Source of the DNA: Candidatus Babeliales bacterium
GTDB taxonomy: Bacteria > Babelota > Babeliae > Babelales > JANWKD01
DNA length: 64,000 nucleotides
Reading direction: 5' to 3'
Assembly: GCA_963722075.1 (NCBI GenBank)
Contig: CAVRJM010000001.1
Span: 544,001-608,000 of the forward strand
Both the position numbers and the translations under genes were made by a program. Positions 1 to 64,000 of the stretch are shown in pieces. Each line of letters opens with the position of its first letter. Position 1 is the first letter of the stretch. Under the pieces are notes generated by a model. The model was not told the DNA's origin and searched no databases. It saw nothing but the letters and a program-made list of their open reading frames with translations.

Positions 1-1
1 T

Positions 2-2062
2 GAACAATTAAAAATAACCCTCAAAGAAGCAATTGATCAAGAACCTAAGTTAAAAGAGCTCATTGATCATAATACGCACGTTGCAAAAGTATTTGATATT
101 GCTTTTAAATTAGAAGGCGTAACGCGTCATGCATCCAAACATGCCGCTGGCATTGTTATTTCGCCAGATCCCATTGATGAAGTACTTCCCATCTACGTGC
201 AACCAAAAACGAATGAAATAGTAACGCAATATGCAATGACAGAACTTGAAGCATTAGGGTTTTTAAAAATAGATTTATTAGGGCTTAAAAACTTAACGCT
301 CATTGAACGCGCTATTCAACTGATTAAAAAAAATAGAGCAATTGAGATTAATTTGGATACGTTACCCCTTGATGATTCCAAAACATTTTCTTTAGTTTGT
401 CAGGGCAAAACCTCCGGCGTATTCCAATTGGAATCCAGTGGCTTAAAAGAAGTATTGCAAAAACTACAACCAGAAAAATTTGAAGATATTATTGCCGTAA
501 ACGCATTATATCGACCAGGGCCATTAGGCTCAGGAATGGTTGATGATTTTATAGAACGAAAACATGGCCGACAAAAAATTAACTATTTATTTCCTGAACT
601 AAAACCAATCCTTGAAGAAACGTATGGTGTTATTGTATATCAGGAGCAAGTACTTAAAATTGCAGCTGCTATTGGCGGGTATACTCTAGGCGAAGCAGAT
701 ATTTTACGCAAAGCAATGGGAAAGAAGAAAGCAGATGTAATGGCAGAGCAGCGCGATCTGTTTTTAAAACGCGCCGTAGCTCAATCATTTGATGGAAAAA
801 AAGCAGGAGAACTCTTTGATCTAGTAACCTACTTTGCCGGGTATGGTTTTAATAAAGCCCATTCAGCGGCATACGCTTTAATTGCGTATCAAACTGCTTA
901 CTTAAAAGCGCACTTTCTTCCTGAATTCATGGCATGCCTTATTTCTCTTGAATCAAGTAATGCTGAAAATATGGTTTTTTATTTACAGGAAGCAAAAGAG
1001 CTCGGACTCACTATTTGCCCCCCTGATATAAATAGTTCTGAAATTGATTTCAGCATTGTTGATGGCGCCTTGCTATTTGGGCTACGTGGCATAAAAAATC
1101 TAGGCCTTGCTTCATTAGAAAACATATTACATGAGCGGCAAAAGGGCGCTTTTACCGATCTATTTGAATTTTGTAAACGAATTGATTTAAGAACGTCAAA
1201 TAAACGGGTTATTGAAAATCTTATTTGCGCCGGCGCCTTTGATTCACTACCTGGCACCCGTGCTCAAAAATATGAAGATCTTCCTAAGATAATGGAACAG
1301 GCAATTGTTCATAAAAAAAATGTAGAAACCGGTCAATTAGGCCTTTTTGATGCAAGTCGCAGCAATTCCATAACAAACGCAGATCAATTCCAATTTACCT
1401 CAGTAGTAGATTGGGATAATAAAACAAAATTAGAAAAAGAGGCAGAAGTAATAGGATTTTATTTAAGCGCTCATCCGATGGATATCTACAAAAAACAGAT
1501 ACAATGGTTCAACATACCTTCCTTTAACCAATTATTAAGTACCGAATTAAAAGATAACTCTGCCCAAGAGCCATCAGTGATAGCATGCGGCATAGTAAAA
1601 AGTAGTAAAGTAATTTTTACTAAAAAAGGTGAAAAAATGGCTTTTTTAACGGTTGAAGACCGTACTACCAGTGCTGAAGTAATATTATTCCCTAAATTAT
1701 ATAGCACCGCCGAACAATGGTTATCAACACACACTGTTTTTATCATATTAGGAACCCTTGATATCAGTTCAGCACAAAAATGTAAAATCAAAGCAAATCA
1801 ACTGATTCCTCTTGAGCTTATTTTTGATGAACACAAATACCTCCAAAAAACGGTGTTAGAATTACCGGTGGAATTTAATGAGTCTTTAATTCAACATATA
1901 GATCAAAAAATGAATAATGGGACTACTGCATTGCATCTTATATTTCAGGAGAATGGAAAGCGTCTCTATTTAAAAAGTTCAAAAAAGATAACCGTGGATC
2001 CCGCATTTCTTGCTGAACTTGAGAACAATAATATAAAGATAGCTCTTACGCTGGCCTTATAA
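2..2062 (+). CDS. dnaE: DNA polymerase III alpha subunit (5' part outside window)
   Basis: Frame open from window start; motifs RHASKHAAGIVI, GFLKIDLLGL, GVFQLES, ALYRPGP, YQEQV, YGFNKAHSAAY; C-terminal OB fold. Confidence 0.98.
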   Translation, partial: EQLKITLKEAIDQEPKLKELIDHNTHVAKVFDIAFKLEGVTRHASKHAAGIVISPDPIDEVLPIYVQPKTNEIVTQYAMTELEALGFLKIDLLGLKNLTLIERAIQLIKKNRAIEINLDTLPLDDSKTFSLVCQGKTSGVFQLESSGLKEVLQKLQPEKFEDIIAVNALYRPGPLGSGMVDDFIERKHGRQKINYLFPELKPILEETYGVIVYQEQVLKIAAAIGGYTLGEADILRKAMGKKKADVMAEQRDLFLKRAVAQSFDGKKAGELFDLVTYFAGYGFNKAHSAAYALIAYQTAYLKAHFLPEFMACLISLESSNAENMVFYLQEAKELGLTICPPDINSSEIDFSIVDGALLFGLRGIKNLGLASLENILHERQKGAFTDLFEFCKRIDLRTSNKRVIENLICAGAFDSLPGTRAQKYEDLPKIMEQAIVHKKNVETGQLGLFDASRSNSITNADQFQFTSVVDWDNKTKLEKEAEVIGFYLSAHPMDIYKKQIQWFNIPSFNQLLSTELKDNSAQEPSVIACGIVKSSKVIFTKKGEKMAFLTVEDRTTSAEVILFPKLYSTAEQWLSTHTVFIILGTLDISSAQKCKIKANQLIPLELIFDEHKYLQKTVLELPVEFNESLIQHIDQKMNNGTTALHLIFQENGKRLYLKSSKKITVDPAFLAELENNNIKIALTLAL

Positions 2063-2710
2063 TTCTTGTAATTGAAGTGTTGCTTCATGGTAATAACCAT
2101 AATGAAGTGTTTCAATAGTTGATAAAAACGTTTGTAATACCGTCGAATTGTTGTTAATGATTAAACATTCCATTGTCTTTTTAAGATATTCCTTAACATG
2201 CGATGCAAGAGCTTTTTTCTTTATTAATAATACGGTAATTGTTTTGTATAACTCACCATTACAATGATAAATTTTTTGTTCCCATTGATTAACATAAAAA
2301 TTGAGCTGTTCATATGCTTCTTGTTCAATAAGATGACGACATAGTTGTTCAAGATGTACCATTAACCGAGTATCTTGCTCTAGTTGATCATATAAATAAA
2401 TAATTTGAATAATATGATCTATGTGCTGTGGTTCCAATATAATTAAATGTTCATATAATGCAGCTGCTTCAATTATTTTATTATGGGCTTTATATGCTTC
2501 TATTGCTTGCTCATATTTTTGACATGCTTGTTTAGTATCATTAAATGAAAGTAATAAATCCCCCTCTAATTGATGGGCAAGCGCAAGATTATCAAAGGAA
2601 TGAATGAGTAATTTATAAAGACCTAATGCTCGTTCGCGTTCACCACGTGCTACAAATTCTGCAAGCTTAAACCATGCTACATTGTATTTATCTGATGGAA
2701 GCTGCCTCAT
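2057..2710 (-). CDS. Hypothetical all-helical/TPR-like protein
   Basis: 217-aa ORF from the ATG behind a GAGGGG RBS; TPR-like helical pattern (A..LY..L, A...YEQA). Confidence 0.7.
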   Translation of the reverse strand: MRQLPSDKYNVAWFKLAEFVARGERERALGLYKLLIHSFDNLALAHQLEGDLLLSFNDTKQACQKYEQAIEAYKAHNKIIEAAALYEHLIILEPQHIDHIIQIIYLYDQLEQDTRLMVHLEQLCRHLIEQEAYEQLNFYVNQWEQKIYHCNGELYKTITVLLIKKKALASHVKEYLKKTMECLIINNNSTVLQTFLSTIETLHYGYYHEATLQLQEL

Positions 2711-2856
2711 ATCAATTACCCCTCTTAATTTTATAATCAATTTTATTATACCCTAACATGTGAAGGATTGATCTACAAGTTTTTTGGTATAAAAGTTGAT
2801 TTCTCCTTACCAAGACACTATTTTTAATCAATTAATTTGCCTCATCTAATATTTCG

Positions 2857-2940
2857 CTGGATCCTTACGTCACTTCGTTCCTCAGGATGACAATTCTACT
2901 TTCAATGTCATTCTGAGGCCATTCGGCCGTAAGAATCCAG
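2857..2940. repeat. RPE/REP-like palindromic repeat doublet
   Basis: CTGGATCCTTACG..CCTCAGGATGACA followed by inverted TGTCATTCTGAGG..CGTAAGAATCCAG; related copies elsewhere in window. Confidence 0.85.
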
Positions 2941-3013
2941 TAATAAATAAGTATGCCGTTTTTTTACTGATTATTATTGACAAAAAATAGTATATCTGTA
3001 CCATACATTCTAT

Positions 3014-3088
3014 GCCGAGGTAGCTCAGTGGTAGAGCATGTGCCTGAAGAGCACAGTGTCGGTGGTTCGATTCCACTCCTCGGCACCA
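3014..3088 (+). tRNA. tRNA-Phe(GAA)
   Basis: Acceptor GCCGAGG/CCTCGGC, anticodon arm TGTGC-CTGAAGA-GCACA, GGTTCGATTCC, encoded CCA. Confidence 0.97.
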
Positions 3089-3178
3089 GTAATTTCCCTT
3101 TGGAAATGCCTGGCAGGCAGTCTTTTTAAATGAAGTTAACATTATTAGTACGGTGAAAAGCACAAGATTGTCCAAAGA

Positions 3179-3278
3179 CCTGTCCGAAGCTTGCCAAGCC
3201 GGAAGGCGTGGATAAGCGTAGGCGGAAGCTCAGCTATACTTCAACGACATTCCATCGCAAGCGAAGACTGGGCAGCCT
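3179..3278. repeat. GC-rich repeat related (inverted) to the element after tRNA-Val
   Basis: CGAAGCTTGCCAAGCCGGAAGGCGTGGATAAGCG..GCGAAGACTGG resembles the reverse complement of 43162-43203. Confidence 0.7.
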
Positions 3279-3365
3279 TAGAGAACTTTTTACCTTCTTT
3301 CAACTTGCCATCCTCTATTTCCTTTGTTACAGTGGTAGGATTAGAATCCCATAAAGTTGATTAAA

Positions 3366-4403
3366 ATGAGTATCAATCAAAACCGTATCGATCTCCTACA
3401 AAAGGAATTTTCTGAAAAATTAGCCCGAGTTACCACACTAGAGGAACTTGAGCAGATTCGTTTGGAATTTTTATCACGTAACGGTCTTATAGCTCAAGCA
3501 ATGCATGATCTAAAGGCTCTCTCCTTAGAAGAAAAAAAAACAATCGGTCCTCTTTTAAATAATATAAAAAAATTTGCACAAGAATCATTTGATGCTAAAA
3601 AAAGCTCTATTGAACAAGAACTTTTACAAATACTGCTTGGAAAAGACCGCAACTTTGATGTTACCGCCTATGTTCCTAAGACCCTGCATGGTAGTTTACA
3701 CCCAATTACCGTTATTTATAAAAAAATAGAGGATATTTTTATTAGTATGGGATACGGTATCATAGAGGGACCAGAGGTAGAAACTGAATATTATAATTTT
3801 GAGGCACTCAACATCCCAAAAGATCACCCGGCACGCGATTTTTTTGATACGTTTTGGCTTACTATTCCTGGATTATTATTACGCACGCATACCTCGTCCG
3901 TTCAAATTCATGGTATGGAAAAAAATGAACCGCCATTCGCATTCATAGCACCAGGAAGAGTGTACCGCCATGAAGCAACTGATGCTACTCATGATTTTCT
4001 TTTTAATCAAATAGAAGGGTTAGTAATCGGTACCGACATTTCTTTAGCGCATTTACTGGCAACCTTAAAAACTTTTTTTCAGACATTATTTAATAGAAAA
4101 GATCTTGATTTAAAAGTACGCCCTAGTTACTTCCCTTTTGTTGAACCGGGAATTGAAATAGACATCACCTGTCCTTTTTGTTCAACCGGATGCTCCATAT
4201 GCAAAAAAACCAAACTTATTGAAATGGGTGGCGCTGGACTTGTACATCCAAATGTTTTAAAATTCTGTAAGCTCGACCCACATAAATATTCTGGGTTTGC
4301 GTTTGGGCTCGGCGTAGATCGTATAGCAATGTTATTATATAATATACAAGACATACGGCTATTTTCCAGCGGAAAAATCGATTTTTTAAAGCAATTTGAA
4401 TAA
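3366..4403 (+). CDS. pheS: Phenylalanyl-tRNA synthetase alpha subunit
   Basis: GSLHP, NFEALNIPKDHPAR, LLRTHTS, PGRVYR, YFPFVEP, GFAFGLGVDR. Confidence 0.98.
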   Translation: MSINQNRIDLLQKEFSEKLARVTTLEELEQIRLEFLSRNGLIAQAMHDLKALSLEEKKTIGPLLNNIKKFAQESFDAKKSSIEQELLQILLGKDRNFDVTAYVPKTLHGSLHPITVIYKKIEDIFISMGYGIIEGPEVETEYYNFEALNIPKDHPARDFFDTFWLTIPGLLLRTHTSSVQIHGMEKNEPPFAFIAPGRVYRHEATDATHDFLFNQIEGLVIGTDISLAHLLATLKTFFQTLFNRKDLDLKVRPSYFPFVEPGIEIDITCPFCSTGCSICKKTKLIEMGGAGLVHPNVLKFCKLDPHKYSGFAFGLGVDRIAMLLYNIQDIRLFSSGKIDFLKQFE

Positions 4404-4437
4404 AATATGGTAATTTGCAATACATAAAAGGAGTATT

Positions 4438-5355
4438 ATGGATATTTTGAAAACGGTGATACCAGCAGCAGGATTGGGAACTCGCTTTCTTCCTTTCACT
4501 AAAGCAGTGCCAAAGGAGATGCTACCGGTTCTTAATAAACCTGCCATACAGTACGCCGTTGAAGAATCAGTACATGCTGATATAAAAAATATACTCATGA
4601 TCATCAACAAAAATAAGCATGCTCTTGCAAACCATTTTGATTCAGATTTAGAGCTTGAACTAATCCTTAAAGAACGTGGTGAATTAGACCTATTATCAAG
4701 CCTTAAAAAAATTAATAAAGACACGTTTTTTTCCTATATTCGTCAGCCAGAGCCAATGGGACTCGGTCATGCAGTTTGGCTTGCACGACATAATATTGGT
4801 AAAGAATATTTTTGCGTACAACTTCCTGATGAGATTATAATCTCAAAAGTTTCTGCTCTTGCCCAGCTTATAAAAATTGCACGTCAAGAAAAAGCAACCA
4901 TCGTAGGCGTACAAGAAGTACCATCAGAATTAACCTCACAGTATGGTATTATTGCCGTAAAAAAACAAATTACGCCAAATTTATTCCAAGTTTCACATGT
5001 TGTTGAAAAGCCTGATCAAAAAGAAGCACCTTCAAATTTAGCAATTATCGGTCGTTACGTATTATCACATAAAATTTTTGCAGCGCTGGAAAGCATTGAA
5101 ACTGATCATAAAGGTGAATTACAGCTTACCGATGCCATTACACAAATGATGTTTAATAACGAAAAGGTCTTTGCTTATAAAGTACAAGGCATACGTTATG
5201 ATATTGGTAATCCTATTGGTTGGCTTAAAGCTCTTATTGGGTGTGCGTTACAAGATCCTCAGTATCAACCACACATTAGAAAATTCTTAGAAGATAAAGA
5301 GTTAATGGATTCCTTTATGTATCAGCCAGTTAATATTGTTGAAAATATCTTTTAA
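4438..5355 (+). CDS. galU: UTP-glucose-1-phosphate uridylyltransferase
   Basis: IPAAGLGTRFLPFTKAVPKEMLP, GLGHAV, VEKP, GELQLTDAI. Confidence 0.95.
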   Translation: MDILKTVIPAAGLGTRFLPFTKAVPKEMLPVLNKPAIQYAVEESVHADIKNILMIINKNKHALANHFDSDLELELILKERGELDLLSSLKKINKDTFFSYIRQPEPMGLGHAVWLARHNIGKEYFCVQLPDEIIISKVSALAQLIKIARQEKATIVGVQEVPSELTSQYGIIAVKKQITPNLFQVSHVVEKPDQKEAPSNLAIIGRYVLSHKIFAALESIETDHKGELQLTDAITQMMFNNEKVFAYKVQGIRYDIGNPIGWLKALIGCALQDPQYQPHIRKFLEDKELMDSFMYQPVNIVENIF

Positions 5356-5823
5356 TACTACTGGCTTATATACTTTATATATAAGCCATCCCCCTATTAA
5401 TCCCCCCATACAAATACCGGCGCTAGAAAGAAGTTTTACTGCAAAAGAATATTGCTTTTTTGGTTTTGATAAAATGGGTCCGTAAAGAACAGGCATTTTC
5501 TCAGTAAAAAGCTCTGTCTCTTCAGCTACTCCTTTTTCTTGAGCATTTAACAGAATATTAATTGCATTGCTTATTTTATTATGAAGCTCATCTGCTGGCG
5601 TAATCCGATCAGCAACTGCAAGCAAAACTTCTATATTATTATTTCTTACTAATATATCAATCGTTGAATAATCTGATTTATCATGCTCACCTTTTATCGA
5701 TTCCATATAAGAATTAATAACGCCAACATTTTCACATTTAGGGTATAACTTTTTCTCCATTGAATAGTTAGATCCACTTATTAAAAATAAAATCGTTAAT
5801 AATAGTAAGATTCTTTGTTTCAT
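5302..5823 (-). CDS. Exported hypothetical protein with C-terminal membrane anchor
   Basis: Signal peptide MKQRILLLLTILFLISGSNYS then Met; hydrophobic segment AGICMGGLIGGWLIY followed by lysines; overlaps galU 3' end convergently. Confidence 0.75.
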   Translation of the reverse strand: MKQRILLLLTILFLISGSNYSMEKKLYPKCENVGVINSYMESIKGEHDKSDYSTIDILVRNNNIEVLLAVADRITPADELHNKISNAINILLNAQEKGVAEETELFTEKMPVLYGPILSKPKKQYSFAVKLLSSAGICMGGLIGGWLIYKVYKPVVLKDIFNNINWLIHKGIH

Positions 5824-5975
5824 AAGTATATTCCTTTTGTACATATCCATATTGCTTATGAATTACCATATAATGCAAAAAAAGTAAAAAATTAAATCTT
5901 GTTTTTATTGCAATCTGAAAAATTAAAAACGTATACTAATACATGAGCAAACTTCTAAAAATTAGGATAATTTCT

Positions 5976-6149
5976 ATGAAGTATTTAATTTGTGTCATTA
6001 TAGTATTATATAGTTTTTCAATACAAGGCTGCCCTGCATGTGTTGCGCGGGTTCAAAAAAATTCGCCGCCATTCTTTTCACCAGAATTTTATGAATTTCC
6101 TGAATTTGATAATGAATTAGATATGATCATTACTGGAAGCGGCCGCTAA
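5976..6149 (+). CDS. Small exported protein with CxxC (GCPAC)
   Basis: AGGA RBS, signal-like MKYLICVIIVLYSFSIQG, CPAC motif. Confidence 0.55.
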   Translation: MKYLICVIIVLYSFSIQGCPACVARVQKNSPPFFSPEFYEFPEFDNELDMIITGSGR

Positions 6150-8091
6150 GATATGAAAATAGCTTTAATCCAGCTAAACCGCCTATAAGCGTTGAAACAG
6201 TTACTCCAAACGGATAATCTTCTAACGCTTGCGCGGTATATTTTAATCCCAGGTAACCTAAACTCCCCCCCAATAAAGCACCAAATCCAAAACTACCAAG
6301 TTTGGCTAAGAATAATAATTTGCCGTGTCGATTACATGAATCATTACAAGATTTAATTTCTACAATTTTTCCGAGCTCATTGTATAAAGGAATAAGATCA
6401 TCAATTTCTTTTAATGATTTAAAATCACGCGAAATAATATCATCTTTATGATACGGACAGGAATTATTGTCCACATAAATAGTAGCTTTCTTTTTGACTA
6501 TTTCATTAATCAATAACATCTGTTTTATGGTCAATTTATTTAAACAATTTATTTCTAGCTGTTTAAATACACATAATTGATCATATCCTTTCTGTAACAT
6601 TCCCGGTTTTTGGTGATTTGTAAAGACAAAATAAGGATCATTAAATCTTTGAAATTGAATATTTTTAAATTCTGAATAATGAGAATAACTCCCATACCAC
6701 CACCATATAGAAGAGTTAGAATCTCCCCTTAAACAGCATTTATTAGTTTCTAAATTAATGAAACCCCAATAAATAGGAGTTGCTATTGCACAACTGTTAT
6801 TATTGAAAATAATATCGATAAATTTGCCATAAGCAGTATTTATAGAATTACCTAAAAAGATCGCCGATGATTCATCATTTTCAGAATCGGCTTCTTTTAA
6901 AAAGTCCCTTACTTCTACCGCGTTTTCAATAATTGAGTATGCTACGATATAACGTGCATTGGGAGAAATTGCTATCCGAGTAAGATCAGATAAATTAAGA
7001 TGATACTCTTTTTTTGGTGCCTTTTCATCTTCTAAAGTAATAAGCTTTAGTGTTACTTTTCTGGAACGATCCTTATATCCATACGCCACATACGAACCAT
7101 CAGGAGCAAATGTTATTTTTGGTAAAACAGTTACCCCATACATATGCTGTTCTTTAACGATTGGTTCAGCATTATTTTTAGCGTATACATACAACCCTTT
7201 ATTAGTATAAAGAGCATAAAAATTAGTATCCGGTGAGACAATAATATTAATAATAATATCTGGACAATTAATATCGATCGTTTCTAATGTTTTTTTATTA
7301 ATAAGACTTTTTATTTTAAGCTGTTTTGTATCTTCATTGTATAATGCAATTCGATTATTATCGCAAAAAGAATAAAAGGTACTGCTACGCGAAAAAATAG
7401 GTCTAACTTGAATACCAGTAAGGTCATAAATAGTAAGCGGTTTCTCATTTTGTTTTGTAGTGATAGCCAGATACCCATTAGAAGCAATATTACAATCATC
7501 AATAGAATCAATTAATTGCGTATGTACTAAAAAAGGCTTTTTCAACTTTTCTTTTAACTGTAGAATTTTCTCTATTTTAATCGCAATTTTAATACTCATA
7601 TCGTCAGATAATTCAGCACCATTTTTTTTTGAAAAAGGATAATTCATTCCCGTTTTATTATATTTTTTAATACAAAAAAGAGCATAATAATCTGCCAATT
7701 GATCAAGAACTGGTTCTGCATCCAAATAATTTAATGCATTAAGAAGCATAATAATCTGCTCTTTATTAAAATTATCATGTATAAAACAAGGATCGATTAT
7801 TTTATTATTTTCAAAATAATGCGTTAGTAAATCATCTAAATCCGCAAGCAATTGTAAATTAAAAAACTCAGGTAGGTTTACAGAAACTTCCCCTCCTAAG
7901 GCATCATTAATATTAACAATGGTTTTACACAGCATCGCTTTTTCAGATGATAAATTATACTCTGTTTTATCACTGAGCTCTAACACTACCGCTTTTTCAC
8001 CATTTATATTCCTTATACCCTCCGGAAATTCCATGGGATGTACCTTCGATGTTAAAAGAAGAGAAAATAAGAAGATAAGTATTTTTTTCAT
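6130..8091 (-). CDS. Exported SKP1/BTB-like + WD40-like beta-propeller protein with C-terminal hydrophobic hairpin
   Basis: Signal peptide + Met; VLELSDKTEYNL..AMLCKTI..LLNALNYLDAEPVLD (SKP1-like); repeats VSPD, FAPDGSYVAYG, ISPNARYIVA; two Gly-rich TM segments at C-terminus. Confidence 0.75.
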   Translation of the reverse strand: MKKILIFLFSLLLTSKVHPMEFPEGIRNINGEKAVVLELSDKTEYNLSSEKAMLCKTIVNINDALGGEVSVNLPEFFNLQLLADLDDLLTHYFENNKIIDPCFIHDNFNKEQIIMLLNALNYLDAEPVLDQLADYYALFCIKKYNKTGMNYPFSKKNGAELSDDMSIKIAIKIEKILQLKEKLKKPFLVHTQLIDSIDDCNIASNGYLAITTKQNEKPLTIYDLTGIQVRPIFSRSSTFYSFCDNNRIALYNEDTKQLKIKSLINKKTLETIDINCPDIIINIIVSPDTNFYALYTNKGLYVYAKNNAEPIVKEQHMYGVTVLPKITFAPDGSYVAYGYKDRSRKVTLKLITLEDEKAPKKEYHLNLSDLTRIAISPNARYIVAYSIIENAVEVRDFLKEADSENDESSAIFLGNSINTAYGKFIDIIFNNNSCAIATPIYWGFINLETNKCCLRGDSNSSIWWWYGSYSHYSEFKNIQFQRFNDPYFVFTNHQKPGMLQKGYDQLCVFKQLEINCLNKLTIKQMLLINEIVKKKATIYVDNNSCPYHKDDIISRDFKSLKEIDDLIPLYNELGKIVEIKSCNDSCNRHGKLLFLAKLGSFGFGALLGGSLGYLGLKYTAQALEDYPFGVTVSTLIGGLAGLKLFSYLSGRFQ

Positions 8092-8235
8092 AACCTTTTA
8101 TTTCCATTTGAAATTATTTTATCAGATTTGAGCCGCAGCCCTTTATTACAGCATAACAGTAATTATAATTTTGTAAACTAATATACATTATTATAAAAAA
8201 TAGAGAATAGCTCAATGACAAATATGAAATAACCT

Positions 8236-10608
8236 TCACTCAGTCATTAAAAATGGGATTACTGAATCAGCATTTAAAGAAAGTGATGTAATCCCCTGAC
8301 TAATCAGAAATTGTGCAAATTCAGGATAATCGGATGGGGCCTGGCCACAGATACCGATAGGCTTTTCATGCCTAAGCGCCCCTTCTATCACCAATTTACA
8401 CATTTTCTTTACTGCTTTATCCCGCTCATCAAATAACGGCGCTAATAATGCCGAATCGCGATCCACTGCCAGTGTGGTTTGCGTTAAATCGTTTGATCCA
8501 ATAGAAAAGCCATCAAAAAGGGTGCAAAAATCATCGATTAACAATACATTTGAAGGTATTTCAACCATCATATAAATCTTTAATCCATTTTCTTTTTGAA
8601 CTAAGCCATTTTTCTTCATAATGGTTATAACCTGCCACGCTTCTTCCATCGTTCTGACAAAAGGAAGCATCAGAATGATATTAGTTAGCCCCATTTCATC
8701 ACGGGCTTTTTTCATTGCTGCACATTCAAGCGCAAATGCTGGCGCATAGAGCTCATTATAATAGCGCGAAGCACCGCGTAACCCCAGCATCGGGTTACTT
8801 TCAACTGGTTCAAAATAAGAGCCACCTAATAAATCGCGATATTCATTGGTCTTAAAATCTGAAAACCGCACAATTACTTCATGGGGATAAAAGGCTGCCG
8901 CTATTGAACCGATGCCTTGTGCTAAGGAGTTAACAAAAAAATCACGTGGATTATCATATGCTGCGGACAGCTCATTTATTTCCTGCTTAATATGAGCATC
9001 AGTTATCATTTCTGGTTGGGCAAATGCCATCGGATGCGCTTTAATCGTATGGGCAATAATAAATTCTATGCGTGCTAACCCTACTCCTGATATAAGCGGT
9101 AACTGACATACACTAAAGGCAGCTGCCGGGTCAGCAACATTTACCATAATAGCTACGGGCGGTTTATGAAGATTTTTGGTATCAACTTCCTGGACCGTAA
9201 AAGGAACCGCGCCTTCATATACGTATCCTTGCGCGCCTTGGCTGCAATCAATAGTAATAGCGCTCCCATCTTTTATTTTTTGCGTTGCATTAAATGCCCC
9301 AATAACTGCCGGAATACCCAGTTCACGGCTCACAATAGCCGCATGACACGTACGCCCTCCCGATTCAGTAATAATACCGCCAGCTTTTTGCATAAGCGGT
9401 ACCCAATCAGGATCGGTCATATAGGTAACTAAAATATCACCCTTATTAAATTGGCCAATATCTTTAGGATTTTTAATAATACGTGCAACACCAGAAACAA
9501 TTTTAGAACCAATACTTTGCCCTTCTAACAGTATTTTTTTATCCGTTTCTTTGAGCATATATTGTTTTAAAAACCCACGTTGTTTTTTTATTGAATGAAC
9601 CGTTTCAGGACGAGCTTGCACAATATACAAAAAGCCATCAATGCCATCCTTAGCCCATTCAACATCCATCGGAGTCCATTGACCATTAATAGTTGAATAA
9701 TAATCCTCAATAATCATGATATTATTAGATAATTCAAGTATTTCTTCATCTGATAAACAAAACTGATTTATTTTATCTTCAGGAACCGTTACCCATTCAA
9801 TTTTTTTTTCTGCACCATAGACCAACTTTTTTGTTTTATTGCCAAGCATTTTTTTTATAATAGGCTTATATCCTTTTTTGAGCGTCGTTTTAAAAACATG
9901 AAATTCATCAGGATTGATGGCTCCTTGTACCACCGCTTCACCTAATCCATAGGAGCCGTTGATCATAATAAGATCTTTAAAACCTGACTCAGTATCCAAT
10001 GAAAAGCCAACGCCTGCTGCTGCTAAATCTGAGCGCACCATTTTTTGTACTGCAATAGAAAGCGCCACTTTAAAATGATCAAATCCTTTGGTTGTGCGAT
10101 AAATGATAGCACGATCGGTAAATAGTGATGCAAAACATTTTTTGCACGCCTCTAATAATTCTTTAGTGCCTTGAATATGCAAAAAACTTTCTTGTTGTCC
10201 TGCAAATGAAGCCCCCGGCAGATCTTCAGCAGTCGCTGATGAGCGTACTGCTACATCCACGTTATTTTGCTTGTAATGCAGTGAAAGTTGGTTATATGCT
10301 GCAATAATTTCTTCTGCTAATTCATTGGGCATACTACCGGTAGTAAACAAACGCCGGAGCTGTAATCCGGCGTTTTTAAGTTGTTGAAAATCAGTAATAT
10401 CAACGGCATTTAAAATAGTTTTTATGTGATCATGAAGTTTATTAAATTCAATATAACGCCAATACGCAGCAGATGTGATAGCAAAACCAAAAGGAATTTT
10501 GATACGATCACTTAATTGCGTCGTCATTTGCCCTAATGATGCTGTTTTACCGCCAACCAATGCCGTGTCATTTATGCGTATTTCATCGAACCATTTAATA
10601 AATTTCAT
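8236..10608 (-). CDS. ppsA: Phosphoenolpyruvate synthase (pyruvate,water dikinase)
   Basis: VGGK, VAVRSSATAEDLPGASFAGQQES, QARPETV, GGRTCHAAIVSRELG, FSIGSNDLTQ, GICGQAPSD. Confidence 0.97.
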   Translation of the reverse strand: MKFIKWFDEIRINDTALVGGKTASLGQMTTQLSDRIKIPFGFAITSAAYWRYIEFNKLHDHIKTILNAVDITDFQQLKNAGLQLRRLFTTGSMPNELAEEIIAAYNQLSLHYKQNNVDVAVRSSATAEDLPGASFAGQQESFLHIQGTKELLEACKKCFASLFTDRAIIYRTTKGFDHFKVALSIAVQKMVRSDLAAAGVGFSLDTESGFKDLIMINGSYGLGEAVVQGAINPDEFHVFKTTLKKGYKPIIKKMLGNKTKKLVYGAEKKIEWVTVPEDKINQFCLSDEEILELSNNIMIIEDYYSTINGQWTPMDVEWAKDGIDGFLYIVQARPETVHSIKKQRGFLKQYMLKETDKKILLEGQSIGSKIVSGVARIIKNPKDIGQFNKGDILVTYMTDPDWVPLMQKAGGIITESGGRTCHAAIVSRELGIPAVIGAFNATQKIKDGSAITIDCSQGAQGYVYEGAVPFTVQEVDTKNLHKPPVAIMVNVADPAAAFSVCQLPLISGVGLARIEFIIAHTIKAHPMAFAQPEMITDAHIKQEINELSAAYDNPRDFFVNSLAQGIGSIAAAFYPHEVIVRFSDFKTNEYRDLLGGSYFEPVESNPMLGLRGASRYYNELYAPAFALECAAMKKARDEMGLTNIILMLPFVRTMEEAWQVITIMKKNGLVQKENGLKIYMMVEIPSNVLLIDDFCTLFDGFSIGSNDLTQTTLAVDRDSALLAPLFDERDKAVKKMCKLVIEGALRHEKPIGICGQAPSDYPEFAQFLISQGITSLSLNADSVIPFLMTE

Positions 10609-10617
10609 CGAAGTCTA

Positions 10618-11142
10618 TTACCTTTCATACGTTGCCATCAGCGTTGCTTTTTCACGTATATGATTGTTCATTGCACTCAATAATTCTTGTTTAGTGACTC
10701 CATCCTTCAGATTCAATGTAGTATCTAACGCATATAATGTAAAATAATAATGATGTGTCCCATGCCCTTTAGGCGGGCACGCGCCTTGATATTTAATTTG
10801 GTTACTAGAATTCATTCCTTGTTGCATTGGTTTGGTTATGTTAGCACCTTCTGGTAAATTGCTAACGGTAGGCTCAATATTATACACCAGCCAATGTACC
10901 CACGTACCACCGGGTGCATCTGGATCATCAACGATCAGCGCTAAACTTTTAGTGCCGTCAGGAATTCCTGACCATTGCAAGGAAGGATTAACTTCATCAC
11001 CTTCGCAGGTATATTTTTTGGGCAACCGATCCCCATCATTAAATACTGAACTGATAAGCTTCATAGGAGCTCCTTTAAGATTATTCACTGGTAATATGCT
11101 TAATATGATAATTAACACAATAGCTGGTTTTTTCATACACAC
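10618..11142 (-). CDS. YbhB/YbcL family (PEBP/Raf kinase inhibitor-like) protein
   Basis: DDPDAPGGTWVHW, Y.GACPP.GHG.HHY.FTLYALD; N-terminal signal peptide. Confidence 0.93.
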   Translation of the reverse strand: MCMKKPAIVLIIILSILPVNNLKGAPMKLISSVFNDGDRLPKKYTCEGDEVNPSLQWSGIPDGTKSLALIVDDPDAPGGTWVHWLVYNIEPTVSNLPEGANITKPMQQGMNSSNQIKYQGACPPKGHGTHHYYFTLYALDTTLNLKDGVTKQELLSAMNNHIREKATLMATYER

Positions 11143-11288
11143 CCTTTCAATTTAACTTTCTGACAATTTACTTTTAATAGTATTAAAACAATTTACAAAG
11201 AAACAAATAATTGTTAAAATTATGTAATTATTAATGATATTATTTAGTGTTTTACTTATTTTACATCCTCAACAGTAAGGAGCTTCTG

Positions 11289-11447
11289 ATGAATCATAGT
11301 TCATCTCGTATCTTTCCTTTTTCTCACACCCTTCAAACTACCCAAACTATTATCATTAATACAGTTATTTTAGTTTCTTCAATGAGTATGTGCTCCTTAT
11401 CAATGTGTGCCAGTATAACCAACGGCGCCTTATCATACGCCTATTAA
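11289..11447 (+). CDS. Putative leader peptide upstream of brnQ
   Basis: AAGGAG RBS, 52-codon ORF with TIIINTVILV run, followed by U-rich tract. Confidence 0.4.
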   Translation: MNHSSSRIFPFSHTLQTTQTIIINTVILVSSMSMCSLSMCASITNGALSYAY

Positions 11448-11524
11448 ATTTTCTTTTTTCTCTATTTTTTAATTTAAATCGATAATGCAAGGTTTTCATT
11501 TAAACCTATAAAGGATATTTTTTT

Positions 11525-12685
11525 ATGAAACGTTTTTTTAAATCGGAAATAATAGCTACTGGTCTTGCTATTTTCTCCATGTTTTTTGGGGCAGGTAATT
11601 TAATTTTTCCGCTCAAAGTTGGTCTTATTGCAGGTGAAAAAAATATATGGGCAATTTCTGGCTTTCTTCTTACCGGTGTTTTATTACCGCTCTTGGGATT
11701 GCTTGTTATTATTCTTTTTAATGGTGATTATAAAGCTTTTTTTCATCGCTTAGGAAAAGCTCCCGGCGACTGCTTTATACTCTTTTGCATGCTCTTTATG
11801 GGCCCGCTGGTTGCGATGCCACGTATTGTAACTTTCTCTCATATTATGGTTGCACCCTTTCTAGGTAATATCTCTTTAGTGCTTTATACTGCTATTTTTT
11901 TGCTATTAACCTTTTTAGGTACCTATAAAGAAAGCCGTATCATCAATTTACTTGGGTATATCATCAGCCCACTGCTTTTACTTTCGTTAGCCATAATTAT
12001 TATAAAAGGATTATTCATTCATAATCAAGCAACAACCGCCTACCTTTCTAATATAAATTTATTTTTAGAAAGTATAAAAATTGGGTATAACACGCTGGAT
12101 GTTATTGGAGCTATTTTCTTTTCTTCAATTGTTATCACCATTTTAAAAGAAAATCTAAAAGATCACTCAGAAAAATCATTAAAGAAATTAGCGATTATGG
12201 GTCTTAAATCGGGTCTTATCGGTGTTTCATTGCTTGCAATTATTTATGTTGGTATGAGCTATTTAGGTGTATTTCACGGATCAGGTCTAGAAAGTTTAAA
12301 TGAAGGAGAACTTTTTAGCGCTATTTCATTTAGAATTTTAGGTTGTCAAGGCGCAATTATTATTGCATTAGCGGTATTCATGGCATGCTATTCAACAATA
12401 GTCGCTTTAACTGCTGTTGTTTCTGAGTATCTACAGCATACTATTTTTAAAAACAAAATAAGTTATCTTAATGCCTTATTAATAGTGCTGTCTGTTACTG
12501 CCATAATTTCCAACTTTGGGCTAGGCTCAATCTTAGCATTCTCTAGACCATTTATTAATGCAGCATACCCAGCATTGATTATGCTTATTATTTGTAATCT
12601 TGCTTACAAAATTTGGGGTTTTAAACCGGTAAAATTGCCGGTATTTATTACCTTAATTATTTCATGCATTTTATTTTTACGATAA
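11525..12685 (+). CDS. brnQ: Branched-chain amino acid:cation symporter (LIVCS)
   Basis: GLAIFSMFFGAGNLIFP, AMPR, GYNTLD; many TM helices. Confidence 0.93.
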   Translation: MKRFFKSEIIATGLAIFSMFFGAGNLIFPLKVGLIAGEKNIWAISGFLLTGVLLPLLGLLVIILFNGDYKAFFHRLGKAPGDCFILFCMLFMGPLVAMPRIVTFSHIMVAPFLGNISLVLYTAIFLLLTFLGTYKESRIINLLGYIISPLLLLSLAIIIIKGLFIHNQATTAYLSNINLFLESIKIGYNTLDVIGAIFFSSIVITILKENLKDHSEKSLKKLAIMGLKSGLIGVSLLAIIYVGMSYLGVFHGSGLESLNEGELFSAISFRILGCQGAIIIALAVFMACYSTIVALTAVVSEYLQHTIFKNKISYLNALLIVLSVTAIISNFGLGSILAFSRPFINAAYPALIMLIICNLAYKIWGFKPVKLPVFITLIISCILFLR

Positions 12686-12758
12686 AAAAGTTGTAAAAAA
12701 ACTGATTTTTCTTACAATTATTGCATTAGTCTAACATATCAAATGCATGTGAGTATTT

Positions 12759-12926
12759 ATGAATAAAAAACACACTGGTTTATTTTTACTATGTAGTTTC
12801 GCAATAATAACATTATCAGTTGGTTGCAGAAGAAGCAGCCAAGAAGTTGTTATTGTTGAAGAACAACGAGTATCCGGTCCTCTTTCAGATAATGATGTTA
12901 CTTGGTCTAAGGAAGATTACCGATAA
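12759..12926 (+). CDS. Small lipoprotein (55 aa, absent from ORF track)
   Basis: MNKKHTGLFLLCSFAIITLSVGC-RRSSQE...: basic N-region, hydrophobic core, lipobox-like SVGC. Confidence 0.7.
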   Translation: MNKKHTGLFLLCSFAIITLSVGCRRSSQEVVIVEEQRVSGPLSDNDVTWSKEDYR

Positions 12927-12936
12927 AATATACCTC

Positions 12937-13014
12937 TTGTCATTACGAGGCTTTTAGCCGTGGTAATCCAGAAAATGGGTCACCACGGTGCCCAAATGCA
13001 CTTCGTGATGACAA
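12937..13014. repeat. RPE/REP-like palindromic repeat doublet
   Basis: TTGTCATTACGAGG..CGTGGTAATCCA gaaaa TGGGTCACCACG..CTTCGTGATGACAA. Confidence 0.8.
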
Positions 13015-13041
13015 AATATCAACTTCCCTTTAATTTTTTAA

Positions 13042-13173
13042 GGAGGTACAAACGCTTTTCCTTTATGCTTCAAGTCTCTACATGCTTAGTCTTTACATAC
13101 AACCCTCCAAAAGACGAATGTATACGCAAACGGCATGCTGCTTCAAACATTTTTGGAAACTATCCATACCTCC
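13042..13173 (-). ncRNA. Candidate structured ncRNA (long imperfect rod)
   Basis: Minus strand nested pairings GGAGGTA/TACCTCC, TTTCC/GGAAA, ATGTTT/AAGCAT, GCATGC/GCATGT, TACAT/ATGTA; no convincing ORF. Confidence 0.4.
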
Positions 13174-13322
13174 AATTTATAGAATCTTCATGGCAAATAA
13201 GCAGGAATAACCTTCATTTTATTAAGCTATAACCGCTATAAGATATCACTGATCTCTATTATAACTCTACCAACTATCATTTCTATTTGTCAATAATTAA
13301 GCAATTTGCCATTAATGACTAA

Positions 13323-13350
13323 TTGACTATTACTAAATAATTGATAAAAT
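13323..13350 (+). promoter_or_regulatory. Sigma70-like promoter conserved upstream of paralogs 1 and 2
   Basis: TTGACT-16nt-TAAAAT with TG extension; same motif at about 15879-15906. Confidence 0.55.
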
Positions 13351-13384
13351 AATAATATATATATAAAACTTTATGGAGATTTTC

Positions 13385-15793
13385 ATGAATTATAGGTATT
13401 TTATTCTTCTTTTTACCTTCATTGGGCTTTCTTATTCTGTCATTTTTCCAGGCCGCTTTAATATCTACCTAAAAAATAATACTAGAATGCGTGCTTTATT
13501 TTCATCTCGGAATAGCCTTATTTCTAGCAGCGTTTTCCGTAATTCGTTATTGAAGAAAATAAAACCTTCCTTAAAGAAATTTGATTATCTAAAACGTTTT
13601 TTTACTATAGGTGTGGGATTCGCAGGATATTCCTTAGCAACCTTACCTTACATCGATACATCTCATATAAAGATTTCATTGGAACAATTTAAAAAAGAAT
13701 TAGAAAACCCGCACCGCGTTGCGCACATCATATTATATGATGAAGATCTTTACGAACAATATATTGAATTTATTAATGTTAATTTTTACGAATTAATAAC
13801 CAGTCGCCAAAGAGTCAATATTTTTAAGGTGCTTGACCTTCTTATTAAGAATGACAAAGATAATATTAATTATTTTTATGAATCAATTAAAACTAATTTT
13901 AACCATATAGTGGAAACCAAATCTGGGTTATCTTTTCTGCAAAATATTATTGAAAGTCGTTTAACATTAATTGATCGTGGGTCATACAATAAAGGCAAAA
14001 AAACATATTTTTCAACGTATGATAATGATGCCATTATTAATGATTTAGTAGAATTATGTTTTGAACCTAAAAGCGCTTTATATAGATCAATGGAAGGTAT
14101 AAGGATCTTGTGGGATTTCTTATTAATTGAAGGAGAAATCTCAAACAAAGCCGGTAAACTAATTTTTATGAAACTCAATAGGTTTAATGATTATTGCTTT
14201 CCCTATCTGGATAGATTACCCCTTGATTACTTAAAGGAAACAGTTACTCATCATGAGCTAAAAGAAATTGTTAATGGATTATTAATAAATACACCACGGG
14301 TCTCATGGTTAGCCCAAATTTTATGGGTGATTAAGCATATCAATGAAGAAACACCAGTTTTAATCAAAGAAATGTTTCTCGAATCCATAAAAAAATCTAT
14401 TCCGATGCCCTATTTAACAGAGGGATGTATTGATCGGCTACTTAAGCCTAATGACCAAAGTGTTTTAATTCCTCTTCTTATGGATAACATTGCGCTCGCA
14501 GCTCAATCACCAGGACTAGCAAATTTAATTACTAGTCACCTAAAAAATAATCCTCAATTAGCATCTCAGTTTTGCAAAACAATAATTAACTTTTGGAATA
14601 AAATAGAAGATTTCCCCTATGCCTTTAAGCTTGCTCAACACTGCATAATTCATGATACAACCACCATTCCATTTTTTATTTCACAGATTAAACCTTCCTC
14701 CAATCTTCAATATCTAGAAGTTGTTTGCATAAATGCTTCCGGTAATAAGGATTTAAAAAACAAATTAGAAGAAGTAATGGAGTCGAATAGTCTTAATAAT
14801 TTTGAAAAAATCGCACGACTTATTAGTTATAGTTATTACTGTACCCATGATTCACACTCATTACTTTCCAAAATTCCTTCGGGTCCAACCAAAAGACATC
14901 TTATTCAAAATAAACATTTGTTTTTAAGCAGCCAAGTGCTTTCTTTTTATTCAAATAACAAAGAACTCAGCGCATTTGCTAATGCTATAATGACATATGA
15001 GGGATTATTACAAAATAATTATTATACGTTTGTACATGGCCAAAAAAGTTGTTATTTATTACCGGAACTTCTTTACACCTTCCTTAATAAAATTAAATAT
15101 GATACCCATACTCATCAGGATTTTATCTATTTACACGTTAAAAAATTAAATAACGATCTGAAAAGTGAAAAACAATTACGCAAATCTATTTTAAAAAATG
15201 GAAGGGGCTTAAGTAATCATCCTTTCCTCTTGTTCACCAATTACACTTTATTTGGTAATGAAATGCATGGAGGGGAAAATACAGCGAAGTATATTGCAGT
15301 CAATGCTAATCAAACTGATGTAGAATTAAATTTTGATGAAATTTTTTATAATCATGATTTACCTCATGATATTTATAATAAATATAAAGCTCGTTTAGAG
15401 CATCTTCAACGAGAATATTTACAATTGACTCCCTATGGCACCTGTATTCTAATTGCAATTCCAAAAGTCACCGCACATAAACATGTTTATTTAACACTGC
15501 CAGAGGGATATAAAAATAGCCTTGAATTTAAAAATGGCATTACAACTAATGACATGCAACTTTTTATGAAAAAATTGGAAAAGTCGCCAGAACTTATTAA
15601 AAACACTGATGAACTTATATTTTGCATCCCCATGACTACCGATAAAAATGGCGGCTTAAACCCAGAAAGCGGTATCAAAGTTTTTCCTTTTAGCGCAGCT
15701 AATCCATCAGCTTTAGATGCCTGGTACGCACAAGTACATGCGCTATTTGATGAAATATCGGAGGATATTAAAAATCATGGCCACAACAATTAA
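13385..15793 (+). CDS. Exported effector-like protein, paralog 1 (putative ADP-ribosyltransferase-like C-terminal domain)
   Basis: GGAG RBS before MNYRYF; signal peptide, basic Ser-rich segment, short TM; C-terminal YYTFVHGQ..LLFTN..FCIPMTTDKNGGLNPESGIK shared with two downstream genes. Confidence 0.85.
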   Translation: MNYRYFILLFTFIGLSYSVIFPGRFNIYLKNNTRMRALFSSRNSLISSSVFRNSLLKKIKPSLKKFDYLKRFFTIGVGFAGYSLATLPYIDTSHIKISLEQFKKELENPHRVAHIILYDEDLYEQYIEFINVNFYELITSRQRVNIFKVLDLLIKNDKDNINYFYESIKTNFNHIVETKSGLSFLQNIIESRLTLIDRGSYNKGKKTYFSTYDNDAIINDLVELCFEPKSALYRSMEGIRILWDFLLIEGEISNKAGKLIFMKLNRFNDYCFPYLDRLPLDYLKETVTHHELKEIVNGLLINTPRVSWLAQILWVIKHINEETPVLIKEMFLESIKKSIPMPYLTEGCIDRLLKPNDQSVLIPLLMDNIALAAQSPGLANLITSHLKNNPQLASQFCKTIINFWNKIEDFPYAFKLAQHCIIHDTTTIPFFISQIKPSSNLQYLEVVCINASGNKDLKNKLEEVMESNSLNNFEKIARLISYSYYCTHDSHSLLSKIPSGPTKRHLIQNKHLFLSSQVLSFYSNNKELSAFANAIMTYEGLLQNNYYTFVHGQKSCYLLPELLYTFLNKIKYDTHTHQDFIYLHVKKLNNDLKSEKQLRKSILKNGRGLSNHPFLLFTNYTLFGNEMHGGENTAKYIAVNANQTDVELNFDEIFYNHDLPHDIYNKYKARLEHLQREYLQLTPYGTCILIAIPKVTAHKHVYLTLPEGYKNSLEFKNGITTNDMQLFMKKLEKSPELIKNTDELIFCIPMTTDKNGGLNPESGIKVFPFSAANPSALDAWYAQVHALFDEISEDIKNHGHNN

Positions 15794-15932
15794 TATTATT
15801 ACTTCTGGTAGCTCATCAATACATGAGATGAAATGATTTCTGCTTGTCAATAATTAAGCAACTGCCAGCAATATTTAATTGACTATTACTTAATTACTGG
15901 TAAAATAAAAAATAGATATTATGGAGGTTTTC

Positions 15933-17963
15933 ATGAATTATAGGTATTTTATTCTTCTTTTTACCCTTATTGGGCTTACTTATTCCGTCACTTTTCCTGG
16001 CCGTTTTAGCACCTATCTAAAACATAATGCTACCAAAATGCGCGCTTTATTTTCATCTGGGATTAGTTCCAGTTCTTCCGGTATTTTCAATAAGAAAAAG
16101 TTGTTTGAAAAATTAGCAGAAACAAAGTATTTTTTTTCATCTAAAAAATCTGATTATATTAAACCTTTTTTTACTCTGGGTATGGGAATAACGGGATACA
16201 CTATTGCAACATCACCCACTTCTACCGATTCTCATAAAAAAATTTCATTGGGACAATTAAAAATGGAATTAAATAATACTGATCAGGTTACACAAACAAT
16301 ATTATACGATGAAGTTCTTTATAAAGAATATATTGATCTTATTAATACGCATTTCTATGAATTAATAACCAGCGAACAAAGAAATAATCTTTTTACAGTA
16401 ATCACTAATCTAATCCACAACGATAGGGATAATATTGATTATTTCCTTACCTCAATAATAACAAATTTAAAATATATAATAGATGATTACCCAAGCCCCG
16501 GGATAACTTTTATACACAATATTTTTAAAAGTCGTTTATCATGGTTTGATTATTTTTTATTTATAATAGGTAGGCTCCCCCCTGACTTAAAATTAAAATA
16601 TGATAATGATAAAGTTTGTAAAGATCTAGTCGATGCTTTTGAAAATTTATTCACTAGTCTTGTAGATAATATTGCTATTACTGCTCATTCCGCCCCTCAA
16701 TTGCTTGGACTGATTACGCCGCTAATAGCTGATTTAGTCCCTCATTTTTGTGAGCAAGTAGTGCTTCATTGGAATCAGATACAAGAATCGCCTATTTCAT
16801 ATAAGCTTGCTGAATACTGTATTCTTCATGACCCATCTACTATTTCATTTTTCAGTACGCAGATCAAACCAACCTCCTCTATTCAATTTATAGAAGTGGT
16901 CAACAGATACGCACCTTGTGATAAAAATATAAAAAAATCATTAAAACAACTAGCAAAAGACGATTATGCCCATGATTTTGAAAAAATTGCACGATTACTC
17001 AGCTATAATGCTTATTGTACTAAGGACTCCTGCTCATTAATTTCTAAAATTAATTCCAGCTCAACCAAAAATCATCTTACTGAAAATCCAAGCACCTTAT
17101 CTAAAAGCCCTGTACTGAGCGCTTATGCAAATAATAAAGAATTAAGTGCATTAGCAAATACAATAATGTCATATGAGCAATCTCTGCAAAATAACTATTA
17201 CACCTTCGTACATGGCCAAAAGAGTTGTTATTTATTACCCGAATTATTAAACACTCATTTCTATAAGATTAGGAATAATGATAATGACCAGCATAACTTT
17301 ATCTATTTACATGTTAAGGAATTAAATAAAAGCACAAAGGCTGAAAAACAATTACGTAAGTCAATTTTAAAAAATGGCAGAGGGCGTAACAATAGGCCTT
17401 ATCTTTTATTTGCCAATCGGGCTCTTTTTGGTAATGAAACAAATCCAGGATCAAATACAGCAGGATATATTTTAGAAAATGATAATGTAGGCAATGTACA
17501 ATTACGCTTTGAAGAGATTTTTAAAAACCATCATTTATCTGAAAATTTTTATAACAAATATAAAACACGTTTAGAGCATCTACAGCAAGAATATTCGCAG
17601 CTTACTCCGTATGGCACTTGTATGCTCATTGCAATTCCAAAAGAAACCATTCATAAACATGTTTATTTAGCAATTCCAGGCGGTTATAAAAAGGCTATTA
17701 CATTGAAATCTGGCACTTCTATTCATGATATTAGGGACATCATGGCAATAGTTCAAAAAGCACCCGAGCTCATCATTGATACTGATCAACTTGAATTCTG
17801 CATACCCATGACTACTGATAAAAATGGGGGCTTAAACCCGGAAAGCGGTATTAAAATATTTCCATTCAGCGCTGCCAACACCAGCGCCTTAGATGCATGG
17901 TACGCTCAAGTGCATGCATTATTTGATGAGATAAAGAAGGATATTGAACAACATGCTCAATAA
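15933..17963 (+). CDS. Exported effector-like protein, paralog 2
   Basis: Near-identical N-terminus to paralog 1; lacks part of the central helical region; same C-terminal domain with QLE motif. Confidence 0.85.
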   Translation: MNYRYFILLFTLIGLTYSVTFPGRFSTYLKHNATKMRALFSSGISSSSSGIFNKKKLFEKLAETKYFFSSKKSDYIKPFFTLGMGITGYTIATSPTSTDSHKKISLGQLKMELNNTDQVTQTILYDEVLYKEYIDLINTHFYELITSEQRNNLFTVITNLIHNDRDNIDYFLTSIITNLKYIIDDYPSPGITFIHNIFKSRLSWFDYFLFIIGRLPPDLKLKYDNDKVCKDLVDAFENLFTSLVDNIAITAHSAPQLLGLITPLIADLVPHFCEQVVLHWNQIQESPISYKLAEYCILHDPSTISFFSTQIKPTSSIQFIEVVNRYAPCDKNIKKSLKQLAKDDYAHDFEKIARLLSYNAYCTKDSCSLISKINSSSTKNHLTENPSTLSKSPVLSAYANNKELSALANTIMSYEQSLQNNYYTFVHGQKSCYLLPELLNTHFYKIRNNDNDQHNFIYLHVKELNKSTKAEKQLRKSILKNGRGRNNRPYLLFANRALFGNETNPGSNTAGYILENDNVGNVQLRFEEIFKNHHLSENFYNKYKTRLEHLQQEYSQLTPYGTCMLIAIPKETIHKHVYLAIPGGYKKAITLKSGTSIHDIRDIMAIVQKAPELIIDTDQLEFCIPMTTDKNGGLNPESGIKIFPFSAANTSALDAWYAQVHALFDEIKKDIEQHAQ

Positions 17964-19998
17964 AAAATTAATAATTTTATTACTTATTATTTCTTGTGGT
18001 TCATCATTACCTGCGATGAATTATTTTCATTGGGCTAAAAAGAAGCTAACACCGCGATCACTTTTTTCGTTAGTTTATAAACACGAGAACTATGGGTTCA
18101 AGGGAAATCAAATTACTCCTAGAAGGTCATTTTTCAATTACGCAAGAACCCCATTAAGTCGTTTTTATCAAAGAGATACCTTATTATCCAAAACATTTTT
18201 CACTATAGGTACTGCTCTGGGGTTAGGGATATATAAGCATGCATATGCAGTGGATGAAAGACCCTTAGGTTGTGAACCTGTAACAGGTTCTAATTATGCA
18301 TGGCATCCTCTTATTCCGGAAGATATCCCGATAACTTTAGACAATTTTATAAAGTATCTTGAATCTTTAGACAACAAAAGCTTTGCTGATGAAGCAACAA
18401 GAAATAATGACATCCAAACCCAATATGAATCGCTCATTGGTAACAATTTTAAAGAATTGCTTACGGGCAACCATCGTCAAAAATTTTTATTATTTCTTAA
18501 ATACTTTATTCAAAAAAGTAATGAAAAAAATCTACTACAAAAGATAGCGCTCCATCTAGAAGATCTTTTATCAGATTACGAAGGGCATTGTGTAATAGAT
18601 AATGCATTTATACCTTCTGATTACCAGTCAGTAACTTATTTTTTACCATACTTATTTGATAACTTAGCACTCTGTGCACAAACAGAAAAATTAATGTATT
18701 TAATACGAGAAAGTTATTACTTTTTCGGTCAATTATCCCATACCTATAAATCAATGGGATATTCACCGGATATCCATCAATTACTGCAAAGCCTTCCTAG
18801 GCGATTAAAAGAACAATGGAACTCGGTACATACGAAACCTTATGCATATTTATTATTACAAAATGCTATTTCATTAGAACCTTCTTTACTCGACTTTTTT
18901 TTACAAAATATTGATTACACTACACATTTTAAGGTAATAAAATCATTGAATAAGTTAGCCCCTTGTAATATACATCTTAAAAATAATTTGATTAATCATA
19001 CTGAAAATGATCAAATAATCGATTTTCCTTTACTTATGAAGTTATTAGCCTATAGCAGCAGCTGCCCAAACGATAATGCGCTGTTGAATCGTTTACCTAA
19101 AACTATGACGGTCAAACATTTAAATCAAAATAAACATATGGTTAACAGTCTTATTGTTCCCAACTATATTGATAATACTGAATTAACTAGAATGGTGAAT
19201 GCCATTATTGCTCAAGAGAACACATTAAAAGAGAATTATTATACATTTATACATGGGCAACGAAGTAGTTATTTACTTGCTGAGCATCTTTATACGTTTT
19301 TAAAGCAACAACATTCAAATGATAATCCGGAATTCCTCTACTTACATGTTAATAAAGAAGTTAATGATAAAAAAACCGAAAAGAAATTACGAAAATATTT
19401 GCTTGCTAATGGTAGAAATAATGATGAAGATAGACAACGAATTCTGTTTGTAAATTATGCCTTATTTGCTAACGACACAAATTCCGGGTCAAACTCTGCT
19501 CATTATATCATACAAAACCATAACGTAGGCGCTATATCCATATCATTTGAAGAAATTTTTAAAAATAACAATATTGAACATTTATATTTTAAGTATCAAA
19601 GCCGTTTGAGACAATTGTATAACGAATATAAATCACTTAACCAATATGGTACCTGTATTTTAATTGCTGTACCAAAATCAACCATTCATAAACATCTCTA
19701 TACGGCTGTATCTGGCGGCGGTAAGCGTGCAGTAGATATTAAAGGACATGGTTATACTTATGATATCCGATTAATCTTGAAAACAATTGAAGAATCTCCT
19801 GAGCTTATTAAAGATACTGATCAATTAGAATTTTGTATCCCCATGACAACCGATAAAAATGGCGGATTAAACCCTGAAAGCGGTATTAAGATTTTTCCTT
19901 TTAGCGCTGCTAATCCAAGTGCTTTAGATGCCTGGTATGCACAAGTACATGCATTATTTGATGAAATACAAAAAGATATACAAAGCAATGCCCAATGA
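17953..19998 (+). CDS. Exported effector-like protein, paralog 3
   Basis: Signal peptide ending SLPA then Met; Arg-rich segment; FFTIGTALGLGIY; YYTFIHGQ..ILFVN..QLEFCIPMTTDKNGG. Confidence 0.85.
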   Translation: MLNKKLIILLLIISCGSSLPAMNYFHWAKKKLTPRSLFSLVYKHENYGFKGNQITPRRSFFNYARTPLSRFYQRDTLLSKTFFTIGTALGLGIYKHAYAVDERPLGCEPVTGSNYAWHPLIPEDIPITLDNFIKYLESLDNKSFADEATRNNDIQTQYESLIGNNFKELLTGNHRQKFLLFLKYFIQKSNEKNLLQKIALHLEDLLSDYEGHCVIDNAFIPSDYQSVTYFLPYLFDNLALCAQTEKLMYLIRESYYFFGQLSHTYKSMGYSPDIHQLLQSLPRRLKEQWNSVHTKPYAYLLLQNAISLEPSLLDFFLQNIDYTTHFKVIKSLNKLAPCNIHLKNNLINHTENDQIIDFPLLMKLLAYSSSCPNDNALLNRLPKTMTVKHLNQNKHMVNSLIVPNYIDNTELTRMVNAIIAQENTLKENYYTFIHGQRSSYLLAEHLYTFLKQQHSNDNPEFLYLHVNKEVNDKKTEKKLRKYLLANGRNNDEDRQRILFVNYALFANDTNSGSNSAHYIIQNHNVGAISISFEEIFKNNNIEHLYFKYQSRLRQLYNEYKSLNQYGTCILIAVPKSTIHKHLYTAVSGGGKRAVDIKGHGYTYDIRLILKTIEESPELIKDTDQLEFCIPMTTDKNGGLNPESGIKIFPFSAANPSALDAWYAQVHALFDEIQKDIQSNAQ

Positions 19999-20103
19999 TT
20001 TCTAGGTAATAGAAAAAATATTTAAAAATACGATAATTCGATTATAATAATTTCTAGAATCCATTAAATTGTTTATATTCTCATAACCTAAAGAAAGCAT
20101 TAT

Positions 20104-20718
20104 ATGATTAAAATAAAAAAACTTATTTTTTTACTATTGCTTATAAATACATCTCACCTCAATTCGATGCACATAAGTGATTTGTGGCAAGAATCTGCTT
20201 CTGCAAAAAAGATTTTTGCTTTATCAGTAGCTTCTATACTTGGTTATAATATGCTTCATAGATTCATAAGCTATCACCTCAGCCCATTTTATATTAAGAA
20301 TAAAACGGTAATTCAGAACTTAAGCAATGTTGAGGCAGCAATCGAAGGCTTCCAAGATGCATCGCGACCAAGTCTGCTTATCGGCGCCCTTATAGTCGGT
20401 GCTTCACGCATAGGTTCTCTGCCTAAACTAGAATGGGCTGATTTAATTAAACCCGGCCTTGCTACGCTAGGAATTATAACAGTATTTTCCTTATTTGATG
20501 GCTATCGAAAAGCACTATATTACGATCATGAAGAAATGGTTAATGGAAGGACTGGAAAGATGAAGACATCGCTCATCAATAAGGGGCCCGAACAATCTAA
20601 GAGATTCGTTGCGTCTGCTTTTGCTAATGACTCGAAGCAATTTTGGGGAACCATAGCGGCTATAGGATTACCTCTTGGCTTTATTACTATGCGTTATATG
20701 AAAAGTAGGAATGCTTAA
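20104..20718 (+). CDS. Exported multi-TM hypothetical protein
   Basis: Signal peptide ending HLNS then Met; several hydrophobic segments. Confidence 0.75.
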   Translation: MIKIKKLIFLLLLINTSHLNSMHISDLWQESASAKKIFALSVASILGYNMLHRFISYHLSPFYIKNKTVIQNLSNVEAAIEGFQDASRPSLLIGALIVGASRIGSLPKLEWADLIKPGLATLGIITVFSLFDGYRKALYYDHEEMVNGRTGKMKTSLINKGPEQSKRFVASAFANDSKQFWGTIAAIGLPLGFITMRYMKSRNA

Positions 20719-20732
20719 TAAAGGAGAGATGC

Positions 20733-21770
20733 ATGCATCTCATTTTTGTTCTTTATGACAGCATAACTAATTCAATTTTCGATAGTCAGATTGCAATTCC
20801 CTTACTGCAGCGTAAGCAGCAAAATCCCCTTCTAACTATCACGATTATTAGTTTTGAAAAAAAAATTAATGCGCATTCGTATAAAGCAATAACTGATAAA
20901 TACCCGCAGCTGCAATTTGTGTTTTTAAAAAAACAGCTCTTTATTACGCCATTCTTTTTATTTTCTGCCATTCAGCAATTAAAAAAAATATTGGCTTCTT
21001 TTTCTAACTATCAGCTCATAGCGCGCGGGCCGCTTGCTGGCTTTCTTTGTCTAAAAGCTATTAACCCAAAAAAACGCACACCATTAATTATTCAAGCACG
21101 GGGATTATTATATGAAGAATATAACTATGTTCATCAAGACACCAAAAATAAACTGCTGCAATTAATTCACTCGTGGCGAGCACATCAATATAAAAAAATA
21201 GAACAGTACGTTTATTCACACAAAAAAAAACAAACGTACGCCATAGAAGCAGTCAGTATTGCACTGAAAGAACATCTTATTGCCACCTACCATGCGTGTC
21301 CCGACGCTATTACCATTGCAGAACACGATATCCCAACTACCATACCAGCATCACAACTCCGATCCTGGCGAACTGAAATCAGACATCAACTACAATTATC
21401 GGATGATATCATCGTTTATTGTTATAATGGATCGCTACGAGCATGGCAATGCCCACAACAAACCATTGAGTTTTTTTATAATCAGTTGCAAAAAAATAAG
21501 AATATTTTTTTATTAGTACTCACGCAGGATGCCAAATCTTTCCAGCAATTATTACAACAAAAAGATATAGATGCTGCTTTTTACAAAGTACTCAATGTAC
21601 CTCATCAGGAGATTTACCAGTATTTAGCTGCTGCCGATAGCGGACTTATTTTTAGAGAACAGCATATACTTAATTGGGTTTCTCGTCCTACCAAGATTCT
21701 TGAATACCAAGCAGTAGGGCTTCCTATTATTCACAATAATACGATTGCTATGATTACAGAAACAAATTAA
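20733..21770 (+). CDS. Glycosyltransferase, GT-B fold (family 4-like)
   Basis: YNGSL..WQ, VPHQEIYQYLAAADSG, PTKILEY.AVGLPII. Confidence 0.85.
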   Translation: MHLIFVLYDSITNSIFDSQIAIPLLQRKQQNPLLTITIISFEKKINAHSYKAITDKYPQLQFVFLKKQLFITPFFLFSAIQQLKKILASFSNYQLIARGPLAGFLCLKAINPKKRTPLIIQARGLLYEEYNYVHQDTKNKLLQLIHSWRAHQYKKIEQYVYSHKKKQTYAIEAVSIALKEHLIATYHACPDAITIAEHDIPTTIPASQLRSWRTEIRHQLQLSDDIIVYCYNGSLRAWQCPQQTIEFFYNQLQKNKNIFLLVLTQDAKSFQQLLQQKDIDAAFYKVLNVPHQEIYQYLAAADSGLIFREQHILNWVSRPTKILEYQAVGLPIIHNNTIAMITETN

Positions 21771-21818
21771 TGGATCCACACGCCAGCTCGGGATGACAGC
21801 TTTGAATCAAAGCTGTCA
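21771..21818. repeat. RPE-like unit plus 25-bp palindrome between convergent genes
   Basis: TGGATCCACACG..CTCGGGATGACA; TGACAGCTTTGA-A-TCAAAGCTGTCA overlaps nupC stop. Confidence 0.7.
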
Positions 21819-23078
21819 AATTAACAACCCAACAATCATAGCTGAGAGAAGATTTGATAACGATCCTCCCAAGACTGCTAATAATCCCAATTCAGTAAGC
21901 CAATGACGTTTTTCAGGAACCAATGACCCAATACCGCCAATTTGTATACCAATACAGGAAAAGTTAGAAAAGCCACATAATGCATACGTAAGTAATGCGG
22001 AAGTACGCTCAGAAAAGTTACTTGCCACCATATGACCATACGCAATAAGCTCATTAATGGTGACCTTAATACCAAGCAAGCTCCCCACTTTGAATGCTTC
22101 TTCACCGGTAAAACCAAGCAGATACCCAAACGGCGCAAAAAGCCATGAGAAAATGTACTTAAGATTAATAAGTGGCAATGCAAATGCATAGCCCCATTGT
22201 GAAAGCAATGAATTTGCTTGTGTTGAAGAATATTCAAGTAAATAGTTAAAAAGCGCGATTAATGAGATAAATGAAATTAACATAGCACCAACATTAAGTG
22301 CCAAAAAGAGGCCGTCAGTTGTTCCGGTTGAAACAGCATCAAGCATATTAGTTGCCGGGCTTGCAGCGGCCGTAGCGCCGTGTGCCGTTTCAGGCTGTTC
22401 CGTTTCAGGGTATAAAATTTTTGCAATTAAAATAGTTCCGGGGATAGCCATCACACTTGCCGTTAATAAATGTACCGCCGGTACTCCCATTGCTACAAAC
22501 ACCATCAATATTGCACCGCTAATGGTTCCCATACCGCTTACCATAACTACCAGCATTTCCGATTTGGTCATATTTTTTAAATAGTTACGAATCAATAAGG
22601 GCGCTTCTGTTTGCCCTAAGAAACTATTAGCAATGGTACATAACGTTTCAGCTCCAGAAGTTCCAAGCAATGGTCTCATAACGATACTAATAGCACCAAC
22701 GCATCGTTGCACCAAGCCTACATAAAATAATAATGACATTAAGGCCCCAAAAAAAATAATAATAGGAAGCACCTTAAAGGCAAAAATAAAGGCCCATGAG
22801 CCAGTGGCATTGGTTAAATTACCAAATAAAAACCGCGCACCTTCATCAGCGCATACATAAACTTTATTAATAGCATTTGCAACTGATTGCACTAATCTTA
22901 TACCCACGGTTGTCTTCAACATAAAAAAAGCAAGCAGACCCTCTAGGCACAGTGCGTTACAAACTAATCGATAATTTATCGCTTTACGATTACGTGAAAG
23001 GAGAAATGCAAGAAAAAGAATTACAAAAATACCAATGACATTACAAAAACGGTTATATTCAAGTAAATAAGAAATCAT
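21816..23078 (-). CDS. nupC: Concentrative nucleoside transporter (CNT/NupC family)
   Basis: FAFKVLPIIIFF, GTSGAE, FLGQTEAPL, NVGAMLISF, NELIAY, YALCGFSNFS.IGIQIGG. Confidence 0.93.
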   Translation of the reverse strand: MISYLLEYNRFCNVIGIFVILFLAFLLSRNRKAINYRLVCNALCLEGLLAFFMLKTTVGIRLVQSVANAINKVYVCADEGARFLFGNLTNATGSWAFIFAFKVLPIIIFFGALMSLLFYVGLVQRCVGAISIVMRPLLGTSGAETLCTIANSFLGQTEAPLLIRNYLKNMTKSEMLVVMVSGMGTISGAILMVFVAMGVPAVHLLTASVMAIPGTILIAKILYPETEQPETAHGATAAASPATNMLDAVSTGTTDGLFLALNVGAMLISFISLIALFNYLLEYSSTQANSLLSQWGYAFALPLINLKYIFSWLFAPFGYLLGFTGEEAFKVGSLLGIKVTINELIAYGHMVASNFSERTSALLTYALCGFSNFSCIGIQIGGIGSLVPEKRHWLTELGLLAVLGGSLSNLLSAMIVGLLI

Positions 23079-23099
23079 GAAAATCCTTTTATGTTTCAG

Positions 23100-24185
23100 T
23101 TATGATGAAAGTAAAGATGCAAATAATGCGGTGTCTTTTTTTCGAGCTTGACGACCATGGACTATAAGGGCAGTAATAATTTCATCCAAATCCCCTTCCA
23201 TGACCATATCTAATTTTTTAAGAGTTACATCAACTTGATGGTCGGTAATTCTATTTTGTGGATAATTATAGGTACGTACTTTTTCAGAACGCATACCAGC
23301 GCCTACCATTTCTTTTCTTTTTTGACTTAATTCTGCTTCATGTTTTTCTTGTTGCGCAGCAATGAGCCGTGCCTGCAAAATCTTCATCGCTTTTGCACGA
23401 TTTTTATGTTGCGAACGTTCATCTTGACATGCTACCACAATACCGGAGGGAATATGGGTAATACGTATGGCAGAATCAGTTTTATTGACATGCTGCCCGC
23501 CCGCGCCGCCTGCTCGATAGGTATCAATACGTAAATCAGCCGGATTAATCGCAATATCAACTTCTTCACCTTCAGGCAGTACCGCGACCGTTGCTGTGGA
23601 GGTATGAATTCGGCCTGAGGTTTCGGTTTTAGGAACCCGCTGTACTCTATGTACCCCAGCTTCATACTTAAGATGGCCATACACATTTTTACCCTGAATA
23701 TGAAGAATTCCTTCTCGGATTCCCCCTAAATCAGTAGAACTTGAATCAACCAATGAAACCTGCCATCCCTTTGATAAGCCATAATTGGTGTACATTTTAA
23801 GCATATCAGCAGCAAAAAGAGCTGCTTCTTGCCCCCCCGTACCTGCTCGTATTTCTAAGAACACTGAGCTATTATCAAGGGGATCTTGCGGATACAAAAG
23901 CTCTTCCAGTTCATTACTGGCCTTAATAAGCCGCTCTTCTATATCGGTAATTTCTGCCGTATACAATTCAATTAAAGAAGGATCTGTGTGGGCGCCAAGC
24001 TGCGCTTTTAAATCAGTAAGCTCTTTTTGTAACACTACAATAGATGTATGTTTTTCTAAGAGGTTTTTTAAGACGCTATGTTCTTTTTGAACTTCTTGCC
24101 GTTGCATGGTATCCAGATTTGGCTGTACCATTTTTTTTTCTAACTCATTTATACGAGCTTCAACAGAATCCCACTGAATGTTCAT
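23100..24185 (-). CDS. prfA: Peptide chain release factor 1
   Basis: EIRAGTGG.EAALFA, HRVQRVPKTE (PxT), GAGGQHVNKTDSA, RTYNYPQNR. Confidence 0.97.
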   Translation of the reverse strand: MNIQWDSVEARINELEKKMVQPNLDTMQRQEVQKEHSVLKNLLEKHTSIVVLQKELTDLKAQLGAHTDPSLIELYTAEITDIEERLIKASNELEELLYPQDPLDNSSVFLEIRAGTGGQEAALFAADMLKMYTNYGLSKGWQVSLVDSSSTDLGGIREGILHIQGKNVYGHLKYEAGVHRVQRVPKTETSGRIHTSTATVAVLPEGEEVDIAINPADLRIDTYRAGGAGGQHVNKTDSAIRITHIPSGIVVACQDERSQHKNRAKAMKILQARLIAAQQEKHEAELSQKRKEMVGAGMRSEKVRTYNYPQNRITDHQVDVTLKKLDMVMEGDLDEIITALIVHGRQARKKDTALFASLLSS

Positions 24186-24195
24186 ATATACTTTT

Positions 24196-24408
24196 TTAAG
24201 CCTTTTTTAAGCTTTTCTTGAATCGTTTTTCAAACTTTTCAATACGTCCTGCTGTATCAACAAATTTTTGTTCGCCCGTAAAAAAAGGATGGCAAGAAGA
24301 GCAAATGGTAACGCGTAGTTCAGGCAATGTTGAATGGGTAGCAAAGCTATTACCACAAGCACAGTGAGCTGTAATCTCATGAATTTCAGGATGAATAGAT
24401 GATTTCAT
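24196..24408 (-). CDS. rpmE: 50S ribosomal protein L31 (Zn-binding type)
   Basis: [28 protein letters not shown]. Confidence 0.97.
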
Positions 24409-24653
24409 AAAACTCCTTATATTCTATTTATTTATAATTGGAATGGTTTCTATTAGTATTGCCTAAATCCTCATTCTTGTAAAGATTAAGACCCTATAAA
24501 ACACCTAGGCAAATCGCCTTAGATAATATAAGATAGCAGATTTTAAAATATTTTCAAGTAGTAATTTTTATTGATTTATTTCCCTATAAATTGGTATTCT
24601 TATATAAAGAATAAGTTATAAGCGATAAATAGGTATAAAGGGGGAGTTTATTA

Positions 24654-25619
24654 ATGAATAAAAGAATTATATTGTTACTTACCACTTTTTTCAGTGCCCC
24701 AGTTTTTGGGCTTTCTGATTGTAGTAAAACTACTCAAGAATTGATAACTAAGGCAACTCCGGCACGTATGCAACAAGTTATTGATTCATATAAAAATGCC
24801 GTTTTTGGCATGGGGAATGATTCACTCATAAAAGCTGGCTATGATGAAAAAGCATTTGAGACCTGGGAAGATCTTTTAGAATGTGCTCATGAATGGATTA
24901 AAGAACAAGTCAACCAAAAAAAATCACCTGCTCATTATAAAACAGCTATTACTAATTTAAGAATGGTTAACGAATTTCTTAAAATTAAAATACCGCAACT
25001 CAAAACAAAATATGCTTTAATCATTGAAAAAAAGAATAAGAAAACAGGAACCATTGATATTGATGCTAATAAATTAAAGATATTCTCTTCTATCGATGTA
25101 GCACAATTAGCTGACCTTGAAAAAAATTTAGAAAAATATAGCGGCCTTGCTAATACTATTAATGCTACCGCACTTAGTACCATTTTAAACAATACACCGG
25201 TCCCAACTTCATGGACCGGCAATATAGAAAAAAATCCCGCTAAAATATTACCCAATTATCAAACGTTTTTCAAAAGTTATAGTAATATAAAAACAGCTCT
25301 TAATCATGACCCGGATAAATTTCTTTACTTTTTACAAACACAAAACATCCCGCTTCATGACTCAATTGATGCTGCGATTGTTATGGAACAAATGGAGCAA
25401 TTTATTTTTATTAAGAAAAATGCAAAAGAAGCGCAAGAAGTTTTAAATCGCATACGAGAAATATACCCGAAAATTTTAAGTAATAAAGAAGTTGGGCAAT
25501 TAGTTGCCACACAGGATAAAGCTTCAATGATTATTTATAGTGAAGCAGAAGTATTGGCACTTATTTGTGATCGATTACTGCAAGAAGTTCACCAACTTGT
25601 TCAGGCAATGAAGAAGTAA
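24654..25619 (+). CDS. Exported hypothetical protein (paralog of next gene)
   Basis: Signal peptide; TPVPTSW..PNYQTFFKSYS motif. Confidence 0.8.
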   Translation: MNKRIILLLTTFFSAPVFGLSDCSKTTQELITKATPARMQQVIDSYKNAVFGMGNDSLIKAGYDEKAFETWEDLLECAHEWIKEQVNQKKSPAHYKTAITNLRMVNEFLKIKIPQLKTKYALIIEKKNKKTGTIDIDANKLKIFSSIDVAQLADLEKNLEKYSGLANTINATALSTILNNTPVPTSWTGNIEKNPAKILPNYQTFFKSYSNIKTALNHDPDKFLYFLQTQNIPLHDSIDAAIVMEQMEQFIFIKKNAKEAQEVLNRIREIYPKILSNKEVGQLVATQDKASMIIYSEAEVLALICDRLLQEVHQLVQAMKK

Positions 25620-25629
25620 TGGTGATTTT

Positions 25630-26535
25630 ATGAAAAGATTATTAATTTTATTATTATTTACCGCCATCTTTGGTCAAAGTTACTCCGTTGCTCCCTTTGG
25701 CTCTTGTAGTAAAGATATTTATGCAGGAACCCTTAAACAAAATGCTGAAGATCTTATTAGACGGCTGAATACCGAATCTGTTCGCACATTTGCGGTAGAT
25801 TCATATATTAATGAAGAAATTAATAAAATAAAATTTATTAGTTGGGTAAATTCACTTGCCTGTTATTACGAACTCGCACAAAACACCAAAAAAAATAATC
25901 AATACATGTTATATATTCTTACTCGTTATTACACCATTGCCACAGCAATTTATAGCGCAGCAAACGCAATTTACAAAAAAAATACACTCAAATTAGAAGA
26001 AAAAAACAATCTCAAAAAAACATTGGAAACTATAGACACCGAGCTTAAATCCTATAGTTTGGAAACTTATGAGATTCTTAGACAGACGGAACTACCATCC
26101 GCATGGAAAAAAACAGTCCCTAAGAAATTAGAAGAAGCTTTTCCCAATTATGGAACTTTCTTCAAAAGCTATTCACTCGGTAAAGAATCAGTCAATAAAT
26201 CTTTTTCAAATGTTGAGTTTGAAGCTTTTTTAAAAATAAATGGGATATCAATTACTAAACATGGCCTTGAAGACCTTTTAAATCAACTTGAAAAGTTTAT
26301 TTATCGTTTAAAAGAAACTTGGTTTAAAAATGAAGTCCAACTCGCGCTTATTAAGGAAGCTGAAGAAATTGAAAAACGTATCATAACTCAATATTCAAAC
26401 TTTAGCTTTATTACCGGATCATTTCGCCAGCAAATAAGCAAAAGTTCTGATAAAATCAATTTAATAATATTCTTTATTGCTGATATTTATAGAGGAATAA
26501 TTCAAAAATTATTAAAAAATATTAATAGTTTATAA
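25630..26535 (+). CDS. Exported hypothetical protein (paralog of previous gene)
   Basis: Signal peptide; TELPSAW..PNYGTFFKSYS motif. Confidence 0.8.
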   Translation: MKRLLILLLFTAIFGQSYSVAPFGSCSKDIYAGTLKQNAEDLIRRLNTESVRTFAVDSYINEEINKIKFISWVNSLACYYELAQNTKKNNQYMLYILTRYYTIATAIYSAANAIYKKNTLKLEEKNNLKKTLETIDTELKSYSLETYEILRQTELPSAWKKTVPKKLEEAFPNYGTFFKSYSLGKESVNKSFSNVEFEAFLKINGISITKHGLEDLLNQLEKFIYRLKETWFKNEVQLALIKEAEEIEKRIITQYSNFSFITGSFRQQISKSSDKINLIIFFIADIYRGIIQKLLKNINSL

Positions 26536-26550
26536 ATAAGGGAGATACCA

Positions 26551-26847
26551 ATGAAAAACGTTACTAAATTAGTTATATGTTCATTACTTGCCTATGGTCA
26601 ATTATATGCGGCTGCCGAACTTGATACCCACAATGAACCTCTCGCCAATAAAGCAGAATGTGTTCAATGGAAGAAAAATATTGATAGTAAGAAAAAACTT
26701 ATTACTAAATATCAACAAAAGCTAACGAACACTGTCGATAAAAAAAGTAGACAAGATTTGCACAAAAAGATTCAAACTCATATTGACCAACAAAGTAATA
26801 TTGAGCACAATTTTGGCCAAGAGTGCTCAAAATATAACATAAAATAA
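26551..26847 (+). CDS. Small exported coiled-coil protein
   Basis: GGGAG RBS, signal peptide ending LYA, two Cys flanking a helical hairpin. Confidence 0.7.
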   Translation: MKNVTKLVICSLLAYGQLYAAAELDTHNEPLANKAECVQWKKNIDSKKKLITKYQQKLTNTVDKKSRQDLHKKIQTHIDQQSNIEHNFGQECSKYNIK

Positions 26848-26852
26848 TATTT

Positions 26853-27071
26853 TTATTTTTTTGGCAATCGCCGCAAGGCCGAACCTTTATGCATAGCTAA
26901 ATGCTCTGTCTTATCACTTTTAATAAGATATTGAGGCTCTTCTTTGCTTGCATGTACGGTATACCCTTTAAAAATGATGGGTGCGGTAATTTTTTTCTTT
27001 ATAACGCCTCGCACCATTCCCGCTTCTGAATTCCATTCAACATGATCACCTATTTTAAAATCTTTGGCCAT
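26853..27071 (-). CDS. DUF2945 / HVA1 TUDOR-like protein
   Basis: FKIGDHVEWNSEAG.VRG..., HAS.EEPQY.IKSDKT.H.AMHKGSAL. Confidence 0.88.
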   Translation of the reverse strand: MAKDFKIGDHVEWNSEAGMVRGVIKKKITAPIIFKGYTVHASKEEPQYLIKSDKTEHLAMHKGSALRRLPKK

Positions 27072-27189
27072 ATTACCTCTTTTTGGCGGTTATAATCTCG
27101 TTCCCTTCTTAATACTAATAACTAAACTTCTCTTAAATGAAGATCTGGTCAAATTTACTAAGAGCTTGAGATTAAAATTTAATTTTAGC

Positions 27190-27444
27190 CTGGATCCCCA
27201 CGCTACGCTCGGGACGACGGTATTCGAAAACAAAAGAGCGTCGTTGCGAGCCTGCGAAGCAATCCAGACTAAAGTAAATAAAATGGAACCTGTAAAAATG
27301 ATAAATATGCTTATTTATTTGTCACTACGAAAGATCTTCCCCTTCTTTCAAATCAGTAGGAAACAATTCACTAATCTATTACACTATCCTTCATCGATAG
27401 CCATAATTAATAAAACCTGGATTGCTTCGTATACTCGCAACGAC
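27190..27444. repeat. Cluster of three RPE-like units (27190-27219, 27239-27267, 27417-27444)
   Basis: GTCGTTGCGAG..CGAAGCAATCCAG is the inverse of CTGGATTGCTTCG..CTCGCAACGAC about 150 bp downstream. Confidence 0.85.
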
Positions 27445-27472
27445 AGCATATTTCAAAGGAATAAATCTTTTA

Positions 27473-27518
27473 TTGACTAATGCTGTTGCCACGTGCTATC
27501 ATGATAGAACAATAGAAC
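27473..27518 (+). promoter_or_regulatory. Promoter with overlapping palindromic operator
   Basis: TTGACT-18nt-TATCAT (TG extension); perfect palindrome CTATCATGATAG at 27496-27507; ATAGAAC repeated at 8-bp spacing. Confidence 0.6.
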
Positions 27519-27538
27519 GCATTAAAAGGGTAAGATAA

Positions 27539-27898
27539 ATGAAAAAAAATAATAGTATAGATTCCATAGAAGAACTCTATGAGGCACTTCTTTTAATAAA
27601 AAACAAACAAGAAATGGCACGTTTTATGAAAGATTTATGTACCCCACAGGAAATTTCTACCTTAGCTGAGCGCTGGCGCGTTTGCAAACTGCTTAATGAA
27701 GGAACTCTTTCGTATCGAGAAATTAATGAACTTACCGGAGCAAGCCTTGCAACTATTACGCGCGTTGCACGCTTTTTAAAAGATGAACCCCATCAAGGCT
27801 ATACACATATTTTAAAAAAGCTCGCGACAAATGAAAATTTTATAACTGGATCACCACGTCGCTCCGCTCCTCGTGACGACGATGGTTGGAAAAAATAG
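27539..27898 (+). CDS. YerC/YecD family TrpR-like repressor
   Basis: F.KDLCTPQEI..LAERWRV..LL, SYREI...TGASLATITRVARFL. Confidence 0.92.
   Translation: MKKNNSIDSIEELYEALLLIKNKQEMARFMKDLCTPQEISTLAERWRVCKLLNEGTLSYREINELTGASLATITRVARFLKDEPHQGYTHILKKLATNENFITGSPRRSAPRDDDGWKK
27846..27880. repeat. RPE-like unit inside the repressor 3' end
   Basis: CTGGATCACCACG..CTCGTGACGAC, translated as TGSPRRSAPRDD. Confidence 0.8.
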
Positions 27899-27905
27899 GT
27901 TAATT

Positions 27906-28679
27906 ATGAGAAAATTACTCATCACCGCTTTTATTGTAATTGGTATCACCGTGATAACTTATGCATTCTTTAATCGAAACAGAAACGAAAATGATGTTTT
28001 GATAGTAGGAACTGCTGCTGGTTACGCACCATGGGTAAGCATTAATGAATATGGTAATTACGAAGGATTCGATATTGATGTAATGCAAGAAGTGGCAAAA
28101 AAATTACATAAAAAACTCGTTATTAAAGATCTTGGTTCTATGACCTCCCTTTTTATGGCATTAGAACAAGACAGCATTGATGCAATTATCTGGGGGATGT
28201 CTATTACACAAGATCGTTTACAAAAAATAGCAATGGTACGTTATCAAGGTGATACCACTAGTTCATATCCCCTCCTATTTTGGCAACAGATCCCAAACCA
28301 GATACATTCCATTCATGATATGAAGGGAATGACCGTGGCCGTTGAGCCTTCTTCATCACAAGAAAAAGTATTACAAAAATATGAATTTATCACCCCACTC
28401 TCAATGGATAAGGTAGATGATGCCTTACTTTCTATACAATATGCAAAAGCAGATGCTGCATTAGTTGAACCGGCCATTGCTAAAAAATTTAAAAATAAAT
28501 ATCCAAACATCCAGATTCTTGATATTCCTTTGGATCCTCAAGATCAAGTACATGGCGTCGGCATTTGTATTAAAAAAGATAACATATCTTTGATTAATGA
28601 AATTGAAAAAGCTGTTCAAGAACTTAAACAAGAAGGAGTTATTTCAGCACTTGAATCTAAATGGGAGATCGCTTCATGA
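27906..28679 (+). CDS. Polar amino acid ABC transporter substrate-binding protein
   Basis: VGTAAGYAPW, GFDID, GMSITQDR; N-terminal anchor. Confidence 0.92.
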   Translation: MRKLLITAFIVIGITVITYAFFNRNRNENDVLIVGTAAGYAPWVSINEYGNYEGFDIDVMQEVAKKLHKKLVIKDLGSMTSLFMALEQDSIDAIIWGMSITQDRLQKIAMVRYQGDTTSSYPLLFWQQIPNQIHSIHDMKGMTVAVEPSSSQEKVLQKYEFITPLSMDKVDDALLSIQYAKADAALVEPAIAKKFKNKYPNIQILDIPLDPQDQVHGVGICIKKDNISLINEIEKAVQELKQEGVISALESKWEIAS

Positions 28680-29329
28680 CCTGGCAAAATTATAGTAGCC
28701 TTTTTTTACATGGTATTTTTATTACGCTTTCAGCATGGATTATAACCGCTCTTTCAAGTTTAGTAATAGGCACCTGCTTTGGCATTTTAAGTTGTAATCA
28801 TCTGGGTTCAGCATGGATGAAAGCAAGCATTCGAATATATACCTTTATTGCTAAAGGAGTACCCGCATACGTACAGATTTTAATTGCTTATTTTATTCTT
28901 CCATCATTATTAGGCATTTCCTTACCAGGATTTATTGCTGCGTGCGGTGCACTTGCCTTTTGTTCCAGCGGCTATGTTACTGAGATTGTTCGTTCAGGAA
29001 TTAATTCAATACATAAAGGTCAATGGAATGCATGCCTTACCTTAGGATATCCCCTACACGCACAATTGCGTTATATTATACTACCGCAAGCATTTCAACA
29101 TTGCATGGCTGCTTTATTTGGTGAAGGCGAACAATTACTCAAAAGTACTTCATTATTGGCAACCATTGGGATTACTGAATTAACGCGCACGGGGATGAAT
29201 ATAATATCACGCGAACTAAACCCAGTGCCTATTTACTTTTCAATAGCTGCCATTTATTTATTATTTTCAGCATGCTTGCAACTACTATTATTATATTTTG
29301 AAAAAAGGTTTTCCCATGGTCGTCGTTAA
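28676..29329 (+). CDS. Polar amino acid ABC transporter permease
   Basis: KGVP.YVQI, SSGYVTEIVRSGI.SI.KGQW, IILPQAF, LKSTSL. Confidence 0.93.
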   Translation: MTWQNYSSLFLHGIFITLSAWIITALSSLVIGTCFGILSCNHLGSAWMKASIRIYTFIAKGVPAYVQILIAYFILPSLLGISLPGFIAACGALAFCSSGYVTEIVRSGINSIHKGQWNACLTLGYPLHAQLRYIILPQAFQHCMAALFGEGEQLLKSTSLLATIGITELTRTGMNIISRELNPVPIYFSIAAIYLLFSACLQLLLLYFEKRFSHGRR

Positions 29330-29999
29330 AAATCTTACCTTTTGCCGTAATGGAAAAACGATTCTTGATTCTATTTCATGCACCCTACTATCCAAAACAG
29401 TCACCCTTTTTATTGGTAAAAGCGGTGCAGGAAAAACAACGCTGCTTGAATCTATCGCTCATGTAATTAATCCTAATTGCGGGACTATTCTTCTTAATAA
29501 TCAAGAATTAAAAAGTAAAAAGCCTACCGAAATCGGTTTTGTTTTCCAACAATTTAATCTATTTCCTCATTTAACCGTACTTGAAAATTGTACTAACCCA
29601 TTACTAGTGCACGGTGTAGAGCAACAAGCAGCGCAAAAACGGGCGCTTGAACAACTGGAACAGTTTGGCATGGAATCATACGCGCATCAATATCCAGCAT
29701 CATTATCAGGCGGCCAACAACAGCGCGTAGCAATCGCACGCGCCTTATGTTTAAATCCATCAGTATTATTGCTTGATGAGCCAACGGCATCGTTAGACCC
29801 CATTAATACTGAAAATCTCATAATGCTTTTAAAACAGTTAGCACAACACGGATTAACTATTGGCATTTCAAGCCAAGATATGCCATTTGTAAAAGCGATT
29901 TTTGATCGGATTTATTATATTGAAGATGGCAAAATTATTGAATTTTGCGATGATAAAAATTTACTCAATTGCCCACAAACTCAAAAATTTTGCGCTTAA
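29316..29999 (+). CDS. Polar amino acid ABC transporter ATP-binding protein
   Basis: GKSGAGKTT, VFQQFNLFPHLTVLEN, LSGGQQQRVAIARAL, LLLDEPTASLDP. Confidence 0.95.
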   Translation: MVVVKNLTFCRNGKTILDSISCTLLSKTVTLFIGKSGAGKTTLLESIAHVINPNCGTILLNNQELKSKKPTEIGFVFQQFNLFPHLTVLENCTNPLLVHGVEQQAAQKRALEQLEQFGMESYAHQYPASLSGGQQQRVAIARALCLNPSVLLLDEPTASLDPINTENLIMLLKQLAQHGLTIGISSQDMPFVKAIFDRIYYIEDGKIIEFCDDKNLLNCPQTQKFCA

Positions 30000-30005
30000 C
30001 ATCTA

Positions 30006-30425
30006 CTAATTTCTTTTTGGTTGAGACTTATTTTTTTGCAATAAAGTATGTATATATGCTATCGTGGGAACATTTTCAGGATAAAAATGCACTTTCTTAT
30101 CTCCAACTGAAAAATATTGTAAACGTCCCAGCTTTTCAATATGTTGTTGAGTTTCTAAAAATATGCTGCAAGCTTCTTTATACGTTGAATATTCTTCTAG
30201 TTCTTTACCTTTCAATTCAGAAGAAAAAATAGGTCCATCAAAAAATTTAACATCATTTGATTTATGAGAGCATAAGTTTCTCATTCCTGAAAAATAATTT
30301 TGAATAAGCTTAAATTGTTGATTAATTCTTCCAAGATTTCTGACCCGTCGATACATAGAATTACTTAATGATGGCCACAAAACAAGAATTAAACCCATAT
30401 AAAAAATGCTTTTTATTTTTGACAT
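30006..30425 (-). CDS. Exported hypothetical protein with presequence-like segment
   Basis: AGGAG RBS; signal peptide ending SLSNS then MYRRVRNLGR...MRNLCS. Confidence 0.75.
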   Translation of the reverse strand: MSKIKSIFYMGLILVLWPSLSNSMYRRVRNLGRINQQFKLIQNYFSGMRNLCSHKSNDVKFFDGPIFSSELKGKELEEYSTYKEACSIFLETQQHIEKLGRLQYFSVGDKKVHFYPENVPTIAYIHTLLQKNKSQPKRN

Positions 30426-30461
30426 GTACTATTCTCCTAAATTATAAAAAATTTCAGTCGT

Positions 30462-32132
30462 TCAACCTAAATCTTCTGTTACCACTAAAACTTCTTTACC
30501 TTTAAAGGCAACACCATACGCTTTTATGAGTTTAATACCTTCAGCTTGCAATTCATGTACATATTTTTTAGTAGTAATTTGCTCTAACGCACGTTTTGCA
30601 GCCATCTCTAATGTCTCTTGTGCTGCAGCTTTTTTAAACTCCATGATTATACCACGATTATTTTTATCATGTGGAATAAGCATAATATCATATCTACCAA
30701 GGCCACTTTCACGATTAGATTTCACGTGATACGTATCAGAAAGCATCACTAATAATCCTAATACAAATAAATGATAACTTTTTTCCGGCTCATTACTTGG
30801 TAAATCGTAAACACTTATACTATTAAGAACAAACTCTTGTAATAAAGAACTAAATGTTTCAACGTCGCCTGTGATTAACGTCTTCATAAAAGTAGTGATT
30901 TTGGCTGTTTTCAATAAATGCTGAACTATATCACGAATGAAATTTTTGTATAATAATTTAACTTCTTTATTAGGTATAGTGAGATTGCACATAGTAACAC
31001 CTTCGATTAATGTGCAAGAGGTATAAGTAACATACCCAGTAAATAATAGAAGACTCCATAAAGCACAATCATTTTTTTCTATACCTGGAAAAATAATTGC
31101 CTCATCAACGGCTTTAGTAACTGATTTATCAGATAATAATAGTTCAAAATCTGATTTTACTTCTATATCAGATAACGTAAGCAATTTTTTTATTATGTGA
31201 TTATCACTGGTGTTAACCCAATATGGCTGCAGAGCGCCCCGCTCAGAAATACACATAAGCAGCGACCACGGATTATAAATAGTGGTAGATCCAAATGTAT
31301 ACCCATTATACCATTGTTGTGCTTCAGGTAATTGTGATGAAAGATTATAATCACCAAAAAGTTGTATTACTTCTTGCTGTGTAAAACCAAATTTGTCTTG
31401 AAAGGTGTTATTAAGCAATGAATATACTTTTAGATTATTAAGCCCTGAAAAAATACCTTCTTTGGCAGTACGTAAAATGCCAGTTAATATTCCTTTTTTT
31501 AGATATTTATTATCTTTCATTGCCGATGTTAAAAGGGAGCGTAAAAAGTTTATGGATTTGTCATAATAACCAAAACTATAACCTGCATGAACCGGCGCAT
31601 CATATTCATCAATTAAGATGATTACTGATTCATTATAAGCCTCATATAATAGTTTACTTAAAAAATACAAACTATTATGAAACATTCCTTGCTGAGCCGT
31701 TTTGGTTATAATATTGTTATATTCGGAAAGATCATTGGCTGATATTGTTTTTTCAAGAATGGGAAGATGATACTTAAATTCATCAGCAATAATTTGTATT
31801 AAACGACTATAAGCAATATCCCAACTTTCTTCCTTAACATCTTTAAACGTCAGAAAAATTACTGGATATTTTCCTTGAAGCTTTCGATATTTTTCATCTT
31901 GCCAAATAGCAGTATCGGTAAAAAGAATACTATTGTCGGTATCAGTTTTCTCAAAAAAGTATTTAAGCATTGAAAGGTTAAGTGTTTTTCCAAATCTACG
32001 AGGTCGAGGAAGTAATTGAACTTCTCCTGCGCTTTCTAAAATCTCTTTTATCAAAAGAGTTTTATCAACATAATAATAATCACCACTTATTAGTTTTTTA
32101 AAATCACTAATACCGATAGGCAAATTCTTCAT
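30462..32132 (-). CDS. AAA-ATPase-like + PD-(D/E)XK nuclease protein
   Basis: LPIGISDF, YYVDKT, RPRRFGKTLNLSML, LIDEYD, YNPWS, SNRESG.GRYDI, IMEFK. Confidence 0.93.
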   Translation of the reverse strand: MKNLPIGISDFKKLISGDYYYVDKTLLIKEILESAGEVQLLPRPRRFGKTLNLSMLKYFFEKTDTDNSILFTDTAIWQDEKYRKLQGKYPVIFLTFKDVKEESWDIAYSRLIQIIADEFKYHLPILEKTISANDLSEYNNIITKTAQQGMFHNSLYFLSKLLYEAYNESVIILIDEYDAPVHAGYSFGYYDKSINFLRSLLTSAMKDNKYLKKGILTGILRTAKEGIFSGLNNLKVYSLLNNTFQDKFGFTQQEVIQLFGDYNLSSQLPEAQQWYNGYTFGSTTIYNPWSLLMCISERGALQPYWVNTSDNHIIKKLLTLSDIEVKSDFELLLSDKSVTKAVDEAIIFPGIEKNDCALWSLLLFTGYVTYTSCTLIEGVTMCNLTIPNKEVKLLYKNFIRDIVQHLLKTAKITTFMKTLITGDVETFSSLLQEFVLNSISVYDLPSNEPEKSYHLFVLGLLVMLSDTYHVKSNRESGLGRYDIMLIPHDKNNRGIIMEFKKAAAQETLEMAAKRALEQITTKKYVHELQAEGIKLIKAYGVAFKGKEVLVVTEDLG

Positions 32133-32296
32133 AACGTTTTGTTTCTTTTTTGAGTTTTACTAGCCTCTAATTAGTATACCATATTTAATAAATTTATTCT
32201 TAAGCAAATCACTGAAAAAATTCCTAAAAAATATATAATTAAAGCTAAAGGTAAGATTTTTTCTGACCTTTAGCTCATGATACTGGTTTTATTTTT

Positions 32297-33208
32297 TTAT
32301 AAATTAATACCGAGCATCTGCAGATCTTTTTCAGTTTGTTCTACCGACTTAAAATGAATCCCAATAAAACCCTTTTTTACTGCCACTTTTACATTTTCAA
32401 GATTATCATCAATGAAAATAAACCATCTACCATCTAAATCTTTTTCATAAAGAGTTTTTCTGAGTCCCTTAAAGTATTTTCCAGAAGGTTTTTTGGCATA
32501 AAGAAATTGACCCGGGCGCGGATTTTGGCGTGCGTTGTTTGGATGATCACACGTATATATAACAACATAATGATCTTCATTAGGAACTGTTTGTGCATCC
32601 ATTAAACGCTTATAGGTGTTATATCCTTGATTAGTTCCAATCGCTATCGGGTAACCTTGTCTATGTACCTTTAGCAATAAATCTATAGATCCTTGTCGTG
32701 CATCGCCATAACTACAATCGTGTTTCAATCGTTCGGCAAATGAGATTCTTGATTTTGTATTTTTTTGTAAAATAGGATTTTTTTCTACAAGTTTATCAAC
32801 AGCCGGATCGAGGTCGAAAGCGCATACTTCTTTATCAAATGCAGCGGTAAATTCATTAACCGCTCTTATATGTTCTACCGGGAAGTTAATTTTATCGGAA
32901 TCAATATTAAAAATGTTGTGTAATTCAGCTACCAGTTCAATTGGATCATGTGAGTCAAAAATATAACAAAGAATGGTGAGAGGAATATCCCATCTTCTAT
33001 CTAATAAAACCTGATCAGCATCAAAAATTAAAACTGGCTTTTTATCAGATTTATTAAAATCGAATTCCAAAGGCACATAAATGGTAGGATCACCCGGACA
33101 TTTATAGCCACTGGTGTGTATTTCATCTTGTTGCATTGAATTTAATTGGTTCACTAAACAAACAAAAGATACCAGTAAGATAAGGGGTCTAAGAATTCTA
33201 TTTGCCAT
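32297..33208 (-). CDS. HAD-superfamily hydrolase with signal peptide
   Basis: LIFDADQVL, GTN, KKP, FIDDNLENV..A...G..GIHF; signal peptide ending LNS then Met. Confidence 0.85.
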   Translation of the reverse strand: MANRILRPLILLVSFVCLVNQLNSMQQDEIHTSGYKCPGDPTIYVPLEFDFNKSDKKPVLIFDADQVLLDRRWDIPLTILCYIFDSHDPIELVAELHNIFNIDSDKINFPVEHIRAVNEFTAAFDKEVCAFDLDPAVDKLVEKNPILQKNTKSRISFAERLKHDCSYGDARQGSIDLLLKVHRQGYPIAIGTNQGYNTYKRLMDAQTVPNEDHYVVIYTCDHPNNARQNPRPGQFLYAKKPSGKYFKGLRKTLYEKDLDGRWFIFIDDNLENVKVAVKKGFIGIHFKSVEQTEKDLQMLGINL

Positions 33209-33509
33209 CGAATATACTTCCTTTTTTATGAATTAAATGAATAATTTTTATCACAAATTCCTATTTTTGCGTAAATTAAGGGCTGTTAAAAAACCTTTCA
33301 GCTTTTCTTGATAATAATTTTACCATACATAAGAGCAATTTTATTTCCATCCTCAGTATATTGAAAACCATCTGAAACAAAAAAATCAATATTGGCTCCT
33401 AAAATTGAATCCTGAACAACCTAATGATGAATCTCATATCATTACATTTATTGCTTATTGGTGAATTTTACGGGTAGAATTACCTCATAACTAATCATGG
33501 AGCTTCCTG

Positions 33510-34142
33510 ATGAACATACATATGTGCCGTTACTTGTTACTTATCACCATATGGGCTATTGGTATCTCAGTCTGCACAGAATTATCTGGTATAAGCATTG
33601 CAACCAATGGGCCATATGAATCGCTCATAACTATTCATGAAGCATCATCTAACGATTTAGAATCAATTCTTGCCCTTGATGCTTCAATATCATATGAATA
33701 TTTTAAGCCATTATTTTTGCTCTATCCGGAATATGAGGGCAAAGAGCATGAGGTTGAAAAATTGCTTGCCGCTGAGCTAGAAACTGATGCTACATGGTTT
33801 GCAGATTGTATTGCAATGAAAGATGATCAACGCTTATTCATGGCACGTCATGATAACTGTGTTGGCTTTGTAGCTTGTCATAAACAGGATGGTACTATCG
33901 TAGTTATTGATCTATTGATGATTGATGCCGCATACCGCGCTAAAGGAATTGGCAAACAGCTGATCAAAACATGCATCAATGCATTTCCTGAAGCATCTAC
34001 TTGTATGTTAGTAGTGCTTGATAAAAACTTACAAGCGTGTGCTGCTTACGAAAAAATTGGTTTTGTTTTAATTACCGAAAAGCCTGCATTTATGCAAGAA
34101 AAATATCCTAATCCACGATATCTTTGCTATAGATTGCCATGA
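33510..34142 (+). CDS. GNAT acetyltransferase with N-terminal hydrophobic leader
   Basis: YRAKGIGKQL, N..A.AAYEKIGF. Confidence 0.88.
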   Translation: MNIHMCRYLLLITIWAIGISVCTELSGISIATNGPYESLITIHEASSNDLESILALDASISYEYFKPLFLLYPEYEGKEHEVEKLLAAELETDATWFADCIAMKDDQRLFMARHDNCVGFVACHKQDGTIVVIDLLMIDAAYRAKGIGKQLIKTCINAFPEASTCMLVVLDKNLQACAAYEKIGFVLITEKPAFMQEKYPNPRYLCYRLP

Positions 34143-34144
34143 AT

Positions 34145-34945
34145 TCAGTTGTTATGATTTTGAATACGGTCACATAAATCCACTACCAACCTTTTTTCAA
34201 TCTCATGATCTGGCAGCTGCTTCATAAGCTCTAAACATTCTTTTTGAAAATTAAGATCTTGAGAATGCTGCACTAAAAGCCACGCATTTTGGCACGCTTC
34301 TTTTCCAAACTTTGATACAGTAGGCCAACCATAACAAATAACAATTTCTTTAAGTCTGTTTGTAGTATGAGCATCAAGCTCAGGAATTCCATTACCTGGC
34401 CACCACCAGGAGCAATTTGTTTCATTGACACCATCTAATATTCTTTTGCGAAGCTCTTGATCTGCTTCTGCCATTTGCTTAAGCATCATTTTCACTTCAT
34501 CTTCAGTAAATGGCTGGTTGTGGTGGGTTCGTATACGGTCATATAAATATACTATCCACCTTTTTTCAATCTCATTACTTGGCAGATGCTTCATAAGCGC
34601 TAAACATTCTTTTTGAAAATTAAGATCTTGAGAATGCTGCACTAAAAGCCACGCATTCATGCATGCTTCTTGGCCAAATTTCGATAAAGTAGGCCAACCA
34701 TGAAGTGTAACAATTTCTTTAAGTTTGTTTGTATTATCAGTATCAAGCTTAGGAAGCCCATATTCATGCAGCACCTCGTCAAGGGAACGTTTTGTTTCAT
34801 GAACATCATCCAATATTCTTTTACGGAGCTCTTGATCTGCTTCTGCCATTTGTTTAAGCATTACTTTCACTTCATTTTCAGTAAATGGTTTGCTGCTTTG
34901 AATTACTAGAAAAAAAGCAATCGATAGTAAAAAAATCTTTTTCAT
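34145..34945 (-). CDS. Exported protein with two tandem DUF6624-like units
   Basis: Twice: M...DQ.LR, N...LKEIV...GWP..SKFG..A...AWLLVQHS.DL.FQ. Confidence 0.85.
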   Translation of the reverse strand: MKKIFLLSIAFFLVIQSSKPFTENEVKVMLKQMAEADQELRKRILDDVHETKRSLDEVLHEYGLPKLDTDNTNKLKEIVTLHGWPTLSKFGQEACMNAWLLVQHSQDLNFQKECLALMKHLPSNEIEKRWIVYLYDRIRTHHNQPFTEDEVKMMLKQMAEADQELRKRILDGVNETNCSWWWPGNGIPELDAHTTNRLKEIVICYGWPTVSKFGKEACQNAWLLVQHSQDLNFQKECLELMKQLPDHEIEKRLVVDLCDRIQNHNN

Positions 34946-34960
34946 ACATTTCCCTTATAT

Positions 34961-35698
34961 TCAAATAAACACCGGAATAAAAACATATAGTAAAAAATCA
35001 GAGGTAAGGTGCGCAAGCATGGCTGTTTCAAAGCCTTTTTTCCAAAATAATAATCCAAACAAAATTCCACTGATACCATTTAAGATCACTATTCTCAAAA
35101 TAAGAAGAGGTGTTGCAGGTGTAATTTCATGAACAAATGTTGCAATATGACCAAGCCCAAAAAGTAACGCGGTAAATAAAATACTCACCCACATAACCGT
35201 AGATAAATTGAGAGTCTTAAAGAATTTTTTTAGCAGTATGACAATTCCTGATAGCAGAAAAAGCCGCATATAAACTTCTTCATTAAATGCTGCGGGTATT
35301 AAGCCAAGTAAACCATACAATGGATTCATATGAGTTGCAAGGTAATATAGATTTAAATGAGCGGCAGGCAGCAATCTATCTGCTATAAGCATTAAAACAG
35401 TACATATTATTCCTACAATTATTCCAGGCTTCAATAGATCTTGTTTTAAATTTGCATTCTTATCCAATAATAACAGGTGAATACCTATTTTTTGTGAAAA
35501 TTTCAGACCAAGAAATGTTAATATTCCATAAACGAGACCTTCTAGAGCAGCAACACATAATAATAAAAAAGTTGTTTGTTCAAGAGGCTTCCCATTAATT
35601 AAAATTGATACAGTTTGGCTAAAAGGTATTATTGCAAATGAACCTATGAAGCAGCCTGTCCATATTAGAAAAAAATATCTTTTTAAAGTTAAAAACAT
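34961..35698 (-). CDS. CPBP (CAAX/Abi) intramembrane metalloprotease
   Basis: EEVYMR, LFGLGH, AMLAH...D; multiple TMs. Confidence 0.9.
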   Translation of the reverse strand: MFLTLKRYFFLIWTGCFIGSFAIIPFSQTVSILINGKPLEQTTFLLLCVAALEGLVYGILTFLGLKFSQKIGIHLLLLDKNANLKQDLLKPGIIVGIICTVLMLIADRLLPAAHLNLYYLATHMNPLYGLLGLIPAAFNEEVYMRLFLLSGIVILLKKFFKTLNLSTVMWVSILFTALLFGLGHIATFVHEITPATPLLILRIVILNGISGILFGLLFWKKGFETAMLAHLTSDFLLYVFIPVFI

Positions 35699-35710
35699 AA
35701 AGCCTTCTTT

Positions 35711-37150
35711 TTACAAAATTATTTTTTGTATCACTTCTTCAAGAACACTGTCATTATATATATCATCTATATGGTACAGGGGGATATATACTTCATTTGG
35801 CTTCCTAATCCTATTACGGAACACTTTAATTGGAAAATGTAGCGTTACCAATGAACTTGATAATTTTACATCACGACATTCCATGTAATTAGTATCAGCA
35901 TTTGTTGCAAGACCAATGTGTATTACTGAATCAAGAGTAAATAGTTCATCAAGAAAATTTAAACATGCACTTGCACAATAATTATCAGTAATAGCGATTA
36001 TGCGCGCATGAAGGGGCTTTCTTATATGGTGCAATTCTTCAGTTCCTTTTGAACTATTCATTGCTTTATAAAATAGATTTCCCATTAACTGACTTTTTTG
36101 CATTCCAGAAATAGTATCCGAAAAAACAGATACTATTTCACTTTGCCCAAATTGTTTTTCCAATTTTATGAGTAATTTTTTCAAATAATCTATATTTCCC
36201 TGACTTGCACGCCATTCAACATATTTTTTATCATGAAGCTTTTTTAAAGTAGTGTTATAATATTCTTCACCATACAAATTTTTAAGCATCATTGAACCAT
36301 AATATGAATTGCCGCCGCCATTTCCACGCACATCAAAAATAACAAGATCATAACTTGCATAATGAGATATTGAGCTTATGAGATTATTAAGACAATCCTC
36401 CTCTTTTGGTGTTTGCGGATAAAAAGAAGGAATGCTAATCCATACTTGATTAATTCCAAGCTCTTTTATAGATGCTTTTTGTTGAGGATTTTTAGGAAGC
36501 TTTGAAAAATAATCAGCGATACTAATTTTTTGCCATGCTGGACCGGCTTCTTGTGATCCACTATTGGTTTTAAAGATATATTTTTTTGGCCTAGCAACAA
36601 AAACAGTGCCTTCCCACAGCGATAAATAAGGAGCCATTACAAATATTGAGGCTTCAATATTCCGAGCATCAATAAAAGACAACACATTTTTTTTCAACCA
36701 AGCAATTGGGGATTCATCATCGCATGAGATTAACTCAGCTCCTAATGGAATATCTTTTTTATCGCTATGAACTACTATGAATTTTCCTTTTTGATAACCA
36801 ATACAAAAACCTGGCCATTCTGCCGGCAATAAAGATTTATCAAACTGTATTCTAAGATGACCATCCTTAAATCCATTAACAAACAATCTCAAACCATAAA
36901 TATAATCTGCAAAAGACGATATGCCATCAAGTTTATTCAAGGCTTGTTGATAACCATCATTAAGCCATTCTTTAAACTTTGGATTTTGATCATCATAAAA
37001 TCCAGGATGATTTTCTTGTAAGGTATCATAGATGATCTTTAGATCTTTCTGGAAGATACTTTTCCAAGAACTACTTTTTTGTGCACGTATAGCTAATAGA
37101 CAAAAACTTAATATAATTGATGAGATAAGTATTTTCTTTAAATATTTCAT
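35711..37150 (-). CDS. S41 family peptidase, exported
   Basis: ENHPG, DGHL, IFDVRGNGGGNS, CASACL.F. Confidence 0.88.
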   Translation of the reverse strand: MKYLKKILISSIILSFCLLAIRAQKSSSWKSIFQKDLKIIYDTLQENHPGFYDDQNPKFKEWLNDGYQQALNKLDGISSFADYIYGLRLFVNGFKDGHLRIQFDKSLLPAEWPGFCIGYQKGKFIVVHSDKKDIPLGAELISCDDESPIAWLKKNVLSFIDARNIEASIFVMAPYLSLWEGTVFVARPKKYIFKTNSGSQEAGPAWQKISIADYFSKLPKNPQQKASIKELGINQVWISIPSFYPQTPKEEDCLNNLISSISHYASYDLVIFDVRGNGGGNSYYGSMMLKNLYGEEYYNTTLKKLHDKKYVEWRASQGNIDYLKKLLIKLEKQFGQSEIVSVFSDTISGMQKSQLMGNLFYKAMNSSKGTEELHHIRKPLHARIIAITDNYCASACLNFLDELFTLDSVIHIGLATNADTNYMECRDVKLSSSLVTLHFPIKVFRNRIRKPNEVYIPLYHIDDIYNDSVLEEVIQKIIL

Positions 37151-37246
37151 AAAATCCTCCATAAGTATCATTATACCAATTTTGCAAAAAAATACAATCT
37201 GAAAATCTCTTAATTTTCTATCAATCTGATTCCTCTATTGGATTGA

Positions 37247-37918
37247 TTAATGTCCGTTTAGGCTTAATTTAAATCCACACCATTTATGTTCGGGCAATTC
37301 AGGATGGACATCCTTCATCAAAGCATCTTGAAAATTAAGCTTATGATAAAAGCTGATAGCCGACTCATTAATCTTGCGCGCACAGACCATAACCACTGCA
37401 GGCTGATTTTGCGCAATTATTTTAATCATATCTAGAACAAGTGCTTTTCCAAGCCCCTGTTTTCTATATGCACGATCTATAGCAAGCTGCCGAATATAGA
37501 TTGTTCTATTCTCAGAAGTTTCAGTATTATCATAAGAAACAAATCCTATAATCTTATTGCTCTCAACATCTCTTGCAACAACAAATAGTGCCTCTTTTTT
37601 CTTATTTATAAAATCATTTTCTTCACTCTCAAAAGCCACTTCTATGAGCGGTCTCAGTTCAGATTTATTTTCAAGATACAATTGCTCAGGAGAATATTCT
37701 TCATAAACTTCAAGAAAAGTTTTTATAAAGAGTTCCTTTGCACGCATCAAAATATCTCTATCCTCTAAATCTTCCGGTTCAAGCTTGATAACATCAACCA
37801 TGCTATTATTTTTAAGAGTAACGGTAAGTAATTTCTGCTTTGCGCCAAGAGCAGGCCAGAATAATGTTTCTGTAGTAAATAAGAACAACAACAACAATAA
37901 TAATGAAATATTTTTCAT
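37247..37918 (-). CDS. GNAT acetyltransferase with signal peptide
   Basis: YIRQLAID..YRKQGLGKAL, N.SAISFYHKLNF. Confidence 0.88.
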   Translation of the reverse strand: MKNISLLLLLLFLFTTETLFWPALGAKQKLLTVTLKNNSMVDVIKLEPEDLEDRDILMRAKELFIKTFLEVYEEYSPEQLYLENKSELRPLIEVAFESEENDFINKKKEALFVVARDVESNKIIGFVSYDNTETSENRTIYIRQLAIDRAYRKQGLGKALVLDMIKIIAQNQPAVVMVCARKINESAISFYHKLNFQDALMKDVHPELPEHKWCGFKLSLNGH

Positions 37919-38036
37919 AAAAACCCTCAATGTATAAATACAAATTTTTATTCAATCGTTGGCATTCCGCTCGCACAATTGCTATATCTTTAACCTAAAT
38001 AGTACTTTTGTCTACGAAGTAAAAAGGTTTTAACCT

Positions 38037-38915
38037 ATGAAAAACTTTAAAACAAATCTCTGCGCCCTATCAATCATTCTTTTAAGTTATTTAGGACAAG
38101 CATTAATTGCTATTGAAAAAGATGCTCATAATAAATCATCTAATGATTTAGAATTACAATGTCATAAATCTAAAAAACTGTTCCTGATTCCCGAAGTATA
38201 TAAACAACTTATTGCAAAACTACCTAATCAACCTATCTTGCAAGGTTTTTTAGAAGATAAGCATCTGTATGAAATCTTATTGATCGAAGATAGTTCTTCA
38301 CCTTATATTGTGATTAAATCTAAAGCAGCACATATTTACTTAGCGGGAATTCCCACTGAAGACCAATTACAAGTAATTTTAAAAAAAATATCAAATTATA
38401 AAACCATATTGTTAATCTGCGAAGAACACATTCAATCTTTCTTTCTCAAAAACGGCTTTACTCTTCAACCTCGCATTGAACTGGAATGGTTTCCTTGTGA
38501 CAAAAATAATGAGAATCCGTATCCCAATGGCTATGCAATTAAGCCTATTAAGGACTTAAATCTCTTTAGCCAATGTAACTGGTTTGAATTTATATCTTCT
38601 CTTTATGGCAATGCAGATCAGTTTTTAAAGTATGGATTTGGATATGCTTTAGTTGATGAAGACAATAAACCTATTGCTGAAGCATATGCTGCTTGTGTTG
38701 GACACGATTTATGTGAAATAGGAATTGTTACACATCCAGATCATAGAGGAAAAGGCTACTCAACAAATGTAGTATATTGCCTTATTGATGAATGCATACG
38801 ACGCAACTTAACACCTATATGGAGTTGTAATTGGGATAATATCGCATCATTAAAAGTTGCATTTAAAACAGGTTTCAAAATTAAACGATATTATTCTAGA
38901 TTAATAAAAAGTTAG
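38037..38915 (+). CDS. GNAT acetyltransferase with signal peptide
   Basis: FL.YGFGY, EIGIVTHPDHRGKGYS, P.WSC...N.AS..VA.K.GF. Confidence 0.88.
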   Translation: MKNFKTNLCALSIILLSYLGQALIAIEKDAHNKSSNDLELQCHKSKKLFLIPEVYKQLIAKLPNQPILQGFLEDKHLYEILLIEDSSSPYIVIKSKAAHIYLAGIPTEDQLQVILKKISNYKTILLICEEHIQSFFLKNGFTLQPRIELEWFPCDKNNENPYPNGYAIKPIKDLNLFSQCNWFEFISSLYGNADQFLKYGFGYALVDEDNKPIAEAYAACVGHDLCEIGIVTHPDHRGKGYSTNVVYCLIDECIRRNLTPIWSCNWDNIASLKVAFKTGFKIKRYYSRLIKS

Positions 38916-39451
38916 ACAATAAAAACTTCTAATGATTGTTTCAGTTGTTTAATAAAATCCAATACCTGATTTAAATTATCAGTTGTATCTAAATGTTCTT
39001 GAGCCCACTGCATAATAGGCTTCACTGATCTAATCCCTGTACCAAATTTTTCTTCCATCCACTCATAGCGCGGAAATACCCATAGATGAAAATGCTTTGA
39101 ATCTTCTTCCTGAATCAAATAAACGGTATCAATATTCAAAATTTCCCGCATATGACGTCTGATTTTATAAACAAAATCTATAAAATCATGTCTTTCTTCC
39201 TGCGTAAAGTCATCGATACTTTGTACATGCCTTTTTGATGAAATAACCATAAATCCCGGAATCAATAAATAACAATCTTGCCGTACCTCAAAATACTGCG
39301 TAGAAGCGATTAATTCTCCAAAGCCTTTAAATTCACCTGATTGCAAAGCGCAACCGACACAATAATTTGGTTTAATTAGTTTTACCTCTGAACAGCTAAC
39401 GTGCCCAAAAATAACACTCAATAAACTCAAAATCATAACCAATATTTTCAT
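38912..39451 (-). CDS. HIT family hydrolase with signal peptide
   Basis: CxxC, IPGF.VI.SKRH, HFHLWVFPR. Confidence 0.85.
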   Translation of the reverse strand: MKILVMILSLLSVIFGHVSCSEVKLIKPNYCVGCALQSGEFKGFGELIASTQYFEVRQDCYLLIPGFMVISSKRHVQSIDDFTQEERHDFIDFVYKIRRHMREILNIDTVYLIQEEDSKHFHLWVFPRYEWMEEKFGTGIRSVKPIMQWAQEHLDTTDNLNQVLDFIKQLKQSLEVFIV

Positions 39452-39596
39452 CTTTTAACTTTCTAAATAATAAGCGGCGATGTAGCATCTGGCATCTGCT
39501 TATTATTTTAGATCATTTCAATTGACTACACCATTGATAATTTTGCAATCACAATAATTTTTTCTTGCAAAAAATTTTACGGGAGCATCTCGTTAT

Positions 39597-41117
39597 TTAA
39601 TTCATGAGTACCGGGTAATCATCAACATTAAAATCCGGTGTTTGCCAATCTCTAATCTGCTCTAGATGGAGCGTACTATCGCCAACGAAGAAATCTGCAG
39701 CAATACCTTTTGCTAATCGCATAGCTCCTACGCTAACTCCCGGAATATCACCACTCACCAGGCCATGGCTTAATGAAGCACCATAGTTAAAGCAATAGAT
39801 ATTTTTTAAAAAAGGAGCACTACCCGGTTGCATTTCCATAAACTGAAAATGAGATCCTAAATAAGGAAAAAGTCCTAGCATCGGCACTTCTCGTAAAAAC
39901 TCATCAGCAACACGATCTTTCCACAGTAAAATAGTATGCCTAATGGCATCAAGCTCGGCACGCTCGAAAAGATTAATTCTATAACCGGTCGCAACGATAA
40001 TAAAATCTACACGCAATGACTTTAGATTCGTTTGGAGGATAAGCGCGTCTCCATCTTCAACAACCTGCTGCACCTGACTATTATAATGGAAGTGAAGATT
40101 GTTAAAGTCTTTTACCCGCTTAACGGCAAATATGCTCGGTGCAACACCACCGGCCTTAAAAGCTTGTGCAAAAAAAGAACACTTCATTTCATCTGAAAGG
40201 AGATAAAATCCATTCTCTAAGCCTGGGTACGCAAATTGACCAAACTTATTAATGGCTGAGATAGCTGAACGGCGAACAATCATTTCAACCGTTTGCGCAC
40301 CGTTTTCCAAGGCGGCTGCTGCTGCATCAAACGCTGAAGAAGCAGCGCCTATAATTGCAATACGCTTATTTTTAAAAAATTGTGGATCAATTATTTCTGC
40401 CGTGTGCGCATACAATCGTTTTGGCACTTCGTTCAAATAGGGCGGAATCTCATACCCTCCTGATCCTTCCCTACCCGTTGCTAAAACAACTTTTCGTGCA
40501 TACACAATAATTGTACGGCCACCATGATTGAACGTTAATTCTAATAAGTTTTCATACGGTTGTAGGTTTATAAGCTTCATATCGTTTTCAATAGGTAACT
40601 TAAGAACCTTACGAAACCAGCAAAGATAATTGTGCCAAAGCCTCGTAGGACTTGTCCAAAGATTTTGGAGGCGTTCTTTTCCATAGCATGCTTCATACCA
40701 ACTTGAAAATGTTAAGCTGGGAATTCCTAGAGCTGGCCCCAAAAATCTTTTTCCCGATCTCAAAACATCCATCCGCGCATATTTGATCCAAGGGCCTTCT
40801 TGATTTTCAGGATTTTCGTCAAAGATTTTGATGTTTGAAACGCCTTCCTTTATTAATGCAAAACAAGCAGCAATTCCCGCCATGCCTCCGCCAATGATCG
40901 CGACATCTAAAACACCCACATCACTATCTGAATGTATAATCCATGAAAAAGTCGGCACGTTAAGTCGCACAAGATCATTTTCAATCTGAGCTTCAAGTGC
41001 GTTAAGTTGTTTCTCATCAATAGCAGCATAAATACCATCCGGTTGAGCAGCTTCTAGATTCATTGCCGGTAAAGTTGATAAAAAAATAGTTACAACCACT
41101 CTTTTTAAAATATGCAT
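39597..41117 (-). CDS. FAD/NAD(P)-dependent oxidoreductase (HpyO-like flavin monooxygenase) with N-terminal leader
   Basis: VAIIGGGMAG, GPW..YARM..LRS, VVLATG, IIGAASSAFD, VATGY, CFNYGA.LSHG..SGDIP. Confidence 0.88.
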   Translation of the reverse strand: MHILKRVVVTIFLSTLPAMNLEAAQPDGIYAAIDEKQLNALEAQIENDLVRLNVPTFSWIIHSDSDVGVLDVAIIGGGMAGIAACFALIKEGVSNIKIFDENPENQEGPWIKYARMDVLRSGKRFLGPALGIPSLTFSSWYEACYGKERLQNLWTSPTRLWHNYLCWFRKVLKLPIENDMKLINLQPYENLLELTFNHGGRTIIVYARKVVLATGREGSGGYEIPPYLNEVPKRLYAHTAEIIDPQFFKNKRIAIIGAASSAFDAAAAALENGAQTVEMIVRRSAISAINKFGQFAYPGLENGFYLLSDEMKCSFFAQAFKAGGVAPSIFAVKRVKDFNNLHFHYNSQVQQVVEDGDALILQTNLKSLRVDFIIVATGYRINLFERAELDAIRHTILLWKDRVADEFLREVPMLGLFPYLGSHFQFMEMQPGSAPFLKNIYCFNYGASLSHGLVSGDIPGVSVGAMRLAKGIAADFFVGDSTLHLEQIRDWQTPDFNVDDYPVLMN

Positions 41118-41165
41118 TTCTTCATTCTCTTTTTTGTAGTAATTAAGTAGAAACTATTTTAATTT

Positions 41166-42521
41166 TTAATCTAAATCAAAAGATTCTAAATATTTTGGGA
41201 TCACCACATGCCAACCAAATCGTTCTTCTATTTTCTTTTTTAATGACTCAGCAGATGCTAGTTCACCATGCGTAAGAAATACTTTTCTAGGAGGCTTTTC
41301 AAAATAGCCGAGCCATTGGATAATTTCTTTATAATCAGCGTGCGCTGAAAGTGATGTTATCATTTTTATTTCCGCACGAACGGGATATGACATGCCATAT
41401 ATTCTTAATTCTTTTGAACCATCAACTAAGAACCGGCCCTGAGTTCCCTTTACTTGATAACCCACAAAAGCAACCGTATTTTTAGCATCAGAAATAAAAT
41501 GTTGTAAATGAAACAGTACTCGTCCCCCGTTTGCCATGCCACTACCGGCAATAATTATTGCAGGATGCGTAAGCTGATCAAGATGCTTGGATTCTTCCAC
41601 GGTGTGTACGTATGTAGCAATACTAAATATTTCTTTACATGCTGATGGTGCCAACTTAAGGTCTTCTTTAAACTTACAATACAAATCAGTAACCCCTATA
41701 CCCATTGGGCTATCTAAAAAAATAGGAATATCTGGAATAGTTTTCTTGTGTTTTAATTGATAAAGACAATAAAGAATCGTTTGTGTGCGCTCTACAACAA
41801 AAGAAGGTATTATAAGAACTCCTCCTTTTTTTACCGTTTCATTCACCACTAGGCCCAGGGCTTTTATAGGATCCCCTTTTTCATGAAGCCTATCACCATA
41901 AGTGGATTCAAGAACTAAAAAGTCAGTTTCTTTTAAATGCGGTGGCGGTTTCTGTATAAATTGTTCAGGACGCCCAAGATCTCCAGAAAAGGTTAATTTT
42001 TGCTTACCATCCGATACAATAACAAAAGAAGAGCCAAGAATGTGGCCTGATCTTATTAGCGTAATCTGTAAAGTTTTGATGCTAAAAGCAGTATCATAAT
42101 CAACTGTGTGAAAAAATTTTAATGAATTCTCAGCATCTAGTTTTGTGTATAAGGGTGTTGCTCCAGGATGCTGTGGACCGTATCTCTTAGTAATATGCTC
42201 TGCTTCTTCTTCCTGTAACGATCCACAATCAAGTAATAAAAGAGCGGCCAACGCACCGGTAGCTTTTGAAGAATATATTTTCCCCTTAAAACCATTTTTA
42301 ATTAATGCCGGTATATAACCGGTATGATCTATATGAGCGTGCGTTAATACAATAGCATCAATGCTCTCCGCTGCTATGCCAAATGGATCCCAATTACGCT
42401 GAGCAAACTCCTTTTCTCCTTGAAAAAGCCCGCAATCAACTAACAATTTTACATCGTTATCTTCGACAAGATACCTTGACCCGGTTACTTCTTGTACGGC
42501 ACCCAGAAAAGTTATTTTCAT
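41166..42521 (-). CDS. MBL-fold beta-CASP nuclease
   Basis: GA..EVTGS, DCGLFQG, THAHIDH, GHILGS, FSGDLG, ESTYG, SGM..GGR, SAHAD, HGE. Confidence 0.93.
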   Translation of the reverse strand: MKITFLGAVQEVTGSRYLVEDNDVKLLVDCGLFQGEKEFAQRNWDPFGIAAESIDAIVLTHAHIDHTGYIPALIKNGFKGKIYSSKATGALAALLLLDCGSLQEEEAEHITKRYGPQHPGATPLYTKLDAENSLKFFHTVDYDTAFSIKTLQITLIRSGHILGSSFVIVSDGKQKLTFSGDLGRPEQFIQKPPPHLKETDFLVLESTYGDRLHEKGDPIKALGLVVNETVKKGGVLIIPSFVVERTQTILYCLYQLKHKKTIPDIPIFLDSPMGIGVTDLYCKFKEDLKLAPSACKEIFSIATYVHTVEESKHLDQLTHPAIIIAGSGMANGGRVLFHLQHFISDAKNTVAFVGYQVKGTQGRFLVDGSKELRIYGMSYPVRAEIKMITSLSAHADYKEIIQWLGYFEKPPRKVFLTHGELASAESLKKKIEERFGWHVVIPKYLESFDLD

Positions 42522-42696
42522 GCTTCATTACTCTTTTATACCATCTGTAACAGATGGGTTACTAAAAAATTTTAACTTATAAAATGCTATAATTTAAAAT
42601 GCTCTCATTACGTTATTGTTCATGCATAATATGTAGCATAATGTACTCAGTACTAACAATATATTTCTTGTCAGCTAAGCGGTCTTACAAATTACT

Positions 42697-42938
42697 TTAT
42701 TTTCTTTCAAGATATAAAACATTTTCAAAATAATTTTTGAGAATATTCACATGAGGATTAAATAGTTCTTTTGGTAAATTAGAAACTGAAAAAAATTTCC
42801 ATTCATAACAAAAGTGCGGTTCCCTATTTTGTATTTCCCCTAAAAAGCTTTCAAGCAAATTTTTCTTTTTCCTAATAAAATAGCATCGTCTTTTATTAAG
42901 AAAATTTCACAGCCAACGTTAATATTTTTAATGTTCAT
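42697..42938 (-). pseudogene. Internally deleted copy of the NUDIX gene at 47022
   Basis: MNIKNINVGCEIFLIKDDAILLGKRK joined to LLESFLGEIQNREPHFCYEWKFFS...YFENVLYLERK; about 180 bp including the Nudix box missing. Confidence 0.85.
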
Positions 42939-43088
42939 AACTGATCTTTCTATTTCTTCTATTTTTTCTATCCATAACCCTTTTCTTGTTAAGTTTGAGT
43001 TTATATCAAATAAGCCTAATTCACCCTATTCTTTTTTTGACTTTTATATTCTTTTTATTTACAATTTCATCTGTCCACTTAATAAGTG

Positions 43089-43164
43089 GGGCGGTTAGCT
43101 CAGTTGGTAGAGCATCAGTCTTACAAACTGGGGGTCACTGGTTCGAATCCAGTACCGCCCACCA
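43089..43164 (+). tRNA. tRNA-Val(TAC)
   Basis: GGGCGGT/ACCGCCC, loop CTTACAA, GGTTCGAATCC, CCA. Confidence 0.97.
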
Positions 43165-43327
43165 GTCTTCGTTTATCCGGGCCTTCCGGCTCGGCAAACT
43201 ACGCCTGGCGCGGCCAATTTCTTAAATGATTGAAATTAATAATAAAAGAATAGCGAAATGCCAAGGCTATGCCTGGGCAGACCAGCCACGCCATAGCTCG
43301 CAGAGCGGCGGCGAGCCAAAAATGTAT

Positions 43328-43402
43328 TCCTCGGTAGCTCAGTGGTAGAGCACACGACTGTTAATCGTTAGGTCGCTGGTTCGAATCCAGCCCGAGGAGC
43401 CA
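43328..43402 (+). tRNA. tRNA-Asn(GTT)
   Basis: TCCTCGG/CCGAGGA, loop CTGTTAA, GGTTCGAATCC, CCA. Confidence 0.96.
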
Positions 43403-43487
43403 GTCATTTCCTTCAGAAATGCCTGGCAAGCCATTAAATGATTATAAAATTTTCACTCCGTTTGACACCTCGTCAAAGCGGATGTTG

Positions 43488-43564
43488 GGAGCTGTAGCTC
43501 AGTTGGTTAGAGCGTCCGCCTGTCACGCGGAAGGTCGTGGGTTCGAGTCCCATCAGCTCCGCCA
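43488..43564 (+). tRNA. tRNA-Asp(GTC)
   Basis: GGAGCTG/CAGCTCC, TCCGC-CTGTCAC-GCGGA, GGTTCGAGTCC, CCA. Confidence 0.97.
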
Positions 43565-43684
43565 GTCATTTCCTTCAGAAATGCCTGGCAGGCCAGTCTC
43601 TTAATAAGCACGAAATTTTTTCTCTCCATTTATAATGAAGCCTATTATAGGTGCTCAAATAACTGATTATATTCACGCCCAAAG

Positions 43685-44473
43685 TCATTCATGGAATAAA
43701 TAGTGTAAATACTGCTCTGGATTATCTAAAAACTGTTTTGTAATTTGATAATGTTGGGAGTCCTGATAACTAATAGTTTTCAGGACTTCTGAATCGCATG
43801 AATAAATAGTAGCCTGGGGAAATGCCAATAGTAGTGGAGAATGAGTAGCAATAATAAACTGTGCATTATAAGAATTTTTGCACATTTCATGGATAATAAG
43901 CATAAGGGTAAGTTGCTTTTGTGGTGAAAGGGCAGCCTCGGGTTCATCAAGTATAAAAAAACCAGCATTACCAAGCCTGTTTTGAAAGAAGGAAAGAAAA
44001 CTTTCTCCATGTGATTGCTCATGCAGTGATTTCCCACCGTATGATGCATATGCCTGCCAGTCAGTTTGAGCAAGTACATCAATATAATTCGCAACGTTAA
44101 AAAAGCTTTCCGCTTTAAAAAAATACCCATTTTGTGGCTTTTTGCGCCATGATAGCGTAAACCGTTCAGAAAATTTTTCAATTGGAGTATAGAATTTCTC
44201 GTCAGCCGTTCTAAAACTAATATTTTTGCTGCCACCTTCAAAGCCAAAACCTGCTTTTAATGCAAGAGCTTCTAAAATAGTTGATTTACCGGTGCCATTT
44301 TCTCCAACAAAAAAAGTTACCGCAGTAAAAAAATTAATTTCGTGAAGATTTTTAATAATAGATAAAGAAAATGGATAACTATTTTGGTCGATATCATCAG
44401 GTATAGTAACTTTTACTTTATCCAACAACGGACCATCTAGAGAGGTACTATATTTTTTTGAGAATTTGCGCAT
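43685..44473 (-). CDS. Predicted ABC/AAA-type ATPase
   Basis: TFFVGENGTGKSTILE, LHEQSHGESF, ILDEPEAALSP, QFIIATHSP. Confidence 0.92.
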   Translation of the reverse strand: MRKFSKKYSTSLDGPLLDKVKVTIPDDIDQNSYPFSLSIIKNLHEINFFTAVTFFVGENGTGKSTILEALALKAGFGFEGGSKNISFRTADEKFYTPIEKFSERFTLSWRKKPQNGYFFKAESFFNVANYIDVLAQTDWQAYASYGGKSLHEQSHGESFLSFFQNRLGNAGFFILDEPEAALSPQKQLTLMLIIHEMCKNSYNAQFIIATHSPLLLAFPQATIYSCDSEVLKTISYQDSQHYQITKQFLDNPEQYLHYLFHE

Positions 44474-44525
44474 AGTTAAAGTATATCATAAAAATCACAT
44501 CCGATGAAGGATTTTTTGAGACCAT

Positions 44526-45976
44526 TGTTAGTGCAAAGTGATAAATTCCTCTTATAGCGCAAAGTAAAAAGTTCCGGTTTTTAGGGTAAACTTAATCTTG
44601 AAGAAAAAAAGAATAAACCCTAAAAATACACCGGAACTTATATGGAATATATTACCATGAATAAGAAAGAACGAGAACAGGCAAAAGTGTTTGCTCAGGT
44701 TAAAGAAGGAAAGCTGACAAAGGCAGAGGCAGCGGAACGCCTGAGGTTTACCAGGCGCTGGGTAAGGGAAAAATATACAAGATACTGCCAGTTAGATGAC
44801 TTTGGCTTAGTACATGGCAATAGAGGAAAGGCAAGCCCGAATAGGTGGGATCAAGAGGAGAGGCAACTGTTAATAACCTTGTTGGAAGGCGATTGGCAAG
44901 GCTTTGGACCAACCTTTGCAGCTGAAAAGCTTAATGAGTTACATGGGATACAGGTAAGCCGAGAAGTTGTTAGAAAGGCTATGATCGAAGAGGGTTTATG
45001 GCATTCCAGAAAACGAAGTGGTAAACATCGTAAACGACGAGAAAGAAAACTAATGTTTGGCATGATGATTCAGCTTGATGGGTCACCACATGACTGGTTT
45101 GAAGGTCGTGCTCCAGAATGTACGCTACTTGTTTTCATTGACGATGCTACCAGCCGTATTCTTTGGCTTGAATTTGCTCCATCTGAATCAGTATTTGCTT
45201 TAATGGCGGCAACTAAAAATTACATTGAGAAATATGGAATCCCTCAAACTTTTTACGTAGACCATGGATCTGTTTTTCATGTTAATTTGAATAATAAAGA
45301 TGATATTAAAAAGACTCAATGGGAGCGTGCTTGCGAATCTATAGACATTGAGATTGAACATGCCCATAGCCCTCAGGCAAAAGGACGTGTTGAACGATGC
45401 AATCAAACCATGCAAGATCGCCTTATTAAAGAGATGAGGCTTGCTGGCATATCATCAATAACTGCTGCAAATAATTATCTAAGAGCGAGTAACTTTATCA
45501 CCAAGCATAATGCTGCATTCCAAGTCCCTCCAACTCAACAAGGCAATGCACATGCTGATGCTCAATCTTATGACTTAGCCGATGTATTCAGCATGCAAGA
45601 GACTCGCATTCTTATGAACGATTTTACTATTACTTACCACAATCGCATTTTTCAATTGACTCCGCATCAGAAAACAATTCTACGCCCAAAGGATATTATT
45701 GTTGTTAAGGTGCATTTAGATGGAGAAATTAAACTGTGGATTAGAAAAACAGCGCTTGCTTTTAGTGAAATTTATCAACGAGTAACCCCACAAGTTCAGG
45801 AGAAAAAAATAGTAGATTACAAACCAAGAAAGCCTTCACAGAGCAGTCAACGTTGGGTAAGCGGTTTACCCCCTCGCGAGAGTAGGGTGAAGCCGGCTGC
45901 GCCGGCCGTGGAGGCGCTTTAATGAGAGGAACTTTTTACTTTGCAAAATAGTGGAATTTTTCACGTTGCTTTGACA
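44526..45976 (+). mobile_element. IS1202-family (ISNCY) insertion sequence, 1451 bp, with 17-bp target duplication
   Basis: Ends TGT..ACA with about 50-bp imperfect IRs; GGATTTTTTGAGACCAT directly repeated at 44509-44525 and 45977-45993. Confidence 0.93.
44642..45922 (+). CDS. DDE transposase (ISNCY/IS1202 family)
   Basis: HGNRGK, FGPTFAAEKL, IQLDGSPHDWF, FIDDAT, YVDHGSVF, PQAKGRVER.NQT.QDRL. Confidence 0.95.
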   Translation: MEYITMNKKEREQAKVFAQVKEGKLTKAEAAERLRFTRRWVREKYTRYCQLDDFGLVHGNRGKASPNRWDQEERQLLITLLEGDWQGFGPTFAAEKLNELHGIQVSREVVRKAMIEEGLWHSRKRSGKHRKRRERKLMFGMMIQLDGSPHDWFEGRAPECTLLVFIDDATSRILWLEFAPSESVFALMAATKNYIEKYGIPQTFYVDHGSVFHVNLNNKDDIKKTQWERACESIDIEIEHAHSPQAKGRVERCNQTMQDRLIKEMRLAGISSITAANNYLRASNFITKHNAAFQVPPTQQGNAHADAQSYDLADVFSMQETRILMNDFTITYHNRIFQLTPHQKTILRPKDIIVVKVHLDGEIKLWIRKTALAFSEIYQRVTPQVQEKKIVDYKPRKPSQSSQRWVSGLPPRESRVKPAAPAVEAL

Positions 45977-46149
45977 GGATTTTTTGAGACCATGAAAATA
46001 ATTAATGAATATACCGTAAATTTTTTTGATGCTCATTTAAAATAAGCTCAGTTCAATTATTTTACCATCGAATTTGCGTTAATCATTGATTGTTTGTCCA
46101 ATAAATTGTACGCTTGAATTGTATATATTGTACCGTGATGGGAATAAAA

Positions 46150-46459
46150 ATGAGAAAAAAATATATATTCTATAAAACGGATGAATATCAAGAATGGCTG
46201 GATAATGAAACAGCTAAATCACAGGTACAGATTGCCGATCGCTTATCTAAAATAGAGATGTATGACCATTGGGGAGATCATAAGCCTCTGGATGAAGATA
46301 AGGATGTCTGGGAGCTAAAAATGGGTCAATGGAAGAAGGCTATACTATGCCTATCTTGAAGAATTAGATATATTATTATTGCTGGGAGGAAATAAAAATG
46401 GTCAAAATAAAGACATCACAAAAGCAAAAAAAATCCTTAGAAAATATACAGAAACGTAA
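46150..46459 (+). pseudogene. RelE/HigB-like addiction-module toxin, frameshifted
   Basis: Removing one A from the A5 run at 46317-46321 gives VWELKWVNGRRLYYAY...LLLGGNKNGQNKDITKAKKIL. Confidence 0.85.
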
Positions 46460-46745
46460 AATAAAGAAAGGTGTAGTATTAATACCCTACAGCCCCCACA
46501 AAGAAATTACTGATGAAGATTTTATAGGAAAAGCATTGTTAGAATGCTTAAAAAACAATGATCCTGAAGGGGTCATGGAAGTTATCTCTGTTTATTTGAA
46601 TGCTATTGAGAAAACGAGTTTTGCCAAAGAAGCCAATGTTCCTAAATCAACACTTTATTATGGTTTAAAGGGAAAAAACCCAACCATCAAAACTTTAGCA
46701 AAAATTATTCATGCAACAACACTTCAATCTACTACTAAAAGATAA
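46398..46745 (+). CDS. Addiction-module antitoxin with HTH
   Basis: Overlaps toxin end; AKEANVPKSTLYYGL.GKNPTIKTLAKII. Confidence 0.85.
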   Translation: MVKIKTSQKQKKSLENIQKRKIKKGVVLIPYSPHKEITDEDFIGKALLECLKNNDPEGVMEVISVYLNAIEKTSFAKEANVPKSTLYYGLKGKNPTIKTLAKIIHATTLQSTTKR

Positions 46746-46898
46746 CAATGCTGCTCACTCTGATTTTAGTACACAATTCCACGCTCGCCCCAAAGGTAAA
46801 TCCACCAATTTGAATGTTTTTTCTTCCAAATACATTTGGTATCGCTTAAATGATTTTTGTTCAAATGCATATTCACCAAAGATACCTAATAAAGAAAA

Positions 46899-47008
46899 AA
46901 TGCATTAGATTTAGGCGCCGGAGCAGGTAAGATACCGCATTTCTGTTCAAAAATGGTTGGCATGTTTGGGCAAATGACGTAGAATGTTTCGAACCTATAC
47001 TAGCTTAG
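46899..47008 (+). pseudogene. Relic of a class I SAM-dependent methyltransferase
   Basis: ALDLGAGAG then, after a 1-nt shift, DTAFLFKNGWHVWANDVE. Confidence 0.65.
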
Positions 47009-47021
47009 AAAACTCAAAAAT

Positions 47022-47441
47022 ATGAACATTACCACTATTAAAGTCGGCTGTGAAATTTTCTTAATAAAAGACAACACAATTTTATTGGGAAAAAGAAAAA
47101 ATTGTTATGGTGAAGGCACATGGGCACTTCCTGGAGGACACTTAGAACAAGGTGAATCTATTAGGGAATGCGTAATTAGAGAACTAAAAGAAGAATTAGG
47201 TATAGAAGCGATAGAGTTTAGATTAGTTAGTGTAGCAGATTATATTAATGAGCGCGGTCATTATGTTCACATTTCTTTTTTGCTTGAAAATTTTTTAGGC
47301 GAAATACAAAATATGGAACCATATTATTGTTATGAGTGGAAATTTTTTTCGCTTTCTAATTTACCAAAAGATCTGTTTAACCCTCATATAAATATTCTCA
47401 AAAACTATTTTGAAAACATTTTATATCTCGAAAGAAAATGA
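47022..47441 (+). CDS. NUDIX hydrolase
   Basis: LLGKR, GTWALPGGHLEQGESIRECVIRELKEELG, N.EP..C.EW.FF. Confidence 0.93.
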   Translation: MNITTIKVGCEIFLIKDNTILLGKRKNCYGEGTWALPGGHLEQGESIRECVIRELKEELGIEAIEFRLVSVADYINERGHYVHISFLLENFLGEIQNMEPYYCYEWKFFSLSNLPKDLFNPHINILKNYFENILYLERK

Positions 47442-47445
47442 TTTC

Positions 47446-47601
47446 ATGAATAAAATATGTGCAGAATATTTAAAACCAGGTGATCATATTCGTGTAATTG
47501 CACCCAGCCTTTCTATGACAATCTTATCTGAAGAAACAATAAAGAATGCTATGGAGCGTTTTCAGCAAATGGGATTAAGATTTCATTTTGCTAAAAAATA
47601 A
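47446..47601 (+). pseudogene. N-terminal fragment of S66 (LD-carboxypeptidase/MccF) peptidase
   Basis: LKPGDHIRVIAPS.S...A.ERF..MG; stops after 51 aa. Confidence 0.75.
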
Positions 47602-47614
47602 CATGGCTCATTTT

Positions 47615-48853
47615 TTATTTTAAATCCCATGGTACTGCTATAATATCTTCTGCAATTCGATAACATTCATCGCCAGCATAAATGACTATTCCTGGCGCTA
47701 TCTTTAGATGGGGATAAGTTTCTCTGAATGCGGTAATTCCACGCACTTCATTTTTACTGACAGTAGTTGCTGATTTTATTTCAATGGGATAAAAGATTCC
47801 GTCAATTTCTACCAGAATATCAACTTCAGCTCCTGCCAAGGTTCGCCAATGATAAAAATTGGGGATTAGTGGTAATGAAGAGCAAAAAGCTTTAATCATA
47901 TTAAAACAGTAAGATTCAAAAAATGCTCCTTGCAGGGGACTTACCGCAAGAGCGTCTGGTGATGAAATGCGTTGTTGATAGCATGCGAGGCCCGTGTCGA
48001 AAATTATACCTTTTGGTTTTGCTGAAAGGCGTTTAATGCTATTCATGTGAAAGGGTTGCAACTCAGTCCATTGATAGGTATACGTGAGTAATTTAAGCCA
48101 TCGTTGGGCTGTTTTGGGTGTAATACCCAGCTCCCTTCCCAGTTGAGAGTAATTTATTTCTTGAGAAGATAATGCTGAAAGCAATCCTAAAAATTGTCCG
48201 AATGTTGCAAGATCTTCGATGTTTTCTAATGTTCTTATATCTCGTTCGACATAGGTTTGTATATAGGATGAAAAATAAAAGGGCAATGCACTATTTGGGA
48301 TATCAATGATCCCGGGCATGCCTCCGCGCCAAATAGCTTCTAAGCGTGATGGCATGTTTTTGAGCTTCTCCAGAGAATTTTTAAAGAAATTGTCTGGATT
48401 TTTTAAATAGTTCAAAAACCAATTTTTATCCTTATCAAATTCATCGTACATCTCATGGGGAGTCATTGGGTTTATAGGTATGATTACAACTCTGCCAGCA
48501 AGACTTTCGGATACATTCTTAAGAATTGATAGCTGCTGAGACCCCGTTAGGTAATATTGACCTGGTTTATCAGAAAGATCAACAAAGCGTTTTAAGGAGG
48601 GTAACAACTCAGGTACAAATTGAATTTCATCCAATATCAAGGGAGTGCCAAAATCCTTTAAGAAGAGGTCTGGATTTTTGCGGACATTGTAAAGATCTTG
48701 AATGGGATCAAATACAAATATCTTGGTTGAAGGGAAAAGATGGGAAAGTAACGAACTTTTACCTACCTGCCGGGCTCCCACTAAGAATATAATTTTGTAT
48801 ATTTTTGATAACTCTGTAATCAGGGATTCGTAAATTCTTTTTTTATAATTCAT
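47615..48853 (-). CDS. AAA ATPase with DUF4143-type C-terminus
   Basis: GARQVGKS, ILDEIQ, LTGS, ESLAGR, GGMP, YIQTYVERD, DTGL, EVD...IEIK. Confidence 0.92.
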   Translation of the reverse strand: MNYKKRIYESLITELSKIYKIIFLVGARQVGKSSLLSHLFPSTKIFVFDPIQDLYNVRKNPDLFLKDFGTPLILDEIQFVPELLPSLKRFVDLSDKPGQYYLTGSQQLSILKNVSESLAGRVVIIPINPMTPHEMYDEFDKDKNWFLNYLKNPDNFFKNSLEKLKNMPSRLEAIWRGGMPGIIDIPNSALPFYFSSYIQTYVERDIRTLENIEDLATFGQFLGLLSALSSQEINYSQLGRELGITPKTAQRWLKLLTYTYQWTELQPFHMNSIKRLSAKPKGIIFDTGLACYQQRISSPDALAVSPLQGAFFESYCFNMIKAFCSSLPLIPNFYHWRTLAGAEVDILVEIDGIFYPIEIKSATTVSKNEVRGITAFRETYPHLKIAPGIVIYAGDECYRIAEDIIAVPWDLK

Positions 48854-49104
48854 TGTTTTTCTATTTTTATCTTGTAATTTAATTATCATATTACCATTTT
48901 ACTAGGCAATTGAGCAATAATTTTCGTGGGATTAGGCAGATAGTCTAATCTCGTTTCGTCTTTTTTTTAAATTAAAATATTTAAAAGCCAATCTTCGATA
49001 GACTCCTAGCTAACTGGAGTGTTGCAATTAACTCTGATAGAGTAAGTGACATATTTCAGAGCAAACAATAAAATGGTGCACCAGTGATACGAGAAGGAAC
49101 AATT

Positions 49105-49200
49105 ATGGCAATCTCTAACGAGGTTATTGAAGAAGTAAAAAAAAGACTTATCGAGGTATACGATCCCCTTAAAATTTATCTTTTTGGATCATATGCATGA
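49105..49200 (+). pseudogene. Fragment of minimal nucleotidyltransferase (MNT)
   Basis: GAAGGA RBS; MAISNEVIEEVKKRLIEVYDPLKIYLFGSYA-stop. Confidence 0.7.
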
Positions 49201-49379
49201 TTCTCTCGCAACCGGCTTATCACAAATCTTCCTGCTTGAGCTTGTAAAAAATTTTTGTCTTTTTGTCTATTAATAATTATTAATACCTTATATACTGTAT
49301 CTGTTTTTATTTGTATCCTGACAAAAGTTGGTAGTATATGGCGTGTTATAGTTTCTAAACTTTAAAGTCGATACACACA

Positions 49380-52300
49380 ATGAAACACAGATCAAAACTC
49401 TTACTCTTTATTTTTCTTTCATTTTATTTTCCCCTCTTTACTATGCAAAATAAGCCCGACAAAGATTTGTACTTAAGCCAATTACAAACGCAGGTAAAAC
49501 CGGCATTTGGCTTGGACAGATTATATGAACCTGGGTTTATCAGCCCCAAAAAAGAATTAAAAGATAAAAAAAAGCAAGAAGATCCGTCTCAACTTGATCT
49601 TCTTGAAAGTAACCCTTTCCAGAGTTTAGGATACCAAAACAAAGCAGTTGGCGAGACCTTAGAACTTTTTGAAAATTTCAGCGACGGAGTCTCATCACAT
49701 AATGAATCGTCTTTTGATGCCTTTATTAGCGGGCTAGCACAGGTAAGTGCAAATATTGTTATTACTGGAGCAATAGGCTACTACGCAAGCGCAGCGCTTG
49801 GGGCATGCTCAGAAGCCAAATATCTTAAAGAAAAATTTGATGAATTAGATAGTAATAATGTCTCTAGCCCGGCTGCAAATGTTCTAAGCGTTATGCAGAC
49901 TGGTTGCACCGTTCAAGAAAATTTTGATAATATTGGAATAATTCTTCAAGCAGCAGAAAAACTCGATCAACAAAAAAGAAAAGTTATTAAATCGCATGAA
50001 AAAAAGCTCATGCAGTTTGCAACACTCATAAGAGAAGGCATTAAAAATTCATCCTATGATCTTCACCAAAGCTATTATGGCGGCTTGACCTATCCTGTAT
50101 ATACACAACATCAAAGAGAAAAAATCTCTAACATCCCAGAATTTGATCTAGAAAAATCTCACCAAGAATATTGGGCTCAGCATGAACGAGGTCTACGACG
50201 ATTCCAAGAAGAAAAAAAAGCTGCAAAACAAAAACCACAAAAAACCACTGCCAATAAAAGTAGTAATAGCAATAGCATAGCAGCAACCGACACCACGCAG
50301 GCTCGTGAAGAGCGTGCTAAAATTTTTGTAGAACAACAAAAAAAATTAGACACATTGCTCAAAGAATTCAAGTCAGAAATGGAATATCAAGAAGCAATGA
50401 GCACCATTGCCGGTGGATTTAACGGAGTTGCTGCAATAGCTTCTATTTTTGGAAACAAGAAAGAAGCGTATGCTATTGCAACATTCGCTACAGCCGGCAT
50501 TCAGGCTGTTGATAGTATGCGCACTATTGCGCAAGCAGGTTTAACAGGAGCAGGCATTCATCCCTATGTCGGCATACTTATGTCAGTTGCAAGCATGGTT
50601 AGTCTCTTTCAAGAAGATGATGCTCAAGATGGCACACAAGCAATTCTTGATGCAATTGCACACGGCATTATGCATTTATCACAACAAATACATCAATTTC
50701 AAGAAGAAGTGCGCGAACAGTTTGCAGAAGTGCATAAAAAATTGGACAAACATCATTTGATCGTGCTTGAAAAATTCTTTGCGCTACATCAAGATCAAGA
50801 GAATATTCTTCAGCATTTAAAAGATCTTCACACTTATATAGCAGATAATCACAGAGCGATTCAAAGTGGCATTGATGCATTGCATGCACGCGTTGATACC
50901 AATTTCAGAATGACTCTTGATAACTTGAATGGTTTTCGCATAGAAAATATCGATAAATTAAGAGAACGTTCATTGCTCATTTTAAAGCGTACTGATGTTT
51001 CACCGGAAGAATTTAGCAGATGCTTAGATGAACTTTATATTGAAGGAACAAGCGGAGCATCAGCCGATGCATTAACGGGCGGATCAGTTGATATTCATTC
51101 CCCTGCTGCAATTCAAACGGTACTTGAAAGATCATCTTCACTGCATAATATTTTTGAACATCCGGCATTTGCCAACATCAATTTACTCAGTAGATTTCTT
51201 TACCATGAAAAACTCGTAAACCCCTTAATTTGGATTAAATGTGTGGATACGATTATGCAAATGCTTGATCAAAAACTTAAGCCTGATGAAGAATATCCAC
51301 CAACAGAAAACATGAAAGATTTGGATATTAAAAAATTGCTGCTTCTCAAAAAGCATGGTAAAAAAGTACGCGCATTTATAAAAAGAGTTGGCCAAAAAAA
51401 ATATCTAGAACATATGGCGCAAACCTATGAGCAAGGATTACAAGAACTTTCAGAAGCAGTTCAGCATGTGCAAACAAATTTTGAAGAAAAAGAAACGCAA
51501 TTGCTGCGCAGAGAACATACTGCTTTTTTTGAAGCAGAAAGATCAAAAACACAAAGAATTGCAAGTTCGTATGAATGTAAAAAATGCGTTGAACATGTTA
51601 CATACTTTACTCAACCGACAAATAGATATAAGATACTGTACCAACGATCCGATCCTTTCTGGTTATATTATCGAGAACAAAAAGACCCCCCACATTCCCG
51701 GCGTGCTCCGCCTCTTTTACCAGAATGCAATGAAGTTCATATGTTAAGCACCGGCGAAAAGAAACCTACTGATGTTTTAAATCCAACCGAAAAACTTAAA
51801 CAAATTTGCCAAGAACATACACACTTTATGGAAGCGCAAAAGGATTTGTTACTTAGATCAATAGCATTGGATCTTACGCACAATGCTTGTAATGCGATAG
51901 GTAATGGAAGAAGTCAATGGTTATATCCTGAAAATGACGCTACTACTATTCCAATTCTTCTGTTGCCAAAACAAAATCTTCCTCTTAATTCCATCTATAT
52001 TACTGCCGAAAATAAAGGAAAGGGGACGATAACGCATGAATATACTACCACAGGAAATGTCTTTCATTTACAGTCGTATTTTACGATTAAGCACAATAAT
52101 CAAAAAGTAAAAATTTTAGATATGTTTAAGCCATATACTTCAGAGCAAGAATACTCTTCAATTGAAAACATACTTCATTATTGGTATGGAGGTCGTTTTG
52201 CAAAAGCTCCTGATCTCTTTAAAATACAACGAAATAATATGACGTCTTGGCACTTCTTTCCTTTTCCTCCCATAACCCCCTATCCAGCCGAACGCGATAC

Positions 52301-53048
52301 CTTCGTAAGCACCGCACAAAGAGGCCCTGATCAAGCAAATCAATTTTTACCGTTAATTCAGCAGTTGATTGAAGAAGATCAACAAGAAAAAAGACTGCAA
52401 TTTAATCAAGAAATAATGACGCACATGAGTTGCAAATCACCAACTTCAGAAGTGTACAAGGCTGCTCAAAAAGTTGATGTTTGCTTTAAAATCCTCGATG
52501 CCCTTTTAACGCTTATGTACCATGATCTTATGAGCGAAGATCAACGTTCAGATCATCCTGAGCTTTTTGCAATAACAAGTGATGATGATAAGCACTACCT
52601 GAAAAATGGTACTGCACTAACACGTTATCTCCAAAATTATTCTTCAAAAATTAATCAGGAACACAAACAAGGTGATTATTTACCCTGTTATATTCGCTAT
52701 ACAACCGATAAACTGATGCATGCAGTTCAAGAAATTAATAATGCGAGGTATCGACCTCAATTTAAGGCAGTAACGCAAGTTATTGATAATATTAATCTTC
52801 TTGTTCGTAACTATAGAGATATTAGGCCAAGAGAAATAGCACCAAAACCGACTTCTGAAGAATCTAAATTATTGGCAATTATTTTGAGACAAAATGAGGA
52901 AAAAGATAAAAAAATTGACGAACTTATGGAACATAACAGAGAACTCGCAGCAGAGACAAAAGCACTCAGAGAAGAAGTTGCGGGTGTGAAAGAACAATTG
53001 CAACAAATGATGGCGGCCTTGTTACTAGAAATGAAAAAGGGCGTATGA
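49380..53048 (+). CDS. Large exported protein with hydrophobic helices and coiled coils (toxin/translocator-like)
   Basis: Signal peptide + Met; Ala/Gly-rich hydrophobic stretch at about aa 340-410 followed by long heptad region; C-terminal coiled coil. Confidence 0.8.
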   Translation: MKHRSKLLLFIFLSFYFPLFTMQNKPDKDLYLSQLQTQVKPAFGLDRLYEPGFISPKKELKDKKKQEDPSQLDLLESNPFQSLGYQNKAVGETLELFENFSDGVSSHNESSFDAFISGLAQVSANIVITGAIGYYASAALGACSEAKYLKEKFDELDSNNVSSPAANVLSVMQTGCTVQENFDNIGIILQAAEKLDQQKRKVIKSHEKKLMQFATLIREGIKNSSYDLHQSYYGGLTYPVYTQHQREKISNIPEFDLEKSHQEYWAQHERGLRRFQEEKKAAKQKPQKTTANKSSNSNSIAATDTTQAREERAKIFVEQQKKLDTLLKEFKSEMEYQEAMSTIAGGFNGVAAIASIFGNKKEAYAIATFATAGIQAVDSMRTIAQAGLTGAGIHPYVGILMSVASMVSLFQEDDAQDGTQAILDAIAHGIMHLSQQIHQFQEEVREQFAEVHKKLDKHHLIVLEKFFALHQDQENILQHLKDLHTYIADNHRAIQSGIDALHARVDTNFRMTLDNLNGFRIENIDKLRERSLLILKRTDVSPEEFSRCLDELYIEGTSGASADALTGGSVDIHSPAAIQTVLERSSSLHNIFEHPAFANINLLSRFLYHEKLVNPLIWIKCVDTIMQMLDQKLKPDEEYPPTENMKDLDIKKLLLLKKHGKKVRAFIKRVGQKKYLEHMAQTYEQGLQELSEAVQHVQTNFEEKETQLLRREHTAFFEAERSKTQRIASSYECKKCVEHVTYFTQPTNRYKILYQRSDPFWLYYREQKDPPHSRRAPPLLPECNEVHMLSTGEKKPTDVLNPTEKLKQICQEHTHFMEAQKDLLLRSIALDLTHNACNAIGNGRSQWLYPENDATTIPILLLPKQNLPLNSIYITAENKGKGTITHEYTTTGNVFHLQSYFTIKHNNQKVKILDMFKPYTSEQEYSSIENILHYWYGGRFAKAPDLFKIQRNNMTSWHFFPFPPITPYPAERDTFVSTAQRGPDQANQFLPLIQQLIEEDQQEKRLQFNQEIMTHMSCKSPTSEVYKAAQKVDVCFKILDALLTLMYHDLMSEDQRSDHPELFAITSDDDKHYLKNGTALTRYLQNYSSKINQEHKQGDYLPCYIRYTTDKLMHAVQEINNARYRPQFKAVTQVIDNINLLVRNYRDIRPREIAPKPTSEESKLLAIILRQNEEKDKKIDELMEHNRELAAETKALREEVAGVKEQLQQMMAALLLEMKKGV

Positions 53049-53282
53049 TACAGTTAAAAACCATTAATCCTTTTTACGACCTTTATGTCCCTTAGTTCTT
53101 AACTGTTTTAAAGCGAAGAAAACAAAAGGCAGAAGTGAAAGTAAATATTCCCAGCACAAGAAAACCAACATGATAAAGCAACCTGTTTCAAATACTAGCG
53201 CTTTGCATGCAACGAAAAAGAACAATAAATAAAAATGCTTACTTTTTTTGGGCAACCATAAGTATGCACTCTGATTTATTTT

Positions 53283-54092
53283 CTATTCCGCTCCCTTTTG
53301 AATTACATAACAATACTGCAAATCAGCAAACTTCAATAATGGCTTAATAACCACGTTATAATGCAATCCCTGAAGCTCAAATGATTTAATGGTGCCAATG
53401 CCAAATCCTTGTGGAAACACTAACCCTTCTCCACTAGAAATTACTAAATCATCATTTTTTAGCGTATGAAGATGACTCACATATTGTAACATCGATTGCT
53501 TTTTTTTATTAACACCTTCATGAATACCATGTGCTTGCGATGATAAGCAGTATGCAGCCATTTTACATTCAGGATCAGTAATAAGTTTTACTTTACTATA
53601 ATAAGGATACACATGCGTTACTCTTCCTACTAAACAATTCTTGTACACCGCAATCATATCAACCGTTACTCCGTGAGCACTACCGCAATCAATGAGATAC
53701 GAATGTTCATAAGCAGAAAAATGCTTCATAATGATTTGTGAAATTCGTGCATATTGCACATTATATTTTGATTTAAAATTAATAACTTCTTGCGTGTGAT
53801 TATAATAATGTAACGTTGCTTGTAACCCTATATTTTCTGATCTTAACTGCTCATTTTCTTCTTTTAATACGGTTGATTGTTTCTGTATTAAATCCATTTC
53901 TTTTTTCTTTTTAACATATGAAACAATCGGTTGGCATACTACCTGTTGCAGCTTTATAAAAGGATATAGTATGAGTGATACACCCTGTTGCAGGTAATTA
54001 GTTGGAACATACAACAACCTATAAGAAACAGCGGCAATACTACTCAAGAGAATTAGATAATACAAAAAAGAACGTACTCGCACGGCAAACAT
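53283..54092 (-). CDS. mreC: Rod shape-determining protein MreC
   Basis: N-terminal TM, coiled coil LKEENEQLR, IDCGS..GV, LVGRV, SKVKLITD, VISSG.G.VFP.G..IG. Confidence 0.9.
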   Translation of the reverse strand: MFAVRVRSFLYYLILLSSIAAVSYRLLYVPTNYLQQGVSLILYPFIKLQQVVCQPIVSYVKKKKEMDLIQKQSTVLKEENEQLRSENIGLQATLHYYNHTQEVINFKSKYNVQYARISQIIMKHFSAYEHSYLIDCGSAHGVTVDMIAVYKNCLVGRVTHVYPYYSKVKLITDPECKMAAYCLSSQAHGIHEGVNKKKQSMLQYVSHLHTLKNDDLVISSGEGLVFPQGFGIGTIKSFELQGLHYNVVIKPLLKFADLQYCYVIQKGAE

Positions 54093-54217
54093 AATAATCT
54101 TTCATCATATTTGTTTACGACATAATGCATCATATAATTTTTTATTGAATAGTTAAAAATCATTATGATACGCTGCAAGTATACTCATAAAATTATATTA
54201 ATAAAGGGAGCATTCTA

Positions 54218-54622
54218 ATGGAAGGTCATTTAAGCAAAGAGCATATACAGGCATGTGATAACTGCATAGATGCTTGTCAACGATGCATCGATACTACTCA
54301 ACAAGTAATTGATATGTGTTCAGCAAATGATAATATCGATTGTGCTGAGCATGTTGGCATCTGTATTAAAGATTGCGCCGCCTGTATCGAAGCATGCAAA
54401 GTATGCATACAATTTTGTAGAAAACATCGTGAAGAATGCAAAAATGTTGAATGTATAAAAAAAATGGATTGGTGCGTTAAGCGGTGTCAGGAATGTATCA
54501 ATGCATGCGAAGAATGTATGGAAGAATGTAAAGCCGGAAAAAAAGAATGCGTTGATAAATGCCTAAAATGCATTGAAGCATGCTCAGATTGTTCGCAAGC
54601 ATGTCAACAAATGAAAAGCTAA
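54218..54622 (+). CDS. Cys-rich four-helix-bundle copper storage-like protein (Csp3/DUF326-like)
   Basis: 26 Cys in CxxC/CxxxC helical spacing, no signal peptide. Confidence 0.75.
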   Translation: MEGHLSKEHIQACDNCIDACQRCIDTTQQVIDMCSANDNIDCAEHVGICIKDCAACIEACKVCIQFCRKHREECKNVECIKKMDWCVKRCQECINACEECMEECKAGKKECVDKCLKCIEACSDCSQACQQMKS

Positions 54623-55459
54623 TTAAAAGTGATATGACATTTTAAATGCCGGTTCTCCTTGGTTATTTTGTACACAATCAAAGGAATAGCGCCGAGCTTC
54701 TAATTTTTTTTCAATTACCGTATTAGCAGCAAAGGCAAAAATTAATCCTAAGCAACCGCCAGCCACTAATTGGGAAAGATAATGGCGATTACAATTTATA
54801 AAATCAACCAGAACAAAGGTACCAACCAATCCTAATGGGATCGCCCATACAGGCCCATGCCGCATACCAAATAATGCGGTCATGAAGACTACATTTGCCA
54901 TGTGCCCAGAGGGAAAACCACCCGGGGACCGCTCTTTTTTACTAAATCGCTCATTCCAAGGACGCAAACATGCTTTAAAGCGCAATTGTTTAATAATATC
55001 CTTACCCGATTGTACAAATGGAAGTCCTATCAAAAAAAGCCGCGCCGTTGTACGCAAATCTTCATTCCACCCGAGTACGGTCAAACTTGAAAGCAGTATA
55101 ATTGGCACCGCAACACCACATTTTGCCATTTCATAGCAACAATTAGGTAATTGATTAACATTTTTATGTTCGCGTGCATCATAAAAATTTAGTTGAAGAT
55201 CTTCATCAATCATACGCGCACCCAAATAAAACGGGGTAAAACCGGTCATTATTTTTACCGTGTTCATTGAAAAGACATGCACGTTCAACATTAATGCATC
55301 AATAATAACTTCACCAATAAAGCGCGCGGCACTATGAAAAAAAAAGTTTTTTTTTGGACATTTAGGAAAGTAAATATTTCTTTCATGCGCTTGAACAGTA
55401 AAAGCAGATAAGTAGAGAAAAAAAAGTAATGCAAAAAAAGGTAGCTTTAAATAACGCAT
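54623..55459 (-). CDS. PAP2 family phosphatase-like membrane protein
   Basis: K......RP, FPSGH, RHYLSQLVAG. Confidence 0.85.
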   Translation of the reverse strand: MRYLKLPFFALLFFLYLSAFTVQAHERNIYFPKCPKKNFFFHSAARFIGEVIIDALMLNVHVFSMNTVKIMTGFTPFYLGARMIDEDLQLNFYDAREHKNVNQLPNCCYEMAKCGVAVPIILLSSLTVLGWNEDLRTTARLFLIGLPFVQSGKDIIKQLRFKACLRPWNERFSKKERSPGGFPSGHMANVVFMTALFGMRHGPVWAIPLGLVGTFVLVDFINCNRHYLSQLVAGGCLGLIFAFAANTVIEKKLEARRYSFDCVQNNQGEPAFKMSYHF

Positions 55460-55531
55460 ATTAATTTGATTACAAGGAAATTGGTACTACGTACTTAATG
55501 AGCTTAAAAAATTTTGTATTGATATAACAAT

Positions 55532-55560
55532 AAAAAAAGCCCGGAAAGCCTCCGAGCTTT
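55532..55560 (-). terminator. Rho-independent terminator
   Basis: Minus strand AAAGCTCGGA-GGCTT-TCCGGGC followed by T7, just past the 55588 stop. Confidence 0.7.
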
Positions 55561-55587
55561 AAAGTAACATTAAAAAATATTATATTT

Positions 55588-55968
55588 TTACCAATTCATT
55601 TTTCTTTTCAATTTATACACTAGATCATTAACACGCGGTTTATAATAGCTATACATCCAACAGCTCCCCAATAAAATCGCGGGAAATTTAACAAAACCTG
55701 GCGTACTATCATAGGCATATTTCATGCCTTCAAATGCTTTAGCAGGAAATTGTCGATCTTTTACTACGCACTGAATCGTACCTCCAGCTAATAATACTAC
55801 GGTCGGCAACCATCCTTTAAAAAAATAATCATTGCTAAAGCCTCTAATACTCTTCCAGGTACTTATCGTTTTAAGTGGCTCAGTATCTTTACCAGTTTTC
55901 ATGGCAGCGCTATTTACAACAGCGCCAAAGAGCATACTGCTCAATAATACCGTAATAATACGTTTCAT
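55588..55968 (-). CDS. Exported small membrane protein
   Basis: Signal peptide ending NSAA then Met; two hydrophobic segments, basic tail. Confidence 0.7.
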   Translation of the reverse strand: MKRIITVLLSSMLFGAVVNSAAMKTGKDTEPLKTISTWKSIRGFSNDYFFKGWLPTVVLLAGGTIQCVVKDRQFPAKAFEGMKYAYDSTPGFVKFPAILLGSCWMYSYYKPRVNDLVYKLKRKMNW

Positions 55969-55970
55969 TG

Positions 55971-56744
55971 TTAATCTTCTCCTTCTTTACTAGTTACTTT
56001 ATTAAAATCACAACTTTTCGAGCGACGAGGCGATTGCAATGCCTTACTGCCAGGCGGCGATAATTGTTTTTGACTTACCGGGGATGTACTCATATTCACA
56101 AAAGTATCATCAGTTAAATCATCAGAAGAGCTTCTTTTTACCTTTTTACGTAAACATTCTTCTACAATTTCTTTAATCATTCCTGCTAATGTCTCATTTT
56201 TTGGTATAAATCTAATTAACCTTCCGGTATAAGATTCTCCTTCTTTTTCTTTTTCCTTATCTTTTCTATAGGTCGTCATGATTTGACGTTCAATTTGATG
56301 ACCAAATACAAAATACCAAATAGTTGTTAAGTCTTTTTCGCAATCATCAACTTTAATACCAATCTGCTTTACTTCTTGTACTAAATTTTTTATTTCAAGG
56401 AGTAAAGCATTATTTTGTTTCTGAAAATCCTCATGCTCTTCTTTCCATGAATTAAATAATTTCGAAATATCATCCATAAGAGGTTTAGATAATGAACGTA
56501 TAAACTCAGTGGGATTTTCAACTGGCTTTAACTTCTTAACATCACATTGTAATTGTTCTATTTGTTTATCTTTTTTATAACTTTTATACCAATCCCACAA
56601 TAAATATCCGCCAACACACGTCGCCGCACCACAATATTTAACCCATAATGGCGTAGTTTCCCAATGCTCTTTGAAAACCTGCATTGAATGAGTATGGAAG
56701 AATATAAAAGAAGAAATAAGCAGTATTATTTTTTGATATCCCAT
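55971..56744 (-). CDS. Exported protein with N-terminal anchor, coiled coil and Ser/Pro-rich tail
   Basis: AGGAG RBS; signal ending HTHS then Met; TM CGAATCVGGYLLW; tail with SP motifs. Confidence 0.75.
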   Translation of the reverse strand: MGYQKIILLISSFIFFHTHSMQVFKEHWETTPLWVKYCGAATCVGGYLLWDWYKSYKKDKQIEQLQCDVKKLKPVENPTEFIRSLSKPLMDDISKLFNSWKEEHEDFQKQNNALLLEIKNLVQEVKQIGIKVDDCEKDLTTIWYFVFGHQIERQIMTTYRKDKEKEKEGESYTGRLIRFIPKNETLAGMIKEIVEECLRKKVKRSSSDDLTDDTFVNMSTSPVSQKQLSPPGSKALQSPRRSKSCDFNKVTSKEGED

Positions 56745-56796
56745 AAACGTCTCCTAATTTATATTAGTATACAAAAAATAAATTTTAAAAAGTCAA

Positions 56797-58002
56797 TTAT
56801 TTATGTTTCCCAAACTTGAATATAAAATACGTTGGCACATAGCCCACTGCCAAACCATCTCTATTAAGCGATTGTAACGGCAAACGATGCTGATAAAAAT
56901 AAATAAAATCATCCCACGTTGTAATACCCTTAAATCTTTTTTCTAATGAAATGGCATGCACATTACCATAGCCACGACTGTATCCTTGTGCTTCAATAAG
57001 CTCATTATGTTCAATACTGCCCACTATAGACACATATCCGGGAGCCCATATAATATCGCCTTCCTCTAACAATTCTTCCCGTAATAATGGTACAAATGTA
57101 TGCAATACACTCGTACTATTTATGCAAAAATAAGGAATCCCAACAATCTGAGCGGCCCGCAATAGCAGCCCTGAACAATCAAAACCAGCATACGGACGTT
57201 TAACGATAGTAGGATCATTCCAATAGGCTATTTTATTATTATGACTCATTCCTTCTTCTAAAATGACCGTATCAGAATCTGACGTGTACGTGAAACTGCT
57301 ACCGCCCCACACATATGGAATAGATTGTTCTAAAGAGCACCAGTAGTATAACAACTCAACAAATGCTTTTTTTCGTTCATGGGGCAACGTGCAACTAGTT
57401 GGAAAAGCCGCCTTATAAGGAACTGTAGCATAGACCGTTTTATTATTTTCATAATCATACAATATCACCGTATAGTTGATATCCTTTGACAATGATGGAA
57501 CCGTTATCAAGCGCGTTCCTGCTGAATATGTCTTATGGGTAATTGGATCATACCACGGTACTATAAGGGTAATCACTTCTTCATGGATAGGTTGATTATT
57601 TTCACAAAATGGTTCGGGAAATATGGTAAGATCAATACTTTCTTTTTGTAATTCAGTTATAGAGATTACCCAATCTGCCCGCGTCCACGCTTTAACCGCT
57701 GTTGGTGCTTGCCGTGGCATCTGTACGGAATAGCAATTGGTTAACGCTATGTATACTTGCTCGCCTTTATAATCAAGAATTTTTACTTTTTCATTAAAAA
57801 TCGCTTGATGAATGCGCGTACACGAATCTTTATGACGTTCAGGAGATAATGAAATACGGTTATACAGATCTGAAATTGAACTAGTTTTGGATTCAAAAGG
57901 CTCGGCAATTAAATCAGCAACGGGAACACAAATATAGCCATACTCAGCATATGCCGATAAAAACCAAAAAAATAATATAAAAAATAAATGATACTTATTC
58001 AT
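56797..58002 (-). CDS. NlpC/P60 family peptidoglycan peptidase
   Basis: PYVWGG, GFDCSGL; signal peptide; VPVADL N-terminal motif. Confidence 0.88.
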   Translation of the reverse strand: MNKYHLFFILFFWFLSAYAEYGYICVPVADLIAEPFESKTSSISDLYNRISLSPERHKDSCTRIHQAIFNEKVKILDYKGEQVYIALTNCYSVQMPRQAPTAVKAWTRADWVISITELQKESIDLTIFPEPFCENNQPIHEEVITLIVPWYDPITHKTYSAGTRLITVPSLSKDINYTVILYDYENNKTVYATVPYKAAFPTSCTLPHERKKAFVELLYYWCSLEQSIPYVWGGSSFTYTSDSDTVILEEGMSHNNKIAYWNDPTIVKRPYAGFDCSGLLLRAAQIVGIPYFCINSTSVLHTFVPLLREELLEEGDIIWAPGYVSIVGSIEHNELIEAQGYSRGYGNVHAISLEKRFKGITTWDDFIYFYQHRLPLQSLNRDGLAVGYVPTYFIFKFGKHK

Positions 58003-58117
58003 CAAATAATCCCTTTTTTTTGAATTAAATTTTTTAGCTGTAATAAAAATCTTGCATTTTATTTGTATCTTTATTTTACACTATACCTAAATGGTTAAAG
58101 AATAAAAGGGGATAACA

Positions 58118-58576
58118 ATGATGATTAAGCCACTCTACTTAATGCTGACAATTGGCCTTCTTATTACTACTGCCAAAAAAAAAGAAGAAGAATCTAAATC
58201 ACTGGTTTCTACGCCAATCAAAAAAAAATCCTTATCACATTGTCAAAATAAACAGGGATGCGATTTAAAAAAATGCATTCTTGAATTAGCACCAGAAGAA
58301 AGCAAAAAAGTTTTGATAGAATTATCAGCTGACCAGCGAACAATTTTTTTTGAACAGTTATCGGTAAAGGAATATATTATGCTTCTTGATAATTACAATG
58401 AATATGAATGGAAGCGGTTATTCCAAGGATTATCGAATCAAGAAAAAAAACAATGGCCAGCATCAGTTCATGAACAGCGTGTTGCCATTGCAAAAATTAA
58501 AAAAGATGCACAACAAGAAAGTACAAAAGAAAACAAAATTAAACAATTTATGAAACAAACTTTTAAACCAACATAG
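58118..58576 (+). CDS. Exported helical-repeat protein, paralog A
   Basis: LS..EY..L......EW..L...LS..EK.QWP..V.EQ motif. Confidence 0.75.
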   Translation: MMIKPLYLMLTIGLLITTAKKKEEESKSLVSTPIKKKSLSHCQNKQGCDLKKCILELAPEESKKVLIELSADQRTIFFEQLSVKEYIMLLDNYNEYEWKRLFQGLSNQEKKQWPASVHEQRVAIAKIKKDAQQESTKENKIKQFMKQTFKPT

Positions 58577-58583
58577 AGCAGTT

Positions 58584-59189
58584 ATGATCAAAAAGTTAGC
58601 TTTATTTTTTATAATGTTGATTATATCGACAGCTTTTTCATCAGAATTAAATAACACCACCAATAATAATTATTACACCGTAATAAATGACAACTCTCAA
58701 CAATTTTTTAAAAAGAAAAAAAATAACAAACCATGTTTGTGTGAGGATGAAAATGGGAAAAAACTTGTCTCCTGCATCTTTGCGCTCAATCATCAAGAAA
58801 TGCATACTTTTTTTATGCTGCTACCCATCCATAAAAAAAGAGAATTTTTAAAAAATTTATCATTAGCTGAATATGAATATTTTATAACATCATACACCGA
58901 GCAAGAATGGCATCAACTCTATGAATCATTGGCAGAATATGAAAAACAACTATGGCCATCTACCGTTAAAGAGCAAACTGAATCACTAAATAATATTAAA
59001 GAATATGCTAATACGGCCGGGAAAGCTTTAGGATATACGTCTGATGCGATGACTCTGATAAATCCATTTCTAGTGGGAATTGCTGTTTTTAATAATGTGC
59101 ATTCGTATGTTACCGATGAGCGTCATGAAGTAAAAAGTATTAAAAACAGTGAGTTTAACAATTATATGGAAATTACCTTTGAATTATAA
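58584..59189 (+). CDS. Exported helical-repeat protein, paralog B
   Basis: Same motif; extra hydrophobic C-terminal segment. Confidence 0.75.
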   Translation: MIKKLALFFIMLIISTAFSSELNNTTNNNYYTVINDNSQQFFKKKKNNKPCLCEDENGKKLVSCIFALNHQEMHTFFMLLPIHKKREFLKNLSLAEYEYFITSYTEQEWHQLYESLAEYEKQLWPSTVKEQTESLNNIKEYANTAGKALGYTSDAMTLINPFLVGIAVFNNVHSYVTDERHEVKSIKNSEFNNYMEITFEL

Positions 59190-59199
59190 AAGGAGAAAT

Positions 59200-59724
59200 A
59201 TGAAAAAAATTATTATAATTACTTGTATGTTAGTTTTCCATCTTTCAGCACATGATCCTTCTGCATCATGTGATAATAAGAAGGGCGATCAGTTTGTTGA
59301 AAGTTTTTTTTCATTACCGCTGCCTGCCCAAAAAAAATATTTTGCCCTCATTACGCTTCTTCGTAAGAAGGAACTTTTAAAACACATGACTTTTGAACAA
59401 TATGAAAAATTTCTCAATTCGATAAGTGAGAATGATTGGCAACAATTACTACAATCCGTATCTGCAGATGAAAAACGTACCTGGCCACAAACGATTGAAG
59501 AACAAAAAAATGCGATTCAAGAAATCAAGGAACATGCGGACAATGTAAAAGATGTAGTTCTCGTGGGCTATGTTGTTGGCTACGCAATCTTTCCACCAAG
59601 CCTTTTATTATATGGTGCACAAGCTGCCTACCAATACGTAACAGAATCGGATCCGGTGAAAGATTTTGCAATAAATAAAAAGTACTGCCAATATTTAAGA
59701 GAAAAGTTCAATGTGGTTAAATAA
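59200..59724 (+). CDS. Exported helical-repeat protein, paralog C
   Basis: AAGGAG RBS; same motif; hydrophobic segment VVLVGYVVGYAIFPPSLLLYGA. Confidence 0.75.
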   Translation: MKKIIIITCMLVFHLSAHDPSASCDNKKGDQFVESFFSLPLPAQKKYFALITLLRKKELLKHMTFEQYEKFLNSISENDWQQLLQSVSADEKRTWPQTIEEQKNAIQEIKEHADNVKDVVLVGYVVGYAIFPPSLLLYGAQAAYQYVTESDPVKDFAINKKYCQYLREKFNVVK

Positions 59725-60574
59725 GAATATTTTATTTTGTATATGCCTATTTATAATTGGGGATACTTTTAATAAGGACTATAGCCATCTTACCTTACCA
59801 ACTCCCAACGAATATAAGCAGTTATCTGGTGACAGTCCTATCTTCATATTTAATAATACCAATACACAAAAAGTACGTATTGTTGAATCAACAGAAGAAT
59901 TACAAACCAATGTTACCCCGCCACCACTTATTATTCACGCCAAATCCGTACCTTCTATTACCCCTGACATGCAAGAAGTTCAACCGTCATCTAATCCTCA
60001 GCAAAATAAAATGGCAGCTCCTCAAGCTACCCACTCATTTCACTCCCAAGAATCAACCGTTCTTAACTGGTCATCAGTAATACCAGGTAACCTTTTCAAT
60101 TTAAAAAGTGGCGCATTAGTTGTGGGAACCATCACGGCAGCTTTTTATGGATATATATACTTCCGGCTTTATCGCCTCAGTTCTCTTGTACAAAATAATG
60201 AAGGATGGGGGTCATTTAAGCAAGAAGTTCCACCTCATCATCTACGCGCTATTCCGATTCATGATCTTGCTGAAGGACTTATTGAAGAAATTCAAAGAAA
60301 ATATGCTATGCACCGTACCAATGTAGTTCCTTCTTTGCTTGCTTTCAATAATGATATAGAAAAAGAATTACACGATTTAGAATATTATCTTTCATGGTGC
60401 CAGTGGCTCAGTAAATACAATATTATATACATATTTCCTAATCAAAAAAATCTTATGATACAAGCAGAATGTAAAGTACAACGCTTGCGTATTTTTAAAG
60501 AAGCAATCACTTATTGGATCGAAATACATGCAGCGAATTTAGTAAAGTATGACAAGGAAATACCCGCCAATTAA
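59711..60574 (+). CDS. Hypothetical membrane-anchored protein
   Basis: N-terminal leader, Pro/Gln-rich linker, central TM ALVVGTITAAFYGYIYF. Confidence 0.7.
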   Translation: MWLNKNILFCICLFIIGDTFNKDYSHLTLPTPNEYKQLSGDSPIFIFNNTNTQKVRIVESTEELQTNVTPPPLIIHAKSVPSITPDMQEVQPSSNPQQNKMAAPQATHSFHSQESTVLNWSSVIPGNLFNLKSGALVVGTITAAFYGYIYFRLYRLSSLVQNNEGWGSFKQEVPPHHLRAIPIHDLAEGLIEEIQRKYAMHRTNVVPSLLAFNNDIEKELHDLEYYLSWCQWLSKYNIIYIFPNQKNLMIQAECKVQRLRIFKEAITYWIEIHAANLVKYDKEIPAN

Positions 60575-60917
60575 ATGGACTTGATTAAGCTCGTAGTTAT
60601 TTATTTTTTAATCGTGCTGATTCAACCGCTCAAATCACAGCACCCCAGTTTCATTATTTGACCAAGCAGTAGCACAAACTTATTTTCAATATCCACACCT
60701 ACTTATTAATCAGCATATAGGAAAAGAACAACAATCCTTATTCAATGGTATACAAATAAAAAAAGAACAAGCTTATAAATGGGCCGATTGGTTTTCATTC
60801 ATATTCTTTGGTATGAACTTTTGTAAATCATATTATGATATTTATTACTGTTCATTCACCAAAACAAAGCTTTATTCAATATCTGCTTCATTCCTATACA
60901 CCCTCTTTTATTACTAA
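60575..60917 (+). pseudogene. Probable exported protein gene broken by homopolymer indel(s)
   Basis: MDLIKLVVIYFLIVLIQPLKSQH continues as PVSLFDQAVAQTYFQYP... if one C is removed from the C4 run near 60643. Confidence 0.45.
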
Positions 60918-61028
60918 TTCATCAAACCATGTACGATTTTTTTTACTAAGTTGCGAGCAGCTGTTACAAGCTTATTTATTAAAAATAACGTTAAAAATGA
61001 TTATTTTCTGTTTTTTATAATAAGTATC

Positions 61029-62473
61029 TTAATACCCAGCTGGATGCATTTTATGCCACTCGGTTGCTTGTTCATACGCATATGCCGTTTGGAGTAGCAA
61101 TTCTTCACTCAAATGTGGGCCAACTAACTGAAATCCTATCGGTAATTTATCAGAAGAAAATCCACACGGAATTGAAAGCGCTGGTATACCGGCAATATTA
61201 GCTGGACAGGTGAAATAATCTTGTAAATCAAGTTGAAGTTTATTATCGTCAAAGGCGCCAAATTTGAAGGCAGGAATTGGTGAAGTCGGCATTAATAATA
61301 AATCAACATTTTTAAACGTATCGGCAAATTCAGCACGCATTGCTTGCTGTGCTTTCAGCGCATTAAGATAAAATTCACCGGCATGTCCCACGGAAAGAAC
61401 GTAGTTTCCAATCATAATACGTTTTTTTACTTCAGTACCAAATCCTTTTTGGCGTGTTAATTCATACATTTTTAGCAGCGTGGAAGCATTTTTATCGCGC
61501 AAGCCATAGCGAACACCATCAAATCGCGCTAAATTTGAAGCAGCTTCAGCACGGCTAATAATAAAGTAGATAGCAGCACCGTAATCCATGGTAGGTAATG
61601 AAACCTGCTCAATAGTAACACCCAATTTCTCTAAAGTTTTAATGGCTTCATCAATTTTTTGAGAAACTTCCCGATCAATACCATCAGCATGTAATGCATT
61701 GGTAACAATACCAATTTTCAAGCCAGGTTTCATTTTTTGATCTAAATTTTTAGTATAGTCATATGCTTTTACTGCTAAGCTTGAAGAATCATGGGGATCA
61801 TTACCAGCAATAGTGGTTAAAATAATTGCCGTATCTTCTACGCTCCGCGTAGCAATACCAATTTGATCAAGCGATGATGCGTACGCAACTAAACCATACC
61901 GTGAAATCAACCCATACGTTGGTTTTAGCCCTACCACGCCACATAATGCAGCCGGTTGACGCACCGAACCACCCGTTTCAGAACCGAGCGCCCAAGGAAC
62001 TAATCCGGCAGCCACGGCAGCAATTGAACCACCACTAGAACCACCAGGAACGCGCTCAATATTCCATGGATTTGCTGTTTTTTTATATGCTGAAGTTTCA
62101 GTCGAACTACCCATCGCAAATTCATCCATATTTGCACGCCCAATAAGCGGTGCTCCTGCATGCTTTAATCGGGTAATTGCAGTGGCATCATAAGTAGATC
62201 TGAAATTTTCTAACATTTTAGAAGCGCAGGATACCGTACGCCCTTGTTGGCAAATATTATCTTTAATTAAACCGGGAATACCCGCTAAAGGACCTTCATT
62301 GCCCGCTAATTGCATAATTGAATCTAGATTAAAGATTTCTAAAGCGGAGCCTAATTCATTATCAAATTGTGCAAATCGCTCAATAAAATAACGAACGAGT
62401 TCTTGGGTTGAGATTTCTTTTTTTTAAGGAGGAGATGTAACTCTTTTATAGAGGAAAAAGCAATATTGTTCAT
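61029..62473 (-). CDS. gatA: Asp/Glu-tRNA amidotransferase subunit A (frame break at 62418-62425)
   Basis: IKDNI, NMDEFAMGSSTE, PGGSSGGS, GSETGGSVRQPA, ASSLDQIG, SNLARFDG; true N-terminus MNNIAFSSIKELHLLLKK lies in another frame across an A8 run. Confidence 0.95.
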
Positions 62474-62487
62474 AAATCTATCAATTC

Positions 62488-62781
62488 TTAAGGTGTATCT
62501 AAAATTACGGGCACAACAAAATAGTTTTGATCAGTTTCAGGAGCTTGGGCTAAAATAGGTTTTGGGTCAGTTTTTATAACCACATCTTCACGAAATACGT
62601 TATAATTTTGTAATGGGTTACTTTCTAATTGCCCACTTTTTTGCGCTAAATCTTTAACGCGTAATGCATAATGAAGTACCTCATCAATTTGCCCGAGTAA
62701 CTCATTCACCTCGTGCTCAGTAAGTTGCAATCGCGAAAGATGTGCTAATGAAATAAGTTCTTCCTTAGTAATTTTGTGCAT
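62488..62781 (-). CDS. gatC: Asp/Glu-tRNA amidotransferase subunit C
   Basis: IT.EE...LAHLSRL.L, NVFRED, LAQAP....YFVVP.I; adjacent to gatA. Confidence 0.93.
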   Translation of the reverse strand: MHKITKEELISLAHLSRLQLTEHEVNELLGQIDEVLHYALRVKDLAQKSGQLESNPLQNYNVFREDVVIKTDPKPILAQAPETDQNYFVVPVILDTP

Positions 62782-62795
62782 GCTCTTTAGTTTCC

Positions 62796-64000
62796 CTAAA
62801 TTGATTTATGTTGCCAACGCTCACCACGAAAGCGGTAAATATATAAAATACTCATTAAACCACTTCCTAAATAGAAAGTGCTATATACTAACAAAAATTT
62901 TAAAGAAGGATTTTCTATCGGTAATCGAGAAAAGAACCACGATACAGGGACAAAAAAGAAAAAGCAGATGGCAACCCGCACCCACATAACCATATTAACA
63001 TTTGCTGCACCGCGCATTGCGCCAGCCAAAATTAATTGCAGTAAATCACAAAATACCAAAATACTTAACACAGGAAATATTTTAGCGGCAAAGCTGGTAA
63101 ATTTATCTTTATGGTCAAAAAGATGTATAAAAAACTGGGGCCATAATGAGAAGATGAATAAAATAGAGAAAACGAAAAAAGAAGAAAGAAAAATAGTCTT
63201 TTTAATGGTACTTTTAATACCTTCCCAATCATGTGTTCCATAGGCATTACTTACCAAGAAGGTAATAACTTGCGCAAAGGCCTGAGCAGGTAAAATGGCA
63301 AGTCGTTCAAGATCTTTAATAACCGTATAACTTGCTATGGCATAAATGCCCATAGGGTTAATTAAATACCCTAACCATAACGGCACCGCAGCCAATGTCC
63401 CTTTATCAAGCATAATCGGACCGCTAATAGAGAAAATTTCTTTAATTCTTTTAAAATTAATTTTTTCAGCGATCAAATGAAAGCCATATTTTCGATTTTC
63501 TTTATCGATAACTAAGTACGCTAATCCCGCAATCAACATAAAGCCATATTGAATAACGGAGGCTACAGCAGACCCTTTTAATCCTAATTGAGGGAATCCA
63601 AAGGTACCAAAAATTAAACAGTAATCAAAAAAGAGAAATATGAAGGCTCCCATAGTAAAAATCTGCATGGGAACTTTAGGTTTTTTAATACCCCGTAAAA
63701 ACCCTACAATCGCAAAGAAAATGAACATAAAAAAGATACTTATAGCGCGTAGCCGTAAAAGCGGTACCCCTAATACAATCATTTTATTCGGAACCCCATA
63801 AAAATAATAAATCCAATAGGCGCCAAAAAATAATGCAGCAGCAATAAGTCCACCCGCAATAATAGTAGCCCAAAAAGCATTAACCATGGTTTTACCAACT
63901 TCTTTATGGTCGTTAATACCGTTATAATGACCACTAATAATAGTGGTACCAATTGAGAGGCCTTCTGCCACCTTAGTTATAAAATGCATCCAATCTTTAA
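62796..64000 (-). CDS. MATE family efflux transporter (5' part outside window)
   Basis: GFLRGI..PKVPM, LIFG.FGFPQLG..G.AVAS, GAMRGA; multiple TMs. Confidence 0.9.
   Translation of the reverse strand, partial: KDWMHFITKVAEGLSIGTTIISGHYNGINDHKEVGKTMVNAFWATIIAGGLIAAALFFGAYWIYYFYGVPNKMIVLGVPLLRLRAISIFFMFIFFAIVGFLRGIKKPKVPMQIFTMGAFIFLFFDYCLIFGTFGFPQLGLKGSAVASVIQYGFMLIAGLAYLVIDKENRKYGFHLIAEKINFKRIKEIFSISGPIMLDKGTLAAVPLWLGYLINPMGIYAIASYTVIKDLERLAILPAQAFAQVITFLVSNAYGTHDWEGIKSTIKKTIFLSSFFVFSILFIFSLWPQFFIHLFDHKDKFTSFAAKIFPVLSILVFCDLLQLILAGAMRGAANVNMVMWVRVAICFFFFVPVSWFFSRLPIENPSLKFLLVYSTFYLGSGLMSILYIYRFRGERWQHKSI

Follow-up and report, generated by a model that had tools for sequence, protein, structure and literature searches.

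What three neighbouring genes of a Babeliales bacterium, a relative of parasites of protists, encode, and where their products act, is the question raised by this locus. The window, i.e. the whole stretch of 64,000 nucleotides analysed here, contains the three as ORFs on the same strand, together with a duplicated upstream region:

13385..15793, + strand: paralog 1 (P0001, P1), 802 aa, with the longest middle region of the three
15933..17963, + strand: paralog 2 (P0002, P2), 676 aa
17953..19998, + strand: paralog 3 (P0003, P3), 681 aa; its start overlaps the paralog 2 stop
13285..13384, + strand: duplicated upstream region, with a copy ahead of paralog 2 at about 15840-15932 (local DNA alignment)

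The duplicated region is likely the promoter and ribosome site of the paralog, copied along with the gene. An in-frame ATG is also present upstream of paralog 1, at 13373. Because the N-termini of P1 and P2 are homologous, the window represents two independent cases, not three. On balance, we favour the reading that the three genes encode secreted host effectors, whose predicted ADP-ribosyltransferase (ART) domain would be led to the mitochondrion of the host by an exchangeable N-terminal cassette that is bared by signal-peptide cleavage.

Each paralog has a predicted signal peptide followed by the cassette, which is made up of a basic stretch and a hydrophobic segment. Signal peptides and cleavage sites were called by our own hydropathy and (-3,-1) heuristic rather than by SignalP; by this heuristic the paralogs have n-, h- and c-regions and small residues at -3/-1. 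K/R and D/E were counted from the predicted cleavage to the hydrophobic segment (53 aa in P1, 60 aa in P2 and 59 aa in P3).

13385..13438, + strand: predicted Sec signal peptide, paralog 1 (heuristic)
15933..15986, + strand: predicted Sec signal peptide, paralog 2 (heuristic)
17953..18015, + strand: predicted Sec signal peptide, paralog 3 (heuristic), with Met directly after its end
13439..13597, + strand: basic, acid-poor, presequence-like stretch, paralog 1 (13 K/R, 1 D/E)
15987..16166, + strand: basic, acid-poor stretch, paralog 2 (12 K/R, 3 D/E)
18016..18195, + strand: basic, acid-poor, Met-initiated stretch, paralog 3 (12 K/R, 2 D/E)
13598..13636, + strand: Gly-rich, weakly hydrophobic segment, paralog 1
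16167..16205, + strand: Gly-rich, weakly hydrophobic segment, paralog 2
18196..18249, + strand: Gly-rich hydrophobic segment and following AYA, paralog 3

The first-pass annotation had described a signal followed by a basic, acid-poor stretch in all three paralogs, and these heuristic signals and counts bear it out; the 46-residue stretch it quoted from P1 indeed holds 11 K/R and 0 D/E. The hydrophobic segments also match the quoted ones in all three, with AYA found in P3 only, where it is possibly a second cleavage site. All three segments are weak and short (13-residue mean Kyte-Doolittle 1.2-1.6), and the mean charge changes across the segment from +9.4 before to -1.6 after.

When net charge over mature residues 1-40 was compared with a heuristic background of 537 signal-bearing ORFs of the same genome, P1 ranked in the top 0.7% and both P2 and P3 in the top 1.9%. 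The charge of P1-P3 therefore exceeds what AT-rich composition yields. Genome-wide, a strict basic class, requiring a net charge of +5 or higher and no more than 1 acid, was only about twofold enriched, comprising 16 of 537 mature N-termini versus 1.4% of 5181 interior windows.

Within the family, 28 of 67 N-termini were basic and 39 were other. Met at +1 occurred in 21/28 basic versus 7/39 other N-termini, and a hydrophobic segment followed the basic stretch in 16/28 versus 3/39, by a rule set post hoc after viewing the sequences. The basic stretches were enriched in R, S, Q, A and T, resembling presequences; the way the class is defined already entails the D/E depletion and some of the Arg excess, but not the S, Q, A and T excess. 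The MPP motif (Arg at -2 or -3) was seen 7 times versus 3.6 expected in the 28 N-termini (p 0.07), with control spacings similarly raised (p 0.01-0.27), and an IMP-type second cleavage site in 5/16 versus 2.2 expected (p 0.05). A family-level excess of amphipathicity was not specific to the basic class, and the amphipathic helix of the window paralogs was no better than that of shuffles (p 0.31-0.95). Phylogenetically independent contrasts, with too few pairs, reached no significance. Thus, of the mitochondrial presequence proposed in the first-pass annotation, the charge pattern, the residue enrichment, Met at +1 and a moving cassette speak in its favour; amphipathicity, MPP motif specificity and significance after phylogenetic correction do not.

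The cassette moves as a whole unit between unrelated enzyme domains, and it co-travels with a MavL-like ADP-ribosylhydrolase, which would imply that the modification is reversible. In the window's genome a MavL-like gene is located at G000:C1:931396-932955, with a distant ART-family member three genes away; physical linkage of ART and MavL-like genes was found in 0/15 loci. Apart from the P1/P2 pair, no shared cassette sequence was detected elsewhere in the window's genome at useful E-values. The P3 cassette gave no match in three relatives, nor did that of genome G110 in four other genomes. An HExxH-like word in a neighbour gene of genome G137 gave no M48 match. Other basic-start proteins showed weak Pfam matches (M48 twice, DnaJ, ankyrin, and mitochondrial ATP synthase b at E 0.01), which are suggestive only and were not counted.

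The enzymatic part of the proteins is assigned as follows:

14963..15790, + strand: ART-fold domain, paralog 1 (homology to the modelled domain)
17190..17879, + strand: ART-fold core of paralog 2, the modelled stretch, with His427, Asn495, Phe499-Gly-Asn501, Tyr512 and Glu621 (fold matches and conservation)
19165..19995, + strand: ART-fold domain, paralog 3, with Glu626

For a first model of 292 residues, Foldseek found no match in PDB, and a wide search yielded helical bundles only. Removal of the terminal helices exposed the ART core, for which Foldseek gave DarT alone, at E 1.0. The core model of paralog 2 (pLDDT 95.8) has the ART core fold, a split beta-sheet of six strands, and its fold matches include diphtheria toxin 7k7b, exotoxin A 1xk9, PARP catalytic domains, Tpt1, ParT/RES and DarT. 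By these fold matches, the "bacterial enzymes" that the first-pass annotation had left unspecified become an ART-fold family. No match was found in Pfam for the three proteins, in NCBIfam for 20 family members, in PDB sequence searches with a single sequence or 46- and 94-row profiles, or in two ESM Atlas searches. The named ART families (DarT, FRG, PARP, RES, DT-like) were rejected as identities, as their Pfam/NCBIfam profiles matched neither the three proteins nor 20 homologs; FRG was found in 0/121 and DarT in 0/201 genomes of the phylum, the positive control for DarT also giving no match.

It is somewhat unlikely that the ART fold serves here as no transferase at all, but as an NADase, an enzyme of RNA or DNA, or an inactive scaffold, which would be compatible with mitochondrial addressing. 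In the 94-row alignment the strand 5 residue is Glu in 43 rows, Gln in 38 and other in 13, and strand 2 reads Leu-Leu-x-x-Asn without a conserved Tyr or Ser. The strand 2 residue is Tyr in the H-Y-E class and Ser in the R-S-E class. Among the most conserved residues are two Asn that ARTs do not usually have, and RES, Tpt1 and Tne2 chains score on par with toxins in structural comparison. Against this, His plus Glu is present in the close clade to which the window genes belong, and the cassette's co-travel with the hydrolase suggests a reversible modification. The strand 1 residue, which would correspond to the toxin His by strand order, is His in 85 rows, Arg in 7 and Asn in 2, and a Tyr in the helix after strand 2 is kept in 85/94. 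Strand 5 carries Glu in paralogs 2 and 3 and Ile745 in paralog 1; judging from its sequence, paralog 1 may be inactive or different in action.

Slightly less probable, and unlikely in our view, is that the cassette of these secreted ART effectors, instead of being a TOM/TIM23 presequence, is a plastid-type transit peptide or a general membrane address, in which a polybasic stretch that binds lipids and an anchor would direct the protein to the vacuole, the bacterial surface or the outer membrane of the mitochondrion. Plastid transit peptides are likewise Ser/Thr-rich and acid-free. Such an address fits the shortness of the hydrophobic segments and the three window stretches, which showed neither an amphipathic nor an MPP signal. 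It is opposed by the Arg enrichment, by the R-x-[FYL]-[SAT] words that end the basic stretch in 9/28 family N-termini, and by the drop from positive to negative charge over the segment, as in stop-transfer proteins. Moreover, the phylum's one cultured flagellate parasite associates with the mitochondrion, according to the accessible text of its description (PMC6561590).

Improbable is a residence in the bacterium itself, where the proteins would span the inner membrane once, the signal being followed by a basic loop in the periplasm, an anchor and the ART domain in the cytoplasm, and would serve, for instance, to defend the cell against phages or competitors. A hydrophobic segment behind a cleaved signal can be a SecY stop-transfer, and RES, DarT and ParT, among the fold matches, are bacterial toxin-antitoxin or defence enzymes. 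Nevertheless, the basic side would be periplasmic, contrary to the positive-inside rule, no small immunity-like gene lies between the three ORFs, and giant-virus relatives exist. In addition, the 39/67 family N-termini without the cassette keep the signal, so the ART domain is normally exported. Just as improbable are cytosolic ART effectors whose basic stretch plays no part in targeting and serves as a disordered linker or pro-peptide: the S, Q, A, T, G and P enrichment seen is also typical of disordered linkers and the phylogenetically independent tests are not significant, but many unrelated sequences are almost free of D/E for 50-70 residues, the stretch is coupled to Met at +1 and to the hydrophobic segment, and the whole cassette is transferred between enzyme families.

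Under the favoured mitochondrial reading, the proteins would be exported by Sec and cut by signal peptidase, as the heuristic prediction and the genome-wide Met-at-+1 pattern suggest. FHIPEP and CagE/TrbE/VirB were absent from the window's genome (99% complete), with controls matched in 4/14 and 1/14 genomes; two T2SSF genes and one secretin were present. With no T3SS or VirB4 found, the outer membrane may be crossed via a secretin/T2SS-like machine or vesicles. In the host cytosol, TOM/TIM23 would read the new basic, acid-poor N-terminus, and import would halt at the inner membrane on reaching the weak Gly-rich segment, with the basic side in the matrix. The helical middle and ART domain would be left in the intermembrane space, perhaps freed by a second cut, where the predicted activity would either consume NAD+ or spend it on modifying a mitochondrial protein.

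The ART-fold family occurs in about a third of sampled genomes, and outside the phylum is so far known only from two giant-virus proteins and one locus titled uncultured Pseudomonadota. We tentatively propose, as a possibility rather than an expectation, a "second N-terminus" system of the Babeliales: Sec-signal cutting may give hundreds of effectors a fresh Met start like that of host proteins, with Met-Glu/Gln/Asn/Asp leading to the cytosol and a Met-plus-presequence cassette to the mitochondrion. Shuffled among the undescribed ART family, erasers of the MavL type and further enzymes, this cassette could constitute a reversible ADP-ribosylation switch in the host mitochondrion without an injection machine, and explain the mitochondrial remodelling observed with Chromulinavorax. 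The sole paper on Dependentiae and host mitochondria names, in its accessible parts, no effector for the remodelling step (PMC6561590). A named, testable set is now gained, comprising an ART-fold family, a short cassette and a candidate eraser. If true, the parasite route to the host mitochondrion is new, mitochondrial ADP-ribosylation reaches past Legionella to a whole phylum by Sec-only delivery, and a divergent ART family common to Babeliales and giant viruses is added. It would also provide a sorting rule for unannotated secreted proteins: trim the signal and read the Met-initiated rest as a eukaryotic protein.

In the literature, subscription papers and supplements of which may hold such a remark, we found none that deals with ARTs of Dependentiae, with cassettes resembling presequences or with Met at +1. 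As far as the accessible sources describe them, eukaryotic bipartite presequences of the cytochrome b2 stop-transfer type (PMC8061763, PMC3673636) share the basic, acid-poor stretch, the hydrophobic segment and the positive-then-negative charge; unlike them, the Babeliales cassette has a bacterial signal peptide in front and a short, Gly/Ala-rich hydrophobic part, and it showed no specific amphipathicity or MPP signal. Cleavage of a secretion signal also bares a host sorting signal in fungal and oomycete effectors, where transit-peptide mimicry follows the signal peptide (LOCALIZER, PMC5353544), and in a Cardinium effector whose localisation depends on signal removal (bioRxiv 10.64898/2026.06.05.730497). 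The former belong to eukaryotic pathogens and the latter is a case of nuclear targeting; in the portions available, none concerns Met at +1, a family of ARTs or a portable cassette of presequence plus anchor, and the word "methionine" is absent from the Cardinium text.

Identity to His-type ARTs is 18% or less, and the Babeliales domain differs from them in its large helical inserts and in a conserved Asn and Phe-Gly-Asn in and after strand 2. No AB-toxin translocation or receptor domain was seen in the Babeliales proteins. The same fold, helical inserts included, is present in the uncharacterised A0A481Z173 of Mimivirus LCMiAC02 (E 1e-9, TM 0.54) and A0A1V0SG32 of Hokovirus HKV1 (E 2e-6, TM 0.58), at 14-16% identity to the Babeliales domain. 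By description, not by sequence, the available accounts of the Legionella Ceg3 system offer a parallel: an intracellular bacterium of protists with a mitochondrial ART effector (Ceg3/Lpg0080) and a MavL-like hydrolase (Lpg0081) as eraser in the same genome (PMC12522546, PMC9191684). Going by the same accounts, Ceg3 is a Dot/Icm substrate, whereas the Babeliales proteins carry Sec signals and neither VirB4 nor FHIPEP was matched in the genome; and the translocase site of Ceg3 is on the matrix side, whereas the Babeliales domain, given a stop-transfer topology, would come to lie in the intermembrane space.

Three open reading frames (ORFs) on one strand fill positions 13385-19998 of the window (C1:544001-608000), in a genome (G000) of 1.47 Mb with 34.7% GC and 99% completeness:

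13385-15793, + strand: P1, 802 aa
15933-17963, + strand: P2, 676 aa
17953-19998, + strand: P3, 681 aa

The first 11 bases of P3 are also the last 11 of P2, and DNA comparison found ~100 bases of upstream DNA common to P1 and P2. Each protein begins with a predicted signal peptide. Next come a basic, acid-poor stretch (53-60 residues) and a 13-residue Gly-rich segment (mean hydropathy 1.2-1.6), which together form the cassette that signal cleavage would expose. The residue counts and motifs reported for these N-termini in the first-pass annotation were correct on recount. Beyond the Gly-rich segment lie a variable, apparently helical middle and a conserved C-terminal domain of ~280 residues, which very probably has an ADP-ribosyltransferase (ART) fold. 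Over their final 135 bases (15623-15757, 17799-17933 and 19834-19968), the three ART domains share 82-90% identity, versus 59-71% in the remainder, with P1 and P3 being the closest pair there; judged from the sequences, gene conversion is a possible cause. Located 3' of P3, a 204-aa ORF (20104-20718, +) has several hydrophobic segments as well as a predicted signal with Met at +1, and gave no Pfam match.

A single query detected the ART family in 65 of the 201 genomes searched from the phylum. G000 holds seven members, four of them outside the P1-P3 cluster:

C1:1384520-1386979, ART family member
C1:1165279-1167249, ART family member
C1:928133-929401, ART family member
C3:9702-11060, ART family member

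One of these carries a full cassette, two have none, and one has a short basic start plus hydrophobic segment. Signal peptides were called by a purpose-written heuristic over 1380 non-overlapping G000 ORFs, of which 537 were signal-bearing (at most one further membrane segment allowed). Among 91 distinct family ORFs with an intact 5' end, 80 with a heuristic signal were kept and 11 dropped; 13 database proteins were added, while P0011 (no signal) and P0005, P0007, P0014, P0015 and P0018 (truncated or duplicate) were excluded, giving 93 members in 67 clusters by N-terminal similarity. Basic acid-poor N-termini occurred in 28 of the 67 clusters versus 32 of the 537 signal-bearing G000 ORFs, and, at the relatives' loci, in 20/65 family genes versus 6/54 signal-bearing neighbours. 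The state changed at least 15 times on a FastTree tree of 81 rows. Basic N-termini were enriched in R, S, Q, A and T. Met was the first mature residue in 21/28 of them versus 7/39 others, under a cleavage rule that favours Met in both classes. By rules defined post hoc, a Gly/Ala hydrophobic segment followed the start in 16/28 versus 3/39, with mean charge of +9.4 before and -1.6 after the segment in basic members. After phylogenetic correction, which left 7 pairs, neither the Met nor the hydrophobic-segment association with the basic class was significant.

Two further loci, L080 (G061:C6) and L081 (G036:C58), hold tandem arrays of ankyrin-like-repeat proteins bearing the ART domain, in several copies of which Arg replaces the conserved strand-1 His. 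The uncharacterised giant-virus proteins A0A481Z173 and A0A1V0SG32 (BFVD) have the same domain fold and, by extension, are probably ART-fold as well.

Ranked by net charge over the first 40 mature residues, P1 falls within the highest 0.7% of the 537 signal-bearing ORFs, and P2 and P3 fall within the highest 1.9%. Pfam names among 25 scanned of the 32 basic-start proteins included PBP, MreC, PD40 propeller, LigD and epimerase; because this class is mixed, charge by itself is no proof of mitochondrial targeting. Amphipathicity of the P1-P3 basic stretches was not above that of shuffles (p 0.31-0.95). The R-3 word, searched as outlined in part of PMC3673636, was seen 7 times versus 3.6 expected in the family's basic N-termini (p 0.07), other spacings being equally high, and was not found in P2 or P3. 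A second-cleavage motif in the basic N-termini was borderline. None of these three tests supported a mitochondrial address, and neither did the occurrence and position of MavL-like genes given below. Elsewhere in the window, a 139-aa ORF (30006-30425, -) has a signal peptide, then a Met-initiated Arg-rich acid-poor stretch that, by its composition, resembles a mitochondrial presequence even more closely than those of P1-P3; Pfam gave no match. Six more secreted G000 proteins have presequence-like starts (C1:1021735-1022958, 1340327-1341535, 1337561-1340311, 245095-247356, 940036-941004 and 1146031-1147026), their cargo by Pfam including a weak DnaJ domain, ankyrins and two M48 peptidases.

Across G000, Met stood shortly after the hydrophobic core in 252/537 signal-bearing ORFs (background Met frequency 1.65%), preceded by Ala, Ser or Gly in 171 of the 252 and followed mostly by Glu (87), Gln (34), Asn (21) or Asp (14). 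About a third to half of signal-bearing proteins had Met directly after the predicted cut. Eukaryotic NatB acetylates Met-Glu/Asp/Asn/Gln starts. The pattern fits signal cleavage that gives the protein an N-terminus like those of host proteins; the presequence-like cassette would be one version of it. Among a random 120 of 173 Met-start proteins, Pfam identified 9 with WD40-type propellers and 9 with ankyrins; among 120 of 295 non-Met proteins it identified 4 with ankyrins, and the 25 families listed there were mostly ordinary enzymes and included no WD40. Most WD40 and ankyrin proteins sampled belong to the Met-after-cut class.

The cassette is also portable. A MavL-like protein, a candidate ADP-ribosylhydrolase eraser, of G123 (genus g47; Pfam E 9e-119, match from residue 90 onward, no ART match) shares its first 84 mature residues with the N-termini of two G175 ART genes at 67% and 49% identity, and weakly with the third of that cluster. 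A G137 ART gene and its adjoining non-ART gene are 44% identical over 227 residues, from the signal through the basic stretch and hydrophobic segment into the beginning of the body. Two basic-start G000 proteins have paralogs whose homology begins only downstream of the basic start. The cassette, being gained, lost and moved between writer and eraser, would behave like an address. Between cassette-bearing ART genes of G175:C10, a transposase-like ORF, recognised by eye (L176:1476-2561), is a possible route for cassette shuffling. MavL-like genes, in as many as about seven copies, occurred in 32/201 genomes, and 16 of these 32 belong to the 65 that are ART-positive; an ART neighbour within 1.5 kb was found at 0/15 loci. 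G000 has one copy, three genes from a distant ART family member and bearing no cassette:

G000:C1:931396-932955 (L003:8469-9953), MavL-like ADP-ribosylhydrolase, predicted secreted (Pfam E 2e-115)

P1-P3 are likely secreted host effectors, and we somewhat favour the cassette as a mitochondrial address. Apart from the ART fold, every step of the route is one that we infer. Sec export and signal cleavage likely come first. Exit from the bacterium would follow via a secretin/T2SS-like system or vesicles; G000 has two T2SSF genes and a secretin, FHIPEP and VirB4 were not found in it, and vesicles are noted for Chromulinavorax in part of PMC6561590. Host TOM/TIM23 would recognise the cassette, and the weak hydrophobic segment may arrest import at the inner membrane, stop-transfer style, for which part of PMC8061763 provides the model. 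The ART domain would then ADP-ribosylate a mitochondrial protein or turn over NAD+. The whole chain, from export to ART action in the host mitochondrion, we rate slightly better than even.

A signal-bearing Nocardia protein reportedly targets mitochondria. Fungi and oomycetes have effectors with a signal and then a transit peptide (PMC5353544), and removal of the signal changes localisation of a Cardinium effector, according to part of bioRxiv 10.64898/2026.06.05.730497. The portion covered of the virus ART survey PMC9503650 does not mention Hokovirus or Klosneuvir. A literature search covering openly accessible main texts found no account of the ART family, cassette or Met rule. The family does not belong to any of the named ART families tested. 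In mode of working, the G000 family would resemble Legionella Ceg3 with Lpg0081, as partly described in PMC12522546 and PMC9191684; unlike that pair, the G000 system would use no type IV machine.

What the first reader, a model, noticed from the sequence alone, without database searches (positions are those of the whole stretch)
15010..19998. Shared C-terminal domain resembles an unrecognised ADP-ribosyltransferase fold
Seen in all three paralogs, in order: YYTF(V/I)HGQ, then (L/I)LF(T/A/V)N, then TDQLEFCIP (paralog 1 has TDELIFCIP). Known: PARP/diphtheria-toxin-class ARTs have a first strand ending in His-Gly, a second aromatic strand and a late catalytic Glu; Q-x-E occurs in the ARTT loop of other ART toxins. 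Inference: an NAD-consuming effector family, with paralog 1 lacking the Glu and possibly inactive or altered.
Basis: inference. Interest (0 to 1): 0.75.

Follow-up and report, generated by a model that had tools for sequence, protein, structure and literature searches.

The report
Mitochondria-addressed ADP-ribosylating effectors of protist parasite
Three neighbouring genes of a protist-infecting Babelota bacterium belong to a large, unnamed protein family whose end domain is predicted to have the ADP-ribose-transferring enzyme fold and whose start looks like an export signal followed by a mitochondrial address, so they likely modify targets inside the host's mitochondria.

Summary

Q-x-E is not conserved (28 of 160). 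Paralog 1 is probably not dead: it has Ile on strand 5 but a Glu at a coupled site, a swap seen in 11 vs 0 independent pairs.

New here: each paralog is signal peptide, then an Arg-rich acid-free presequence-like leader, a transmembrane helix, a helical middle region (Pumilio-like solenoid in the paralog-3 model) and the ART domain. Such leaders occur in 54 of 134 long relatives against 7 of 530 control exported proteins. Best reading: exported effectors that mono-ADP-ribosylate host mitochondrial targets. Activity, localisation and substrate are untested.

The parts
13373..15793 (+). Paralog 1 (806 aa): signal peptide, presequence-like leader, TM, helical middle region, ART-fold domain with Ile on strand 5 and Glu635 at the coupled site
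13448..13639 (+). Paralog 1: Arg/Lys/Ser-rich, acid-free leader (aa ~26-74) and Gly/Ala-rich hydrophobic segment (aa ~75-89), after a predicted signal peptide
   Evidence: heuristic prediction; amphipathicity z -0.9 for this copy
15011..15784 (+). Paralog 1 ART-fold domain: His555 (15035), Asn623 (15239), Glu635 (15275), Thr637-x-x-Tyr640 (15290), Ile749 (15617)
15921..17963 (+). Paralog 2 (680 aa), same architecture; His431 (17211), Asn499 (17415), Tyr516 (17466), Glu625 (17793)
15996..16208 (+). Paralog 2: presequence-like leader (aa ~26-81) and hydrophobic segment (aa ~82-96)
17944..19998 (+). Paralog 3 (684 aa from TTG; 681 aa from ATG at 17953), same architecture
18016..18228 (+). Paralog 3: presequence-like leader (aa ~25-80) and hydrophobic segment (aa ~81-95); low-confidence, mostly unstructured in the model (pLDDT < 50 over 1-118)
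18295..19137 (+). Paralog 3: Pumilio/PUF-like alpha-solenoid (aa ~118-398), without the canonical RNA-reading residues
19237..19983 (+). Paralog 3 ART-fold domain: strands 432-439, 500-504, 570-577, 586-588, 629-633, 649-653; His437 (19252), Asn504 (19453), Ser516 (19489), Ser518-x-x-Tyr521 (19504), Glu629 (19828)

Best explanation
These three genes encode members of a new, Babelota-wide family with a predicted ADP-ribosyltransferase fold, likely exported by Sec and a type II-like system and likely imported into the protist host's mitochondria, where they would use NAD+ to mono-ADP-ribosylate a host target. Step by step: (1) the signal peptide is removed during Sec export (inferred from sequence). 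(2) This uncovers an Arg-rich, acid-free presequence-like leader followed by a hydrophobic helix, which would route the protein through the host import machinery and anchor it in the inner membrane with the enzyme facing the intermembrane space (inferred; topology rule recalled). (3) The Pumilio-like solenoid would select the substrate (inferred). (4) His437, Asn504 and the Ser-x-x-Tyr helix would bind NAD+, and an acid would catalyse transfer: Glu629 in paralogs 2 and 3, the relocated Glu635 in paralog 1 (inferred from fold, conservation and covariation). Shown: the motifs, family, conservation, leader composition and covariation. Predicted: the folds. Untested: activity, location, substrate. 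My estimates: ART fold 0.9, NAD-consuming activity 0.75, mitochondrial import 0.6-0.65.
Confidence: 0.5

Rival explanations
1. Same delivery, but the acceptor is nucleic acid: the Pumilio-like solenoid binds mitochondrial RNA or DNA and the DarT-like domain ADP-ribosylates it in the matrix.
Against: PUF RNA-reading positions are not kept in the 35-aa repeat (G+1 hydrophobic, G+2 variable). No profile similarity to DarT. All three window paralogs have a TM after the leader, which would keep them out of the matrix (topology recalled).
Confidence: 0.17
2. The domain is mainly an NAD+ glycohydrolase that drains or reshapes host NAD+ pools rather than modifying a macromolecule.
For: 86 of 280 domains have Gln on strand 5, as TNT-type NADases do (recalled). 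One well-supported clade of 65 short, mostly Gln-type members lacks the solenoid-length N-terminus and nearly always the leader.
Against: Paralogs 2 and 3 are Glu-type and carry a large helical middle region. Swapped WD40, ankyrin and solenoid modules across the family suggest target selection. Depleting NAD+ would cut the ATP supply the parasite imports (PMC6561590).
Confidence: 0.13
3. An active ART-fold effector, but not mitochondrial: the basic leader and helix anchor it to the bacterial surface, the vacuole or another host membrane.
For: Weak individual presequence features in the window copies; about 60% of long members lack such a leader by the main threshold; folded-export conflict with T2SS.
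Against: Arg-over-Lys bias (213 R to 163 K, against 667 to 1682 in controls; partly built into the filter), helical amphipathicity and MPP-like motifs are mitochondrial traits.
Confidence: 0.13
4. The domain is not a catalytic ART: either a different alpha/beta fold with superficial strand order, or a dead NAD-binding scaffold.
Against: Near-invariant polar residues at the positions expected for an ART cleft over 280 divergent domains, compensatory Glu relocation, and ART-only long structural matches.
Confidence: 0.07

Closest known systems
DarT/DarT1 DNA ADP-ribosyltransferases (PF14487; PDB 7omv, 7yk3, 8baq)
   Different: No profile similarity; no linked DarG or NADAR antitoxin; exported, multi-domain and expanded as paralogs; large helical insertions.
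H-Y-[EDQ] clade: diphtheria toxin, exotoxin A, PARP catalytic domains
   Different: H-G-Q instead of H-x-[ST]; strand 2 is F/S-x-N (Tyr in 9 of 280); the acid is E, Q or relocated to position 516; no Pfam match.
Legionella Ceg3 (Lpg0080), mitochondrial mono-ART acting on ADP/ATP translocases (PMC8820735)
   Same: What it would work like: an intracellular parasite's ART acting at host mitochondria.
   Different: Ceg3 is a Dot/Icm substrate with an E-x-E motif aligned to SdeA, ExoS and CtxA; this family is His-type with a Sec signal and a presequence-like leader. No sequence comparison was run.
Anaplasma Ats-1 (PMC2824752)
   Same: Bacterial effector with a cleavable N-terminal mitochondrial presequence.
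   Different: Ats-1 is a type IV substrate and not an ART; here the presequence-like leader sits behind a Sec signal peptide.
Pumilio/PUF repeat domains (Puf4, PUF-3, FBF-2; Pfam CPL, PUF_NOP9)
   Different: 35-aa rather than 36-aa (recalled) repeats, RNA-reading residues absent.
Uncharacterised giant-virus proteins A0A481Z173 (Mimivirus LCMiAC02) and A0A1V0SG32 (Hokovirus HKV1)
   Same: Strongest structural matches of all (E 1.4e-9 and 2.1e-6, TM 0.57 and 0.56); probably the same family.
   Different: No known function; their sequences could not be fetched, so active-site residues were not checked; two pattern scans of IMG/VR found no relative.

Membership tests
ART superfamily | Six-strand split beta-sheet (b4-b5-b2 / b1-b3-b6) | tested here: met
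ART superfamily | Conserved His or Arg on strand 1 | tested here: met
   His in 277 of 280
ART superfamily | Acid or Gln at the start of strand 5 | tested here: met
   Glu 160, Gln 86, other 34 of 280; Glu in paralogs 2 and 3, Ile in paralog 1
ART superfamily | His and Glu line one NAD+ cleft | tested here: inconclusive
   No coordinates returned. Indirect only: G438-I522 and S516-E629 couple both residues to the 516-522 segment.
ART superfamily | NAD+ cleavage or ADP-ribose transfer | not testable with these tools
   Needs an enzyme assay
PARP / diphtheria-toxin H-Y-E families | H-x-[ST] on strand 1 and Tyr on strand 2 | tested here: not met
   Position 439: Q 191, R 41, T 4; position 502: F 186, S 52, Y 9 of 280. 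No Pfam match in 37 members.
R-S-E / ARTT-loop toxins | Arg on strand 1 and conserved (Q/E)-x-E | tested here: not met
   Strand 1 has His; at -2 Gln 28 and Glu 13 of 160 Glu-type domains
DarT (PF14487) | Sequence or profile similarity to DarT | tested here: not met
   hhalign of 69 family domains vs 19 DarT sequences: probability 0.2%; PF14487 in 0 of 261 phylum genomes (the model does ring in E. coli E2348/69)
DarT (PF14487) | Adjacent antitoxin (DarG macrodomain or NADAR) | tested here: not met
   No neighbour family shared by more than 4 of 93 loci (flanks mostly 1-4 kb); the genome's two macrodomains and one NADAR are unlinked
PUF/Pumilio RNA-binding repeats | Curved tri-helical repeat solenoid | tested here: met
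   (paralog 3 model only)
PUF/Pumilio RNA-binding repeats | RNA-reading residues after the repeat Gly (pattern recalled) | tested here: not met
   76 repeat instances: G+1 mostly I/L/R/F, G+2 variable, G+5 E/K
Mitochondrial presequence-bearing precursors | Arg-rich, acid-free, amphipathic N-terminal leader with MPP-type motifs | tested here: met
   Met for the family as a set; for the three window copies composition is met but amphipathicity is not significant
Mitochondrial presequence-bearing precursors | Import and processing by mitochondria | not testable with these tools
   Needs localisation or import assay

The most novel reading that the evidence does not exclude
Babelota use a two-stage address, a Sec signal peptide that uncovers a eukaryote-style mitochondrial presequence, to send a dedicated set of effectors into host mitochondria. 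Its largest cargo is a new ART class (His, F/S-x-Asn, mobile Glu), shared with giant viruses, in which the catalytic acid has repeatedly moved between strand 5 and a neighbouring loop. These enzymes are the molecular cause of the mitochondrial takeover seen in Chromulinavorax infection.
Probability: 0.3. Interest if true: 0.9.

Novelty: new variant of a known kind. Interest (0 to 1): 0.76.

Why it matters
Babelota are a phylum of protist parasites whose many secreted proteins are mostly unannotated (PMC6561590, PMC4378268), and one isolate visibly rebuilds the host mitochondrion. This gives a named enzyme class, a candidate delivery route and testable residues for that open question. It also adds a family of at least 1,675 clusters to the ART superfamily, with an active-site variant (Asn on strand 2, relocating Glu) that standard motif rules would call inactive. 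I found no description in print: Dependentiae + ADP-ribosyltransferase gave 4 papers, none on this by title or abstract start; Babela + mitochondrial targeting + signal peptide 0; Babelota + mitochondri 10 held, 8 listed; ART + giant virus + Hokovirus 0. The library lacks most subscription papers, and I read no supplements; the expanded-family tables of PMC4378268 may list this family.

Full report
Observation. The three ORFs and all quoted motifs are present at the stated places. The genome (1.47 Mb, 99% complete) holds two more close paralogs and two distant ones elsewhere. Named relatives are Dependentiae/Babeliales, so the organism is taken as a Babelota protist parasite; all cultured members of the phylum infect protists (PMC12172432, passages).

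Family. The C-terminal domain matches 90 of 261 phylum genomes as a single query and 120 of 261 as a 37-sequence profile (89 of 189 high-quality genomes), often in tandem arrays. The profile finds 1,675 clusters at 50% identity with E <= 0.001. Nothing in Pfam, PHROGs, PADLOC or PDB sequences explains it. From 80 fetched regions chosen from the top matches, plus database proteins, I assembled 290 non-redundant proteins; 280 with near-complete domains were analysed and 10 partial ones dropped.

Active site. In paralog-3 numbering, His437 is kept in 277 of 280, Asn504 in 274, Ser/Thr518 in 270, Tyr/Phe521 in 266; position 629 is Glu in 160, Gln in 86 and other in 34. I map F502-x-N504 to the PARP Y-F-A strand and S518-x-x-Y521 to the helix that carries the nicotinamide-stacking Tyr (inference; motifs in PMC7955679, passages). 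The proposed Q-x-E is incidental (28 of 160). S516-E629 was the fourth strongest coupling. An acid at 516 occurs in 5 of 160 Glu629-type and 58 of 120 other domains; outside the large Gln clade, 4 of 159 against 24 of 64. In 36 disjoint tree pairs that differ at 629, the acid at 516 lay in the non-Glu member alone 11 times and in the Glu member alone never (25 ties; sign test p 0.001), the best score of any column. Paralog 1 has exactly this state (Glu635, Ile749). I infer a relocated catalytic acid rather than a dead enzyme; also, H-Y-I PARPs are active mono-ARTs (PMC8946771 Table 1). 62 of 280 domains have neither acid, so some members may be inactive or work otherwise.

N-terminus. By my heuristic 231 of 278 members with a closed 5' end have a signal peptide. 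In many, a Met follows the predicted cut, then an Arg/Ser/Ala/Thr-rich, acid-free stretch and often a Gly/Ala-rich hydrophobic helix. With the main filter (first 40 mature residues: at most 1 D/E, at least 2 R, at least 5 R+K) this holds for 45 of 129 Glu-type, 6 of 74 Gln-type and 10 of 28 other members, including all three window paralogs, against 10 of 538 signal-bearing proteins of the same genome, 3 of which are these paralogs. With family members removed the control is 7 of 530, against 54 of 134 long and 7 of 97 short members, and the contrast persists over 27 threshold sets. The 61 leaders are amphipathic at the helical angle only and enriched for MPP-like motifs over shuffles (24 vs 11.0, 15 vs 5.1, and a weaker 15 vs 8.6). 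They are spread over many clades (34 parsimony changes). Limits: filters were chosen after seeing the sequences, relatives are not independent, and the window copies are individually unremarkable in amphipathicity.

Context. Neighbours in the window are a transporter-like gene upstream and a 204-aa protein, a glycosyltransferase-like gene, a nucleoside-transporter-like gene and a release factor downstream (transporter and release-factor names from recall). No partner is shared across 93 loci. [quoted passage not shown] It also encodes two macrodomains and a NADAR, unlinked, each with a signal-peptide-like start; about half of its proteins have one by my heuristic (538 of 1043), so this is suggestive only. 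Chromulinavorax replicates wrapped by an expanded host mitochondrion and sheds outer-membrane vesicles (PMC6561590, passages).

Mechanism and comparison. The most likely reading is export, exposure of a mitochondrial address, inner-membrane anchoring and mono-ADP-ribosylation of a host target chosen by the solenoid (0.5). Rivals are a nucleic-acid acceptor (0.17), NADase (0.13), a non-mitochondrial site (0.13) and no catalysis (0.07). It would work like Legionella Ceg3 (PMC8820735, passages) delivered like Anaplasma Ats-1 (PMC2824752, abstract and outline), but it fails the defining tests of PARP/DT, R-S-E and DarT families while meeting the structural tests of the ART superfamily.

Verdict. 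Observation confirmed; interpretation partly supported and extended. New variant of a known kind; interest 0.76.

Noticed in passing
G000:C1:1337561-1340311(-), 1340327-1341535(-), 245095-247356(-), 1021735-1022958(-): Four unrelated proteins of this genome (916, 402, 753, 407 aa; one with a weak DnaJ hit, one with a weak ankyrin hit) also have signal peptide plus presequence-like leader, one with a TM; suggests a general mitochondrial route.
   Followed up: partly
G000:C1:1243263-1243988(-), 422573-423454(+), 313431-314687(+): Two macrodomain proteins and one NADAR protein with signal-peptide-like N-termini: possible exported ADP-ribose erasers.
   Followed up: partly
G000:C1:1155656-1160265(+): PilM and GspD-like secretin genes, 5 kb from the fourth paralog at C1:1165279-1167249.
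   Followed up: partly
G000 genome-wide: 259 of 538 signal-bearing proteins have a Met near the predicted cleavage site, as if the mature protein mimics a eukaryotic N-terminus; no chance baseline computed.
   Followed up: no
G000:C1:928133-929401(+) and C3:9927-10124(-): Two distant, short, Gln-type family members without the leader.
   Followed up: partly
L084 (G121:C1:749600-764700): Five tandem family members with very clear presequence-like leaders in one related genome; good candidates for import tests.
   Followed up: partly
P0168, P0169, P0068, P0070, P0191: Family domain fused to an EEP-family domain, a dual-specificity phosphatase, WD40 or ankyrin domains.
   Followed up: no
window 20104-20718(+), 24654-26535(+), 49380-53048(+): Unannotated, probably exported proteins (204, 321, 301, 1222 aa) with no Pfam match above cut-off.
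   Followed up: no
BFVD A0A481Z173, A0A1V0SG32: Giant-virus structural relatives of the domain, hinting at exchange between protist parasites.
   Followed up: partly
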